A stretch of DNA of 61,617 nt, counting the filler, from Collodictyon triciliatum (taxonomy: Eukaryota): the NCBI GenBank assembly GCA_043381765.1. It is 5 parts of 5 records of this genome, joined end to end, with 100 filler letters (N's around TTAATTAATTAA, not from the genome) between each part and the next. Parts side by side here need not be neighbours in the genome. Positions count along the whole stretch, not along the records: positions 1 to 13,772 come from JBHJMP010001924.1; 4 more parts are not named here. One strand, given 5' to 3'. Below are positions 1-61,617 of the stretch, in pieces. The position numbers and the translations under genes are program-made. Positions within the stretch are counted from its first letter, which is position 1. The number at the start of each line of letters is the position of its first letter. The notes below the pieces were generated by a model. It was given only the letters and a program-made list of their open reading frames with translations, was not told the origin of the DNA and made no database searches.

Positions 1-3000
1 GCTGCTACAGCGAGAGACCTTGAAGGGCTGAAGCATCCTGGGCTGAATGTCTTTTTCCATTTTGTCGGATGCACCAATCTCAGCAACTACGTGGAAAGGT
101 TAATTCTATTTCTAATTCTTTTTTTATAGATATGATAAATACTTTGTTTTGGTTTTTCTAAAAAAAATTTTTTAGTGTGTCAATTCGCTTCTGGACTTTG
201 GTCGCAAACTCTGCCAACTTTGTCGAGGAAAAGAAGCAAGAAGCTGGTATTACAGTATTGTATTTTATTTTTATCTTTTAATTTAGTTTAAATGTCGCAT
301 AATTCTTCATGCATTTGCTTTATTTTGCCGCTAGAATACGAAAAAGAGGGACTCCAGGGCTTGCTGAAAATGATTCAGGAGAAAAACAAGTAAAATTTCA
401 ATTTTTATGTATTATTTAAATTATAAAATCGAAATTAAAATACATTGAATCGAATAAAAAAAATTGATATTAAACTATGTTTTATAGGGACGAGAAGTTT
501 GTCTTCCTCATCGATGCCATCAATCAAATCCACCCATCGCAAGGAACGCCAGCTCCGCATCTGCTGACCTGGTTGCCCAAAGAAACGCCAGCTAACGTTG
601 CCATGGTTGTGTCGACCATTCATACCCATGAATCTTGCACGGTATTCATCATTTAATATTATTTTTTGAATATTTTTTTTATTCTTCCTTTCAACTTTTG
701 TGCAGGACCGAGGGATTATTTTTTGAATATGTTTGTATTCTGCATAAAAATGATTTGAGTGGAACTTTAATTAATGTATCTATCATAAGTCTGCCAAACA
801 AAGTGGACTGGAGCCGATTCCTGTCGCCAAGTTGGCCGAGAGCGAAATTAAGGATGGTGTCGAAACATTCCTCATTCGCTATGACAAGACCCTGAACGAA
901 AAGCAAGTTGGAATGATTCTGGATGACCTGGAAGATACTGGTGAGATATTTTTTAAAAAGAGTATATATTTTGATTTAAGTTTTTATAAGGAATGATTTA
1001 GTTATTATTATCTGATATTTCTTATAGGCCATCCGCTCTATCTCCGCATCATTCTGGATGAGGTCAGGGTCTTTGGCGTCTATGAGAAGCTTGACGATGA
1101 ACTGAATACTCTGCTTTCAACCAATGGTGTCATTGAGCTTTACACTCTCATTATCAAGCGCTGGCAACTGAAGTTTGACAGGAAAGGTGAGTATTGATTG
1201 TACATATTTCACAAAAAAAAAGGTAAATTATAATTGCAAATTTTATTGAATACTTTTTTTATCGTACAGTCTCCTCTTCTGATGGAAAAGAGACAATGAA
1301 GGTCGAGTATGTCTCCCTCTCGATGAAGGTTCTCTTTGTTTCCCGCATCGGCCTGAGTGAAGGTGACTTGGACAAGCACATGAAAGATGCGATTGGCACA
1401 GGATTCGAGCTTGCTGAATGGTTTGCTTACTCTTCATTTTATAGAATTGAAAGGTTTATCATTCCCTTTATGTATTATATTTAACTTATTCTTTTATTCA
1501 TTCAAATAGGAAATCCTTTTTCTTTACCCTCATCGAGTCACTTTTCGTCCGCAATGGAAGGTTGGTGTCATTTCTCAATCTTTTTGTTCGTTAATCGGTG
1601 CTTTCGGTACAATTTTATTTGGACATAAAGCTAATAATTGTTTATCATAGATACATGTACTTCCACCAGCTGCTGTTAGAGACCACCAAAAAGGTCTACT
1701 TCTCCGAAAAGAAAGAGATGGAAAAAACGCACGAAAAATACGGAAAATGGCTCTTTGGCCAGTATTCTGAGGCTGCTGACGTGGATGAGGAGCTTGCTGC
1801 TGAGATATGCTACCAGCTTCTGAAGGGAAATTCGTTTGACTTGCTTGTCGAATACATGAAGCAAAAACATGTAATTTCTTAATTTTTATTTTTAATCGAT
1901 TATTCTATACATAATAAAACGACATTCACTGGTTAATTTTTAATATTTTAAGGTTATCAGCATTATGCTTGGTGGTCGCTATCGCTACGAGTTCTTTACA
2001 TGCTGGAGAGCAATCAACGCAAGCGGAGCGGCAAACTACAAAGAAGCCTATGGAAGCTTGGCGAAGGTAATTTATTATTTAATTTTAATTTTTTGAAAGT
2101 AACTACTAACAAATTTAATTATCAATCATGATTTATCTATTAATTATTTTTATAATTATTTGTTGTTTTTCAGTCTTTGGATAATGTGGGAGACCTGCTG
2201 GTTGGATTTTTCTTAGAGTCTTTTGAAAACTCGTTCTTGTTGTCTGTTCTGAATGTGCGTCTTGGAAAGCATCAGACAGAAGGCATGCAATTTATTATTG
2301 TCATTTTTGATGAATTTAAGTCATCAATATGAGTTATATATGGAGACATTTAATAATCTATCAATTTACAGATGCAAAGTCTGCTGATTACCTAAATCTT
2401 GGCCGTGTCTACAAGAACCTCCAAAAGTAAAAAAAACAAAAAATAAAATAATTATAAATAGGACATGAGATGATGATTAAAATGCAAGCTTTCTAAAATA
2501 AAAATCAATTAAACAGCTGGGCTGAGTCCATGGTCTACTATAAGAGATGTCTCGATTCAATTGAGAAAAATACAGATAATACCTTGCGTATTGCCACCAT
2601 TCATGAAGAGATGGGTATTATCTACCAGCAACAGGACAAGTAAGGCTCTCTTCATCGTAAATTAAATTATGAATAATGTTTCAAAAAGGAATTATTCTGA
2701 TTTTGCTTATTTAACAGGATTGATGAAGCTCTTGATGAATTTAAGAAATCACTGGACTTTAGAGTCGAACAACTGGGTGAGAATGACTTGCAAGTGGCCC
2801 AATCACATGACCGCTTCGGAGACATCTATTTGAAGCAGTCAAAGTAAAATTTAATCATTTATATTCGTTAACATTCTGCTTTTATTTTGTAAATATGTGC
2901 ATGCTGATCAATTTTTTATGATAGGAACGAGAAAGCTCTGGCTGAATACAAAAAGGCCATGGAAATCCGCCGAAAGAAAGTTGGAAATGAGCACCCTCTT

Positions 3001-6000
3001 GTCGCAACATCGTACCAGAACTATGGCCATGTCTCTCATGTTAATAAAAAGTTCGTTATTAATTATAAAATTAAATAAAACAATAATTTGAATAATTTCT
3101 CATGTTATAAGTAAAATTTCTATTTCATTAATTTTATAATTAAGATACCCGGAGGCCATCGATGACTATGAAAAAGCGAGATCGATTTTAGGAAAATATT
3201 TGGGCTGGAAGCATGCCTCTGTGGCTGTGATATTGTATTTGATTGCTGATGTCCACCTCAGCAGTGGCCAGTAAGAGTGTAAATATGTTGGAAATATATT
3301 TGTATGCAAATATATATCGGCTTACCGAAAAAATCTTTTGCAGAAACACGAAGGCGTTGTCCGATTTGAAAATTTGCCTCCGTACATATATTTCAGCACT
3401 CGGAGAAAATCACCCAAATGTCATAGTTTGCTACGAAAAAATTGGTGAAATCAACTATGAACTGAATAAGTGGGTTTTATCTGATTTAATCATTTATGTA
3501 ATTCATAATAATAATTCGAATGTCACTAGCCATTATTTTTAACTTATAGCCTAAAGGATTCTCTGGAATCTTTTACAAAAACATTGGAGATAAGAGAAAG
3601 AACTTTAGGAGAAAAACATCCTGATTATGCAAAATCCCTTGAGAATGTTGGCCGAACAAATTTTGAACTCCAAAGGTGCAATTTACTTAATATATTAAAA
3701 TTAGAATAAATTTTGATGATGTAGGGGAAGACCAATCATTGATCACTTATTTGAATGGATATAGATTTGATCAAGTTTCAGAGTATTTAGATAAAGCATC
3801 GATCATCAGAAAAGTATCAAAAACAGTATTATCTTTAACAGATAATTATCAAATTGATAAAATAATTGAATTGATGAAGGACAAGAAAGAGCATGAAGCC
3901 GTCATTCAGCTTTACAAAAGAGCTGCTGTTGGACATGGTGAAAAGTCATCCTATGAAAATTGGGACTGCTGGGTGGCTTGTGAGAATGTACACCAATACT
4001 GCAAAGAGAACAAGCTACATGAAAGTGGCGTGGCATTCTGGGCTGAGATGAGAGACAGATTCGCTGATAAACTGGGATGGATTCACCCCAGAACATTAAA
4101 TTCATGCGAATACTTGTCCGTTCATTCAAAGGAAATCGGAATCAACAAAGAACCTGTCGAGTTTACAAGGGTCAAGGAATTCATCTGTGAAACTCTTGAT
4201 GATGCAAAACTAGATGAGGAATGGAATCGTGAGCAAATTATCGCATCATTATTCAGAATTGTTTACATGTCGAAGACTGATGAAAGCAAATCAAAGGCTG
4301 CATCTGATGCAATCACACTTTTGAATTTCATGAATTTTTCGTTTGGTGGAATGGATTTATCAAACATCAAAATTCCACATGCAAATCTCAGTAACTCAAT
4401 CCTTGATGGTGCAAACTTCACTGGTGCCAACTTGGATGGTGTGCATTTGACAAACTCGATGTTTGGCCATTGTGTTTTTGATAATGCGCATATGAATAAT
4501 GTGAAATTCGGAATTCCTCATGATAAACTAGAAGGTCATACAGTTGATGTCAGGAGTGTTTGCAGTATTCAAGGACCGAATGGTGAATATTGGCTGGCTT
4601 CTGGAAGCGAAGATAAAACAATACGTATTTGGGATGTAGCCACAGGAAACCAAATCAAAATATTAGAAGGTCATACAAGTGCTGTCATCAGCGTTTGTAA
4701 TATTCAAGGACCGAATGGTGAAAATTGGCTGGCTTCTGGAAGTGATGACAACACAATACGCATTTGGGATGTATCCACAGGAAATCAAATCAACAAGTTA
4801 GAAGGTCATAGAAGTGATGTCAATAGTGTTTGCAGTATTCAAGGACCGAATGGTGAAAATTGGTTGGCTTCTGGAAGTGATGACAAAACAATACGCATTT
4901 GGGATGTATCCACGAGAAATCAAATCAACAAGTTAGAAGGTCATAGAAGTGATGTCAATAGTGTTTGCAGTATTCAAGGACCGAATGGTGAAAATTGGTT
5001 GGCTTCTGGGAGTAAAGATAAAACAATACGCATTTGGGATGTAGCCACAGGAAACCAAATCAAAACATTAGAAGGTCATACAGACTATGTCATTAGTGTT
5101 TGCAGTATTCAAGGACCGAACGGTGAAAATTGGTTGGCTTCTGGAAGCAGTGATAGGAGATTACGTATTTGGGATATATCCACAGGAAGCCATATCAAAA
5201 CATTAGAAGGACATACAGATACTGTTATGAGTGTTTGCAGTATTCTAGGACCGAATGGTGAAAATTGGTTGGCTTCTGGGAGTAAAGATAAAACAATACG
5301 TATTTGGGATGTATCCACAAGAAACCAAATCAAAATATTAAAAGGACATAGAAATACTGTCAATAGTGTTTGCAATATTCAAGGGCCGAATGGTGAAAAG
5401 TGGTTGGCTTCTGGAAGCAGTGATACAACAATGCGTATTTGGAGCTTTCCCTCCGAAGAGCATACTAGAAAATATAAATTATCCACTCTCATCTGTAACA
5501 GCATTTGCAATATTCAAGGACCGAACGGTGAAATATGGTTGGCTTCTGGAAGTGAAGATAACTCGATAATTATCTGGGATGTGACCACAAGTAATCAAGT
5601 AAAAAAATTGGAAAGAAATACGTGTAGGATAAACTCTATTTTTAGCATGCAAGGTCAAGATAGAGGATATTGGCTGGTCACTGGAGGTGATGATAATTAC
5701 ATACGTATTTGGGATGTAGGCAAAAGAAAAGAAATCAAAACCTTTCAAGGTCATACAAAGAAAGTCAACAGTGTTTGTAATATTCAAGGACCGAATGGTG
5801 AAAATTGGCTGGCTTCTGGAAGTAATGATAAAACAATACGTATTTGGGATGTAGCCACAGGAAATCAAATCAAAACTTTAGAAAACCATACAGATTGGAT
5901 TAGCAGTGTTTGCAGCATTCAACGACCGAATGGTGAAAATTGGTTGGCTTCTGGAAGTTTTGATAAAACAATACGCATCTGGGATGTGGCCACAGGAAAC

Positions 6001-9000
6001 CAAATCAAAACATTAGAAGGTCATACTGAGACTGTCACAAGTGTATGCAGTATTCAAGGACCGAATGGTGAAAGCTGGTTGGCTTCTGGAAGTGATGATA
6101 AAACAATACGTATTTGGGATGTAGCCACAGGAAACCAAATCAACAAGTTAGAAGGTCATACTGATGATGTCATGAGTGTTTGCAGTATTCAAGGACCGAA
6201 TGGTGAGAACTGGTTGGCTTCTGGAAGTGATGATAAAACAATACGTGTTTGGGATGTAGACACAGGAAACCAAATCAACAAGTTTGAAGGTCATACTGAT
6301 GATGTTACTAGTGTATGCAGTATTCAAGGACCGAATGGTGAGAACTGGTTGGCTTCTGGAAGTCTTGATAATACTATTCGTGTTTGGTATTCACTTGAAC
6401 TAATCCAAATTAAAACTGTTAATGTAATTGAATATAATTTTAAGACTTGGTGCAGAATTCGAGGACCGAATGGTGAAAATTGGCTGGCTTCTGGAAGTGA
6501 TGATAAAACAATACGTATTTGGGATATAACCACAAGAAGCCAAATCAAAATATTAGAAGGTCATACAGAATCTGTAAACAGTATTTGCAGTCTTCAAGGG
6601 CCGAATGGTGAAAATTGGTTGGCTTCTGGGAGTGTAGATAAATCAATACGAATTTGGAGTATAACCTCAGGAAATCAAATCAAAACATTAGAAGGTCATA
6701 TAGATGACGTGACCAGTTTATGCGAAGTCAAAGGGCCGAATGGCAACAATTGGTTGGCTTCTGGGGGCAATGATAGAACAATATATATTTGGGATTTGAG
6801 TACCAGTGCTGTGACTAAAATACCAAAGGCTCATTTAAGTGGATTGAAAGTCTTATGCAGTTTTCAAGGACCAAGTGGTGAAAAATGGCTGGCTTCTGGA
6901 AGTGGTGATGAAATAATATGCATTTGGGACGTAGCCACAGGAAATCAAATCAAAATATTAAAAGGTCATACAAGTTATGTGAACAGCATTTGCAGTATTC
7001 AAGGACCAGATGGTGAAAATTGGCTGGCCTCTGGGAGTAATGATAAAACAATACGTGTTTGGGATGTAGCCACAGGAAACCAAATCAAAACACTAGAAGG
7101 GCATACAAACTATGTCAGAAGCGTTTGCAGTATTCAAGGACTGAATGGTGAAAAATGGTTGGCTTCCGGGAGTTATGATAAAACAATACGTATTTGGGAT
7201 GTAGCCACAGGAAACCAAATCAAAAATTTTGAAGAGCACAGGGGTCGAATATACCAAGTCAGCAGTATTCAAGGACCGAATGGTGAAAATTGGCTGGCTT
7301 CCGGGAGTTATGATAATACAATAAGAATTTTGGATTTGTTTGGTACTAGCGAGATAGCAAAGTCGCATATATCCGAAAGAAAATTCAATGAAGATGAATT
7401 AATGCCAGCAGAATACAAAAGAGAAAACATCATCTTAGATGAAAAACTGGACTACAAAACTTTGCCCACATGTAGAGTCATCAATATGCAATCTATTGAT
7501 ATCTTGGGCGGTAAAAAGACCGACGAAAGGAACATAAGTGCAAAAAACATAATAGGATTAAGTCAATTCAATAAATATACTTTAATATCAATTGGTGGTG
7601 TGACCTTCGATGAAACATTTGTCACTTATTGCGAAAGGGGCAAGTTCACAATGTTTCAGGCTCAAATGATGGCTGCATGCTACGAATACGGTTGGGGTAT
7701 TGAGGAAAACAGTGAAAAGGTCAAATACTGGAAATTCACAGCCCCTTTTAAGTTAAATTTAGATTTTAGTGAATTGAAGCAACTAGCACAACAAGGTTCG
7801 AAGGAGGTATTTAATGCGATGAAAGAAATGGCTGAAATAACAGAGGGTAAGCATTACAAATATCCTCAAATTATTTCAATAGTTGCCGAATGTTTTGAAA
7901 ATGGGTGGGGAGTAAACAAAGATGCCGATGAAGCTGCTAAATTGTTTAGATTGGTTGATAACTTCGACGGCATTGCTAGACTAACTCAAAAAGGTTCAGC
8001 TTTATCATTTAAGATTTTGAAAGAAGTGGCTGAAACTAAGGATAAAGATATGTTTAAATATCCAAATGTTATTATAAAGGTCGCTGAATGTTATGAAAAT
8101 GGATGGGGTGTTGAACAGGATACACCATTATCTCTTATCTTCAGAATTAACCATAGTGATGGTGACGAGATTTTTCAGACACTTAGAGAGATGGTACAGA
8201 CTGGGTCTGCGGATGCATTTAAGGCATTAGAAGAAATAGCAAAGTCGGAAAGACACAATAAGTATCCTCAGGTTGTCTCAATAGTTGGTGAATGTTACGA
8301 AAATGGATGGGTAATTCACAAAGATCTTAAAAAAGCAACAGAATGCTTTGGAAAAGCAGAAAAATTCGAAAAACTAAAGCAATTGGCTCAACAGGGTTCA
8401 ATAGATGCATTCGAAGTCTTAAATAAAATTTCACAGACCAAAGAAGATATCAAACACCACATTCAAACGTTAAAAAAAATTGGTGAAAGGTACAAATATC
8501 CTGCGCTATTAAAATTTATTGCTCAATGCTATGAAAACGAATGGGGTGTCAAAAATGATGCTAGAGAGTGGTGCAAATGGTTAGGAATGGCAGAAAATTT
8601 TGAAAAACTGAAGATATTGGCTCAACAGGGTTCAAAAGACGCCTTTGAAGTCTTAAATAAAATGTCAGAGATGAAAGAAAATGTATATCATAAAGAGACA
8701 AGTTTAAGAATCGGTGAAAAGAACAAATATCCTCAAGCTGTTTCGATTGTCTCTCAATGTTACGAGAATGGTTGGAGCGTTGACATTGATAATATAGTGG
8801 ATTGGTGCACACTTAACAAAAATTTTCTAAAACTGACGCAGTTAGCGCAGCAAGGTTCAAGAAAGGCATTCGTCAAATTGAAAGAATTTTCAGAAAAGAA
8901 AAGAAATGTTCTGAAACACAAGACATTTGGAGAAAAGATCGGAGAAGAGCTAGTTTATCCACAAGTCGCTGGTCTTGTGATTGAGTGCTACGAAAATGGA

Positions 9001-9513
9001 TGGGGAGTTGGAATCGAAGATGTGGTTAATTGGTACGTACATACTGAAAATTATGAAAGTTTGAAGATATTGGCCCAAAAAGGTCATGTTGAGGCATTAA
9101 ATACTTTGTTGGACTTGGCAGAGTGTAAAGAACACGTTTTGGACCGTTGGGGAAGAAAAACTGGCGAGAGGTCAAAATATCCATCGGCGATTCATATTGT
9201 CATCGAATGCTATGAGAATGGATGGAGTGTAGAAAAGTGCCTCAGAAAAGTGTGCAATTGGAGAGGAAAAGCCGAGCAATTCGATGAACTAAAGAAATTG
9301 GCTCAGCAAGGTTTAACAGAAGCATTTGATGCTATTAAGTCGTTGGCGGAAATGAAGGAAGAAATCTTTAAGCACGGTAAAAGAACTGGAGATTTCAAAG
9401 TCAAATATCCAGCAAGTATTCTCATACTCGCAGAATGCTATGAAAATGGATGGGGAACAGTAGTAGACATTGAAAAGGCTGTGGAAATAAGGAAAAAATC
9501 TCCAGCCCAATAA
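1..9513 (+). CDS. NLR/STAND-like multidomain protein (NACHT - TPR - pentapeptide - WD40 x21 - SEL1-like x9), 5' end outside window
   Basis: Manual splicing gives one open frame over about 19 exons. NACHT motifs of the NPHP3/TEP1/NWD type: VFFHFVGC (49-72), Walker B FVFLIDAINQ...LTWLPKETPANVAMVVST (488-641) and GHPLYLRIILDEVRVFGVYEKL (940/1029-). TPR exons at 2517-3675 are followed by a final exon 3765-9513, the bulk of the 1924-aa ORF, ending in TAA. Walker A lies upstream of base 1. Confidence 0.9.
674..714 (-). mobile_element. Minimal LINE 3'-end insertion in an intron of the NACHT gene
   Basis: The minus strand reads CCTGCACAAAAGTTGAAAGGAAGAAT-poly(A). Perfect 16-bp TSD ATTATTTTTTGAATAT at 658-673 and 715-730. 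Confidence 0.75.
2517..3675 (+). other. Six TPR-encoding exons, one repeat per exon, all phase 2-2
   Basis: Exons 2517-2639 (123 nt), 2718-2843, 2925-3050, 3145-3270, 3344-3469 and 3550-3675 (126 nt each), all with GT-AG borders. Each encodes a 41-42 aa TPR of the kinesin-light-chain/TPR_10-12 type, e.g. NEKALAEYKKAMEIRRKKVGNEHPLVATSYQNYGHVSHVNKK. Confidence 0.9.
4250..4512 (+). other. Pentapeptide-repeat domain with preceding SK..AASDAITLL helix
   Basis: LFRIVYMSKTDESKSKAASDAITLLNFMNFSFGGMDLSNIKIPHANLSNSILDGANFTGANLDGVHLTNSMFGHCVFDNAHMNNVKFG shows A(N/D)LxxA-type pentapeptide periodicity. Confidence 0.85.
4525..7340 (+). repeat. Coding tandem array of 21 WD40 repeats, 135-nt (45-aa) unit
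   Basis: GAAGGTCATA recurs at 4531, 4666, 4801, 4936 (135-nt spacing). Consensus TLEGHTxxVxSVCSIQGPNGENWLASGSxDKTIRIWDVATGNQIK; 21 copies counted in the translation. Confidence 0.95.
7660..9500 (+). repeat. Nine expanded SEL1-like coding repeats
   Basis: Nine C(Y/F)ExGWxV-type motifs; from the second onward each is preceded by LAQQGS..AF..L and (K)YP, with variable-length spacers. Confidence 0.75.
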
Positions 9514-9978
9514 AGGTATATTAAATAGTGGTTATTAATAATAATTAGTAATGAAATCATCTTAATTTTCCATGTTTAAATAATTAGATGTGACTCCAAT
9601 TTTGATGCATCAGCCTAAGTGTTTTTATTTCACAAGGATTTCTAAGAATTCAGTAAAAAAAAAAAATAAATTTGCTTTTGCGCTGTACCCGATCAAGTTA
9701 TGGATTCCTTTTATGAATTTTTTTATATTTCATAAAAAGAAAAAAAAGGTTAATGAGCAACACTTGAAATCCGATTTTAGAGAATTATCACACTATGTGA
9801 ATAGATTTGCCACGCGTTGATAATAGGTATGGCGAATAATAAAAATATGTATTCTTGAACAATTATCAAAGGGAATGTATTGCAGTACTAATTGAGTGAA
9901 GTCGCGTAATTTACCTTCTAACACTGAAAAAAATTGGTCATCGAAAAATTGGGAGCCCAGGAGTTAAAGCTCTTGATA

Positions 9979-10985
9979 TTTTATTATTCTTTCAATTTTT
10001 TTTGCAGGATAGTGGAGATGTTGGCTTTGGTTCGCTAGCCATTGTTTGCATGGACGCTTCTTGGTGGCCGGGTGGCGGAGAAGTAGTCGGTAATCAGGAA
10101 CTACATCCTGCACTTTGGCCTGTAGCCTGGTCTTGTGCTTGCATGAGAGATACAAGGCGAGGTTTAATATCCTTCTCAGCCTCTTTCCACATGTATCTCT
10201 CACAGGGTCTGAGTAGTAGAGAACGTGCTGGTGGCGAAGGGAGCTATTGAGACAAGAGATTTGTATGATGTCATCCAGCCTGTTATCAGGAATGGGTGGC
10301 TGGTGCTTGAGTCTTGCTTTGCGTGAGTATATGCGCGCTATCCACATAGTCCATAGCAAATGGCCTCACGTCACTGCCCAGAATGTTTTTGCATCTGGAC
10401 GCAGCTGTTGCAGAGGCCCAAATATCGCCTGGATTGAGCCAACAGCCGCAGCCGTCTTGAGAGTCAGTCGAAGAATCTCTGGCTGTTTCGCGCAGGTTTT
10501 GAGCGAAGAGACATTGCACAAATGTGTGCTCAATGGATTCATCACCGTTGCTGCAAAGCGTGCATTGTTGGGAGACTTTGCCAGCTTATGCCGCGCGTGC
10601 GCCTATCCACAGCTCCCTATTGGTGATATTAAGCATTAGAGAGCGGTGATTTGGAAGGACTTGCGGGGTTCGTGCTTGTCTCCAGCTCGCGGTGACCGGG
10701 TGTGTGGGTGATGCCTAGTGTTTCTCCTCATCGTTGATGTTTTGACTTTTTGTAGGGTATCGGCGGCGATATTTTGTATCGAAAGAATTTGGAGTAGGCA
10801 TAGCCATCGAGAACTGCATAGACTGCGCATCGTTAGACGAGCGTTCGTTCTTGAGGCGGAAAAAGAATGGCGACGGGATGTCGTATGAGATTGGTCTGCG
10901 TGAGCGCCATTTTCCTTCGTTATTCAGGACGGCTGTGGTTGGCTGTGCATCTTGTGTGCGGAATGCGGTGGAGCCTGGCGTTGTG
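9979..10985 (-). mobile_element. Degenerate 3' portion of an L1/Tx1-type non-LTR retrotransposon (ORF2 C-terminus plus tail)
   Basis: GC-richer block. The minus strand encodes CTLCSNGDESIEHTFVQCLFA (10500-10564; CCHC zf-RVT motif) and, in a shifted frame, HLLWTMWIAR, with in-frame stops. It ends in ...CCTGCAAAAAAAATTGAAAGAATAATAAAAT, which matches dispersed short copies that have TSDs. The 5' boundary is approximate. Confidence 0.75.
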
Positions 10986-11426
10986 ATGTATGAGCCTTTC
11001 TGTTTGTGTAATATTAAAACTCAAAAATTCAAAAGATGACAAACAAGCCCTTGCCTTAGCCCAGACAGAACCCACCCATAAACCTTCCACCAAACATGCA
11101 TTTCAGAAAAGCATACTGTCCACACTTGTGGCGGTAATCATGTTGTTTGGAGCCAATATGTTGACTTTCAGTCGCAATGGCTATACGGCTTTCCTTTCGA
11201 ACTCCTGATTCGCCTCTCAGCGTTTCGTCTCAAATCACTTATAACAAAACTTTGTGTGTTTGTTTGCGTAATGCGCCCATTTTGAAAGTCTCGGTAGATG
11301 CTTAATTTTACATGAATTGATTTTGTGCAGTTATTTTTTTTAATTAAATTGACTGATTGACTAAAGTTTTATTAAATTGAAAACTCGGTTGTTTTCTAAA
11401 GAAAAATTAAAAACAAATACTTTCAC

Positions 11427-13436
11427 ATGAATAAAAGAAAACGTCTTCAGTCTGATAATTTAAAGTCTGTAAAACAAGACTATCGAAATGTAAAAACATA
11501 TCTAAGGCCGATTGTAAAGAATGCGGATGACTATGACAAAAATCAACGATACGGCTTTATTGTGTCATAACTTGGTTACCGACACTTATCTATTTGCAAG
11601 ATGTTACATATTGAAATCACAACCACTCCCAGCAACCGATGGAAAGTTTTTTTTGTACGCTTTAAAGGCAGTCATAATAGTTTCACAAGATAGACCCACA
11701 CGTTTAAAAAAAACCAGATATGAGAGACGACAAGATGACTTTTTATCCCAATGATTTTCGATTCCTTTTGTCCCGAGAAGAACGCTTTCTGTTCGTCGGA
11801 CTGTCTCATGTATTACCATACTTGGCGAGCCAAATGTTAGCAGCTTATCGTAATAACATCACGGAACATTTTGTAAAGAGGTTACTGCGCTTTATAAATC
11901 AATCAGTCACTAAACATGTGAATATTACGGAAGCTATTCAAAAGCCAGAGCTACGAAAGTTAAAAAAAGCCGTCTTCATGAATCTCGACATGCTGGAACA
12001 ATAAATGATGAGCTAAAACGCATTTGCATCATATCATCTCAGCGATATTGTAAATGGTATCGAATATGACTCAAAGTCAATCCAAATAAGTACATTCCAT
12101 GTCTGATTCGCATGAATAGCATTTTGGAGGACATTGAACCAAACAGTTTCAACCAATCCCTATAAAAACGAACAATATACCATCATGTCATATTACTCTA
12201 GATACTGCATGTTTGATAGATATATTAGTATCGCCTGGAAAACAATTATTACTGAAGAATATATCAGGATGCAAAGAGACCCTATGGGATAAGTTCTTTG
12301 AAATGAAGAAGAGGGTCTTTCATCAAAGATACTACAATTTAATATACATGATACAAGCAGACGGCTTGGTGGTGTCTTTATTGTTTGAAAAGAAAGGCAT
12401 TTCAAATTCAAGGTCCTATTTATAATTAAAAATCCAAGAACATGTTTTATATGAACTTTCCGAATAGCAGTTATCTTTATTAGCGACAAAAAAAAATAAT
12501 AGTTTGAGTGTACGCAGGCAAGATTAATTTGATTTACATGGTGGATGAGACAGGTACGAAATTACGTTACACGGCACACCAAACAAGACATGATAGCAAA
12601 TCTCTTAAAAATCACAAAATACTCTTGTGAGAAAAAAAGAAAAGTACGATGCTTAAGGGATATACATGGCAACAGGTTTACAGAGTGTTGTTTCTTTTGG
12701 TCACATGACTTTTGAAGAGAATCAGCGGTTTGGGACATCAAGAGTATCTTTAATCGATTTAGAGACAGAACTAAGTAAACAAAATTCATGCACGGTCGAT
12801 TATGAAAAATTCGAAAATATGTATCTATATATATGAAATAAAGATACCAGATAGAATTTTCCAGATTTTACGAAGCAAGCAACTTTTCGAAAGATGATAT
12901 GGAGTCTGTATGTTAATACAAAAAGAAGTGAAGTATTGTTTATGGAACGTATCGAAAAGACATTTGGCAAGGATGTTGTACTGGCGTATGGAGACTGGAG
13001 CAGAAAATGTCCGATGAACCTTTTCATGCCAACAATCGGAAGAGGATTACGAAAAATACTATCCAAACGTTTAGAAACAGTTATTGAAGATGAATTTAGA
13101 ACCTCCAAGATGTGTTGTAACTGCGAAAAGAAACTGGAATATATGAAACTGAAAGGAAATTAAAAAAAAGTTGCATATATATGTTTCATATGTAAAGAAT
13201 GCAATCGCTTAGAAAACAAACAAAAAATCGTATTCTTGACAATTGACTTTAACAGCGCTAAAAATATACTCAAGAAAGTTCTTCAAATTCTTCAAAAAAA
13301 ACATACATATCTCTCTAAAGAAATCAGGCTGTTATGTCTCACCTGGCAGCCTTCACCACTACACAATCTTTGTGAAAAAAATGGTGAGACCATGGAAACT
13401 GGCGCACCAAGTTTACCAATCGAAAGATTGGTATAA
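11427..13436 (+). pseudogene. Fanzor1-type (TnpB/Cas12-related) RNA-guided endonuclease pseudogene
   Basis: Frameshifted fragments in family order: MNKRKR start, KINDTALLCHNLVTDTYLFARCYIL, YLASQMLAAYRNNITEHFVKRLLRFIN, MIQADGLVVSLLF, degenerate RuvC-I IIV*VYAGK..IYMVDETG.KLRYTA (12496-), ETELSKQNSCTVDYEKF, IEKTFGKDVVLAYGDWSR..FMPTIGRGLRK, RuvC-II DEFRTSK (13089-), zinc finger CCNC...CKEC and RuvC-III TIDFNSAKNIL. No introns; several stops and frameshifts. Confidence 0.88.
12657..12749. mobile_element. 93-bp insertion with TTAA target-site duplication (possible Kolobok-type non-autonomous element)
   Basis: TTAA at 12653-12656 and 12750-12753. Removing the insert joins EKKK..Y to LIDLETELSK, as expected for Fanzor1. 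Termini are GG...CT, with weak inverted-repeat similarity and an internal GTCACATGAC near-palindrome. Confidence 0.5.
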
Positions 13437-13475
13437 CCCTTCCAGTATTTTATGAAAGTTTTTTTTATTCACGAC
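13321..13475 (+). ncRNA. Candidate Fanzor omegaRNA scaffold
   Basis: Overlaps the Fanzor 3' end. Stems: AGGCTG(13326-31)/CAGCCT(13347-52); GTCTCACC(13336-43)/GGTGAGAC(13383-90); CACAA/TTGTG; TACCAATC-GAAA-GATTGGTA (13414-33); TGGAA/TTCCA. Boundaries are inferred. Confidence 0.5.
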
Positions 13476-13772
13476 AGACTTAGCTGTTGGTGCCCATGCC
13501 AACAATCTTTTTTCCAACCACCAAGCAAGTATTCCGAGGTAAAAAGAAAGTAATGGCGGATGTGCCATCAGAGGAGTATGGAGATGGGGGATAGAGAAAG
13601 GAGAGAAAAGAGGATTAGGAGGAATAGGAAAGGGAGTAAAGACCCTGGGGCTTGATAAGAGGCCCAGGGATTCCTTTCAGGATAGAACTTGTGGTGAAGT
13701 CCTTGGGAGAGGGAAAGTAGCGGGCTTGATTATGTTTAGAAGGGAGCGGAAGAGGATGGGAATACTACTTTG

Positions 13773-13872
13773 NNNNNNNNNNNNNNNNNNNNNNNNNNNN
13801 NNNNNNNNNNNNNNNNTTAATTAATTAANNNNNNNNNNNNNNNNNNNNNNNNNNNNNNNNNNNNNNNNNNNN
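13773..13872. other. Artificial contig spacer (44N-TTAATTAATTAA-44N)
   Basis: Identical 100-bp structure occurs four times; the core gives stops in all six frames. Confidence 0.97.
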
Positions 13873-13968
13873 TATTTGTATTTGTATTTGTATTTGTATT
13901 TGTATTTGTATTTGTATTTGTATTTGTATTTGTATTTGTATTTGTATTTGTATTTGTATTTGTATTTG
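13873..13968. repeat. (TATTTG)n microsatellite
   Basis: Direct reading. Confidence 0.95.
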
Positions 13969-14340
13969 TTTGTTTTTTGCAAAGTCATGGCAACAACACA
14001 AAGAGAAAGAGTGTTGCGTCCCATTAGCGCATGCCTGGTGATTTCAAAAAGATGCACAAACGACGCTGCGTTGTAGAAAAACCTTCGCCATGGCATAGTA
14101 TCCACCAAACAAAGACATGAAAATAAATTTACATTAAATTCCACAAACGTAATTTCGGTTACCGCGCCAATCAGACATCCAATCCCAGACAAAACACCTT
14201 CGCCTACAAGAGCGTAATGTGCCGAAGGATTTCCGCATGTCTGCCACGCGACTGCCAGGAGGAAGGAAGCCAACTGACCCATTAAAGCGACACACGAAAG
14301 CCTGATTCGATTGATATTCTCAACAAATGAAAGCCATAGA

Positions 14341-15851
14341 ATGGGTGTTTTCAGTGATACACGGTTGGAGGCGCATGAAGTCCTCGCCAAGAAGATACAT
14401 CAAAACTCATTTTATCCATTCACCCAAGTCGACCAGAATCGTGAGTAAATCCCGCCTACCTCTTTTTTCTTTCTCTTTTACTTAAATGTGTAACGTTGCT
14501 ATAGTATTTCCCTTTGTTTTTTCAATTTACTGCACAATTCGTTTTTCTTCCGTGTCCTATTTGAAAGGTTTTGTGTTGTGTAAGTCGAGAGACTTGCAAC
14601 AAAGGAGCAGTGAATATGCCTCATCCAACCAAAAATAAAGTGGAAGGAGACGTATAAAGACATATGTCCATTCTCCACTTAGAATTCCGGTATGTGATTC
14701 GATATACTCGCTATGTTGTTGGGATGTACGGCCTGGTTTTTAGCGTCGCATTCATCATCGTGATGATAGTTTTGGACTTGGTTGGGGCAGTGAGTCATTT
14801 ATTCTGTTAGGCATCACCCTTTCTCTGTGCTCTCTGCCTCTGATAAACAAATTGAAAAGAGTAGAGCGCAGAAGGAGGGAATAGTTGATCAGATATGAGT
14901 ATATTATCATCCATACTGTCGATTGGTGAATGCGTACATAACCCCTGTGCAGTTCTACTTTCTGTTTCCGATCGGCTCGTCCATCGCGTTTGTGATCCTG
15001 ATTTATCAATACAAAGACGTCCGAGAGTATGAATTGGACGGTGATAATCTCAGATATCGGTTCAAGCTGAAGTCCCTGACGATTGTGGAGGGGCATTACC
15101 ACAACGTTTATGTGCGACTTCGCCGCAAAGTTGGAGGTTTGTATACTCATATAAAAAATAAGTATATTACGTGATTTTGTATTGCTTATCGTGCACTTTT
15201 GTCAGTATCGACTAGCTATTAATTTATTTTCATTTCTTTTCTGTTTCTTTTCTGTTTCTTTTCTGTTTCTTTTCTGTTTCTTTTCTGTTTCTTTTCTGTT
15301 TCTTTTCTGTTTCTTTTCTGTTTCTTTTCTGTTTCTTCTCTGTTTCTTCTCTGTTTCTTTTCTGTTTATTAATATTCTCGTATGCAGCGTCGGGAACCTC
15401 CTATTATTACTTAATATTGAACGGCTACCAAATGGATAAAATAGTCTTGTCCGGCACGTCCACCAATATTGCTGTAAGTTTGGCCTCCTGAATCTTCAAA
15501 ATGTATCCAAATTTTTGTTCCATATAGTTAAATACTGATGCGTAGCACTTAATTATTTGTTGCATAGGGCATGAGAGAAATAGGACAAAAACTCGCTACA
15601 AACTTAAATATCAATTACTTTGATGAGGCCAATATTTCTCCCCATCGTACGGCTATAGTCTTATTTTCATCTGAATACTCGGCAATATGCTTTTCAATTA
15701 CCATTTGAAATTCTGTGGCGTGCGACATTTTCACCAGAAACGACATTGCATTTTAGACTTTTTCAATTCCTTCGGTATTTTCTTATCAATTCAATTGATG
15801 TTAGATGTTGTCAGACACCAAAGACCAAATGACAAGATTGTTGATGGATAA
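14341..15851 (+). CDS. TMEM249: TMEM249 / CatSper-theta-like two-TM protein (DUF4579 family)
   Basis: Exons 14341-14440, 14683-14789, 14953-15136, 15388-15473, 15568-15646 and 15805-15851 splice in frame. They give KKIHQNSFYPF, two hydrophobic helices, EGHYHNVYVRL, YYLILNGYQMDKIVL and GQKLATNLNINYFDEANISPHHVVRH, matching my recollection of TMEM249 (QGPLHLVYVRL ... ARKLNINYFD....RHVVRH). Confidence 0.8.
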
Positions 15852-15972
15852 GCAGGAGAATTCCGAATATCAGAAACATAACCACAGTCACCTCCATCTC
15901 TCTTCTTTTCCTCTCCTTTTATTCCAGTCATATCTCCAAATCTTAATAAAGATGTATTTACCTTCACCACTA

Positions 15973-16783
15973 CACATACATACATACATACATACATACA
16001 TACATACATACATACATACATACATACATACATACATACATACATACATACATACATACATACATACATACAGAAATACAGAAATACATACATACATACA
16101 GAAATACAGAAATACATAAATACATACATACAGAAATACATAAATACATACACACATACATACATACATACATACATACATACATACATACATACATACA
16201 TACATACATACATAAATACATACATACATACAGAAATACATAAATACATACATACAGAAATACATAAATACATACATACAGAAATACATACATACATACA
16301 TACATACAGAGGTACAGAAATACATACAGAAATACATACAGAAATACATAAATACATACATACAGAAATGCAGAAATACATACATACATAAATACATACA
16401 TACATACAGAAATACATACATACATACATACATACATACATACATACATACATACACACGCACATACATACATACATACATACATACATACATACACACG
16501 CACATACATACATACATACATACATACATACATACATACATACATACATACATACATACATACACACGCACATACATACATACATACATACAGAAATACA
16601 GAAATACATAAATACATACATACAGAAATACATAAATACATACACACATACATACATACATACAGAAATACATACAGAAATACATACAGAAATACATAAA
16701 TACATACACACAGAAATGCAGAAATACATACATACATACATACAGAAATACATACAGAAATACATACAGAGGTACAGAAATAC
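15973..16783. repeat. Compound (ACAT)n microsatellite with CAGAAATA/CATAAATA variants
   Basis: Direct reading, about 810 bp. Confidence 0.95.
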
Positions 16784-17183
16784 AAAAGTGTGTATGCTGT
16801 AGATGCAGTGACCATCCTACTTCTTCCCTAATCCACATATATCCGATCTTAACGACTTCCTATTACGGAATTCAGCAGATTTTCTCGCTGATTCGGCTCA
16901 CCACCCAACGACTTGTGATTCATCTGATTACATCACACGCACGGCTCTTTGAGCGGCGGAAGTGAACATCAAAGAAGCGAGACTTGAGCAAATGAGGAGG
17001 CCTTTTTCGATCGCTCACACAGAGTTTTTGCCATGAGACACATTTATATAAAGGGGAAGACAATAATGCGATTGTGTATATGAAAGCAGATCAACGAAAC
17101 AGCCCCGCGTGGTAAACCCGCCGCCTGCCTTTAGAAGGAGAACTCAACCCGCGAAGGAAAAGAAAAAGAGAAAGCAGTCCAAC

Positions 17184-20100
17184 ATGAGTTACTCACAAAA
17201 AAGCTTGAAAACGCTGCACAACCAAAGCGACTCAACAAGTGACGACTATGACGATCACGACGAAGGTTTGTGCGAATTCAATATGCCTCCCTGAAAAATG
17301 AGTTATGATAATGGTTAAGGAGTACCCCACAAACAGTCCTTTTCTGCTACTAATTTTTAGTGAGATCAAACTCACATGATGGTGACTCTGTCTCGGAAGA
17401 AGTTAGAACCCCGAAAGGAGCGGTAACTGATCCTCTTTTTCCTTTTTTCTTTTTTCCTTTTTCCTTTTTCCTTTTTCCTTTTTCCTTTTTCCTTTTTCCT
17501 TTTTCCTTTTTCCTTTTTCCTTTTTCCTTTTTCTTTCTTTGGTTTTCTTCTTTCCTTTTCTTTTCTTCTCTTCTTTCCTTCTCTTCTCTTCTTTCCTTTT
17601 CTTCTTTCCTTTTCTTCTTTCCTTTTCTTCTCTTCTTTCCTTTTCTTCTTTTCTTTTCTTCTTTTCTTTTCTTCTTTTCTTTTCTTCTTTTCTTTTCTTC
17701 TTTTCTTTTCTTCTTTTCTTTTCCTGTTCCTTTATCTTATTTCTCTTTTTCTTTTTTTTACTTCTTTTACTTTCTTTCACTTTCTTTTACTTTCTTTTAC
17801 TTTCTTTTACTTTCTTTTACTTTCTTTTACTTTCTTTTACTTTCTTTGGTTCTCTATATATTTCTGCATTAGTCTGTCATGTACTTTCCGTATACGACCT
17901 TATTATTTGGGGGAATGATTCAAGGCCTAATGAACGAATGCTGACTTCTGATAGACTCAGGGATCGATTGCAAAGCTGAAAGGAAATGATGGGCGTGGCC
18001 AAGGAAACTCAATGTCCAGCTTTGACGAGGTTCGGAGTCACGACGGAAACCAGGTGCACGGAAACTCCAGTATGAGCCTCGATCAAGTGAGTCGACAACG
18101 ATGCCATGTTTTTTTGTTTGTTCTTTGTTTTTATCACTTAACAACTTAAATATATTAATTATCGGCTTATCGTCCCTCCTTTGATTATTTTTAATACCGG
18201 CTGTTCGATTTTATCCCATCAGAGCAGCTCTAAAGGACGAGCTAGTCAAGGAAAGTCTGGTGCAGCTCCGCATTGGGCAAACGAGTCCGTCGACGATAAG
18301 TTTTTCGAGAATACAGAAGATGTTAGTTGTTAAACTCATCGTTTGTTTCTTTGTCTGTTTGAATTCAGAGTTACGGTCTTTTATGAATTTGCAGTGGTGA
18401 TTGATACTTAAGGGTCCGTTTGAACGGTGCGTTATTTTATATATGTTTTATGTTGTCATTTACGTTTTGCTATCTCTCTGGGCTATTTGCAATCGCAGCC
18501 ATCAAAGAATGCTGCAGATAAACTGGATTTCATCTTTGGTGATGACGATGTGGATTTCAACTTCGTGGCTGACTTCAGTAAACTCCTTTCGGTGGTTCGC
18601 TTTCTACTTCATACAGTGCGGAAACAATCGAAAATACTCAAGGAGATAGAAGCAACCGTAATACATCACACACATCAAATTATTATGAATAGAGCTTTCC
18701 TAAGCACGCACAGCTCTCTGTTACTTGTTTATTTTCTTTCATCCTTTAAGTCAGCTATTATGCTAAAACAAAAGGTCGACAACCACTCTATTCATGTGGA
18801 CAAACTCATGTCTATCAGTCTGTTGGGTACAGTTACTCAGGCTGATTTGAATCGAGTAATGGTTCTTCCAAATGGAAGGACAATCAGAGACACAGTGCTA
18901 TCGCACAATGAAGATTTGACACGTACCATGGAGATTGTCGCTGGTATAACGACATATGCCCATTTCTCTTCTTTTTTTTATCAGCACTGTTTTATTTTGC
19001 ATTCTAATAATTCATGAACTAATCACAATGCTAAAATTTATGTGTATGGGAAACTGTAAATATCTTTATGTCCTCATTTTATTTTAGATCATTCTGGGAG
19101 AGTCGCTAGCCTCGAGGAAGAAGTTCCTCAAAAAGCTGAGCGTGAAACTACTGTGAACATTCTTCACTTTGAGAATTTGAACAAGGTTTTTTTTTCTGTC
19201 TTCGAATATATATATATATATATATCTGCGTATGCCTTTTGCCATGTCAGATAATAAAATACATATTAAATGTATATTTTGGCCTTGCCTTGTTTTGCGT
19301 GGACTACAGGACTACCGAGAGTCCAAAGAGCTCCTGTATAGCATCAGTTCCGAAATGGTACAGATTAGGACACTGGCCGCTACACCGCAAGCAAAAGATG
19401 ATTTCTGTCGCCAGAAAGTCGAGGAAATCCAGGACGCAATATCTAAATTCGATGAGACTGTGACGAACAAGCTTGACAAAAGAGAATACACTCATTTCCT
19501 GGACGGAATGATGAGGAAACAGAGGGAATCAGATGCCACGTACCGTTTTTTTTTTCTTTTTCTTTTTTTCATATTCAATTCATATTACCCACTTTTTTAC
19601 ATTATTTAATGATGTTTATGGCGATGATCTTTGACTAAATTGGCATGTATATGGTTCATGTAGTAGTGACAAAAATGAAAATGGAGGCAATGGAAAAGTA
19701 GGAACCAAAGAAAACGGTAAACTAGAGGAAAAAATAAAATGCATCATCACATAATCATTCGCCTGTTGCAATCTCATTCTCAGAGTAACCTATGTTCCTT
19801 AATTGAATCTAACGGTGCAGAGACTACAGTTGATCCTAGTGTGAATCCACTGCTATATGGATTGATGTAATATCCAATCAAATATTCAAAATATTCATTT
19901 TTATTGGGTGTGTATGACTGGCCATCTTCTTACCATCTACATGTTTTAGTCACAAGAGCCAGGCTGATGCAGGATTTACATCGGCTATTAAAAACTTAAC
20001 TGGTAGCTTATAAATCACTTACCAATTAATTCATCTCTTCCATTGTTAATTACATTCATCGAGGAAGAAAATTGATGTAGGACTTAATAGTAGCAACTCT

Positions 20101-22354
20101 GAAGTTTTTACTCCATTTTTTTTTTGAAACTCTAGATGCTTTCCTTCGTACCTTTAATTTCTGTCGAGGTTCACAGTATGTATTGAAATTATGCATTTTC
20201 ATATAGGACTTTGAAAAAAAAAATTAATATCAGATTCACTCCAATTTAATAAATATCAAAGTAACTATAACTTTATTAGTGGGCATGGCGGCTCTGAGTC
20301 CAATGCACTCGGGAGAGGAATCACACCTCGTAATTTTTAAGAAAAACATTGCCACTTGAAATGCTCAATAAATAATTTATATATTCCTGATTTTGAAATG
20401 TAATTCAAGTCGGAGGGCGACCTTTTGAAAGGATGGGTGTTTCTGAGTACGGTGCTGTGATGAAAGAGATGGATAAAATTAACTTTCTTATTAATTTGAA
20501 GGTTTGTAATTCTATGTAGGAAACTTACGATTCACGCACACTTCTTCTCTAAATATATATAGGCTTATTTATTTTTTACTCGTGTTTATTAATCTTTCAT
20601 AAAATAATTTATCTTTTGCAGCCCTACAAACATGAAGTCGAAGATATTGTGTCCTCTCTTTCTATATCGAGGCCACACCTAGAACTTCGACTGAGCAATT
20701 TCTTCAAGCAGATTAGGAAAGTCTTCAAGACAGACTTGATGCAACTTTTACAAAAGTATACATGCATTATAGAAGCGCGAACACTATGAGAATATATGTT
20801 TTCGTTTAAAATTTAGTCCAAGGCTCTATGTTTCTGGCTGTATCTTGGCATCCTTGAGCCTCTTTGTCATTATTTTTCTTGATTGGTTATTTCAGATTCA
20901 CTGGAGATACAAAGCAAGCACGTGATATTGAGTTTAAGATGACGTCGATGGACCATTTGCAGGTGATAATCTCAAACTATAATGAATTCTCGTTCAGCTT
21001 CACATTCTTGGCTGTCTATCATAATTTACCTGCTTTTTGCAAACAAATCCCTCCAGGAACACCACCCTCGTCTCGCTGCATCATCACATCACTTATCCAA
21101 TCATCTTGGAGTAGATAGTCCACCAAGCATGATGGGACCGACGTATGACTATCAAATAAGAGATACCTTCCTTCCTAAAAAAATAAATGATAATAATAGT
21201 TCCTCATTTGATTGTTGATTCAACTTCGACAAAACAAAATAAATAAATCCAATATCAATCCAATATAGACCTCGCTCGATGGCCAGTGATGTGAAATCAC
21301 AGAACTTCGGCTCACAATTCACCGGCTCGCCACTTGGACCTATTCCTCACACCAAAGGAAAGATAAACGAAAACAAATCGCCCGGAAAAACACAGAACAG
21401 CTCACACTCGTATTCTGCTACTCAGATTGGAACGTCTCCGCTTCACAGCACTAACCCGCAAGCAAGTATGTGTTTTGATTTTCTTTATTTGAGTCAGATT
21501 TTTTTTTATCTTCATATGGTGTGAAAGTTGAAAGGAAGAACTAAAAAAAAATCTTCATATGGTGTGTAAATAAAGTCTCAAATGTCTTAAGGGCCCGCCG
21601 TGCGTGCCTATTTTGTTTCTGAATTACTTTAATACATTTACTCTCAGAGCAACGTGGTGGGCAAACAAGGACGCTGAAACCACTCGTCAAAGCTGTGCAA
21701 GAACTTCCTGAAACCAGCGAGCAAGTTTTACAGATTCCAACGCCATCAAAACCAATTCCAGGGTATCCTCACAATTCGTCAAGAAATTCATCCCGCTAAC
21801 TTTGCGATTCCTACAGTATAACTCTTCTTGGACGTGTTTGTTTCAGGAGTTTACCACTCAATCTCTATTTGATTTGTTCATTTACAGAGGTTCACAGATA
21901 CACGGGTCGTCGTCAATAAATAATTTGGGTGACAGTGAGTATTTTCTCTATTCATTTGCTAGATTCTGTTGGTATTGTCGATATAAAATCGATTCTCTGG
22001 GTGAAACCTCCACATCGAACCGCGACTGACATTTCTATTTTGCTTGTTTGCTTGTTTCTTTGTTTCTTTGTTTCTTAGCATCCACATCGCAGCTGGCAGA
22101 CACAAAACAGGCTCAGTTTGCCATGTCTCTGACAACAGACGATGCAATTCCCTCTGGAGCTGCACACGAGACTTGCGACCCGCCCGAACACGTCTGAATG
22201 CGATGTGCCTGAGACTGAGTACGCGGAGCGGCCTATTCAAGTCCACCGCAGAGGACAGCCGGACGCATATCCCACAGACACAGCCGCATCAGACTGTGTT
22301 TTATTTCCATCGCCTGTGTATTTGTCGCTCCCTCGTAAGAGAATGACAAAATAA
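17184..22354 (+). CDS. Hypothetical multi-exon protein, coiled-coil core with low-complexity termini
   Basis: Series of GT-AG-bounded open exons from MSYSQKSLK through LLHTVRKQSKILKEIE and FCRQKVEEIQDAISKFDETVTNKLDK to an S/P/T-rich tail. No family recognised; the final frame is uncertain. Confidence 0.6.
17435..17847. repeat. Intronic polypyrimidine compound repeat ((TTTTTCC)n ... (TTTCTTTTAC)n)
   Basis: Direct reading. Confidence 0.9.
21524..21550 (+). mobile_element. Minimal LINE 3'-end insertion (27 bp), intronic
   Basis: AAAGTTGAAAGGAAGAACT-poly(A) flanked by perfect 16-bp TSD ATCTTCATATGGTGTG (21508-21523, 21551-21566). Confidence 0.75.
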
Positions 22355-22673
22355 AGAAAGAATAATATTGGGTTCGACAATGTGTGTCTTTTGATTTGTT
22401 TTGTATTGGTTTTTTCATGTTTTGGTTTGGTTGTATGTGGGACTTTGAAATTAGAATGATTGCGGAACATCGGGTTTCGATGAATGACACTATGGAGAAT
22501 ATAATTTGTGTGTAGTCCAAAATGAGCTGGATGTATAAAAGTGTAGCTGGTTGCTGACTTCATCAGGGACTGTTTTCGGGTATTCAATCTCCATTGCTCT
22601 TCACTACTTGCTTTCCTCTTCTCCACTTCACTTCGCTCCACTTCATATTATTAATTGTTTTCCCGTGTAATAC

Positions 22674-22785
<112 letters not shown>

Positions 22786-22865
22786 AGTTTTCTGTGTCAT
22801 TCGTTCTTTTTTTTTTCTTTCTTTCTTATCCTGTTCATCAGCCGAGATTCCGTCTGGATTGCACT

Positions 22866-25800
22866 CTATTTCCTGCTGGCCTTGGCGCACTGATCCAAAT
22901 ACCACTTCTTGTACTGCGAGAAGTCTCCGTCGAACGATGTAACTGTTTGTGATTGCAGGAGCCACAATTCATCACACGTGGCCGATATCAAATGCTCGTC
23001 GTGGCTTACAATCAACACGCCACCTTCGTACAGACTCAGAGCCTGAATGAGTGCTTGCACAGTATCCAAATCCTACAAAGATGGGTTGCCCTGGTCAGAT
23101 GTTTTCGACGCTTTTCCAAACTCTTTTTTACTTCCATCTTCTGCTATATATGCTTAAAATTGATAGGTGATTGTACCAAGTGATTTGTCGGCTCATCGAG
23201 CAGCATGATGTGCGGCTTGGAATATGCCAGTTTAGCGAATGCGACGCGAGCTTTTTGTCCTCCCTGTAAACTGAGCATGAGTAATATTTTCCCTTATTGT
23301 ATTTTGTTTTTGCTTTTTTCTTGTGGCATTTAATTTCCAATCGATTTTTATGGATTAATAAAATAAAAAAAATTGTTATATCCCGGCATGGAATGACACA
23401 AACAGATAGCGAGTAGATTGGCTGCAGTGCCATCGCCCCAGACACGCCCATGGAACCCAAATGCGCGCGAAGAATCTGTATGATATGACGTGATACACTT
23501 TGTGAGACAAATGGCCACGATAAGGCCAGACTTCTGGCCAAATTTTTTTCGGATTTTTATGAATCAAATATAACCCCAGCACGGAAAGTGGTAAGAGAGC
23601 ATGCAAATAAAAAAATATGAAGATAAAGACCAGAAAGAATTGACTTGATTTATTGGATTTTATTGGATTTTATTTCGTCTCATTTTATCCTGAATATTAA
23701 TACATTATCGATATTATTACGTGTATTATATAGCATATTGAAAATATAACCTGAACAGGGACTTCGGGGTAGGACAACTGCATCATTTCTAGCGGAGTTT
23801 GGCTCATGTTAATCTGGTCCACAAAATGTTGGCTGAAACGCCCAAGACGCAATTTACCATTCCGTAGTACCTTGGTTTGGATAAAGTATTATAACAGTGC
23901 AACAATGTCACGCAAGTATATGCGAATCGCGTAGAAGGTAAGAAGGGGACATTAATCTGTTGTATTTAATGTCCTTTTCTTGAAGTAGAAAAAGAAAATA
24001 AGTGTTTGTCTGTACTATTCCATTCATCGGCTCAAATTCTCCGAAGATGAGGCTCAAGAGCGTGGATTTACCAACTCCATTGGGCCCCACCAGAGCGATT
24101 CGACTCTCTTGGTCAATGTTTAAGTTCAAGTTACGGAACAAGACTCTGCGATAATAATAGAAGGAATAGAGGAAGGTGGAAACGTGTGACATTAACAAAA
24201 CTATTTCAACCCAATATAATTTGAAGTATGATGTAAATTTTCGCAAGGGATTGAATTTAAACCAAAAATATGTTACAATTTTTGGAGCTGTATAAATAAT
24301 TTAAGTTTTATGATAAAGGGAAGAAAATTGTCTTCAAGTAATGATTACTTTTGTGGCGAGTAGCCAAATGTAACATCGATGACTTGAATAAGTGGCTGGT
24401 CGAATTTTGAGTGAATTATGATGATGCAATTGCACAGTATCGTTGAAGGCAAAAATTCTCATATGGCACAATATTTTTCTTTGTAGCTGCCCAATCATTG
24501 TGGATGATAGAAAATTTACTGGCTGCGCTTGCTCGGGATTAGGGAAGTTGAATTGGAAGGCCGGGTCATTGGAAGCTATAAGAGGCAAATACTTTATTCG
24601 TATTAAAGAAGAAAAAAATCGATTCAAGGACTTCACCTTAGAAAAACAAATAATAAAATAAAGAAAAAGAAAAAGAAATGCTTTAGAAAAGAAACAAACT
24701 TTCTGAAAGTGTCATCTTCGACAAAACTTTCAAACGAGACTGTACCATTGATGCTCTTTTGGCATTATAGCGAAAGCGGTCAACAAACTATATGTTTTTT
24801 GAAAGATATGCAATGGTATCAGAACCTGTTGTATTCTAATGTTGCCTATATGGCGTATAGAAAGAGGGCAGACATATGAAAATATACTAAGTTAATTAAA
24901 TATACAGCAATAAGATAAAGAATCAACCTTCTGAATATGTGCTTTCTGGCGCTCTTGTGTTTCAAATGCCCTTGTTTGGCTTTTCAGAACCTCGGCTCTT
25001 TGTTGCTCAAATTCATCATAGTTACCCTAAAGTTTACAGAGATAGTTGAAAATAAGGATATATCAGAATCAAAATGTGAGGAAAATAGTGAGAATATTTT
25101 ATAATAAAATAAAAGTATAACCAGTTGAGTATGAAGCAAACGATGTGATTATAAATTTCAAGTTGGTGGTATGTATGCAAATTCTGATAAAGAAGTGATT
25201 TTTTTTTCAAACTAGACCTTATATCTCTTAATTGTTTTGTCGTGGAAATGCAAAATGTCTGTTACAACACTGTTCAAGAATTCTCGCGCGTGAGACACAA
25301 TAATAAGTGATTTCTTCCAATTCAAAAGATAATCTTCCAGCCACAGCACCGCGTGCAAATCTAGAATTAGAAAATATAGGAGAGAAAAGGAGAGAGAGAA
25401 AAGTCATGTTAGAAATAAACATCAAAGCCTCCCGGCGATGTGCTATATAAATATACTATAAGGCCAAAGAAACTATGATACCAGGGGGGAAAGTGAAAAA
25501 CAGCATGGGATTGAAGAGGATGGGGAAAATTTGGAAATGGAGTAGAGTTACAGTCGGATATAATATACATATACATAATATATTATTCTACCTAAGTGAT
25601 TTGTAGGTTCATCAAGAAGCATGATATCTGGTCCAATAAAAAGCGCACGAGCGAGGGCTATACGCATTCTCCAACCTCCAGAAAATTCCTTTGTGGCTCT
25701 AATATTGAAAATTATAAATATCAACAACGAACAAAAAAAAAAATTGATCGCAAAAATCCACAGAATGATTTCATTTTAAAAAACAAAAGAAAAATTATTG

Positions 25801-26337
25801 CTATTTATATAAAAAGTGAATATGTAAGGTAATCGATTGCGAAAATAGGTATGTTTAGAATCATAAGCGAGAACGTATAATCGATAGGACTGTGACTAAG
25901 TTGCTCCTCCTTTGATGGTTTTGTTTTCTTTTCTTTTCTTTTCTTTTCTTTTGTTTGCTCAAATGAAGTAGGTTGCAGAACCTTTTCTGGTCTTCTGTTG
26001 GAAATCCCAGACCGGCGAGAATAGCTGCCGCACGGGCTGGTGCAGTCGAGGCGTCGATTTCCTCCAATCGCTGGTACACTTCCTTCAGTCTTTCGGACTG
26101 TGTCCGAAAAACAGTAGAGTCAATAGCCATGTTTATGAAAACCGTTTTAATACAAAAGAAAAAAAAGCTATGCGCTGGATGTGAGAAAGGGATCTATAGA
26201 GAAAGTATCTCGAGGTAAATACTAGTAACTCTTTTGGAGAAAATTGGGAATAAGACTGTACTGTCATAACAAAATTGAAAGGAAAAATAAAATAAATTAA
26301 AAAAAAACTTCAGGATCATGTAACAGTGTTGCGCTTC

Positions 26338-26410
<73 letters not shown>

Positions 26411-27485
26411 GTGAGCCGAGATAGAGAGAAACCTGAGCAGCATCTCCTGGCTGTGCCAGAAGTTCCTTTTCCTCTTCCAACAACGCCTCTCTTTCAAAGT
26501 CTGTGCAGAGAACACTCTGAAGAACCGTATCGTCATCACCATCGACCTGTTGCGCGGAGAAAGTTAGGGGGATTAAAAGAAAGAAAGAGGAAAGACCAAC
26601 CATCGCCCAATTACATCATATCATACAAAATCACATCATATCATATTCAAATCCACTGGCACACCCAAGATAAGATAAAGATGGACAAGAGAGAAAAGGG
26701 AGGGGACAAAAGCAGACCTCCTGCTCGATGTGGAGGATCTGCAGGTTCTTTGGGATGCCCGGGAACTCCTTTGCAGCGATGTGCTTGAGCAGGGTGGTCT
26801 TTCCGATGCCGTTGCGGCCGACAAGGCCATACTTGCGGCCGTAGACAAGGGTGAAGTTTGCATCGTGGAGCAGCTGCAGGCCGCCGAGGGCCATGCTGAT
26901 GTTTGTGAAGACGACGTCGCGCATGGCGCCATCGGGCTCGCGCGAGTGGACGACCATGGGGACGTTGCGCAGACGGTCGAGGATTGCGCTGCGCTCCTGC
27001 GCGTCCTCCTTCTGCTGCCGCGTCGTGCGCTTCTCAACCTTGAGCAGCCGCTTCTCGCGCTTGAGCCGCGCACGCAGCGAGCCGTCCTCCAGGTCGCCCT
27101 CGTCCGAGGCCACCACGGCCGCCCCGCCCATCGGCCCGTTGAAGTTGACCGTGGCCTTGAGCGATGCCCGCACGAGACTCTCCACCACACGCTCCTCCTC
27201 CCGCAGCACACGCGCAAGCAGCACCGGTGCCCCGAGCACATCGGCCGCCTCGCCTCTGCCCTGGCCTTTGCCCGCCTCCTTGCCTTTGTCTCGCAACCGC
27301 CCCAGCAGCTCCCGTCCAAGCTGCGCCCCGGCGGCTTCGCTCGCTACAAGCCCGCTCCCTGCAAGCAGCGCCCCGACGCCCTCTGCAATCTCCGCCTCGC
27401 TCGCGCTCTCGTCTTCTAGGAGCGAGCTCACGTACTCGGCAAGGTCGGCATCCTCGGCCACTCCTGGTAGGGCCTGCTTCAGCAG
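22866..27485 (-). CDS. ABCF3: ABC-F subfamily ATPase, ABCF3/GCN20-like; first exon lost at contig end
   Basis: Two ABC domains and no TM segments: [60 protein letters not shown] and [13 protein letters not shown]. The N-terminal extension contains [11 protein letters not shown]. Confidence 0.9.
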
Positions 27486-27634
27486 CTGTGCGGGCGTGTT
27501 TGTTTGTGTGTGTGTCAGGGGGGGGGTCTTTTTCTTTTTTCTTTTTCTTTTTCTTTTTTCTTTTTCTTTTTTCTTTTTCTTTTTTCTTTTTCTTTTTCTT
27601 TTTCTTTTTTCTTTTTCTTTTTCTTTTTTCTTTT

Positions 27635-27734
27635 NNNNNNNNNNNNNNNNNNNNNNNNNNNNNNNNNNNNNNNNNNNNTTAATTAATTAANNNNNNNNNN
27701 NNNNNNNNNNNNNNNNNNNNNNNNNNNNNNNNNN
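27635..27734. other. Artificial contig spacer
   Basis: Same 100-bp structure; ABCF3 is truncated here. Confidence 0.97.
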
Positions 27735-28011
27735 GAAAAAGAAAAAGAAAAAGAAAAAGAAAAAGAAAAAGAAAAAGAAAAAGAAAAAGAAAAAGAAAAA
27801 GAAAAAGAAAAAGAAAAGAAAAAGAAAAAGAAAAGAAGAAAAAGAAAAAGAAAAAGAAAAGAAAAAGAAAAAGAAAAAAAGAAAAAGAAAAAGAAAAAAG
27901 AAAAAAGAAAGAGACAAAGACAAAGAAAAAGAGAAAGCGGAATAAAAAAAAATCTTCGGATTCGTATTGGTCGGTTACTTATAACGACGTCTCATTCACA
28001 ACCAACAGGCT

Positions 28012-29220
28012 ATGGGTGGACCGGGACGTCCGACCATCAACACTTCAAAAGGATCAGCCATTCCAGAGTCCATCGATGTTACGGCAACGACACCCACATC
28101 GGTCATATCTGCCTCAAGCACGACGGGAACGCACCATCAAATGGACACACCTTCAAAGCGGCCTGATTCCAGTTCATTTACCTCTAATATCATCGAAATG
28201 ATGGAGAACGAGGACATTGTAAGATATTCTGAAGTTTGTAGAAGTTGGCTATCTGCGTATCGATTGCATATATCATCACAAGATTACATCCTGTACAATG
28301 AATCGAACACATATGATTTTCTCGTATTTTATTTTTATCGGACAGAAAGTTCACGGGTTTGGGACGATCGACATTACGACAGAGGATGTTAACTTTGACG
28401 GAATGGACGGTATTCTGGCCTTTTCTCATTTATTTTATTTTATTTGCTTCATTAGTTTCAAACTTCTCATTCATTGTCTCTCTTTACTGTTAAATTATCC
28501 AAAACCAAAGTTTTATCTCTTGCATTCGCTGAACTCATCTTCAATCCACATAATTAAGAGGATCTGCGCAATTTCCACGAAAATGTGGATGTGCGAGATG
28601 CCCTGGCAAAGGTTTTTGTTTTATACGAGCCTTTCAAGACCGTTGCCTGGCCAAAATTAATAGCGACTATTGCAAAGCATAATTATAATAGCCTAACAAT
28701 TCATTAAGGGAGTTGACCTGAGAGAATACGCTAAACAAATCGAAAAGGATCTTCGAACTGCTGAAAAAGAATCAATTCAAGACTGTAAAGCCTTTAATAA
28801 TATATCACCCTTCCACATAGATATCAATATTTTTCAATCGAAAAAAGGGAAATGTTATATATATATATCCACATTTAAAATCAAGGATGTACCCTGTAGA
28901 CATCCATGAGAGTAATCACTTGGCAACTCTTCATCAAGAAATTCAAGCGTGTGAGACTATCTTAACAAAGATGGAGACTATGCTCTCAGCTTTTCAAGTA
29001 TTGTTGAAATTGAACAAAATTCTCATTTTCCCGTATCGTATAAATTTAAGCAATCTACAAACGTATATTCATATTCAATAGTCAAGCCTCGGAAATATCA
29101 GCATTGAAATCAAACAGCTCCAAGATGAGTCTCAGTCCATGAATATGTCATTGACCAATCGAAAGGTAACCTTTTTCTAACCATGATGAATATTAATGTA
29201 GCCTTTTTATCATTTGTAGC

Positions 29221-29251
<31 letters not shown>

Positions 29252-31451
29252 ATTTATGAATGGCACTAACAGAAAGTGGAAGAAGACCTTGTCCATTTTA
29301 TTGAAAAGCTCGCTATCCCTCGTTCCTTTATTAAGTAATAGAGCACCAAAACATTTATGTACTCTAATGAAGTCTATATTTCGACTCATACAAGCTGGGC
29401 CAATTTCTTTTATTTACATACACACTATAATTTCAGGATCATATGCGAAAATCCTATCGATGCGACATATATTGAGGAATTAAAAAAACTTGATGAAAAG
29501 CTCAAATTCTGCTCTTCCACAGTTTGTATTCATCAATCTAATTCTCTATTTCCAATTATATACCTTGATTATTGTTAAAGTTACACATTATTTTCTCTCT
29601 TTTTTTATATTATAAATAAATATATTAAGAAGCAACAATAACTTCTTGTAACTCCAAAATGAAGGAGTCGAAGGCTACCCGAGACGTTTACCCCGAGCTG
29701 GAGAAACTCAAAATCAGGGTTCGTCCCCCCCCCCCAATAATAATAATAAATAAAATAAAATAAAACAAAACAAAACAAAACAAAACAAAACAAAACAAAA
29801 CAAAACAAAAAAAACAAAACAAAACAAAACAAATATAAAGAAACAAGACCAAGTGTTTATTATAATAGTATGAAACGTTTAATTAAAAAATCAGCTCCCC
29901 GTAACGGTCATGGTCGTAACATTATATGTTGGTATTGATGAGGGCAGTTGCTTATTGTAAATACTTTTGTAAACATCACATCCAGGCCAGCGCAAAAAAC
30001 CGTGAGCACCTTCTTGGATTGTTGGAAAAACTACGTCGTTCTACTACGAATATTCACGAGTTTCAGAATAGTAGCCTTCTGAACTCCAAATATTTATGCC
30101 AATTTCTATCATCACATCATCCGGAGTATGCCAAAGAAGTAAGACCATTATCGACATTCCTCCTTAGTAGAGCACCCCTTTTGAATCCGTAAAACATGCC
30201 ATTTTGGTGACAAAAAATCATAACTTGAAAGAAGGAATAAAAAAAACTACCTCAATAATTAGTCAATTACAAATATTGATATTGGAATTGATGATGATAA
30301 TAAGTTTATTTCCTTTTTATTTTTATTATAATCTTAACACAACAACTTGCGTAGGTTCAAGACACGTACGCAGATATAATGTCGAAATATTACCTGGCTG
30401 TTTCAAAGAAACACATAGCCGCATCAAAGTCATCTGTTTGTAGTTTTCGGATAAAAATAACAACATATAAATCAAAAGATGTCAGAATGTGCAAATACTC
30501 AATTTTAAAATCCAAATTTAAGGTCGAGGTTATTTCCAGGACCGATTTAATCGGTTCAGAGGAGAGTCAATTTAAATGTATGATCTATTTAAATGACTTT
30601 AAGAATTTTTTGATTCCTTCGTACAGTTCATCCTTTACTCACTCCAACAATTATATTATATCAATAATACCGAAGCATTCATTTCCGGCAAATCGATTGA
30701 AAAAGGAAAACACACGGTTTTTTCGCTTAACGGAAGAGACAAAGTTATCAAAGGTACGCACTATAAACCCGCTCTGTATACATTCTTTTAGTCTTTCGGA
30801 ATATCTTTGCCACAATATTCTAAAACATGGTCTTACTTATGATGGAATATTTGGTTTTCTGTCTTAAAAATTAGAAAATTCTGTGGATATCACTTCACCT
30901 TCTTCCGCTGCCGCACTCCAAAAGTATCCTTATGAGGTTGCACATACGCTTGAATCATCTGTCTTTCCATTGACCTATTAATTGGTTTTTGTTATATATT
31001 GTATTTTATCATGAATCGCAATTGATCGATTACTGGTTAAATGGCAACAATTTATATATGTAAGATTTCAATAAAAAAAAAAATTAAAATTCAACACCAG
31101 GTTTCCTTCAAGAGCATTCAATCAGCCTTTTTGCACAACGCTACCAAAGGTTCGCTGCAATTGATATCACATATTGATAATATTTAGAAAGTCACCATTA
31201 CTCCGCTATAACATATACACTGTCTCCTTATATTATGAAAATATTTAATGTTTATTTGTAACAAAATAAAATTGCTCAATATTTGAATAATCCCTGGCTT
31301 TAATGGCTGATTAGGTTTAATATTTCACTATAATTGTTATATCGATAGAGTATGGATTCATCATGCAGCTCTTTGGACAGGCCGGTTTTTTCAATGACGT
31401 TTTTGGGAAATCTATCTCCGCATATCAAGTATTTCTTGATTTATTCGTGTC

Positions 31452-31543
<92 letters not shown>

Positions 31544-33650
31544 TGCTTCAAATTAAATTCTCATGAGGATGTGGTCGCGGTTGTGGATGCCTCAAGAACA
31601 CTTTTGATCAAAAGATATGAATGCTATTATATTTAGATCATCATAATTTTCTAATTACCTTGTCTAGGAATATCTCAGAGATTACTTGCCGACATCCTTT
31701 GGTACTTTTTTGAATATATTCTGTTTCCATTAATCACAAACTGGGAATTTTGCTAACCTTTTTTTTTTATTTACATCTTTTATTTATACATCGCTTAATC
31801 ATGATTTTTTTATGTAAATTAGACTGCATTTCCATATTTTTGATGATTTGCATCATGCATGACCAACAAAAGCAAATATCTGAGGAAGGAATTGCTGCTT
31901 TGAGTAATTATCATTCAACATTAAATTCTAATTTGACGTGGTATATATATATCAATAATTTTTATCAATTTGAAATTGACTACCCATCCAATCTTATAGA
32001 TTCCTATTTCGATGGTTCAATCATTCAATTATGGACTCGATTCAAGACAACATTCGACCTAAATATGGTTGATCTTACATTATTGATATGGTTTCTTTCA
32101 TTCTTATTCTGGTAAATAACGTCTGCCGATATTTCTTTTCATTTTCAGGATAGTGTTAAAACCCTACAACCACGCTCCGTTTGGAGAAACGACACTTCTG
32201 TTCATCACGTAAATACATACAATACCATCAATCTCTATTCTTTCCATGACACTATATTGATCATCGAAACCATTAGATTGCAAAAAAATACGGAGACTTT
32301 GCAGCCTCACTCCTTTCCATCAAGGACCTGTCAAACAATGAAGGAATGCTCCTGCAGAATATCAAAATGCTTCAGAAAGAAATGGACAAGATTTTACTCA
32401 AGTACGACCCAGCACGATGAAGGCATCATTTCATTTCAAACTACATCAAACCCAAAATATCTATCTAGGATTTCAGAGTGTTTTCCAGTCAAGAAGCATC
32501 AGATCATTTTCCTGATTAATAACTATGATGGCATCCTGATGAATTTGGAGGTTTAATCTTTGCTCACCCCTACCTTTTTTACTTGTCAATTTATTGATTG
32601 ATGAATTATATAAAATCACAAGATTTTCATGTGTGTTTACTTTTAAAAATGTGGGGAAATAATTTCATTCGTAAGCACAGGAGGCTTCTGTTCCCCAACA
32701 AGACGCGAAAATGGTATCAGACCTGCTCTTACAACACACCACGGTTTGCTTTTCTNNNNNNNNNNNNNNNNNNNNNNNNNNNNNNNNNNNNNNNNNNNNN
32801 NNNNNNNNNNNNNNNNNNNNNNNNNNCACACACACACACACACACACACACACAACACACACACACACACCTCGTTATCTCATCATATTTGAAGAATCAT
32901 AAGCTAAGTATTGAACACAGAGATACGCGGAAGACGTTCTTCGAGAATTGTTTGGCCCTCTCATTGACTATGTCTTGGTGAGTGTAAAATGTAATTATAC
33001 TTTAGGCGCTGTGATATTTCACATCTCATCACTGACTAGTGTTTTATCGTTGATGATTTGTTTGATTGTTTGATTGTTTGATTGTTTGATTGTTTGATTG
33101 TTTAATTGTTTGATTGCTCTCACTAGACCACTGAGCCTCTCCCAAGTGTTCCTGCAGATAATTCATGTAAAGAGACATCTATAACCACAAACACATTTGT
33201 ATTCTCTTGTCCCTGCCGTATGTCGCATTACGCAGGGATTCGCTGATCTTAATATTACTTATGCCTCGTCAGCGCGAGCACAACAGCTTGTGAAAGACTT
33301 TGGGGCGAATTGGACGAAGGTTTTTTTTTTTTTAATATCTTGCATATCATCGTTTTTAAAATGAGGCATCTAGACTTTTCATATACATGTATAAAGACTA
33401 TGTTTTTTTATTCCAATTAACTGTATGAGTTTTACATATCTATCATACTCTCAGCCAATATGTATAATATCATGATTTAGAATATTGGAATGTTGAGCTC
33501 CGCAACACAGCAACACTTCCCCAATCCAAAAAATAGCGCAGAGGTTTTGGGGCTGATTTTTGCCCAGTTGATTTCGTATTACACCCGATTCTTCAACCTG
33601 GTTCGGAAGCTATTCCCAAAGGTTATCTTTTACTGTTGATTTCCGTTGAT

Positions 33651-33687
<37 letters not shown>

Positions 33688-33905
33688 CCATTTCGATCAT
33701 ATATACCCTCCCATGCGCAATAGTTGCCCTTTATTTGATATCAATAATGACATATATATTCACAAAACGTCAACCCATATGCCTCATCTAATATAACACT
33801 CCTTCCACACAATTACGTCTGGTACAGGAGGGATTTATTCGTGAGTTAATCCCAACGAATTCCGTTGCCTTCGAGGCCCGCAAACACCATCGCCCTACAG
33901 CTTAG
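28012..33905 (+). CDS. VPS52: GARP/EARP complex subunit Vps52
   Basis: Spliced peptides DALAKGVDLREYAKQIEKDL..ESIQDY, LHQEIQACETILTKMETMLSAFQSSLGNISIEIKQLQDES, DVYPELEKLKIRA and IFLINNYDGIL. Stop TAG at 33903-33905; internal N gap 32756-32826. Confidence 0.92.
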
Positions 33906-34297
33906 CCTCTCGCTCAACGGGACTCATATCCAATCAAAAAAAAAGAGAACAAATAATTGGCTTGCGTTGACAATCAAATAAACCCTCACTATTCTGAGTC
34001 ATTGAATATCCAACTCAACCCATTTGTATCTACCAGAGACCTTTCTCATATTCAGATAGTTGTGCAAGAGAACGGTCAACCTAGTGTTTGAGAACAAAGG
34101 AAGTTGCATCGTGCTGGGGAAAAAATAACAGGGAACGACTCCAAAGGTCATTGACCACGGAGCGAAGTCCCTTTCCTCTTTTTTTTCTTCCTTGGCTTTT
34201 CCCCTACTATTCTCCGGTATCATATGTGCTTAGATCCGAAACCATAAAAAAAGAAAATAAGAAACCGTATTAGATATCATTTCTACCTTGTTTCTAC

Positions 34298-34298
<1 letters not shown>

Positions 34299-34394
<96 letters not shown>
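34299..34394. repeat. (TATC)n microsatellite
   Basis: Direct reading. Confidence 0.95.
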
Positions 34395-34448
34395 GCAGCT
34401 TAAATTGGCTGTTGTTTTGCCTCGTAGTTTCCCATGGCGGATGTGATT

Positions 34449-37400
34449 TCATTCATCGAGGTTGTCGGTTCGAGAGAATCTATCAAACCCAGTATTTTCT
34501 CCAGCAATCCTTCTCCGACACGCAGCAATGACATCAACAGACATCTCCATCACTCGTTCGAAGGGTGTGGCGCGATACCTATAGCGCATTATTTTATTTT
34601 ATTTTATTACATGCGTGAATTGAACACAGAGTCTCTCGGAAATTGCTGCAAGATGTATCAGTGCAAGCCAGAATGCTCTCTCTCTCTTATACTAACGAGA
34701 CTTACTTTCCCCAAAACTGACTTCTGTTCCAGTCCTGTGCAGGGAATTTAGGACTGGGCAAGCCGTGGAAGATGCGGGCTACAGACCGGCCGGTCTCCAA
34801 AATATTCACATTCTCTGATATGAATACACGCAAATCACTCTCCAGGAATTTGCTGTCATATTGGATTATGATTAATATTTATTTTATTTTACTTTTTTGC
34901 TAAAAATAAATAAATGTAGAAGTGAATAAAAGCTCAGGTAAGGAGAGCTTGAAATAAAATCATAGTAGAATGGTGATAACAAAAAAGAAAATTGTATGTT
35001 ATTTTATCGTATCTTAATATAAAAATATGGTTTATTGTACTCTTCTTCAAACACGGTCTCTGGGGTTGGAAAGGTGTCTATTTGTTCGCCTTCAAAGTAT
35101 TCAGAGAGTTCATCCCATATATTCAGTTTGCTTGAAGCTGTATTCGTTGTGAATAATTAAAATGTCCCAGCAAAATCCAAGTTGGAAATAACGTTTCAAT
35201 TTTTCAGTTCTCGTATTCTTTATAAAAGTGTCAGGAAAAATACCAATCAATATTATGGAAAACCTGCGCCAGATGATGACACGTCGGGTAATGCAAAGTT
35301 CGAAAGAGTAGAAAAACATGCATTCAGTTTGTTGACAGCAATACGCTCGATGTTCTACCAGGGAAAGTAAAAGGAGAAGGAAAGTTACGATATATTTGAA
35401 TATTGAAAGAAAGAAAGAAAGAAGGAAAGAAGGAAGATAGATGTTGTATATTTCAATTCATGGTGTTTATTTGTTATATGTAAAGTAGGATATCTGAAAT
35501 GAAGTATAGATTGATTATGTATCGCACGGTGCTCGTTGCCGTAATATCGAAAAAAAAAAAAAAAACATGTACCTGCAGTTTAATAAAAAGAGACTCCGCA
35601 ATGACAACAAAGCTGTCATGTGTTTCTTTCCATCGGATAAAATGTGACTGGTTGCTTGTTTCTAGTTTAATCTCTTGCCGTGCCTAAGGGTGCAGAGGAA
35701 TGAGGTAAATACTCGATCTCATCATATGTTTATGTTCGTCAATTTTAAAGTCTCTCGGAGAGGAAAATATACGCACATAATTTATATTTATATTTCAAAA
35801 AGAAATACAATATATCTACTAAATATCAGAATAAATTACCTGCAACATGCGTAAATGTTGTCTGATTTCATGTATCTCAATACTGCTTCTGGAAGATGCT
35901 TTTATTATGTCGAAAATGTATGCTTTTGTAGTCTTCTTACTTATGGACAACAATGCTGCCATTAATTTGTCTCTCTCGATAAATTGGTCCGGGTGGGTTT
36001 TATAGAAGCTTATTTCATAGATTGAATAGTCGCCTTTTTTTTTTTGAATTTTTTTGAAATAAATTAAATGATTAAATGATGAGGTAAGTATTTTGATTTT
36101 ATTCACTTTATTTTTTCTCGATGTGGAGTGCGACATCATGAACCAACCACATATAATATCTTTTTGTTGCATGAATATATACTTAGAGATGTTATGGCAC
36201 ATATAATTTATTTTTTTTTTTAAAAAAAAAAAAACTAGACGAAAAAACTGCGAACATGATATTATTTCGATGAAATTGTCCGCTTCCATCAAACATAAAA
36301 TAGTCGATAAGACTTCTGCTTTGACACCAAACGCATTTTCCGTCTCAGCAATTGATATTGCAGATACTAGATGATAATTGGTGATTTATAGTATTACCAT
36401 TCACTGCATGAAAATCATTTTCAATAAATCATTTGAAATAAGCAAAAAAAAAATAAATAAATAATACAGTAAATAAAATAAAACTAACAACAATAAACGA
36501 TTAACTAGCCAAAAAAATATGTAATTGTCTTGTAGGTTTACTATTTATACATTTATCTGCTGAGCGATCTTTTTCCATTAAAAATTTGATCAGTTTTTCT
36601 ACTTGGACTAAATGTAATGAAGAAATATTTTACATTATGAAATAAATTTTGAAAACAACCTTTAATACAATCGAATGATTTATACAAGAATTTTGAAAGA
36701 GCAAGATGAATTTGTACATACTGTAATCAACCATATCGGAATGGGATAAACTATGCAAATCTATAAAATCTTGAGGGCTAACAATAGTGTAGCAGTAAGA
36801 AGGGTTGTTATCTCGCCCACTACGACCGATTTCCTAACAAAAGCGAGTCAATTTCATTTTAATAGAGAAGGAAATAGAGAAGACGACAAGCAGAAACCAT
36901 ACATATATGTAATGATCAATAGCGCACGCTGACTTTGATTTAATAAAAGAATTTCAATTAAAAATTCATGTCAAATTAAATCAAAGTTAATGATAATGAT
37001 AATATAATGATGATAATAATAGAGACTTGTATAAAATTCTCAAGGCTCTTGGGAATGTCATAGTGAATAACCCCACGAATATCTTGTTTATCAATGCCCA
37101 TTCCAAACGCAATTGTAGCAACTAGAATAGGAATCCTTTTTTGTTTCAATATTTGAATTTTTTAGAAGAGTTTAAACAAAAAAACTTTGAGGACTTGGAT
37201 AGAGCAACAATTTATGTTGACATTTACAAAATTTTGAACAATTTTCAAAAAGGTAGGTATCGCCCCAGTAAATGAATATAGTAGAAAGGAAATAACATAC
37301 TTATTTGTCATGAACATTCGCTGAGCATAAGTCCTGTCCTTGGGAGATTTTCCGGAATGATAACTCGCAGCCTGATACCCATTCTCCCGCAAGAAATTCA

Positions 37401-37917
37401 CAACTTCGTCACACGTGAACTGTAAATCAAATAAAAGATTATTATGCATTGACCAAAAAGAAGCAAAAACATCGCCAATGTGACTGAACCTGTCTCATAC
37501 AATACACTATAATTGGGGGAGAAGCAATAAACTCTGCAGTCGATAGAATCTCCATCAATTTGTCTCTTTTGCTTAAGTGATTCAATTTGTTGTTTTCATA
37601 AGTAATATATTTTCAAATTAACTAGCTAGCTAGCAAACCAAAGCCAACATCCCCACCATCTTGCACAAAATCGAAAGGAAGAAAAAAAGTTTTCAAATTG
37701 AGAACAGAATATGTAAATTCTAAAGACAGCTTAATTTGAAAAGGATATGTATATTAGAAATTATTTAATGTAAAAAGGTATGCCTGTTCGAACCTGTTTG
37801 TGTGCTGCACAACCCGAATTTGTAGATTCGGCCGAATCACTCCATAGCTTAAAATGTTATCTTTGTGAATGCCCAGATTGTATGCGATTGAATTCATCGT
37901 TTTCTTCGTGGCCGTGG
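34449..37917 (-). CDS. RECQL4: RecQ helicase, RECQL4-like (3' half; 5' part lost at contig end)
   Basis: ATAT motif [55 protein letters not shown], and C-terminal [27 protein letters not shown] typical of RECQL4. Confidence 0.85.
37620..37689 (+). mobile_element. Short LINE 3'-end insertion in a RECQL4 intron
   Basis: GCTAGCAAACCAAAGCCAACATCCCCACCATCTTGCACAAAATCGAAAGGAAGAAAAAAA matches the LINE tail. 10-bp direct repeat TTTTCAAATT at 37610-37619 and 37690-37699. Confidence 0.75.
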
Positions 37918-38125
37918 CTTTACATTATCAACAAAATTTAAGAAAAGAAAAGAAAAGAAAAGAAAAGAAAAGAAAAGAAAAGGTAGAATCAATTGAAGGA
38001 TAAGAGATGATCTAACCAAACTATTTTTCATTCTATTTTAATTTCTAAAAAAAAAAAAAAAAAAAAAAAAAGAAAAATGTTAAAAAAAAAAAAAGGGGGA
38101 AAAAAAAATTTTTTTATTTTTTAAA

Positions 38126-38225
38126 NNNNNNNNNNNNNNNNNNNNNNNNNNNNNNNNNNNNNNNNNNNNTTAATTAATTAANNNNNNNNNNNNNNNNNNN
38201 NNNNNNNNNNNNNNNNNNNNNNNNN
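38126..38225. other. Artificial contig spacer
   Basis: Same structure; the RECQL4 5' half does not continue across it. Confidence 0.97.
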
Positions 38226-38242
38226 TCTTTCTTCTTTCTTTC

Positions 38243-38361
38243 TTGATTGTTGATTGTTGATTGTTGATTGTTGATTGTTGATTGTTGATTGTTGATTGTT
38301 GATTGTTGATTGTTGATTGTTGATTGTTGATTGTTGATTGTTGATTGTTGATTGTTGATTG
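38243..38361. repeat. (TTGATTG)n heptamer repeat
   Basis: Direct reading. Confidence 0.95.
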
Positions 38362-38408
38362 TAATTGCTTTTTACTCCCTGATTTTGAAAATATAACTGC
38401 CCTGCAGG

Positions 38409-39857
38409 TGTCGGCCAATGACTCAAGATTGACAGAATTTGTCACCCAGTCTCGTATAACTGCAGTTCTCATCAAGCTTCAAACAAGTCGGTCTTTGGCT
38501 TCACACACCCAAGCTTTAATCGAGTCGTCTCTAGTTCTATATACTCAACTAAAAGAGGTCGATGTTTTAGATATGTCACTTTTTGTTTCTTATCTTACAT
38601 CCTTGTTGTAGTAACTTTGATTTATTTAAATCATCAAATTCAAATTTCTTAGTTCACCAATTCTAAAATAAATAAATATTCATCCATACAGACAAATAAA
38701 TAACGTCTAGATTTATTATCACATAGAAAAATGTCTCGCAAAAAGATATTGCTGTAGAAAAGGACGATCTCTCACAGAGAATCAAAGAACTAGAGAGTCA
38801 AAACGCAGATATTTCCAAGGAACTGGAAGAGGTTATATGTTAAAAATAATTCTGTCTGTTGCGCTGTCTACTTGATTTTACTCATGCACAAGCCTTTTTT
38901 ATCTGACCTTACCTTTTCTTTGACAGGTGTATGCTGTCGGCGCCAACTTGCAGAAGCTGTTGAACGTAGCCACAGAGACGCTGAAGCAAAAATCAGGGGA
39001 AGCTTCTAATGCACAGGAGGAGCTACAAAAAGCCCTAGAGCGCGAGGAACAGCTCAAGATACACTTCCAAGAATACCAAGAGACAACATCAAACGAAGTA
39101 TTTTCATTTCTTTTTTTAAAAAAAAATAATAATTTAGAAGTGTATGTGAGAATGGTTCTTGTTGAGACGGAGACGATGGCCAGAACGATATTTTTTTTAT
39201 TTTTCCTTCTTTTTCAACTTTACCATATTCTTAACGTTCTTATTATCTTACCTCGAACGAATGGCAGCTTCAAATTGTAGAGCAGTCTTACAAAGAAGAA
39301 TGGACTAGGCAACTCGAAGCTCTGAATAATCAAGAAGTTGTTAGTCGGAGACAGGTATGATTTTTACTTGAGAAAACTAAAGATGTCATCGTTCAACCGT
39401 GATAATTAATGACACTCTAGAACAGCTTACTCGTTTAACTAGCTTTGGTATCTTCGCTTCATTTTAATTTTATTCGGAGCCTGAAATGTGGAAACTGAAC
39501 TCAAGCAATCTCATAGTCACTCCAAAGCGAGGCCATCAAGGAGAAAAAGTACGCTGAATACAACCAAGCAGTTGATAAATGCCAGGTAGGACGTGGCTCA
39601 ATATTTCAATGACGTGTGTGTCACCGTTCCATAAATATTCGCTATTCACTTATGTCACCACAACGATACGCACAACTTTTGGTCCAACAACACTTGTCTT
39701 TTGTATTCAAATAGGAAAGCGTAACGAGAACGAAGCAAAACCAGGCCTCTTCCAAAGAATCGTTGGAACGTTGTCGCGCTGTCGTGGCAAGAAAGTCTGC
39801 ATCGACTGTTTCATAAAACGAAAGCAACGAAAAAGAGATATGATGCTCTTTATCTAA
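38409..39857 (+). CDS. Hypothetical coiled-coil protein, 3' portion
   Basis: GT-AG exons encoding EKDDLSQRIKELESQNADISKELEE, EELQKALEREEQLK and PGLFQRIVGTLSRCRGKK. The 5' end is cut by the spacer. Confidence 0.55.
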
Positions 39858-40230
39858 CCCACGCCCGCACTATCATTCCTTTACAAGTTTCTATATTAAA
39901 TATATACTACATCAATCTTTTTTTCTCTGCTCCATAAATATGTATCTTTGAAAATGAAACAGCCAGACAGGACGACAGCTCTGCCAAACCATTTCTAATT
40001 TTGTAGACCATTTTGCTGGTCTTCTAATATTTACATATCTGCAAGAGCTTGCTGGAATAACGCAAATTATGTTTATTGTAAATCGAAAAAATGATGCTTT
40101 GATAAAGAAAGAGCCCGATTACTTGTTTCTCTATGTTTTTGTTTTTGTGTTCCTTTTTATTTTGTTTCCTTGCGTTACTTTTTTCCCTTCATTGTGGCTT
40201 AATCATCGAGAAAGTCAAATGGGGTTTTAC

Positions 40231-50980
<10,750 letters not shown>

Positions 50981-51526
50981 GCGAACCCTAGGGGCCGAGC
51001 CGTGATGGTTGCAGAAGGACGGTGCGGTGGTCGTGAGGGCTGCGGGATCTCTGACTGGGAAGATGACTTGAGGATTCTCTATGGGAAAAAAAAAAAAGAA
51101 ATGAACAGCGTCGCAGTTGTCAGGCTCTGTGTATTTGGTTTTCTAGATCAGCCAAGGACAATAATAAAATAGAAAGCAACCAAGTTGCGCGTTCTTGGGG
51201 GCTTTTGCGATCGCGTCGGGCTCGAGAGGGGAGGAGTTTTCAGTGGTGAAGAGCAGAACAACACAAGAATTAATTGGAGATGAATAGATCGCAATTCGTG
51301 GTAACTCAGGGTTAAAAACAAGGCAGCCAGCAGGTGAAAGTGCGGTTTCAAGTTTTGAGAGATCATCGGCTCAAGCGTGGCCTGCATAAAGCTGATGCGT
51401 TTTGTATGCTCTTTGTAAACTTGGCTGTGTGGTTACGCCCCCATTTAAGGCATATTCAGAAAGGGAAGGATTTTATTTCAAGTGCTTCAATTCCCAAACC
51501 ATGATTCTGCCGTATGTCTTCCGTTA

Positions 51527-51981
51527 TGGATTTCCTTGGATTTCTTTGGATTTCCTTGGATTTCTTTGGATTTCTTTGGATTTCTTTGGATTTCTTTGGA
51601 TTTCTTTGGATTTCTTTGGATTTCTTTGGATTTCTTTGGATTTCTTTCATTTCTTTGGATTTCTTTGGATTTTTTTGGATTTCTTTGGATTTTTTTGGAT
51701 TTCTTTGGATTTCTTTGGATTTCCTTGGATTTCTTTCCTTTCTTTCCTTTCTTTCCTTTCTTTCCTTTCTTTCATTTCTTTCATTTCTTTCATCTCTTTG
51801 GATTTCTTTCATTTCTTTGGATTTCTTTCATTTTTCATTTTTCATTTTTCATTTTTCATTTTTCATTTTTCATTTTTCATTTTTCATTTTTCATTTTTCA
51901 TTTTTCATTTTTCATTTTTCATTTTTCATTTTTCATTTTTCATTTTTCATTTTTCATTTTTCATTTTTCATTTTTCATTTT
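51527..51981. repeat. (GGATTTCTTT)n followed by (TTTTTCA)n
   Basis: Direct reading. Confidence 0.95.
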
Positions 51982-52081
51982 NNNNNNNNNNNNNNNNNNN
52001 NNNNNNNNNNNNNNNNNNNNNNNNNTTAATTAATTAANNNNNNNNNNNNNNNNNNNNNNNNNNNNNNNNNNNNNNNNNNNN
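51982..52081. other. Artificial contig spacer
   Basis: Same structure. Confidence 0.97.
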
Positions 52082-52223
52082 CAAAAACAAAAACAAAAAC
52101 AAAAACAAAAACAAAAACAAAAACAAAAACAAAAACAAAAACAAAAACAAAAACAAAAACAAAAACAAAAACAAAAACAATAAATGCAACTAAAGCATGA
52201 TTTTCGTGTAACCTTGAAAATAG

Positions 52224-55200
52224 GAAATCTCTGCAGAATTGCATACAGAAATTTGTCGCTTAGAGCCGCTCATCATTTCTCATTTGAATGGAATTAAAAA
52301 TGTGGAAATAGGTTCGCATGATTTTTTAAACCAACAACGAACCCTTGTCCACCCATGGGGTTCTTTTTATTTCTCCAATTATGGCGATGACCATTGATTC
52401 TCTATGCATGATAAACTCATCCAAATGCCGTCAGATTCGTCTATTACCGCGCTTCGAGGTAGGGCAGATGTGCTCCACTTATGTCGTGTGTTTCTAACAT
52501 TCACCAAGAGCGATATGGTGATATTCTTTTGCTCTAATGTGATAAGTGACACAATATTGAAAAGGTTCTCTAATTTCCTTTTAGTTGATTCCAAAATTTG
52601 AACAATAGTGATATGAAGGGAGAAATTAAAATTGAATTGCTGATATTATTCGTAGTTGTTGTTTAGTTTCAGTTTGTTAAGTAATGACAACATATCTAAA
52701 TATTTCAGGTGGAGCACTATCGACACTCAAGAACGATCTGAATTGACATCCTTTTTATTTGAGTTCATCTCAGCACGAAATGTTTGTTCGTAACTTTGAA
52801 GACTGCCGAAACATATCTTTTTAGACATTGACACCACATCTCTTTCTTTTTTTTAATTCCTATTTACATAATACGACATTTCTTTTATAATCTAGGGTAT
52901 GCAAAATTTTGCGCGTAATGCCGTTGTAAAAACGTTGTGTTTGATTGGGCGGTTCCGCTGGCCCCACGAAGACCCATATTTCTTTAATAATGCTATGTTA
53001 TTTTGCAGAGTAAGTGAGCAAAAAATAATTATTAGTATTATTTTTGCTGCTATCCCATTACTTTCTCTTGATGATTGACGGATTGATATTTCTTGTCATC
53101 AAAATTGTAAAGTATGATTTACTCTGATGAGACAAATAGAGTCGGTGGGCTTGTACTTTCATTCGGTCGATTCATGGTAATATTTCGCTCTAGAGCACTG
53201 GAACACTTTTGATCGGCTTCCAATTTCTGCAAACAATATCCCAAGAGTTTGTCTTATCTGCCGACGATTTACTTTCATCACAAAAGGTCATTGCACGAAA
53301 CTCTCTGATTGGAGTTTTGCCAGTCATATTTGGTATGATTTTACCTCTACCTTTGGATGTAATGAGTTCAGTTAGGAATATGTAAATATGCTGAATTATC
53401 ATTCTAATTTGTTATAAAATCATGGAGGATACTTATATATGCATCGAATCAGAGTTCTTTGAGAGCTTCCTGACCCAGGCATTAGAGGCCAATTCCGTAC
53501 CCGACTTGGTTGATGCTTCACTTAGTAAGTAAACTGGAATATCATCGTTCTTTTCTTTTATTAAATTCATTTTTGATTTTTTTTATTGATTATATTTGGG
53601 GAATAATGATTTATTTATATATATACTTGACGCTTCATAAATTGCCATTCCCTCAATAATATGATTTAATTACAGAATGCATTCACAACTATTTACTTTG
53701 GATACCAATGAACTCGGGACATGCTGGTTACAATCAATCCATCGCCTTGCTTGTTTGGAAACAGTTACCTTGTAGGAGCATACTAATTTTCCATTATTTT
53801 CAATGTGATTCTGTTTCAACTTATTTATTTGTTTACTGATAAAAACACGACCTCATTCCTCTAGATATCTGATTCAACTTTACTTACAGTATCTGAACAC
53901 TTTAATATAGTTTTATTTAGAGTGATTTCTTCTCTTTCAAGTTTAACCCAAGAAGCATTTTCTTGTCTCCATGAGGTTAATTTTGCTGATTTTTTCATTT
54001 GCAAATGAACGAAGCACTTGTATTTAACCACTTTGAACCAATCCAGAATTATTTCCGTTTTATAAGGCTTTCATTTTTTTGAAGAGGCAATATATGTATA
54101 TATATATTAATATGAAACACTGTGACCAGATTATAGAGAGATGTTACACTCCCCCGAACAACCCAGAATACTTGTCTTTCTTTTTTTCTGAAATCCAAAG
54201 ACTACTTTCATTCTGGATAAGTTCACAAGAGGCACAGAAAGAAGAGAATGAGTAAGAGCAATCATAATTTACACATTTAATTGAATAAAACACTAAACTT
54301 TTCATAATGAAAATGAAAAATGACAATATTCATATCTAACTCTCCTATCTGCCCCATAAATCACTCAATCAAATAAACTGGGTTATGTTATTCAGAGCAT
54401 ACTTTCAGAATTTCACATATTTGTTGGTATGTTTCATCAAGAGCCATTTAAAGAAAGTTATCGATAATCCCACCTTTCCTCTGGAACACTTTTCAGCTCT
54501 GTTATCACAGGTAATTTAATATCCTGGGAGTTTTTGGTCGATGTGTGTCAAGTATAAGGAGAAAATTTTATTCTACACTTTCATACTCAAATTTATGTAT
54601 GTTATTACATGTATAATAATACCTCTTCCATAGTACTCTTCCAGCATAAGACTGACACAGTCATACCAGGAATCTCTTGGTTATTGGTAGATGCATTGTA
54701 TTCTAGTATCGATATTCTCACTGCAACCTTGTCATAATGTGAAGGAAAAGAATCTTGAATCTGACTATAAACAATAATAGGAACGTAATTCTGGAATTAA
54801 TGTTAGAGTTTAAACAAACACGTCCCTACCTTCTCACGCAAGGGTGAGTTACAGTATCAGAATCGACAGAATGTACAAATTGTCATTCTTGAACTTTTTT
54901 TTGTGTGTGCCAAAACGCGATTTTTCATAACAATGTATATCAATCTAGATTTAAAGAATCGTGCAATCTCCTAGTGCAGACATCACTGCATCGAATTCAA
55001 TATCGCTTTTGTCGAGAGGGTTTATCGGAACTTGACGACGAGACAATTTTAGAAGAGGCAATCTCTATTTTTTTTCGTATTAAGAAATGAAATCATCTTC
55101 TGAACAATATAGATGCATTCAATTTTTTTTTATATGAATTTTGGAAGTGTATGACATAGCCTTTGATGATATTAGGGTGTTACTGAGCTTGGCCTGTTTG

Positions 55201-58200
55201 TCCAGACTAATATTGAAGTAGTTTTATTGGTATCGAAACTTTTCGACATAGAAACCCTTGAGCAAGTGGTAAGCACAATCCACCATTCACATTATCTTCA
55301 AACAGCGTATAAGCCAACATCCCCATCATCTTGCACAAATTGAAGTGAAGAATATTATAGTAATATCCAAACAGCATATCAGCTCTTTCTAACATTAATA
55401 TCATCGCTACTCGAAAAAAGCACATATATCATCTCTTTTCTTATTTCCCAAACCCATTTGTCTTTGTCTAGTTTTCATGAAATCATACCTGTCTGGTTAT
55501 GAGCATAAAAATCATAAAAGCTATAAAAGCAAAACACCATAATATCAACATAATTTTTTTTGTAAATAAATAAATTATGAATCTCTAGGGACGTGTACTA
55601 TTTGAAACATCTGATAGTTACACAAGGGTCCTTCAAGGCTCAGGTAGTAACTTTGATATCAAGAAATTATACGCATGATTATTTATCGGCGAAATTGGAA
55701 CTTAATGAAAATTTAACTTCGATATCTGATAGATCCTCTTGCAGCCGACGCACTCGATTCTTTGTGCAAAGACTTTGTCACATTACTGCAGCTCACGGGT
55801 ATGTATCAAGATTGGCTTCATATGGCCAAAACTGGACAGAAAATATAAATACTTAATATATCGGTAGTGAAAGTCCTTTCCTTTTCCCATTTTTGAGTAA
55901 AATTAAAAAGAATGAATACTTCAATAACAATAGAAGTACACTACCTATATTAAATTACCATATCTATAATAGGAGGATTATCAGATATGCTTACATCAAA
56001 CTTCACCACTTTTTTCCCAGCGTCCAATTTAATCTGGGATAAGTTAATGAGTTTATGCGCTCTCACTTTCTCGGAATGCAGGGCGGCGAATCGGTATCAA
56101 AGTAACCGAATGTAAGTTGACCTAATTTCGACCTATGTAAATTTAAGTATCTACACATGTTTTAATATAAATTTTAAGTATTCAAATATTCCTTCCATTT
56201 TTTTTGAAAACACAGTTGCTCCCAACTGATACGGACATTACAGTCATACGTACCATGGTTACTTCAACTCTACATACACTCAGTCGAATCACAAAGTCAA
56301 GGTTCTGTGGAATTTATCACCAGACTGGACTTTGTCATGGCCAGCTTAATAGACATGTGCATATTGAGTATTGACCCCCAAGTAATTGTTCCTTCATTCT
56401 GAGAATGCTTCAACCAAAATTTTGAAACATAATGAAACAATATGCATGTTTCCTCGTTCTTCCGCCTTAACTTTCTTATTAAAAAAAAAGTAACCTTTTA
56501 CCAGACCCCGCCGGACGTTTTGCAAGCTTCTTTAAATTTATTTTTATCTCGTAATTCGATTTACTTATGAAAAATCTAGGTCTTTGAAAAAAGAAAAAAG
56601 AAAATACCTGTTCAAATTTTCTTGATTTTTTTTTTTAAAAAAAACTGAAATCTATGCTAGTTTCTTCGAATGTAAAACCGTATCACATGGCGCTGAGTCC
56701 GCGCGTTCAGAATTTGGTCAAAGACTTGGTCCAAGTGTCCCGCAGTATACCTATGAAACTTCAGGTGTGTTTATAAACTATTTACAATATACCATCTTAC
56801 ATGTACCTAGCGTAATGCCAAATATGACCATTCATGTAAAATAAGCAGCTTTTTTTTTCTTTCTCTTTCTTAGAGTTCGTCGAATCTTGTAAAAATTAAA
56901 TATAAACTAAACCCTCATTTCTTCGATAGCGGACATTGTTTTCTGTAGCTGCAAATGTCACTTTCGGAAAGCCACGCTACAAATCCGACGAGCTATCTCC
57001 CGTGAGTTTTACTGTTTTTTTCTTTCTTCAACCGTGCATTGTATAAAGGTACATTCAGAAGAGCCATACGCTATTTTTTCACTCCAATCAACCGAGTGTT
57101 TCAAATACAGATCTTGGAGCAATTTAAGCTTTTGTTCAAACAACTACTTGATGGCTTGGTTGGTCAATTTTCGGCATTATCGACTGCAGAAAACATCCAA
57201 ACCCTTGCAAATCAAGATGGTGACATTGCCCTTTCCCAATAATACATTCATATTCTTAACATTCTCATCAACACCATTCGCTACATAGCTGCGAAATCAT
57301 TCACTGATTATTTCTATTTTTTAAAATAAATAAATAAATAAAAAAATAATTAAATACCGATGTCAAAATTTAGTCTCCACCGATTTTCAGCGATGTTTGC
57401 ATATACTTGCTGCTGTGCTAGAGTCAATTGAACCCCAAGTAGTTCGAATTCAATTATAAAATATAGAGCATTCCGAATATGTGAATCGCATTTCAATTCA
57501 CTATAATATTCCGTGCGATTATTCCTGTCACCAGCCGCGACAAGTCAAGGTGTTTGTATGTGAAGCTCTCGGCCCTATGTTGCATCCCCATATCACTTTT
57601 CTTACCGTGCTGCCGACAAATCTAGGTGTGTAATTAAACTATTATAAGTTTCAGCACTATTATTATTCTCAAATCAGATTTCAAAATAAAGAAATAATAG
57701 ACATTCAACATTTCTTAAAATGACTTTTTTTTGTTTCAATTTCTTACCAGCTTTGTACAATGACTATCTGGCAATGACTTTACAATTTGCAAAATCAATT
57801 TATGGATTGTTGGACCCGAGTTACTTGAATGAAATGATTCGGTAATGTAACACACCCGACATACTAAAAATATTTTCAAAATTATTCACAACCAAAACTG
57901 CTATGTTTCATTTTATTTTCACTCAATTATTTTTTTTTAAAAAAATAATACTGACTAACCTTCCATTTTTTTTTTGTTGGCCCTTTTTCACTTTTATTCT
58001 CTCCTCAATAAAAGGAATGATAAATAATTCTTTACCATTACTCTACCTTATATCAGGTCGTTGATGAGTGTATTTACAAATGAAGCATTTGTTAGTCTCT
58101 TGGCAAACAACGGTTCACTGGCCCTGGACATAATAAACAAGTAAATAAAGAAAACTACCTCCTTTCTATTCTACAAAATGTCCCAATCAAAAGTTTAACG

Positions 58201-59634
58201 GTAACATTTGTCCAGGTATCAGGATATCATGGCCGTCATTCTACAGAATCCATCCAGTTCAGCTGCTGATGCTGCAAGACACATTTGTGATGTAATATCA
58301 ACTTCATTAGTACCGCTTTTGAATCAGGTTTTTTTTTATCATTACAATTTCTAATTGGGCACCATGCTCATTTGTGTCCCTCATTTTTCAGTGGAGAAGC
58401 ACTAATGCTCATTATTCTTCTGATATTTTTTTGGCCTATGAATTAATCCTACTTACTTACTGCCCCTTTATTTTTATTTTCTCTGCATGAATAAGATAAC
58501 AAAAGCAACGGATGAAAGAAATAAGGCTTACGACCTTTTGAGGAAAGCAATCATTACGCACTGGAAAATCATAGCCTCTCATGATTCAGTCAGAAACTCA
58601 TCGCTTTTCCACATATTCCATGTTGATTCCCACATAATGTCATAACTTAGTGCTGTGAGTTCAGAATAACTGAAAAAAATGTTGGTGATGGTTGCTATCT
58701 GCTAATTATCATAGCTGAATACTGCAATCACATGCTTTTGCCACGCACTTTCTGCGCCAGAACCGCATGTTTTCAAGCATATTCTCGAGATATTCTCGTC
58801 CATCAACAAGTGATTTTTCATATTCCGCTTCTTCCTTCTCTTTTTTCCCCCGTTCTCATATATATGCTTAGGAACCACATAACATTATTCGGTCATTTAA
58901 TTGCGGCTTGTATATGCACATTCTCACACCACATAAAACGCATCCGCAGGGCTCATAAGCTTTATCACAAAGAAGGCTTTTGCGCGAGCCTTCGTGAACA
59001 GCTGCTCAATTGCCTTTTGACGGTGCTTAGCTGTTTTGTCCCCAATAATATCGGTTGTATCTTAATGAGTCGATGTAGTTTCATATTTATTCTTTTCTTT
59101 CTCTGGTTTTTTTACCCGATAGGATCTTATCCACAAGAATCACAGCACTGTATCCGACGAAACGCTGAACACTATCTTTGATATTGCCGCTGTGGACTTT
59201 ACTTGGTTCTTTCAAACGGTATCTTGAAAAAAAGCCACAAATTCACAATGATTGTTCAAACAATAGTGAGTTAATGCCAAAACCTTTTCTCATTAACATT
59301 GCAAACTACGTATTCTTTCGTGCTATTAGTTTCTTGCCTCATTTTTGCGTGGGATTCCTGGGATTTCCGAAGAACAAAAAGGAAGCATATTTAGTGCCAT
59401 TCATCCACAAACGGTTTGTGATTTCGATATAATAATAATAATAATAATAAATAATGAATTGAAAACATTGCACAATTTTTTTCAGTTTGTCTCTGCATGA
59501 ACGAAACAATATCAAACTCTTTCTACATCCATCTAATCACATGCACATCGAATAAATAGGACGCCCCATCGTTCAGCGCACTGATGCTGAGTTTTACGGG
59601 AGACTGCGCAAAAATGCTTCGGTTGAATGCTTAG
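52224..59634 (+). CDS. XPO6: Exportin-6 (importin-beta family); start codon probably lost at contig edge
   Basis: Spliced peptides follow XPO6 as I recall it, end to end: HLCRVFLTFTKSDMVIFF, NFARNAVVKTLCLIGRFRWPHEDPYFFN, IGFQFLQTISQEF..DDLLSSQK, HKLYHKEGF, LIHKNHSTVSDETLNTIFDIAAVDFTWFFQTFLPHF and DAPSFS. Stop TAG at 59632-59634. Confidence 0.85.
55311..55367 (+). mobile_element. Short LINE 3'-end insertion in an XPO6 intron
   Basis: AAGCCAACATCCCCATCATCTTGCACAAATTGAAGTGAAGAATA. Flanks CAAACAGCGTAT (55299-310) and CAAACAGCATAT (55368-79) are 11/12 identical. Confidence 0.7.
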
Positions 59635-60240
59635 GCATAAAGAAAATCAACAAGGACACGGAACACATAAAGAGCAATGAAAGTATGGTTCAATGAAGTG
59701 GTTTGTTTCCTCATAGTATCGTCAGATGACTTGGTTAATCCCAAACCAATTGTTTCCATCTCGTATCATAATCTAGTTCATGTCGCCTCGTCTTCCATGA
59801 ATACTCTGCACCTCGCACATATCCCTTCCTTCCTTTCTTTTTCTTTTCTTTTCTCTTTTCCTTTTCCTTTTTCTTCTCTTCTCTTTTCTTTTCTTTTATG
59901 CAGGTTGGCCGTAAGGAACAAAGCCAGTGACGCAAATCGCCTTATCGCGTCAGTAATTTGGACGTGTTGTGCGAATGCGTGTGTCTGGCGAAACCGTCAC
60001 TATACTATTTCATTTATTCGTTCATCATATTCGGGAAAAGAGGAAGAGAACGTGTCACAACTACTCCATTCTCGCGCCATGCCACAGCACATAGCAAAGC
60101 AGATTTACAAAATCTGACAGCCACTCACCGCGTCACGATGCAATAAGAAAACAAAGAGATACTCGACCAAAGGTAACAACGCACGACAAACAAGTCAACA
60201 AGTAGTTAGTCCTAGCGTGTGAATGGTGAACGTCATTTGC

Positions 60241-61290
60241 TCACTTGCGGGAAATAAGGTGGAAAAGAACATCCTATTCAGTGGGTATAGATAGATAATG
60301 TTTAGCATCAAATTACTATATTTGAAGAGAGAGGCAGGGGATTTCTTGTAAAAGAAAAGGGGAGAAGGGTATTGATGGTTCTGCGCACCAAAGAAAAAAA
60401 GAAAAAAAAAGGGTGAAATAAAATAAGTAAAATAGTAAATATGACCTAAGAAGATAGAAAAAAAAGAAGAAAACATGCATGACAATTTCGGTCGGTGGCG
60501 GGTGACTTGCCTTTGTATATTTGAGCCGGCTGACCAGCTCGTGATTAGATTGCTTCATGACACTCGACAGAGAGTGGGTGGAAAGCTCACGTTTTTTGTC
60601 AACATACGTGACAACTTGTGTCTCTGAGCACAGTATGACCTTTGTATGGTCGAAAAAATTAACCTGATATTGTATGGAAGTAGTGAGACGCACATTCGCA
60701 CATATACCGATTTACACATGATTGCTGGGGGAATGAAATAGAGAAACAAGAACCAAAACAAAACAAATTATTACAGTTATTGTTTTTTTTATATATTGAA
60801 AGGGGATACAAACATGCATACTACACAAAGCAATTTTTTTTTGTCAGTAGAATGTAATACCACGGGTTCGTCAATAAAAGTAAAATGACCCGGGCATATA
60901 AGTACAGACAGATAGGCAGATAGACAGACTTCTGATGAAGACAAAAGACCAACTGCAGGAGAAAAAAAAAAGGCAAACAAAGTCAAAAACATAGCTAGAA
61001 ATATACCTGCACGTTTCGGTTGCTCAGTCTGAAAATTATCGCATTTTTTGTGCGAAGCCATTTCTTCACATAAACCATATTGTGAGGGTCATAACTGCTT
61101 TTCGTGGGCTCTGCTGCGGGGGTGATGGGTATGCCAGTTTCTGTTAGGTAGTTTTTGAAGTATTTGAGGAGCGTTACTTTCTTTTGGAGAGAGGGAGGGA
61201 ATGATGACATCTTGTGGACTTCACAGTCTTCCGCTGTACCACCTCTCTTATACGGTACATACATGAAAGTCCTAGTTGATGGAGTAAAAA
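60241..61290 (-). CDS. PLK1: Polo-like kinase, C-terminal polo-box exons (gene continues beyond window)
   Basis: [49 protein letters not shown]..VTYVD, then LVSRLKYTK|DVLFHLISRK*. The specific PLK paralog is not certain. Confidence 0.88.
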
Positions 61291-61543
61291 TCAATGTTAT
61301 TTCCTTTCATATTTAAGAGTGTTTACTATATAAATAAAAAACCTATTCAATTTATAAGCGATAAAATAAGTACAAGGGTTTTTGCATCAATGAACGCAAA
61401 ATCAATAGAGAAAATATAGAGGTTGCCCAGAGATTTAACGAGGAGGTCATCCATAAGAGGAAAAATATATACTTTCAAAAATAAGACTAAACATGGAAAG
61501 CATTTGAGATAGGTTATACTTTTGGAAAAGACAAAGACAAAGA

Positions 61544-61547
<4 letters not shown>

Positions 61548-61617
<70 letters not shown>
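61548..61617. repeat. (GA)n microsatellite
   Basis: Direct reading. Confidence 0.95.

Follow-up and report, generated by a model that had tools for sequence, protein, structure and literature searches.

Introduction

STAND receptors of the NLR-like type have been described in detail from animals, plants, fungi and bacteria, and scarcely from free-living protists. One lineage of such NTPases is known from four proteins, TEP1, NWD1, NWD2 and nephrocystin-3 (NPHP3), in each of which, according to the available part of a recent preprint, a DUF4062 domain adjoins the NACHT domain (bioRxiv 10.64898/2026.05.01.722283). TEP1, NWD1 and NWD2 share a plan in which DUF4062 stands beside the NACHT NTPase and many WD40 repeats follow (same source, same part); they lack both pentapeptide and Sel1 arrays, and no TPR family is among the domain matches listed for them. 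NPHP3 and the NPHP3-like DUF4062-NACHT-TPR proteins, in contrast, carry a TPR array of the TPR_12/TPR_NPHP3 type after the NTPase (NOD), and those listed here end after it.

Two further systems resemble the locus described below in plan rather than in descent of the NTPase. Fungal HNWD and HET-E-type NLRs likewise join a NACHT NTPase to tandem WD40 repeats that lie within a single exon; as far as the available parts of two papers describe them, the WD40 units are homogenised within the gene while variation falls on few positions (PMC2873952, PMC4986451), and each fungal NLR has one repeat type (WD, ANK or TPR). APAF-1 offers a mechanistic model, a STAND NTPase in which ligand on the WD40 propellers releases autoinhibition (described in part in bioRxiv 10.64898/2026.05.01.722283).

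Here we analyse a gene at one end of a window of 61,617 nucleotides from Collodictyon triciliatum, made of five parts of five genome records joined end to end. Its product is a giant ATPase of the switch type, of the nephrocystin-3/TEP1 kind, with four repeat arrays in a row. The receptor plan that it follows is known (the NLR plan in the broad sense, a NOD followed by C-terminal repeat arrays), but this variant of it had not been described. Unannotated EukProt transcripts of Diphylleia rotans (P0013/P0020, P0141, P0143, P0014, P0012 and P0142) belong to the same family. The source is a freshwater protist related to Diphylleia, and the original prediction was right to call it a protist: for the NLR gene as well as for an ABCF3 gene near it, the best matches come from D. 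rotans and Rigifila ramosa (CRuMs). The ABCF3 gene is only 62% identical to its D. rotans counterpart, which indicates a different species.

Results

A single intron-rich gene

Positions 1-9513 hold one real, intron-rich gene on the plus strand, whose 5′ end lies outside the window, cut just after Walker A (Table 1). Its 19 exons give, once spliced, one open frame of 2629 codons that closes with a TAA at 9511-9513, and its 18 introns are 73-148 nt each with a G+C content of 21% (17 GT-AG and one GC-AG). The last exon, of 5.7 kb, lies in an open reading frame of 1924 codons (3739-9513, plus strand); the log-probability of so many codons without a stop, computed from the base composition of the window, is about −140.

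Table 1. Features of the Collodictyon triciliatum gene, numbered along the window.
Feature	Position	Strand	Basis or remark
Whole gene	1-9513	+	Open spliced frame; colinear with P0013 residues 667-2569 (46% identity, 1913 columns)
Exons 1-6	1-98, 176-246, 335-389, 488-641, 790-940, 1028-1186	+	NACHT-type NOD after Walker A
Exons 7-11	1270-1420, 1510-1560, 1651-1870, 1953-2066, 2174-2282	+	Helical / winged-helix region; intron 11 is GC-AG
Exons 12-18	2372-2426, 2517-2639, 2718-2843, 2925-3050, 3145-3270, 3344-3469, 3550-3675	+	TPR_12-type array
Intron 18	3676-3764	+	GT..AG, 89 nt; phase 2 on both sides
Exon 19, start: putative ten-helix TPR-like linker	3765-4326	+	Predicted fold, relatives
Pentapeptide-repeat beta-helix, about 60 residues	4327-4512	+	Pfam, model, P0013
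21 WD40 units of 45 residues	4513-7347	+	Pfam, repeat finder, anchor motif
Spacer, 96 residues	7348-7635	+	Conserved end in D. rotans homologues
Nine Sel1-like units	7636-9510	+	Pfam, unit anatomy, PDB profile search

RNA-type contigs from three runs (X1, X2 and X3, one of them a metatranscriptome) have joints that bridge 10 of the 18 introns, and at another four introns the bridging joint contains a few surplus letters. Spliced contigs span introns 1-4 and joints are also seen for introns 7-11; no bridging joint for introns 15-18 was found among the contigs listed from these runs. Near intron 18, X1 and X2 have no contig over 3081-3850 and X3 covers 3543-3696 thinly. If intron 18 were retained, the frame would stop at 3707-3709. 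The D. rotans transcripts P0013 and P0014, however, continue without a gap through the equivalent point, and a third is colinear with the Collodictyon gene, again ungapped, at the 3675/3765 junction. With this splice in phase and the D. rotans transcripts colinear across it, the predicted joining of the NTPase to all arrays in a single gene is borne out. The domain order foreseen for one frame (NACHT, TPR, pentapeptide, 21 WD40 and nine SEL1-like repeats) was likewise recovered in the spliced frame: a NACHT-type NTPase comes first, followed by a helical domain, six TPR units with an exon each, a TPR-like linker, the pentapeptide part, the WD40 array, a spacer and the Sel1-like array.

The NTPase belongs with nephrocystin-3-like proteins

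Walker B lies at 498-527, at the expected distance, and aligns with Walker B of nephrocystin-3-like, TEP1 and NWD1 proteins. The form DA(I/V/L)NQ, in which N-Q rather than acidic residues follow D-A-I, is common to this NOD and the nephrocystin-3-like proteins (DA.NQ), and the motifs behind it, WLP and then PLYLR..L.E.RVFG, correspond to WLP and PLYL..L.ELR.FG in the latter. In P0013 an A....GKS P-loop immediately precedes the residues aligned to window position 1.

Among the eight non-TPR exons scanned singly, exon 4 gave a weak NACHT match (PF05729; E 0.14, 12.4 bits, cut-off 26.7), and exons 7-11 scanned in the same way matched no Pfam family. The NOD of P0013 comes close to the cut-offs (25.3 bits for NACHT; 23.0 bits for NPHP3_N, PF24883, cut-off 24.8), and P0142 exceeds that of NPHP3_N with 29.3 bits. 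We assign the Collodictyon NTPase to the NACHT type because of homology, as its NOD is 60% identical to that of P0013, which is itself similar to nephrocystin-3, TEP1 and NWD1; the matches to the P0013 NOD region include a Balamuthia DUF4062 protein (2.8e-51), a 'nephrocystin-3' (2.6e-47), TEP1 (1.1e-35 and weaker) and NWD1 (2.1e-8). Identity to P0013 in the helical / winged-helix region is 57%.

A tree of NODs (59 rows, SH-aLRT support) nests the Collodictyon gene within a D. rotans clade (support 100), and this clade sits with TPR-only nephrocystin-3-like proteins (92), apart from the TEP1 clade (98). Judged from sequence comparison, the NTPase is a STAND NTPase of the DUF4062-NACHT lineage and closest to nephrocystin-3-like proteins, although the NOD is only 25-27% identical to these. 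The tree suggests that propellers were added to a TPR-only ancestor. In the listed NPHP3-like proteins nothing follows the TPRs, whereas here they are succeeded by a pentapeptide beta-helix, three putative propellers and Sel1 repeats. Within the clade, the Collodictyon gene forms a group with P0013 and P0143 that leaves out P0141 (98), from which it follows that the family was multi-copy before the two species split, under any rooting outside the clade.

A conserved TPR array, a TPR-like linker and a pentapeptide helix

Each of exons 13-18 encodes one TPR unit of 41-42 residues, and all are entered in phase 2. When scanned singly, five of these six exons matched TPR_12 (PF13424) at profile positions 19-59 (E 5.4e-7 to 1.1e-3), with 19.6-30.1 bits, one reaching the cut-off of 30.1; the TPR region of P0013 scores 136.5 bits on the same model. 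Such an exon-modular array had been taken for a mode of diversification. The exon-per-repeat layout is real, but the array is 42% identical to that of P0013 and no gap is visible in its alignment with the D. rotans homologues; because number and register are kept, the TPR array looks conserved and not shuffled.

No Pfam family matched the stretch that links the TPR exons to the pentapeptide part, and its interpretation as an unknown spacer was rejected in favour of a further TPR-like helical stack. Its AlphaFold2 model has ten helices (pLDDT 87.4), and the best PDB folds for the model are the TPR domains of kinesin light chain (E 6e-4, TM about 0.3). A search of 1.84 billion representatives returned only three D. 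rotans proteins, one 77-residue fragment and four weak TPR arrays. According to the model the linker is a TPR-like helical stack, and by the search it is specific to the family; with four relatives among so many representatives the gene is not a common one, nor is it conserved as a single copy, as the original prediction required.

The pentapeptide part is recognised by Pfam (PF00805; E 1.4e-10, 41 bits, cut-off 20.2) and is 52% identical to that of P0013. The predicted model has a strand every five residues, with pLDDT mostly above 90, and pentapeptide proteins are among its fold matches (E about 1e-2).

WD40 units evolve in concert

Exon 19 matches the Pfam WD40 model (PF00400) in 19 stretches (E 1.8e-179, 575 bits), and TEP1 beta-propeller models also match the array. 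Tandem Repeats Finder reports a period of 135 over 4529-7335 (20.8 copies, 77% matches), and the WD40 anchor motif recurs in all 21 units at an exact spacing of 45 residues, without indels. Units at the joints 7/8 and 14/15 and unit 21 are degenerate, which implies three times seven blades; we infer that the array folds as three seven-bladed propellers.

Identity between the 21 units averages 0.62, compared with 0.34 among the approximately 19 units of P0013 and 0.41 between the units of the two genes. For every one of the 21 units the closest match is another unit of the same gene, in agreement with the proposal that the array recombines within its exon. Highly conserved repeats of fungal NLRs were defined, in the available part of the source, by more than 85% internal identity (PMC4986451), and the Collodictyon units fall below this value (62% in protein, 74% in nucleotides, dS 0.42), with units 3 and 4 alone reaching 93%/95%.

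Column entropies of 2.5-3.1 bits are found at columns 11, 12, 14, 33 and 43, which we take to be the top face of the propeller. In the 15 core units dN/dS is 2.17 at these five columns and 0.25 elsewhere, with dS 0.42 in both; as the columns were picked post hoc, after seeing the data, the value above 1 is biased upward. Surface positions differ between the blades of ordinary propellers too. We conclude that the WD40 units undergo concerted evolution and that their variation is concentrated in five columns, a pattern also known from fungal HET-E-type receptors.

A lineage-specific Sel1 expansion

The spacer behind the WD40 array is only 17% identical to P0013 overall, with an end motif, GG.xFD..F..YCE, that is conserved in the D. 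rotans homologues. The array that follows matches Pfam Sel1 (PF08238) with 56.2 bits (cut-off 30.7) and has nine CYENGW-type anchors. Its units measure 66-78 residues (the last 39), each combining a Sel1 hairpin with an extra LAQQGS..AF helix pair, so that 20-35 residues per unit exceed the 36-residue Pfam model. Searched against the PDB, the nine-unit profile ranks Sel1 proteins as its top three matches (6ork, 1.3e-6; 6ok3, 2.8e-5; 6ur7, 6.4e-5), and the fold model of the array is of low confidence (pLDDT 43.6). Nucleotide identity between units is 0.43-0.66. The nine-fold array occurs only in the Collodictyon gene, while four relatives hold one unit, and the Sel1 expansion is shown to be lineage-specific.

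Relatives in Diphylleia rotans

D. rotans has at least six distinct family members that differ in repeat content. The relatives share the order NOD, TPR, linker, pentapeptide, WD40, spacer and Sel1 with the Collodictyon gene, but end after a single Sel1-like unit. This order (NACHT-TPR-pentapeptide-WD40 and one terminal Sel1 unit) is whole in P0013 and P0141, and the partial transcripts P0012, P0014 and P0143 contain parts of it; the stretch from TPR through linker and pentapeptide to WD40 recurs in three transcripts from different Trinity genes, and P0012 has TPR, linker and WD40 within one ORF. P0142 is a TPR-only member with no WD40. Members thus vary in WD40 count and in Sel1 count (one versus nine). 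The architecture had been called unrecognised: our literature search found no paper on NLRs in Diphyllatea or describing the D. rotans relatives, in keeping with that statement, but the architecture is shared with P0013 and P0141, and only the nine Sel1 units are special.

At the N terminus, DUF4062 is found in P0013 (42.5 bits) and P0142 (43.6 bits; cut-off 24.7), and for P0141 it is in the precomputed domain list. P0013 also carries an N-terminal calponin-homology domain and, unlike the TEP1 group, is without a TROVE/vWA domain. Variant contigs with 90-99% identity on 4.6 kb number 312, 255 and 36 in the three runs. No paralogue was found elsewhere in the 61-kb window.

Discussion

We consider it highly probable that this gene, from a diphyllatean (CRuMs) protist, codes for an NLR-like STAND NTPase with a composite repeat scaffold. 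The sensor or immune mechanism, argued from analogy, is offered tentatively, as a plausible reading that stops a little short of likely; identity and mechanism taken together we judge to be rather probable. The C-terminal half would form a scaffold made of a long TPR superhelix, a short pentapeptide beta-helix, three seven-bladed propellers and a nine-unit Sel1-like solenoid, and, as in APAF-1 and other STAND proteins, this half may keep the NTPase closed. Ligand on the variable top faces of the propellers, possibly also on the Sel1 solenoid, would release it; nucleotide exchange and then oligomerisation would follow and bring the N-terminal domains together. The available part of a recent preprint reports DUF4062 to be a TIR-like NADase (bioRxiv 10.64898/2026.05.01.722283), and if the N-terminal DUF4062 of the D. 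rotans relatives is such an enzyme, the output would be NAD+ breakdown, which could lead to cell death, arrest or signalling. Autoinhibition, ligand sensing, oligomerisation, an effector encoded upstream of the window and an immune role are all proposed here by analogy. Several features set APAF-1 apart from this gene: its NOD is of the NB-ARC and not the NACHT type, its effector is a CARD, its propellers number two, and it lacks TPR, pentapeptide and Sel1 repeats. The fungal HET-E-type receptors differ from this gene in NOD lineage, in the N-terminal domain of the family and in organism group, and, as far as described in the sources above, by having one repeat type where this gene stacks several.

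One alternative is that the protein is a housekeeping scaffold that senses no foreign molecule, a lineage-specific elaboration of nephrocystin-3 (ciliary) or of the TEP1/NWD1 type whose repeats bind fixed partners in the flagellate. To our knowledge, nephrocystin-3, TEP1 and NWD1, the nearest named relatives, are not established pathogen sensors. The grouping of the NOD with nephrocystin-3-like proteins, the order and register of TPR, linker and pentapeptide kept between two species, the calponin-homology domain of P0013, which suggests cytoskeletal contact, and a WD40 homogenisation that is moderate and not extreme are consistent with such a role. A fixed scaffold accords poorly, however, with at least six D. 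rotans members of different repeat content in a family that was multi-copy before the species split, with concerted WD40 units whose variation is focused on five columns, with an increase from one Sel1 unit to nine in the Collodictyon gene only, and with the many near-identical variant transcripts, and we regard it as unlikely, if worth serious consideration.

A second possibility retains the same switch and changes the class of ligand: like APAF-1, the protein would respond not to pathogens but to an endogenous danger or stress signal, or else to conspecific non-self (allorecognition). The architecture is parallel to that of APAF-1, in which an NTPase with propellers binds an internal ligand, and in fungi the HET-E-type WD40 NLRs, whose repeats evolve in this same manner, serve allorecognition, according to the available part of the source (PMC2873952). 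An invariant endogenous ligand, on the other hand, would give no advantage to diversified blade surfaces or to a large number of paralogues, and this explanation appears quite improbable. That a NACHT-TPR gene with its end near 3709 was wrongly joined to an independent pentapeptide-WD40-Sel1 gene next to it is very improbable, since against the lack of a listed read or contig bridging 3675/3765 and the stop in a retained intron 18 stand the canonical donor and acceptor of that intron, its phase 2 like the five TPR introns before it, a first downstream ATG that comes 46 codons in, inside sequence conserved with homologues, the ungapped passage of P0013 and P0014 (independent Trinity genes) through this point, and the single ORF of P0012.

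Returning to the reading as a receptor, the NTPase lineage of human NPHP3, TEP1 and NWD1 is represented in a CRuMs flagellate by a multi-copy family, in which one protein unites the TPR arm of NPHP3 with TEP1/NWD1-like WD40 propellers and two further repeat types. The family provides a tractable non-animal setting for asking what DUF4062-NACHT proteins sense, and if propellers joined a TPR-only ancestor, it is a natural experiment in the capture and expansion of sensor modules. Diphyllateans may run a family of innate-immune or non-self receptors on a nephrocystin-3-type STAND protein with a TIR-like NADase, which secondarily captured a pentapeptide helix, three propellers and a Sel1 solenoid and whose blades diversify by intragenic recombination and selection on ligand-contact positions, a possibility that we think somewhat less likely than not. 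If the immune-receptor reading is true, the hypervariable-repeat strategy of fungal HET-E-type proteins would have been invented independently in the deep-branching CRuMs, and with its arrays stacked a single receptor could respond to several ligands or stand guard over several targets.

Gene Model and Transcripts

The window is AT-rich eukaryotic DNA (G+C 30-45% in 2-kb windows), and the 3′ part of the NLR gene is a single open frame of 1924 codons, for which the log-probability of lacking a stop is ∼−140 given the base composition of the window. Coding sequence 5′ of this frame is split into short exons. A 19-exon model was built from reading frames and splice sites and then checked by script. 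The 18 introns (73-148 nt; 17 GT-AG and 1 GC-AG, donor at 2283) have a G+C content of 21% vs 39% for coding sequence, and splicing yields an open frame of 2629 codons that ends with TAA at 9511-9513 and starts beyond the window edge.

Three sequencing runs (X1, X2 and X3) matched the query with query-word shares of 0.06-0.08; one is a freshwater metatranscriptome and the other two are only presumed to be RNA. When run contigs were aligned to positions 1-4600 at ≥90% likeness (312, 255 and 36 contigs), their joints matched 10 of the 18 introns (1-4 and 7-12), with the joint of intron 11 reading GC..AG once the permitted 2-base shift was applied. Joints were also present for introns 5, 6, 13 and 14, with a few extra letters. 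No joint among the run contigs corresponded to introns 15-18, including the 3675/3765 junction; X1 and X2 have zero coverage over 3081-3850 and X3 is thin there, at 3543-3696 only. The run contigs share differences from the window, and their source is therefore a close relative or other alleles, copies or paralogues, not demonstrably the window's own strain. Several joints were odd: 1413->1528 (whose ends, CT..AC, are GT..AG in reverse complement) and 1595->1733 occur in both X1 and X2 at matching depths, and 4209->4304, in one X1 contig, skips 94 bases within exon 19. These joints may stem from splicing of antisense transcripts, from diverged paralogues or from artefacts of assembly.

One Gene across the 3675/3765 Junction

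The original prediction of a single receptor gene had picked out the 3675/3765 junction (intron 18) for checking. Retention of this intron would put a stop at 3707-3709. We searched the family-specific stretch that follows the junction (3766-4335) against 1.84 billion representative proteins (E <= 1e-3) and obtained 8 proteins: three long matches (1e-31 to 1e-45), one 77-residue fragment (70% identity) and four weak matches to TPR_12 arrays. The three long matches are Diphylleia rotans Trinity transcripts from EukProt, and assembly chimeras are unlikely because the three belong to different Trinity genes. Along 1913 columns the spliced model is colinear with one D. rotans relative, P0013 (46% identity), and the alignment is gap-free at the junction; a second relative, P0014, is also continuous across the equivalent point. 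That the NACHT-TPR part and the large 3′ exon are two genes split near this position is thus very improbable, given these uninterrupted relatives and the entry of intron 18 in phase 2, as in the five TPR introns before it.

NTPase, TPR Array, Linker and Pentapeptide Domain

Exons 1-6 encode an NTPase with 60% identity to P0013 that aligns with nephrocystin-3-like, TEP1 and NWD1 proteins and carries a Walker B motif (498-527) followed by WLP and PLYL..L.E.RVFG motifs. The P-loop of P0013 stops immediately before the residues that match window position 1. Pfam NACHT scored 12.4 bits for exon 4 alone and a borderline 25.3 for P0013 (cut-off 26.7), and a D. rotans paralogue, P0142, passed the NPHP3_N cut-off (29.3 vs 24.8). 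Scanned singly in Pfam, 7 of 8 exons of the NTPase and helical region gave no match.

Each of exons 13-18 encodes one TPR unit of 41-42 residues in a common register, and 5 of these 6 exons matched TPR_12 when scanned alone. Because the TPR units match those of D. rotans in number and register, we find no evidence for the exon-modular diversification of TPRs that had been proposed. The linker of ∼190 residues after the TPR exons matches no Pfam family, and the domain that follows it matches Pfam Pentapeptide (41 bits vs cut-off 20.2). A model of linker plus pentapeptide, made from an alignment with five homologues (pLDDT 87.4, pTM 0.82), has ten helices followed by a beta-helix. Its linker part finds kinesin-light-chain TPR domains as best PDB folds (E 6e-4, probability 1.0), and with a TM of only ∼0.3 these support the description "TPR-like" and no specific relationship; pentapeptide proteins match the second part in the fold search. 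Since the weak sequence matches of the linker are TPR arrays and its folds are of TPR type, the "linker" extends the TPR superhelix. Three of these weakly matching proteins (P0016, P0018 and P0019) combine a protein kinase with TPR_12/TPR_10 arrays, have no bearing on the finding of the NLR gene and have TPRs of the same kinesin-light-chain type. The D. rotans relative P0012 matched the linker in two stretches, which suggests that the TPR-linker module was duplicated internally in this paralogue; its WD40 region spans ∼1650 residues with long low-complexity inserts. A search of proteins of 1058-3367 residues with linker plus pentapeptide found 10, apparently via the pentapeptide part, and none was a family member: 9 list pentapeptide families without NACHT, and one (P0008, 1801 aa) lists NACHT, LRR and pentapeptide families.

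A Homogenised WD40 Array with Focused Variation

The WD40 array consists of 21 units of exactly 45 residues (tandem period 135, 20.8 copies by Tandem Repeats Finder). Its consensus fades at three places, the 7/8 joint, the 14/15 joint and the last part of unit 21, from which we infer that the array would fold as three seven-bladed propellers. Mean unit-to-unit identity is 62% in the NLR gene and 34% in P0013, compared with 41% between the two proteins, and all 21 units are closest to another unit of their own gene rather than to their positional counterpart. At the nucleotide level, mean identity between units is 74%, with units 3 and 4 the most alike (95%). Mean unit identities at offsets 7 and 14 (0.741 and 0.749) show no clear peak over those elsewhere (0.72-0.76), and the array is therefore not simply the product of recent copying of a seven-blade block.

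Variation among units is focused on columns 11, 12 and 14, surrounding the conserved Val that follows Gly-His, column 33, before the invariant Asp, and column 43 (entropies 2.5-3.1 bits). Across 15 well-conserved units, dN/dS is 2.17 at these five columns, which were picked post hoc, vs 0.25 in the remainder, with dS 0.42 in both. From known WD40 hot spots, we take the five columns to lie on the top face of the propeller. The combination of homogenised units and focused variation resembles that of fungal HET-E-type NLRs, which are described as having homogenised repeats whose interaction surface carries four codons under selection (PMC2873952; PMC4986451). The degree of homogenisation in the NLR gene is below the fungal criterion of 85% (PMC4986451).

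The Sel1-like Array

A spacer of 96 residues separates the WD40 array from nine Sel1-like units of 66-78 residues (Pfam Sel1, 56.2 bits vs cut-off 30.7). The three best PDB matches of a nine-unit profile are Sel1 proteins, and every Atlas cluster listed for the region carries Sel1, at scores of 0.85-0.86 that count as a lead only; a single-sequence AlphaFold2 model was unusable (pLDDT 43.6). Nucleotide identity between units is 0.43-0.66, and Tandem Repeats Finder did not detect the repeats. The Sel1 units are older than those of the WD40 array. Four D. rotans relatives (P0012, P0013, P0014 and P0141) end after one Sel1 unit.

Relatives and Probable History

The N-terminal domain of the D. rotans relatives is DUF4062; the effector of the NLR gene itself lies upstream of the window. 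Residues 370-1120 of P0013 (DUF4062 plus NTPase) matched 59 of 7055 candidate proteins at E <= 1e-3. These include P0013 itself, D. rotans P0141, P0142 and P0143, a Balamuthia DUF4062 protein (2.8e-51), a "nephrocystin-3" (2.6e-47), many TEP1 proteins (1.1e-35 and weaker) and NWD1 (2.1e-8). In a quickly built maximum-likelihood tree with 59 rows (the matches minus P0184, a short match, plus the window), which is unrooted and has several long branches, the window nests among the D. rotans proteins (clade SH-aLRT 100) as sister to P0013 and P0143 (98); P0141 lies next outside and P0142 beyond it. This clade groups with TPR-only nephrocystin-3-like proteins (SH-aLRT 92, not starred) and is separate from the clade of TEP1 proteins (98). 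P0142 has DUF4062, NPHP3_N and TPRs and lacks WD40. The most economical history would be that a nephrocystin-3-like DUF4062-NACHT-TPR ancestor acquired, in this lineage, the pentapeptide domain, WD40 and a single terminal Sel1 unit, and that this unit later expanded to nine in the NLR gene. Among the matches listed, at least two DUF4062 proteins (P0187 and P0197) list ankyrin and TPR families; by these annotations, mixtures of repeat types also occur outside this family.

Every close relative of the NLR gene comes from D. rotans, and no paralogue was found elsewhere within the 61-kb window. The ABCF3-type exon is most similar to sequences of two CRuMs protists, at 62% in D. rotans and 50% in Rigifila ramosa. 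The two genes therefore place the window in a diphyllatean, or a near relative within CRuMs, other than D. rotans, in agreement with the original assignment to a protist. An animal or fungal source, entertained initially because of base composition and the Sel1/WD40 content, is rejected on these matches.

Other Features of the Window

Features of the window by position.
Feature	Position	Strand	Remarks
NLR gene	1-9513	+	
Open frame, 1924 codons	3739-9513	+	
zf-RVT fragment	10289-10585	-	E 6.2e-6, 27.2 bits vs cut-off 27.5
Open frame, with further frame	12855-13160, 13164-13433	+	...DW... and ...E.RTSK.C..C... pattern
ABCF3-type exon	26715-27401	-	
Open frame, 631 codons	40565-42457	-	G+C 43-45%; no Pfam match at E <= 0.01
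Single N runs	32756-32826, 43876-44334		
N blocks	13773-13872, 27635-27734, 38126-38225, 51982-52081		each a pair of 44-base blocks with 12 bases between, beside microsatellite-rich DNA

Directly downstream of the NLR gene, the zf-RVT fragment lies within a G+C-rich kilobase (51%) and is probably a retroelement remnant. The first of the two adjoining plus-strand frames has no Pfam match; its residue pattern recalls, as a lead only, TnpB/Fanzor-type RNA-guided nucleases, and its Atlas matches are unnamed eukaryotic clusters (0.96-0.97) and one cluster with Cas12f1-like_TNB in 16% of members. Third-codon-position G+C is 0.79 in the ABCF3-type exon vs 0.36 overall in the NLR gene, where it drops from 0.56 in the NTPase exons toward the 3′ arrays; codon usage thus differs strongly between the housekeeping gene and the receptor gene. 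An N block separates the two.

Proposed Function

If the protein works like APAF-1 and other STAND proteins, its repeat half would hold the NTPase shut in the resting state; ligand binding would release the NTPase, which would then oligomerise and bring the N-terminal domains together. We infer each functional step (closed state, release by a ligand, oligomerisation) from this analogy. A 2026 preprint reports that DUF4062 is a TIR-like NADase, with activity both in bacterial defence and in human TEP1, and that it adjoins NACHT in NPHP3, NWD1, NWD2 and TEP1 (10.64898/2026.05.01.722283). The main rival reading is a housekeeping scaffold with a role like that of nephrocystin-3, which we consider unlikely although it deserves real weight: the family is multi-copy and variable in architecture, and the pattern of repeat evolution argues against such a role. 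Full-text searches on Diphyllatea gave no description of proteins like the putative ligand-sensing receptor that we favour, and the papers that matched the combination of NACHT, TPR, WD40, Sel1 and NLR do not, judged by their listings, describe this architecture. The parts and plan of this protein have known precedents; what is new is their combination and the lineage.

Follow-up and report, generated by a model that had tools for sequence, protein, structure and literature searches.

Symmetric 126-nt TPR exons in a STAND NTPase gene of Collodictyon triciliatum: a probable footprint of ancient exon-plus-intron duplication

A gene of Collodictyon triciliatum encoding a large STAND NTPase was found to carry six consecutive in-frame TPR exons, five of 126 nt and one of 123 nt, and this array represents a new case of an already known repeat-per-exon organisation. 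We consider it probable, with odds of roughly three in four, that the six exons are the frozen footprint of an ancient duplication of an exon together with its intron, and not a working exon-shuffling system. The gene lies at the 5' end of the window, i.e., the whole 61.6-kb stretch of DNA that was analysed.

Exon borders were established by a scripted search for open-frame intervals bounded by AG and GT, by printing the borders and by a full gene model (Table 1), and all three confirmed the exon lengths and the uniform phase 2 described in an earlier sequence-only reading. Each of the six TPR exons is preceded by AG, followed by GT and in phase 2 at both ends and, since the exon lengths are also divisible by three, any exon could be lost or duplicated with the reading frame intact, as that reading had stated. 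The seven consecutive phase-2 introns are 73-94 nt long with a GC content of 0.13-0.29, and retention of any one of them introduces an in-frame stop; their junction codons are AA/C, AA/G, AA/G, AA/A, CA/A, AA/C and AG/A. The remaining 11 introns of the gene are of mixed phases (2,1,2,0,1,1,2,2,0,0,1), and the chance of seven phase-2 introns, calculated from phase alone, is (4/11)^7 = 8e-4. Exons 2-18 measure 51-220 nt, and exons 2-12, which are the internal exons outside the TPR set, span the same range.

Table 1. Features of the STAND NTPase gene, in window coordinates
Feature	Position	Strand	Details
Gene, part inside window	1-9513	+	19 exons, open frame of 2629 codons, stop 9511-9513
Probable STAND NTPase (NACHT/nSTAND1-type), from just past Walker A, exons 1-5	1-940	+	Walker-B-like FVFLIDA
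Intron 11, GC-AG border	2283-2371	+	donor GC; RNA joint 2280->2370 (movable by 2) in X1, X9
Exon 12	2372-2426	+	55 nt, phase 1 to 2; helix A of first TPR
TPR exon 1 (exon 13)	2517-2639	+	123 nt, phase 2-2, 41-residue unit
TPR exon 2 (exon 14)	2718-2843	+	126 nt, phase 2-2; TPR_12 E 3.5e-4, model positions 20-58
TPR exon 3 (exon 15)	2925-3050	+	126 nt, phase 2-2; TPR_12 E 1.6e-6
TPR exon 4 (exon 16)	3145-3270	+	126 nt, phase 2-2; TPR_12 E 6.3e-5
TPR exon 5 (exon 17)	3344-3469	+	126 nt, phase 2-2; TPR_12 E 1.1e-3
TPR exon 6 (exon 18)	3550-3675	+	126 nt, phase 2-2; TPR_12 E 5.4e-7, 30.1 bits
Seven consecutive phase-2 introns	2427-2516, 2640-2717, 2844-2924, 3051-3144, 3271-3343, 3470-3549, 3676-3764	+	
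Last exon, beginning	3765-4326	+	helix B of seventh TPR, then family-specific helical domain (homologue alignment)
Pentapeptide-repeat segment	4327-4509	+	Pfam Pentapeptide E 1.4e-10; Pentapeptide_4 at residues 188-248 of window:3766-4560
Self-similar WD40 array	4529-7335	+	20.8 copies of a 135-nt unit, single exon; Tandem Repeats Finder, 77% matches

When searched singly, five of the six exons matched Pfam TPR_12 (E 5e-7 to 1e-3; 19.6-30.1 bits, with a cut-off of 30.1), while the 123-nt exon alone returned no Pfam match. In all five matching exons, residues 1-2 fall on TPR_12 model position 19-20, which places the cut between helix A and helix B and bears out the claim that every exon is cut at the same point of the TPR. 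The accompanying notion of one TPR per exon stands in so far as each exon encodes one 42-residue period (41 in exon 1), but exon and TPR motif do not coincide: an exon begins with helix B of one TPR, continues through the linker and ends with helix A of the following TPR, and seven TPRs are thus assembled from eight exons, from exon 12 to the start of the last exon (3765-9513). The units of 41, 42, 42, 42, 42 and 42 residues are in register with those of the homologues and follow a regular KLC-type 42-residue period; furthermore, the colinear homologue P0001 scores 136.5 bits against TPR_12 and 85.3 bits against TPR_10. The kinesin-light-chain and nephrocystin-3 TPRs (TPR_12, TPR_10 and TPR_NPHP3) have the 42-residue period and a G-x-x-H-P linker motif in common with the array, these families being defined by repeat type alone, such that membership implies nothing about exon structure.

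The encoded protein appears to be a large STAND NTPase in which the NTPase is followed by the TPR arm, then by a helical domain specific to the family, a beta-helix of pentapeptide repeats and approximately 40 WD40 repeats. The gene is cut at the 5' end of the window, its own 5' end, Walker A included, being located upstream: the window begins at residue 749 of the homologue P0123, whose Walker A sequence GIGKSS is situated at about residues 743-752, and tblastn shows the gene to be colinear with residues 667-2615 of P0001. The NTPase exons, each searched alone, gave no Pfam match; they are 62-76% identical to the homologues, and P0123 scores 27.4 bits for NACHT (cut-off 26.7; residues 735-903) and 32.0 bits for nSTAND1 (cut-off 27.1), in agreement with the proposed attachment of the TPR arm to a NACHT. 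The homologues also carry N-terminal CH and DUF4062 domains. A HMMER search of 1.84 billion representative proteins with the post-TPR domain (query residues 1-150) matched only P0002, P0001 and P0090, all from Diphylleia rotans, and the short fragment P0247, and added no full-length relatives outside Diphylleia. The self-similar WD40 array (Pfam WD40, 575 bits) is followed 3' of position 7335 by more diverged WD40 repeats up to about 9.5 kb, and it is in this last-exon array that recent repeat turnover sits.

The TPR exons, and likewise their introns, are no more alike than shuffled sequence. Exon-to-exon nucleotide identity amounts to 43-55%, versus 50.3 +/- 3.2 for shuffled exons, and intron-to-intron identity to 44-58%, versus 52.9 +/- 3.7 for shuffled sequence; Tandem Repeats Finder returned no repeat within 2300-3800, though it did report the WD40 array. 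A unit HMM searched against 1503 six-frame fragments of the whole window matched only the six exons (E <= 1e-14; the value for exon 1, 1e-14, holds by construction), the next best match having E = 1.1, and revealed no spare or pseudo TPR exon in the window. The seven introns are, moreover, too short to contain a 126-nt exon. Pfam searches of 12 other long frames of the window yielded an ABC_tran fragment and a weak 7tm_7 match, neither of which is relevant to the TPR array.

The homologues used for comparison are unannotated EukProt transcripts of D. rotans (P0001, P0002, P0067, P0090, P0121, P0123 and P0138). All six array-carrying homologues possess the same units in the same order, and alignment of the window array with P0090, P0001, P0067, P0121, P0138 and P0002 produced 0, 0, 1, 5, 3 and 1 gapped columns, respectively. 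Units 2-6 are 42 aa long in every protein that has them, while unit 1 measures 41, 41, 41, 41, 42 or 44 aa. Units occupying the same position in different proteins are 34.0% identical (n=114), as compared to 21.2% for units at other positions (n=570) and 21.9% for units within a protein (n=96), a difference that 2000 label permutations failed to reach even once; for 37 of 40 units the nearest unit was found at the same position of another protein, and for none of the 40 in the same protein. The D. rotans family has the architecture, the seven-TPR arm with positional orthology and the post-TPR domain of the window gene. Known from transcripts alone, these homologues are only 24-43% identical to the window gene over the array, and consequently inform on deep time and say nothing on recent turnover. 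P0001 and P0238, recorded as two isoform proteins of one Trinity gene, are both 2619 aa long, align without gaps and have identical TPR arrays.

RNA support was obtained from contigs assembled from four runs and matched at a likeness of at least 90%, such contigs being prone to lose rare isoforms. The joint 2426/2517 is bridged exactly, with GT..AG ends, in three runs (X1, X2 and X9), the joints 2639/2718 and 2843/2925 are bridged by contigs with a few replaced letters, and 10 upstream introns are bridged with canonical ends. Across 3088-3822, a stretch that takes in TPR exons 4-6 and runs into the last exon, the four runs provide almost no contig cover at this likeness, and the other TPR-exon borders are based on the sequence and on gapless alignment to transcript-derived homologues. 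No skipping of a TPR exon was observed among the 15 joints listed of 39, which is a weak check, contig cover being almost confined to TPR exons 1-3. In X1 and X2, single sites are matched by as many as 8-10 distinct contigs with identities of 90-99%, indicating that close paralogues or alleles exist. Loose contig ends at 3035/3037 and 3874 continue into homologous, more diverged sequence. The joints 1413->1528 and 1595->1733, which have non-canonical ends, are most simply diverged paralogue pieces, and an antisense-splicing reading was not adopted. Each of 21 sequencing runs holds only 0.05-0.07 of the sampled words.

An alternative history, in which the array is older than its introns, would start from an intron-less array, as in bacterial NACHT-TPR genes, with introns gained later and independently at equivalent sites, e.g., at a favoured motif. 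We regard this as unlikely, although introns are densely spaced along the whole 5' part of the gene (18 within 3.8 kb) and the junction codons listed above are all A-rich. A metagenome scan with the conserved NTPase exon (ending at 1186) also returned 24 loci, all of which were read as uninterrupted bacterial-type NACHT genes or short matches, and a related locus with TPRs (L011) is among the single uninterrupted matches; the exon structure of the window gene was shared by 0 of the 24. Two intron bases contribute the final residue of the first row of the query, which leaves the outcome of the scan unchanged. However, all seven introns share both their phase and their position within the 126-nt period, and six further independent insertions at one of 126 positions would be very unlikely, which argues against later gain, as does the lack of any mutual likeness among the introns that would point to a mobile 'introner'. 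In the ESM Atlas the best score, 0.79, was obtained with cyanobacterial TPR-pentapeptide clusters, and is taken as a lead only.

The repeat-per-exon precedent cited in the sequence-only reading, that of the NB-ARC-TPR genes of Ectocarpus, is sound: Zambounis et al. 2012 (PMC3341825) describe TPR exons of 126 nt, encoding 42 aa, together with inactivated TPR exons in introns, paralogue TPR domains that cannot be aligned and exon dS values below 2. Both systems exhibit a STAND NTPase followed by a TPR arm with one 42-aa period per 126-nt in-frame exon, a likeness of exon size and period that covers neither intron phase nor cut point. In contrast to the Ectocarpus genes as portrayed there, the window gene has no pseudo-exons, its array aligns almost gaplessly to those of the D. 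rotans homologues and its exon likeness is at chance level; furthermore, its NTPase is of the NACHT/nSTAND1 type and not NB-ARC, and its TPR arm is followed by pentapeptide and WD40 domains. A 2023 article by Teng et al. in Plant J reportedly has NB-ARC-TPR alternative splicing as its subject. Brown-algal ROCO genes are described by Teng et al. 2024 (PMC11378527) as encoding one LRR per 72-bp phase-2 exon and as producing splice variants with differing exon sets. They resemble the window gene in that a candidate immune receptor is encoded by symmetric repeat exons of phase 2, but the repeat is an LRR and not a TPR, and splice variants are documented there, whereas none appeared here among the 15 listed joints. 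Literature searches on Diphylleia and NACHT found nothing relevant, while those on symmetric TPR exons, exon shuffling and NACHT found, among the records seen, only fungal NLR and hop-gene papers.

The brown-algal parallels, the fact that every combination of the six exons is in frame and the expression of several close variants of the gene in X1 and X2 would all suit an active diversity system based on exon shuffling or alternative splicing, and the sequence-only reading had proposed combinatorial sensor diversity. This possibility now appears very improbable, given the lack of spare or pseudo TPR exons in the window, the chance-level similarity of exons and introns, the lack of exon-skipping joints among those listed and the identical arrays of the two isoform proteins. 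In addition, the window gene and the six D. rotans homologues agree at the protein level in the number, order and length of their units, which show positional orthology, and this is the very pattern that the same reading had set against shuffling; that reading is supported in part, in its exon anatomy and not in its diversity mechanism. An artefact, whether an incorrect gene model, a pseudogene or a pattern due to chance, is barely conceivable, for while the borders of the last three TPR exons are without direct RNA support and exons searched singly do not exceed the Pfam cut-off, one open frame runs across all 19 exons, the array aligns gaplessly to transcript-derived proteins and scores highly with TPR_12 in a homologue, spliced contigs confirm the 10 upstream introns and three TPR-exon junctions, and every intron holds an in-frame stop.

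Fungal NACHT-WD40 NLRs of the HET-E/NWD family have WD40 repeats that are highly internally conserved. They resemble the window gene in that an NTPase of the NACHT type is joined to a long WD40 array of self-similar units, and HET-E-like proteins were among the WD40 matches; the window gene differs in that its NTPase and its WD40 repeats are separated by a TPR arm and pentapeptide repeats.

Under the favoured explanation of exon-plus-intron duplication, the ancestral module would have consisted of a single 42-residue TPR period of the KLC type, divided between helices A and B, and of the phase-2 intron that went with it. Tandem duplication of this module would have generated the seven-TPR solenoid before the gene family diversified, with unit number, order and length fixed ever since, and the symmetric 126-nt phase 2-2 layout would then be a by-product of duplication history and not a diversity generator. 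That the intron was duplicated along with the exon is suggested by parsimony, as the Diphylleia paralogues are known as transcripts only. Other STAND/NLR proteins suggest, by analogy, that the TPR arm may serve as a spacer of fixed length, or as an autoinhibitory arm, that separates the NTPase from the C-terminal sensor, with the self-similar WD40 array as the putative variable, ligand-facing part. There is only a slim chance that the array is still used, through regulated skipping of 126-nt exons or copy-number change among close paralogues, or that the 126-nt module is ancient in eukaryotes and shared, without convergence, with brown-algal NB-ARC-TPR genes. If the array were still used, arms of five to seven TPRs would place the WD40 sensor at differing distances and twists relative to the NTPase, and the choice of exons would give a STAND receptor a switch for tuning its length.

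The array would offer a clean and datable case in which exon-plus-intron duplication gave rise to a repeat domain, in a protist lineage that has received little study and whose sole database relatives are the D. rotans transcripts. It indicates that the layout of 126-nt TPR exons, dynamic in brown algae, can be entirely static in another lineage, and it cautions that symmetric repeat exons alone are no evidence of combinatorial immunity. For this STAND protein, attention should instead be directed to the self-similar WD40 array, because it is there that the signs of recent repeat turnover are found.

The DNA of the window is AT-rich and eukaryotic (GC about 0.33-0.38), with short, AT-rich introns, and the STAND NTPase-TPR-WD40 gene that it carries was modelled as 19 exons joining into a single open frame of 2629 codons. 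Exons were called by scanning with a script for open-frame intervals bounded by AG and GT, together with inspection of the printed borders, and this exactly recovered the TPR-exon lengths (one of 123 nt, five of 126 nt) and the 2-2 phase given in the sequence-only reading. Phase 2 is common to seven successive introns, i.e., those between the six TPR exons and one flanking them on each side; these introns measure 73-94 nt, have a GC content of 0.13-0.29 and each contain an in-frame stop. The remaining 11 introns of the gene are of mixed phase, and its other internal exons (2-12) are 51-220 nt long. As the borders and phases were recovered, and as a run of seven phase-2 introns has a chance probability of ~8e-4 from phase alone, the symmetric TPR-exon layout is real rather than due to chance.

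Features of the window, with coordinates along the whole stretch
Feature	Coordinates	Strand	Details
STAND NTPase-TPR-WD40 gene	1-9513	+	enters at base 1; stop 9511-9513
Intron 11	2283-2371	+	GC-AG border; bridged by contigs of sequencing runs X1 and X9
TPR exon 1	2517-2639	+	123 nt, phase 2-2, AG/GT borders
TPR exon 2	2718-2843	+	126 nt, phase 2-2, AG/GT borders
TPR exon 3	2925-3050	+	126 nt, phase 2-2, AG/GT borders
TPR exon 4	3145-3270	+	126 nt, phase 2-2, AG/GT borders
TPR exon 5	3344-3469	+	126 nt, phase 2-2, AG/GT borders
TPR exon 6	3550-3675	+	126 nt, phase 2-2, AG/GT borders
Post-TPR helical domain	3890-4330	+	without Pfam family
Self-similar WD40 array	4529-7335, continuing to about 9500	+	single exon; 135-nt unit x 20.8, 77% nucleotide matches (Tandem Repeats Finder)
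Frame with short ABC_tran match	26634-27686	-	E 5e-8, model positions 1-35; low-complexity sequence adjoining; probable exon of an adjacent ABC transporter gene

RNA contigs in four sequencing runs were found to be 90-99% like the window, and such contigs bridge the introns at 99-175, 247-334, 390-487, 642-789, 1421-1509, 1561-1650, 1871-1952, 2067-2173, 2283-2371 and 2427-2516. The junctions 2639/2718 and 2843/2925 are also bridged, with a few letters replaced, indicating that the bridging contigs derive from close relatives or paralogues, and for TPR exons 4-6 the borders are based on the sequence itself and on the spliced product, which aligns without gaps to transcript-derived proteins. 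In runs X1 and X2, as many as 8-10 distinct RNA contigs, with 90-99% identity, cover a given site within positions 1-4400, which suggests that the gene has several paralogues or alleles, very close in sequence, that are expressed in these samples.

Taken singly, five of the six TPR exons match Pfam TPR_12, with 19.6-30.1 bits (cut-off 30.1), and the 123-nt exon alone returned no Pfam match; the same array in P0001, a colinear homologue from Diphylleia rotans transcripts, scores 136.5 bits with TPR_12 and 85.3 bits with TPR_10. The TPR period is 42 residues, of the kinesin-light-chain/nephrocystin-3 type. In every matching exon, residues 1-2 correspond to TPR_12 model positions 19-20, and the cut falls between helix A and helix B, so that each exon encodes helix B of one TPR together with the linker and helix A of the TPR that follows. 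The description of one TPR per exon is thus correct as a period, though slightly off as anatomy: eight exons, from 2372-2426 through the start of the last exon, make up seven TPRs.

The gene is colinear with residues 667-2615 of P0001 (tblastn), and the window starts a few residues downstream of the Walker A motif. P0123, another D. rotans homologue, possesses CH, DUF4062 and STAND NTPase domains, the last of which scores 27.4 bits with NACHT and 32.0 bits with nSTAND1, above the respective cut-offs of 26.7 and 27.1. In the window gene, the TPR arm is followed by a helical domain, pentapeptide repeats and a very long WD40 region, which share one 5.7-kb exon. Among 1.84 billion representative proteins, the helical domain, which is present twice in the homologue P0002, matched only three D. 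rotans proteins and a short fragment, P0247. All full homologues found are from a single EukProt transcriptome, that of D. rotans. P0239, a protein from a Logan contig, is 73% identical to window positions 3787-4830; its called frame begins, out of frame, in the final part of TPR exon 6 and reaches the last exon by way of about 25-35 intron-like codons, from which this close genomic relative appears to carry an intron at the same position as the window gene.

Elsewhere in the window, microsatellite arrays that are long, rich in pyrimidines and 8-14 nt in period occupy 15200-16900, 17400-17900, 22600-22800, 27500-27950, 38200-38400 and 51500-52000. Pairs of N-runs (44 N each, 12 nt apart) lie at 13773, 27635, 38126 and 51982, and microsatellite arrays adjoin all of these except that at 13773.

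The reading that we favour, with a probability of roughly three in four, is that the TPR arm was built by ancient serial duplication, in tandem, of an exon-plus-intron module. Duplication would have been completed before the family radiated, the array would have been frozen since, and the symmetry of its exons would be a by-product of this history. Later intron gain, in parallel, at the equivalent site of every repeat is an unlikely origin, given that phase and position in the period are common to all seven introns.

An active exon shuffling or splicing system, which the sequence-only reading had proposed as a source of diversity, is improbable; four tests (age, spare parts, fixed number and order, and isoforms) speak against it, of which the isoform test is weak. 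With regard to age, pairwise nucleotide identity is at the shuffled level, both among the TPR exons (43-55% versus 50.3 +/- 3.2 for shuffled exons) and among the introns (44-58% versus 52.9 +/- 3.7); the encoded units share a mean of 23.6% residue identity within the window protein, and Tandem Repeats Finder reported no repeat across the TPR-exon region. No spare or pseudo TPR exon was detected beyond the six by a unit HMM run over all 61.6 kb of the window as 1503 six-frame fragments (best match outside the six exons, E = 1.1), and the introns of the region are too short to conceal a 126-nt exon. Unit number and order, whose constancy that reading had itself named as telling against active shuffling, are fixed in the arrays of the D. 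rotans homologues. Alignment of the window array to P0090, P0001, P0067, P0121, P0138 and P0002 required 0, 0, 1, 5, 3 and 1 gapped columns, respectively, in a comparison where P0123 stops after unit 1 and P0002 begins in unit 2; units 2-6 are of 42 aa in all proteins and unit 1 is of 41-44 aa. Same-position units from different proteins share 34.0% identity (n=114), compared to 21.2% for units at other positions (n=570) and 21.9% for units within one protein (n=96), a difference attained in 0 of 2000 permutations, and the nearest neighbour of a unit was at the same position in 37 of 40 cases and in the same protein in none. The two isoform proteins on record for one Diphylleia gene do not differ over the array, and skipping of a TPR exon was seen at none of the 15 joints listed, out of 39, in contig data that allow TPR exons 1-3 to be assessed.

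The parallel drawn with brown algae holds for the layout, but does not extend to the function proposed for it. In Ectocarpus, 13 NB-ARC-TPR genes have TPR exons of 126 nt, encoding 42 aa, as does the window gene (Zambounis et al. 2012, PMC3341825). The argument for shuffling set out there, however, comprises inactivated TPR exons in introns, paralogue TPR domains that cannot be aligned and exon dS values below 2 (PMC3341825), all of which are absent in the window gene. For brown-algal ROCO genes, Teng et al. (2024, PMC11378527) describe LRR exons of 72 bp and phase 2, along with splice variants. That the array is an artefact, finally, is extremely improbable.

The WD40 array of the last exon has a nearly invariant unit scaffold (GPNGENWLASGS.DKTIRIWDV.TGNQIK), and variation between its units clusters in the five residues after LEGH and at the variable position x of the GS-x-D motif. 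WD40 repeats of fungal NACHT-WD40 NLRs are internally conserved, and by analogy the window array looks like these. As a fast-evolving sensor, this array is a better candidate than the TPR arm, and it carries the gene's signs that repeats have turned over recently.

What the first reader, a model, noticed from the sequence alone, without database searches (positions are those of the whole stretch)
11427..13436. Fanzor1 RNA-guided nuclease relic in this genome
Seen: all Fanzor1 landmarks in order over about 2 kb, including GDWS, the glutamate DEFRTS just before the CCNC..CKEC zinc finger, RuvC-III D and an N-terminal KRKR NLS-like motif. RuvC-I reads IIV*VYAGK, three single-base changes from IIVGVDPGK. 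Established: Fanzors are eukaryotic TnpB descendants that act as programmable DNA nucleases, and the repositioned RuvC-II glutamate is a family hallmark. Inference: this copy is dead, but it marks a Fanzor transposon family in this lineage, and intact copies or a consensus could yield a new nuclease.
Basis: partly seen in the sequence, partly recalled or inferred. Interest (0 to 1): 0.78.

Follow-up and report, generated by a model that had tools for sequence, protein, structure and literature searches.

The report
Dead Fanzor1 nuclease gene copy
This stretch is a broken, non-working copy of a Fanzor1 gene (a jumping-gene RNA-guided DNA cutter of eukaryotes and giant viruses); the call is correct, but such relics are common and this one is ordinary.

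Summary
Window 11427-13375 (+) is colinear with a whole 648-aa intact relative (P0002): tblastn E 5e-105, 59% identity over 629 codons, with 8 in-frame stops and 11 frameshifts. A read-through piece matches solved Fanzor1 proteins (Parasitella E 9e-10, Spizellomyces 4e-4). P0002 matches all three solved Fanzor1s (E 2e-28 to 4e-23).

The copy is dead. The RuvC-I Asp-Pro is lost, and so is the Arg beside the RuvC-III Asp.

Its nearest kin are a small clade of metagenome proteins, then giant-virus Fanzor1s (DUF8286). In those, the gene lies in IS630/Tc1-type elements with 32-38 bp inverted ends. The window has no transposase relic, no such ends and no match to their 3' RNA module.

Many short contigs 80-99% alike in public runs suggest a multi-copy family, and several lesions are private to this copy. 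No intact close copy was seen, and no genome was held.

Verdict: new member of a known kind, low interest. The scan already holds 1459 Fanzor notes on other DNA.

The parts
11427..13375 (+). Fanzor1 pseudogene, colinear with the whole 648-aa relative P0002; 8 in-frame stops and 11 frameshifts
   Evidence: tblastn E 5e-105. Frameshift-aware alignment: 629 codons, 59.1% identity. Stops at 12006, 12009, 12423, 12465, 12505, 12654, 12839, 13161. Frameshifts at 11538, 11707, 11993, 12039, 12071, 12139, 12489, 12628, 12825, 12875, 13323.
11433..11444 (+). Basic N-terminal KRKR, NLS-like
   Evidence: Position. All 5 relatives start with a Lys/Arg-rich N-terminus. NLS function is inferred from passages of PMC10530073, not tested here.
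12496..12522 (+). RuvC-I remnant IIV*VYAGK: a stop, and Tyr-Ala where relatives have the invariant Asp-Pro of DPGK
   Evidence: D364, P365, G366 and K367 are invariant in 5 of 5 relatives.
12990..13001 (+). GDWS motif at the place of the canonical RuvC-II strand; there is no Glu here
   Evidence: G521, D522, W523 and S524 are invariant in 5 of 5 relatives.
13089..13106 (+). DEFRTS; the Glu at 13092-13094 lies six residues before the first Cys of the zinc finger (the alternative RuvC-II Glu)
   Evidence: E555 is invariant in relatives. The six-residue spacing rule is from PMC10711439 passages.
13113..13202 (+). C4 zinc finger CCNC ... CFIC/CKEC, its loop broken by a TAA at 13161-13163
   Evidence: C562, C563, C565, C584, C587 and C590 are invariant in relatives.
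13242..13268 (+). RuvC-III motif IDFNSAKNI: Asp kept (13245-13247), the preceding invariant Arg replaced by Ile
   Evidence: R603 and D604 are invariant in relatives.
13326..13437 (+). Cluster of four hairpins (13326-13352, 13362-13374, 13382-13409, 13411-13437) over the 3' end of the relic: possible remnant of the guide (omega) RNA scaffold
   Evidence: RNA fold of 13300-13440: -36.2 kcal/mol, z -3.52, 0 of 200 shuffles as good. This is one sequence with no covariation, and it does not match the viral 3' RNA model. The identification is an inference.
11048..11426 (+). Upstream leader that is repeated together with the gene in other copies; the left border of the repeat lies at about 11048-11093
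   Evidence: Contigs of runs X1, X2 and X6 bridge 11048/11093 to beyond the ATG. Depth falls in bin 10996-11091, and loose ends sit at 10942 and 10996.

Best explanation
This is a dead descendant of a Fanzor1 gene, the eukaryotic and giant-virus branch of TnpB RNA-guided DNA endonucleases. In working form, such a roughly 650-aa protein binds a guide (omega) RNA transcribed from the 3' end of its own gene and transposon end. It cuts matching DNA with a RuvC site made of the RuvC-I Asp (DPG), a repositioned Glu six residues before a C4 zinc finger, and the RuvC-III Asp. That mechanism is established for other Fanzor1s and is inferred here. The window's copy can no longer do this: the frame is broken 19 times, the RuvC-I Asp-Pro is gone and the Arg next to the RuvC-III Asp is gone. 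It belongs to a small clade known otherwise only from metagenome proteins. The next relatives of that clade are the DUF8286-type Fanzor1s of giant viruses, which ride in IS630/Tc1-mariner-type elements. The copy sits in eukaryote-like DNA, between a truncated LINE tail and another repeat, without a transposase. It is one of many diverged copies, so it most likely spread as a mobile element and then decayed neutrally.
For: Homology: tblastn E 5e-105 and a colinear 629-codon alignment at 59% identity. Solved Fanzor1 proteins are hit by the window piece (E 9.1e-10 and 3.9e-4) and by the relative P0002 (E 2.1e-28, 2.7e-24, 3.7e-23).

Motifs: the Glu lies six residues before CCNC, and the zinc finger and RuvC-III Asp are kept. 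These match the Fanzor features in passages of PMC10711439 and the abstract motif of PMC3627910.

Death: 8 stops of all three kinds and 11 frameshifts, of which only 4 lie in A-runs of 5 or more. A 226-nt contig of run X3 is identical over 12255-12480, which includes two of the stops.

Family: a profile of 5 relatives finds 5850 representative proteins at E<=1e-3 and 1204 at E<=1e-30. It also found 77 IMG/VR loci, many named GVMAG. The Atlas neighbours of P0002 are 92-100% Viruses, commonest Nucleocytoviricota, carrying PF26935 DUF8286. In the tree the relic joins P0002, P0178 and P0179 with support 100.

Multi-copy: 133, 179 and 363 contigs were laid at 80-99% likeness from X1, X2 and X6, with up to 18 contigs over one place in X6. 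Other copies differ from this one at the RuvC-I codon, at 3 of the 8 stop sites and at or next to 5 of the 11 frameshift sites.

Eukaryote context: a zf-RVT LINE tail at 10286-10585(-), and Vps52 and ABC exon-like pieces elsewhere in the window.
Against: Pfam support is below threshold. No inverted ends, target duplication or transposase relic were found around the copy: the best alignments are no better than shuffles, the transposase tblastn gave best E 1.9, and the viral end motif gave 0 matches. Its mobility is therefore inferred from copy number alone. The covariance model of the viral 3' RNA module finds nothing at the 3' end (best E 0.29, at 12326-12418). Copy number rests on contigs of metagenomes and one coded organism laid at 80% likeness, which may mix organisms. 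The tool states that depth is no copy number. No genome is held. The window is made of contigs joined by N linkers, so the host evidence from other contigs may not apply to contig 1-13772. The tree has no outgroup, so the direction of any virus-host transfer is open.
Confidence: 0.85

Rival explanations
1. The relic came in as part of a piece of integrated giant-virus DNA (an endogenous viral element), not as a transposon resident in the host.
For: The nearest named relatives are giant-virus genes. On large virus-like contigs the relatives sit beside ribonucleotide reductase, HSP70 and mRNA capping enzyme genes. Bao and Jurka argue in the section read that a Hydra contig copy, HMa-1, came from a virus. 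The neighbouring 1940-aa intron-less WD40/pentapeptide/Sel1 ORF is not clearly a host gene.
Against: No virus hallmark gene lies in contig 1-13772. A LINE tail lies 840 nt upstream. Many contigs 80-99% alike cover the gene and its leader, which fits amplification of a short unit rather than one viral insert. The relic's clade is distinct from the viral rows.
Confidence: 0.1
2. The gene is still functional and only looks broken because of a variant genetic code, introns, programmed frameshifts or sequencing errors.
For: Four of the 11 frameshifts lie in A-runs of 5 to 9, the kind of place where reads and polymerases slip. One TGA aligns with Trp of the relative.
Against: All three stop codons occur: TGA 3 times, TAA 4 times, TAG once. 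They align to different residues. Seven of 11 frameshifts are not in homopolymers. The shifts are of 1-2 bases with no gap in colinearity, so they are not introns. Catalytic Asp-Pro and Arg are substituted. A 1940-aa ORF on the same contig is open in the standard code. A run contig reproduces two of the stops exactly.
Confidence: 0.02
3. The copy is protein-dead but its 3' hairpin region is still used as a guide-RNA-only locus serving intact nucleases elsewhere in the genome.
For: Four hairpins at 13326-13437 fold better than all 200 shuffles (z -3.52). Stand-alone 'ghost' loci beside Fanzor loci are mentioned in a figure legend of PMC10432273. Earlier scan notes describe guide-RNA-only elements in giant viruses. 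The viral relatives have a covarying 3' RNA module: 10 of 12 predicted pairs show compensatory changes.
Against: There is no covariation evidence for the window's hairpins and no match to the viral model. No intact nuclease of this family is shown in the organism.
Confidence: 0.08

Closest known systems
Fanzor1 RNA-guided endonucleases with solved structures (Spizellomyces punctatus 8gkh, Parasitella parasitica 9cf0, Guillardia theta 9cer)
   Same: There is significant sequence similarity over the RuvC/zinc-finger half of the window piece and over the REC and RuvC parts of the relative P0002. The motif order is the same: DPG(K), GDWS, Glu six residues before CxxC...CxxC, then (R)D.
   Different: The window copy is a pseudogene with 19 frame breaks and a lost RuvC-I Asp-Pro. 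Its clade shows no more than about 40% local identity to these proteins in the alignments printed, and at about 650 aa is of ordinary Fanzor size. Cleavage, guide RNA and TAM are untested.
Giant-virus Tc1/mariner-type elements carrying Fanzor1 (PGv-1, PUl-1 and Fanzor-only PUl-4; Bao and Jurka 2013, PMC3627910, section 7 read)
   Same: The next relatives of the relic's clade are giant-virus Fanzor1s. They lie divergent to a DDE_3 + HTH_28 transposase inside 32-38 bp inverted ends in L002, L003, L004 and L022. The transposase is directly upstream in 16 of 64 loci with enough upstream DNA, so transposase-less copies are common there too.
   Different: The window has no transposase relic, no similar or any significant inverted ends and no match to the viral 3' RNA module. 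It lies in eukaryote-like DNA next to a LINE tail.
TnpB of IS200/IS605 and IS607 (e.g. ISDra2 TnpB)
   Same: The RuvC-zinc finger-RuvC core is the same, and the guide RNA comes from the 3' end of the element. This rests on established knowledge and passages of PMC10432273.
   Different: TnpB typically has D-hydrophobic-G at RuvC-I and the Glu about 50 residues before the zinc finger. The window family has DPG (in relatives) and the Glu six residues before it.

Membership tests
Fanzor1 | Significant sequence similarity to experimentally characterised Fanzor1 proteins | tested here: met
   Window piece against the PDB: 9cf0 E 9.1e-10, 8gkh E 3.9e-4, 9cer E 0.082. Intact relative P0002: 2.1e-28, 2.7e-24, 3.7e-23.
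Fanzor1 | RuvC-I Asp in a DPG motif (PMC10711439 passage) | tested here: not met
   The window reads *VYAGK at 12505-12522: Asp and Pro are both replaced. DPGK is invariant in 5 of 5 relatives. The copy is therefore a member by descent only, not a working member.
Fanzor1 | Alternative RuvC-II Glu six residues before the zinc finger, and no Glu at the canonical place about 50 residues before it | tested here: met
   E at 13092-13094, then FRTSKM, then CCNC. The stretch about 50 residues upstream reads KDVVLAYGDWSRK and has no Glu.
Fanzor1 | [TS][TS]-x-x-C4 zinc finger (PMC3627910 abstract) | tested here: met
   TSKM-CCNC ... CFIC/CKEC at 13101-13202. The finger loop is interrupted by a TAA at 13161.
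Fanzor1 | RuvC-III RD motif after the zinc finger | tested here: inconclusive
   Asp is kept at 13245-13247, but the Arg that is invariant in 5 of 5 relatives is Ile here.
Fanzor1 | Uninterrupted reading frame of about 600-700 aa | tested here: not met
   8 stops and 11 frameshifts. The longest open piece is 102 aa.
Fanzor1 | Guide (omega) RNA encoded at the 3' end of the gene and transposon right end | tested here: inconclusive
   The hairpin cluster at 13326-13437 has z -3.52, but there is no covariation data and no hit with the viral relatives' model.
Fanzor1 | RNA-guided DNA cleavage next to a TAM | not testable with these tools
   This needs biochemistry. The copy is in any case broken.
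Tc1/mariner (IS630)-type Fanzor1 element of giant viruses | Adjacent DDE transposase | tested here: not met
   tblastn of two viral transposases against the whole window: best E 1.9.
Tc1/mariner (IS630)-type Fanzor1 element of giant viruses | Terminal inverted repeats of the family, with TA duplication | tested here: not met
   0 matches to the 32-nt end with up to 3 mismatches. Local alignments of the flanks, direct or inverted, are no better than shuffles (56 of 300 and 152 of 300 shuffles reach the score). The TA duplication could not be assessed without ends.

The most novel reading that the evidence does not exclude
The relic and its many 80-99% alike copies may mark a eukaryote-resident offshoot of the giant-virus DUF8286 Fanzor1 clade. 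This offshoot would have amplified without the IS630/Tc1 transposase and with different ends and a different four-hairpin 3' RNA. Somewhere in the same organism or its freshwater relatives a natural copy would still be intact and active. That would give both a record of virus-host exchange of an RNA-guided nuclease and a new compact nuclease with its own guide scaffold.
Probability: 0.2. Interest if true: 0.4.

Novelty: new member of a known kind. Interest (0 to 1): 0.2.

Why it matters
It matters little by itself. It is one more decayed Fanzor1 copy in a family with thousands of members, and one that the scan has met very often (1459 notes in at least 234 genomes). Its modest value lies in three points. 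First, it ties a eukaryote-like contig to a small, otherwise host-less metagenome clade (P0002, P0178, P0179) that keeps all catalytic residues. Second, that clade's next relatives are giant-virus genes, which bears on the idea that viruses spread Fanzors (PMC3627910 abstract). Third, the family seems to be multi-copy in at least one named organism. A survey of that genome for natural intact copies would therefore be cheap.

Tried and rejected
- Own-genome search: no genome is held.
- Second copy in the window: none by blastn or tblastn.
- Phage collection tblastn: no match.
- Pfam on the 8 single pieces: no TnpB/Fanzor family.
- Viral collection with P0002 alone: 36 pattern matches, none confirmed.
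- Inverted ends: the repeat finder gave only 72-88% arms of 17-25 nt with no sensible geometry. Smith-Waterman of left flank against right flank scored 19 against a shuffle mean of 18.7. Resemblances I saw by eye between 11076-11108, 13434-13458 and the viral ends were not above shuffles, so I dropped them.
- Viral end motif: 0 matches.
- Transposase relic: none.
- Covariance model R1 of the viral 3' module: best E 0.29, at the wrong place.
- Rfam (0 matches) and tRNA scan (0 genes) over the window.
- Sequencing runs: only small shares (0.08 or less), and no RNA holder listed.
- Protein search for close fragments of other copies: the best were 63-64% identical, and none was closer.
- Host identity: the Atlas search on the 631-aa ORF 40562-42457(-) gave only a 0.76 lead. 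Pfam on other ORFs gave Vps52 and ABC pieces and a sub-threshold 7tm_7 hit.
- Earlier findings by place and by sequence: nothing.
- Variant genetic code: rejected, because all three stops occur and align to different residues.
- No structure prediction or complex prediction was run, since the sequence hits to solved Fanzor1s made them unnecessary.
- Supplementary tables of the Fanzor surveys (PMC10432273, PMC10530073, PMC10711439) are closed. They may already list this family or organism.
- My only literature search was, so I make no claim that the family is not in print.
Full report
**What is there.** On the + strand between 11427 and about 13440, the frames hold only short open pieces; the longest is 102 aa. 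Together these pieces spell a complete Fanzor1-type protein.
- KRKR 11433-11444
- IIV*VYAGK 12496-12522
- GDWS 12990-13001
- DEFRTS 13089-13106
- CCNC 13113-13124
- CFIC/CKEC 13182-13202
- IDFNSAKNI 13242-13268

**Is it more than chance?** Pfam alone is weak. None of the 8 single pieces matched a TnpB/Fanzor model. The 194-residue read-through of 12855-13436 (TAA read as X) reached only E 0.0077 for Cas12f1-like_TNB, below the curated cut-off.

Comparison with solved structures is clear. The same piece hits Parasitella parasitica Fanzor1 (9cf0, E 9.1e-10), Spizellomyces punctatus Fanzor1 (8gkh, E 3.9e-4) and, weakly, Guillardia theta Fanzor1 (9cer, E 0.082).

A search of 5.8 billion proteins for longer relatives gave 5 proteins of 634-661 aa (of 579 candidates), all carrying precomputed PF26935. 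The closest, P0002 (648 aa), aligns to the window at tblastn E 5e-105, with no second locus in the window (blastn self-search). P0002 itself hits the three solved Fanzor1s at E 2.1e-28, 2.7e-24 and 3.7e-23.

**State of the copy.** A frameshift-aware protein-to-DNA alignment that I wrote spans P0002 residues 1-642 and window 11427-13363. Of 629 aligned codons, 372 are identical (59.1%). There are 8 in-frame stops (TGA three times, TAA four times, TAG once) and 11 shifts of one or two bases.
- Colinearity is unbroken, so the shifts are not introns.
- All three stop codons occur and align to different residues, so a variant code is excluded.
- Only 4 of the 11 shifts lie in A-runs of 5 or more.
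- A 226-nt contig of a public run is identical over 12255-12480, which includes two of the stops.

Among the residues invariant in all 5 relatives, the window has lost the Asp and Pro of DPGK and the Arg before the RuvC-III Asp. It keeps GDWS, the Glu, the six cysteines and the RuvC-III Asp. By homology the reading frame ends at the TGA at 13373-13375, not at 13436.

**Family features.** Passages of PMC10711439 state that Fanzors have DPG at RuvC-I and the RuvC-II Glu six residues before the zinc finger, rather than about 50 residues before it. In the window the Glu of DEFRTS is followed by exactly six residues and then CCNC, and the stretch about 50 residues upstream (KDVVLAYGDWSRK) has no Glu. 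The abstract of PMC3627910 gives the motif D...[TS][TS]-x-x-C4...RD, and the window reads TSKM-C4...ID. Passages of PMC10530073 report N-terminal NLSs in about 60% of Fanzors. The KRKR here, and the basic N-termini of all 5 relatives, fit that, but the function is inferred.

**Relatives and their elements.** A profile of the 5 relatives finds 5850 representative proteins at E<=1e-3, 3393 at E<=1e-10 and 1204 at E<=1e-30 among 1.84 billion.
- The metagenome scan confirmed 24 of 179 candidate stretches. The IMG/VR scan confirmed 77 of 123, many on contigs named GVMAG.
- On two large contigs, the neighbours are ribonucleotide reductase small chain, HSP70, an LCAT-type acyltransferase, a helicase and an mRNA capping enzyme. 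Directly upstream on the other strand lies a DDE_3 + HTH_28 transposase.
- Transposase and Fanzor gene lie inside inverted ends of 32-38 nt, 92-100% complementary, about 3.25 kb apart in L002, L003 and L004 and 5.5 kb apart in L022. This is the Tc1/mariner-Fanzor1 arrangement described for PGv-1 and PUl-1 in section 7 of PMC3627910.
- The transposase is directly upstream in 16 of the 64 loci that have at least 1500 nt upstream, out of 83 loci with a located gene end. Fanzor-only copies are therefore frequent.
- The Atlas places P0002 next to clusters that are 92-100% Viruses, commonest Nucleocytoviricota, with PF26935 named DUF8286. The local Pfam copy did not report that family.

The tree (FastTree, 107 rows, no outgroup, midpoint root for drawing only) used the relic read with X at every break. 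The rows were 7 metagenome proteins, 66 distinct proteins from 81 loci with an ORF of at least 550 aa, and every third of the full-length representatives (33 rows). The relic joins P0178, P0179 and P0002 with support 100. That clade lies in a 19-row set (support 98) with the metagenome and virus-like loci L001-L012. P0002, P0178 and P0179 keep NEFRTSKLCCNC, the second CxxC and TRDFNSANNIL.

**What the window lacks.**
- There is no transposase relic: best tblastn E 1.9 over the whole window.
- There is no match to the viral 32-nt end with up to 3 mismatches.
- There are no inverted or direct end similarities above shuffles.
- The viral relatives have a 3' module with two helices in which 10 of 12 predicted pairs show compensatory changes (57 sequences). 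A covariance model of it found nothing at the window's 3' end (best E 0.29, at 12326-12418).
- Still, 13300-13440 folds into four hairpins at -36.2 kcal/mol, z -3.52, with 0 of 200 shuffles as good. The neighbouring 13240-13380 does not stand out (z -0.38) and the opposite strand is weaker (z -2.22). I read this as a possible remnant of the family's own guide-RNA scaffold. It rests on one sequence only.

**Other copies.** No genome is held. Eight public runs hold small shares (0.08 or less) of the stretch's words: six labelled freshwater metagenome, one subsurface metagenome, and one coded organism. I laid four of them at 80% likeness.
- X1 gave 133 contigs (10 at 99% or more, 15 at 95-99%, 42 at 90-95%, 66 under 90%).
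- X2 gave 179 contigs (11/24/70/74).
- X3 gave 2 contigs.
- X6, the coded organism, gave 363 contigs (22/54/152/135).

All 30 bins of 10900-13772 are covered in X1 and X6, and up to 18 contigs cover one place in X6. This is the picture of a diverged multi-copy repeat, although contigs of metagenomes can mix organisms and depth is no copy number.

In the rows shown (740 letter rows and 164 indel rows were not shown), most other copies differ from the window at:
- the RuvC-I codon (12511);
- three of the eight stop sites (12465, 12655, 12840);
- at or next to five of the eleven shift sites (11538, 12036, 12070, 12631, 12875).

Those lesions are therefore private to this copy. Other copies also carry indels of their own. 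Contigs bridge from about 11048-11093 across the ATG, depth drops in 10996-11091, and other repeats begin near 13459-13491. The repeated unit is thus about 11048 to 13440. A protein search for fragments of close copies found nothing nearer than 63-64% identity, so no intact close copy is shown.

**Context.** Contig 1-13772 (the window is a chain of contigs joined by N linkers) holds an open 1940-aa pentapeptide/WD40/Sel1 ORF. It also holds a zf-RVT LINE tail at 10286-10585 on the minus strand, then the Fanzor unit. Other contigs of the window carry Vps52 and ABC exon-like pieces and a sub-threshold chemoreceptor hit. Rfam and tRNA scans found nothing. The host is a eukaryote that I could not name.

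**Verdict.** This is a dead Fanzor1 copy, a member by descent that fails the working-enzyme features. It belongs to a small clade next to the giant-virus DUF8286 Fanzor1s, is probably one of many decayed copies, and has no recognisable transposase or ends. It is a new member of a known kind. The scan has noted Fanzor-related features 1459 times in at least 234 genomes. The notes I used gave me the Bao and Jurka paper and the idea of a conserved guide scaffold in the viral elements, both of which I checked in part. Interest is low. The only open prize is a natural intact copy in the same organism.

Noticed in passing
window 13773-13872, 27635-27734, 38126-38225, 51982-52081: N runs of 44 on either side of TTAATTAATTAA (a stop in all six frames). 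The window is a chain of separate contigs joined by an artificial linker, so the element's contig is 1-13772, and neighbours beyond 13772 say nothing about linkage.
   Followed up: partly
window 3691-9513 (+): An uninterrupted 1940-aa ORF with pentapeptide repeats near the N-terminus, at least 17 WD40 repeats and C-terminal Sel1 repeats. An intron-less giant repeat protein of this make-up is unusual for a eukaryotic host gene, and its origin (host, bacterial-like transfer or viral) was not settled.
   Followed up: partly
window 10286-10585 (-): A zf-RVT match (E 6.2e-6, 27.2 bits against a cut-off of 27.5): the tail of a 5'-truncated LINE-like retroelement. Run contigs of this repeat diverge from the window at 10942 and 10996.
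   Followed up: partly
L025-L101 and L001-L012, last 160 nt up to the right end (alignment A2): The giant-virus relatives share a 3' module that overlaps the end of the Fanzor ORF and runs to a conserved end ...GGCGTTT(T/G)AAATG...AAAGGTGTAA. It has two helices in which 10 of 12 predicted pairs show compensatory changes, which fits their guide-RNA scaffold. The conserved C-terminal peptide of these proteins may be held by the RNA rather than by the protein. An earlier scan note marks this kind of scaffold as already in print.
   Followed up: partly
L022 2377-7905; L053, L091 and others: In some viral loci the transposase lies further from the Fanzor gene or downstream of it. L022 holds two transposase copies with 35-bp perfect ends 5.5 kb apart, so there are composite or three-gene versions of the element.
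   Followed up: no
window 13873-13970: A (TATTTG)n microsatellite of about 16 units at the start of the next contig.
   Followed up: no
window 31714-32556 (+), 23908-24300 (-), 39958-40440 (+): Exon-like pieces matching Vps52_C (E 2e-7 and 3.4e-5) and an ABC transporter (E 3.3e-11), plus a sub-threshold 7tm_7 chemosensory receptor hit (E 1.2e-4, 22 bits against 26.6). These suggest a eukaryote with introns, possibly an animal.
   Followed up: no
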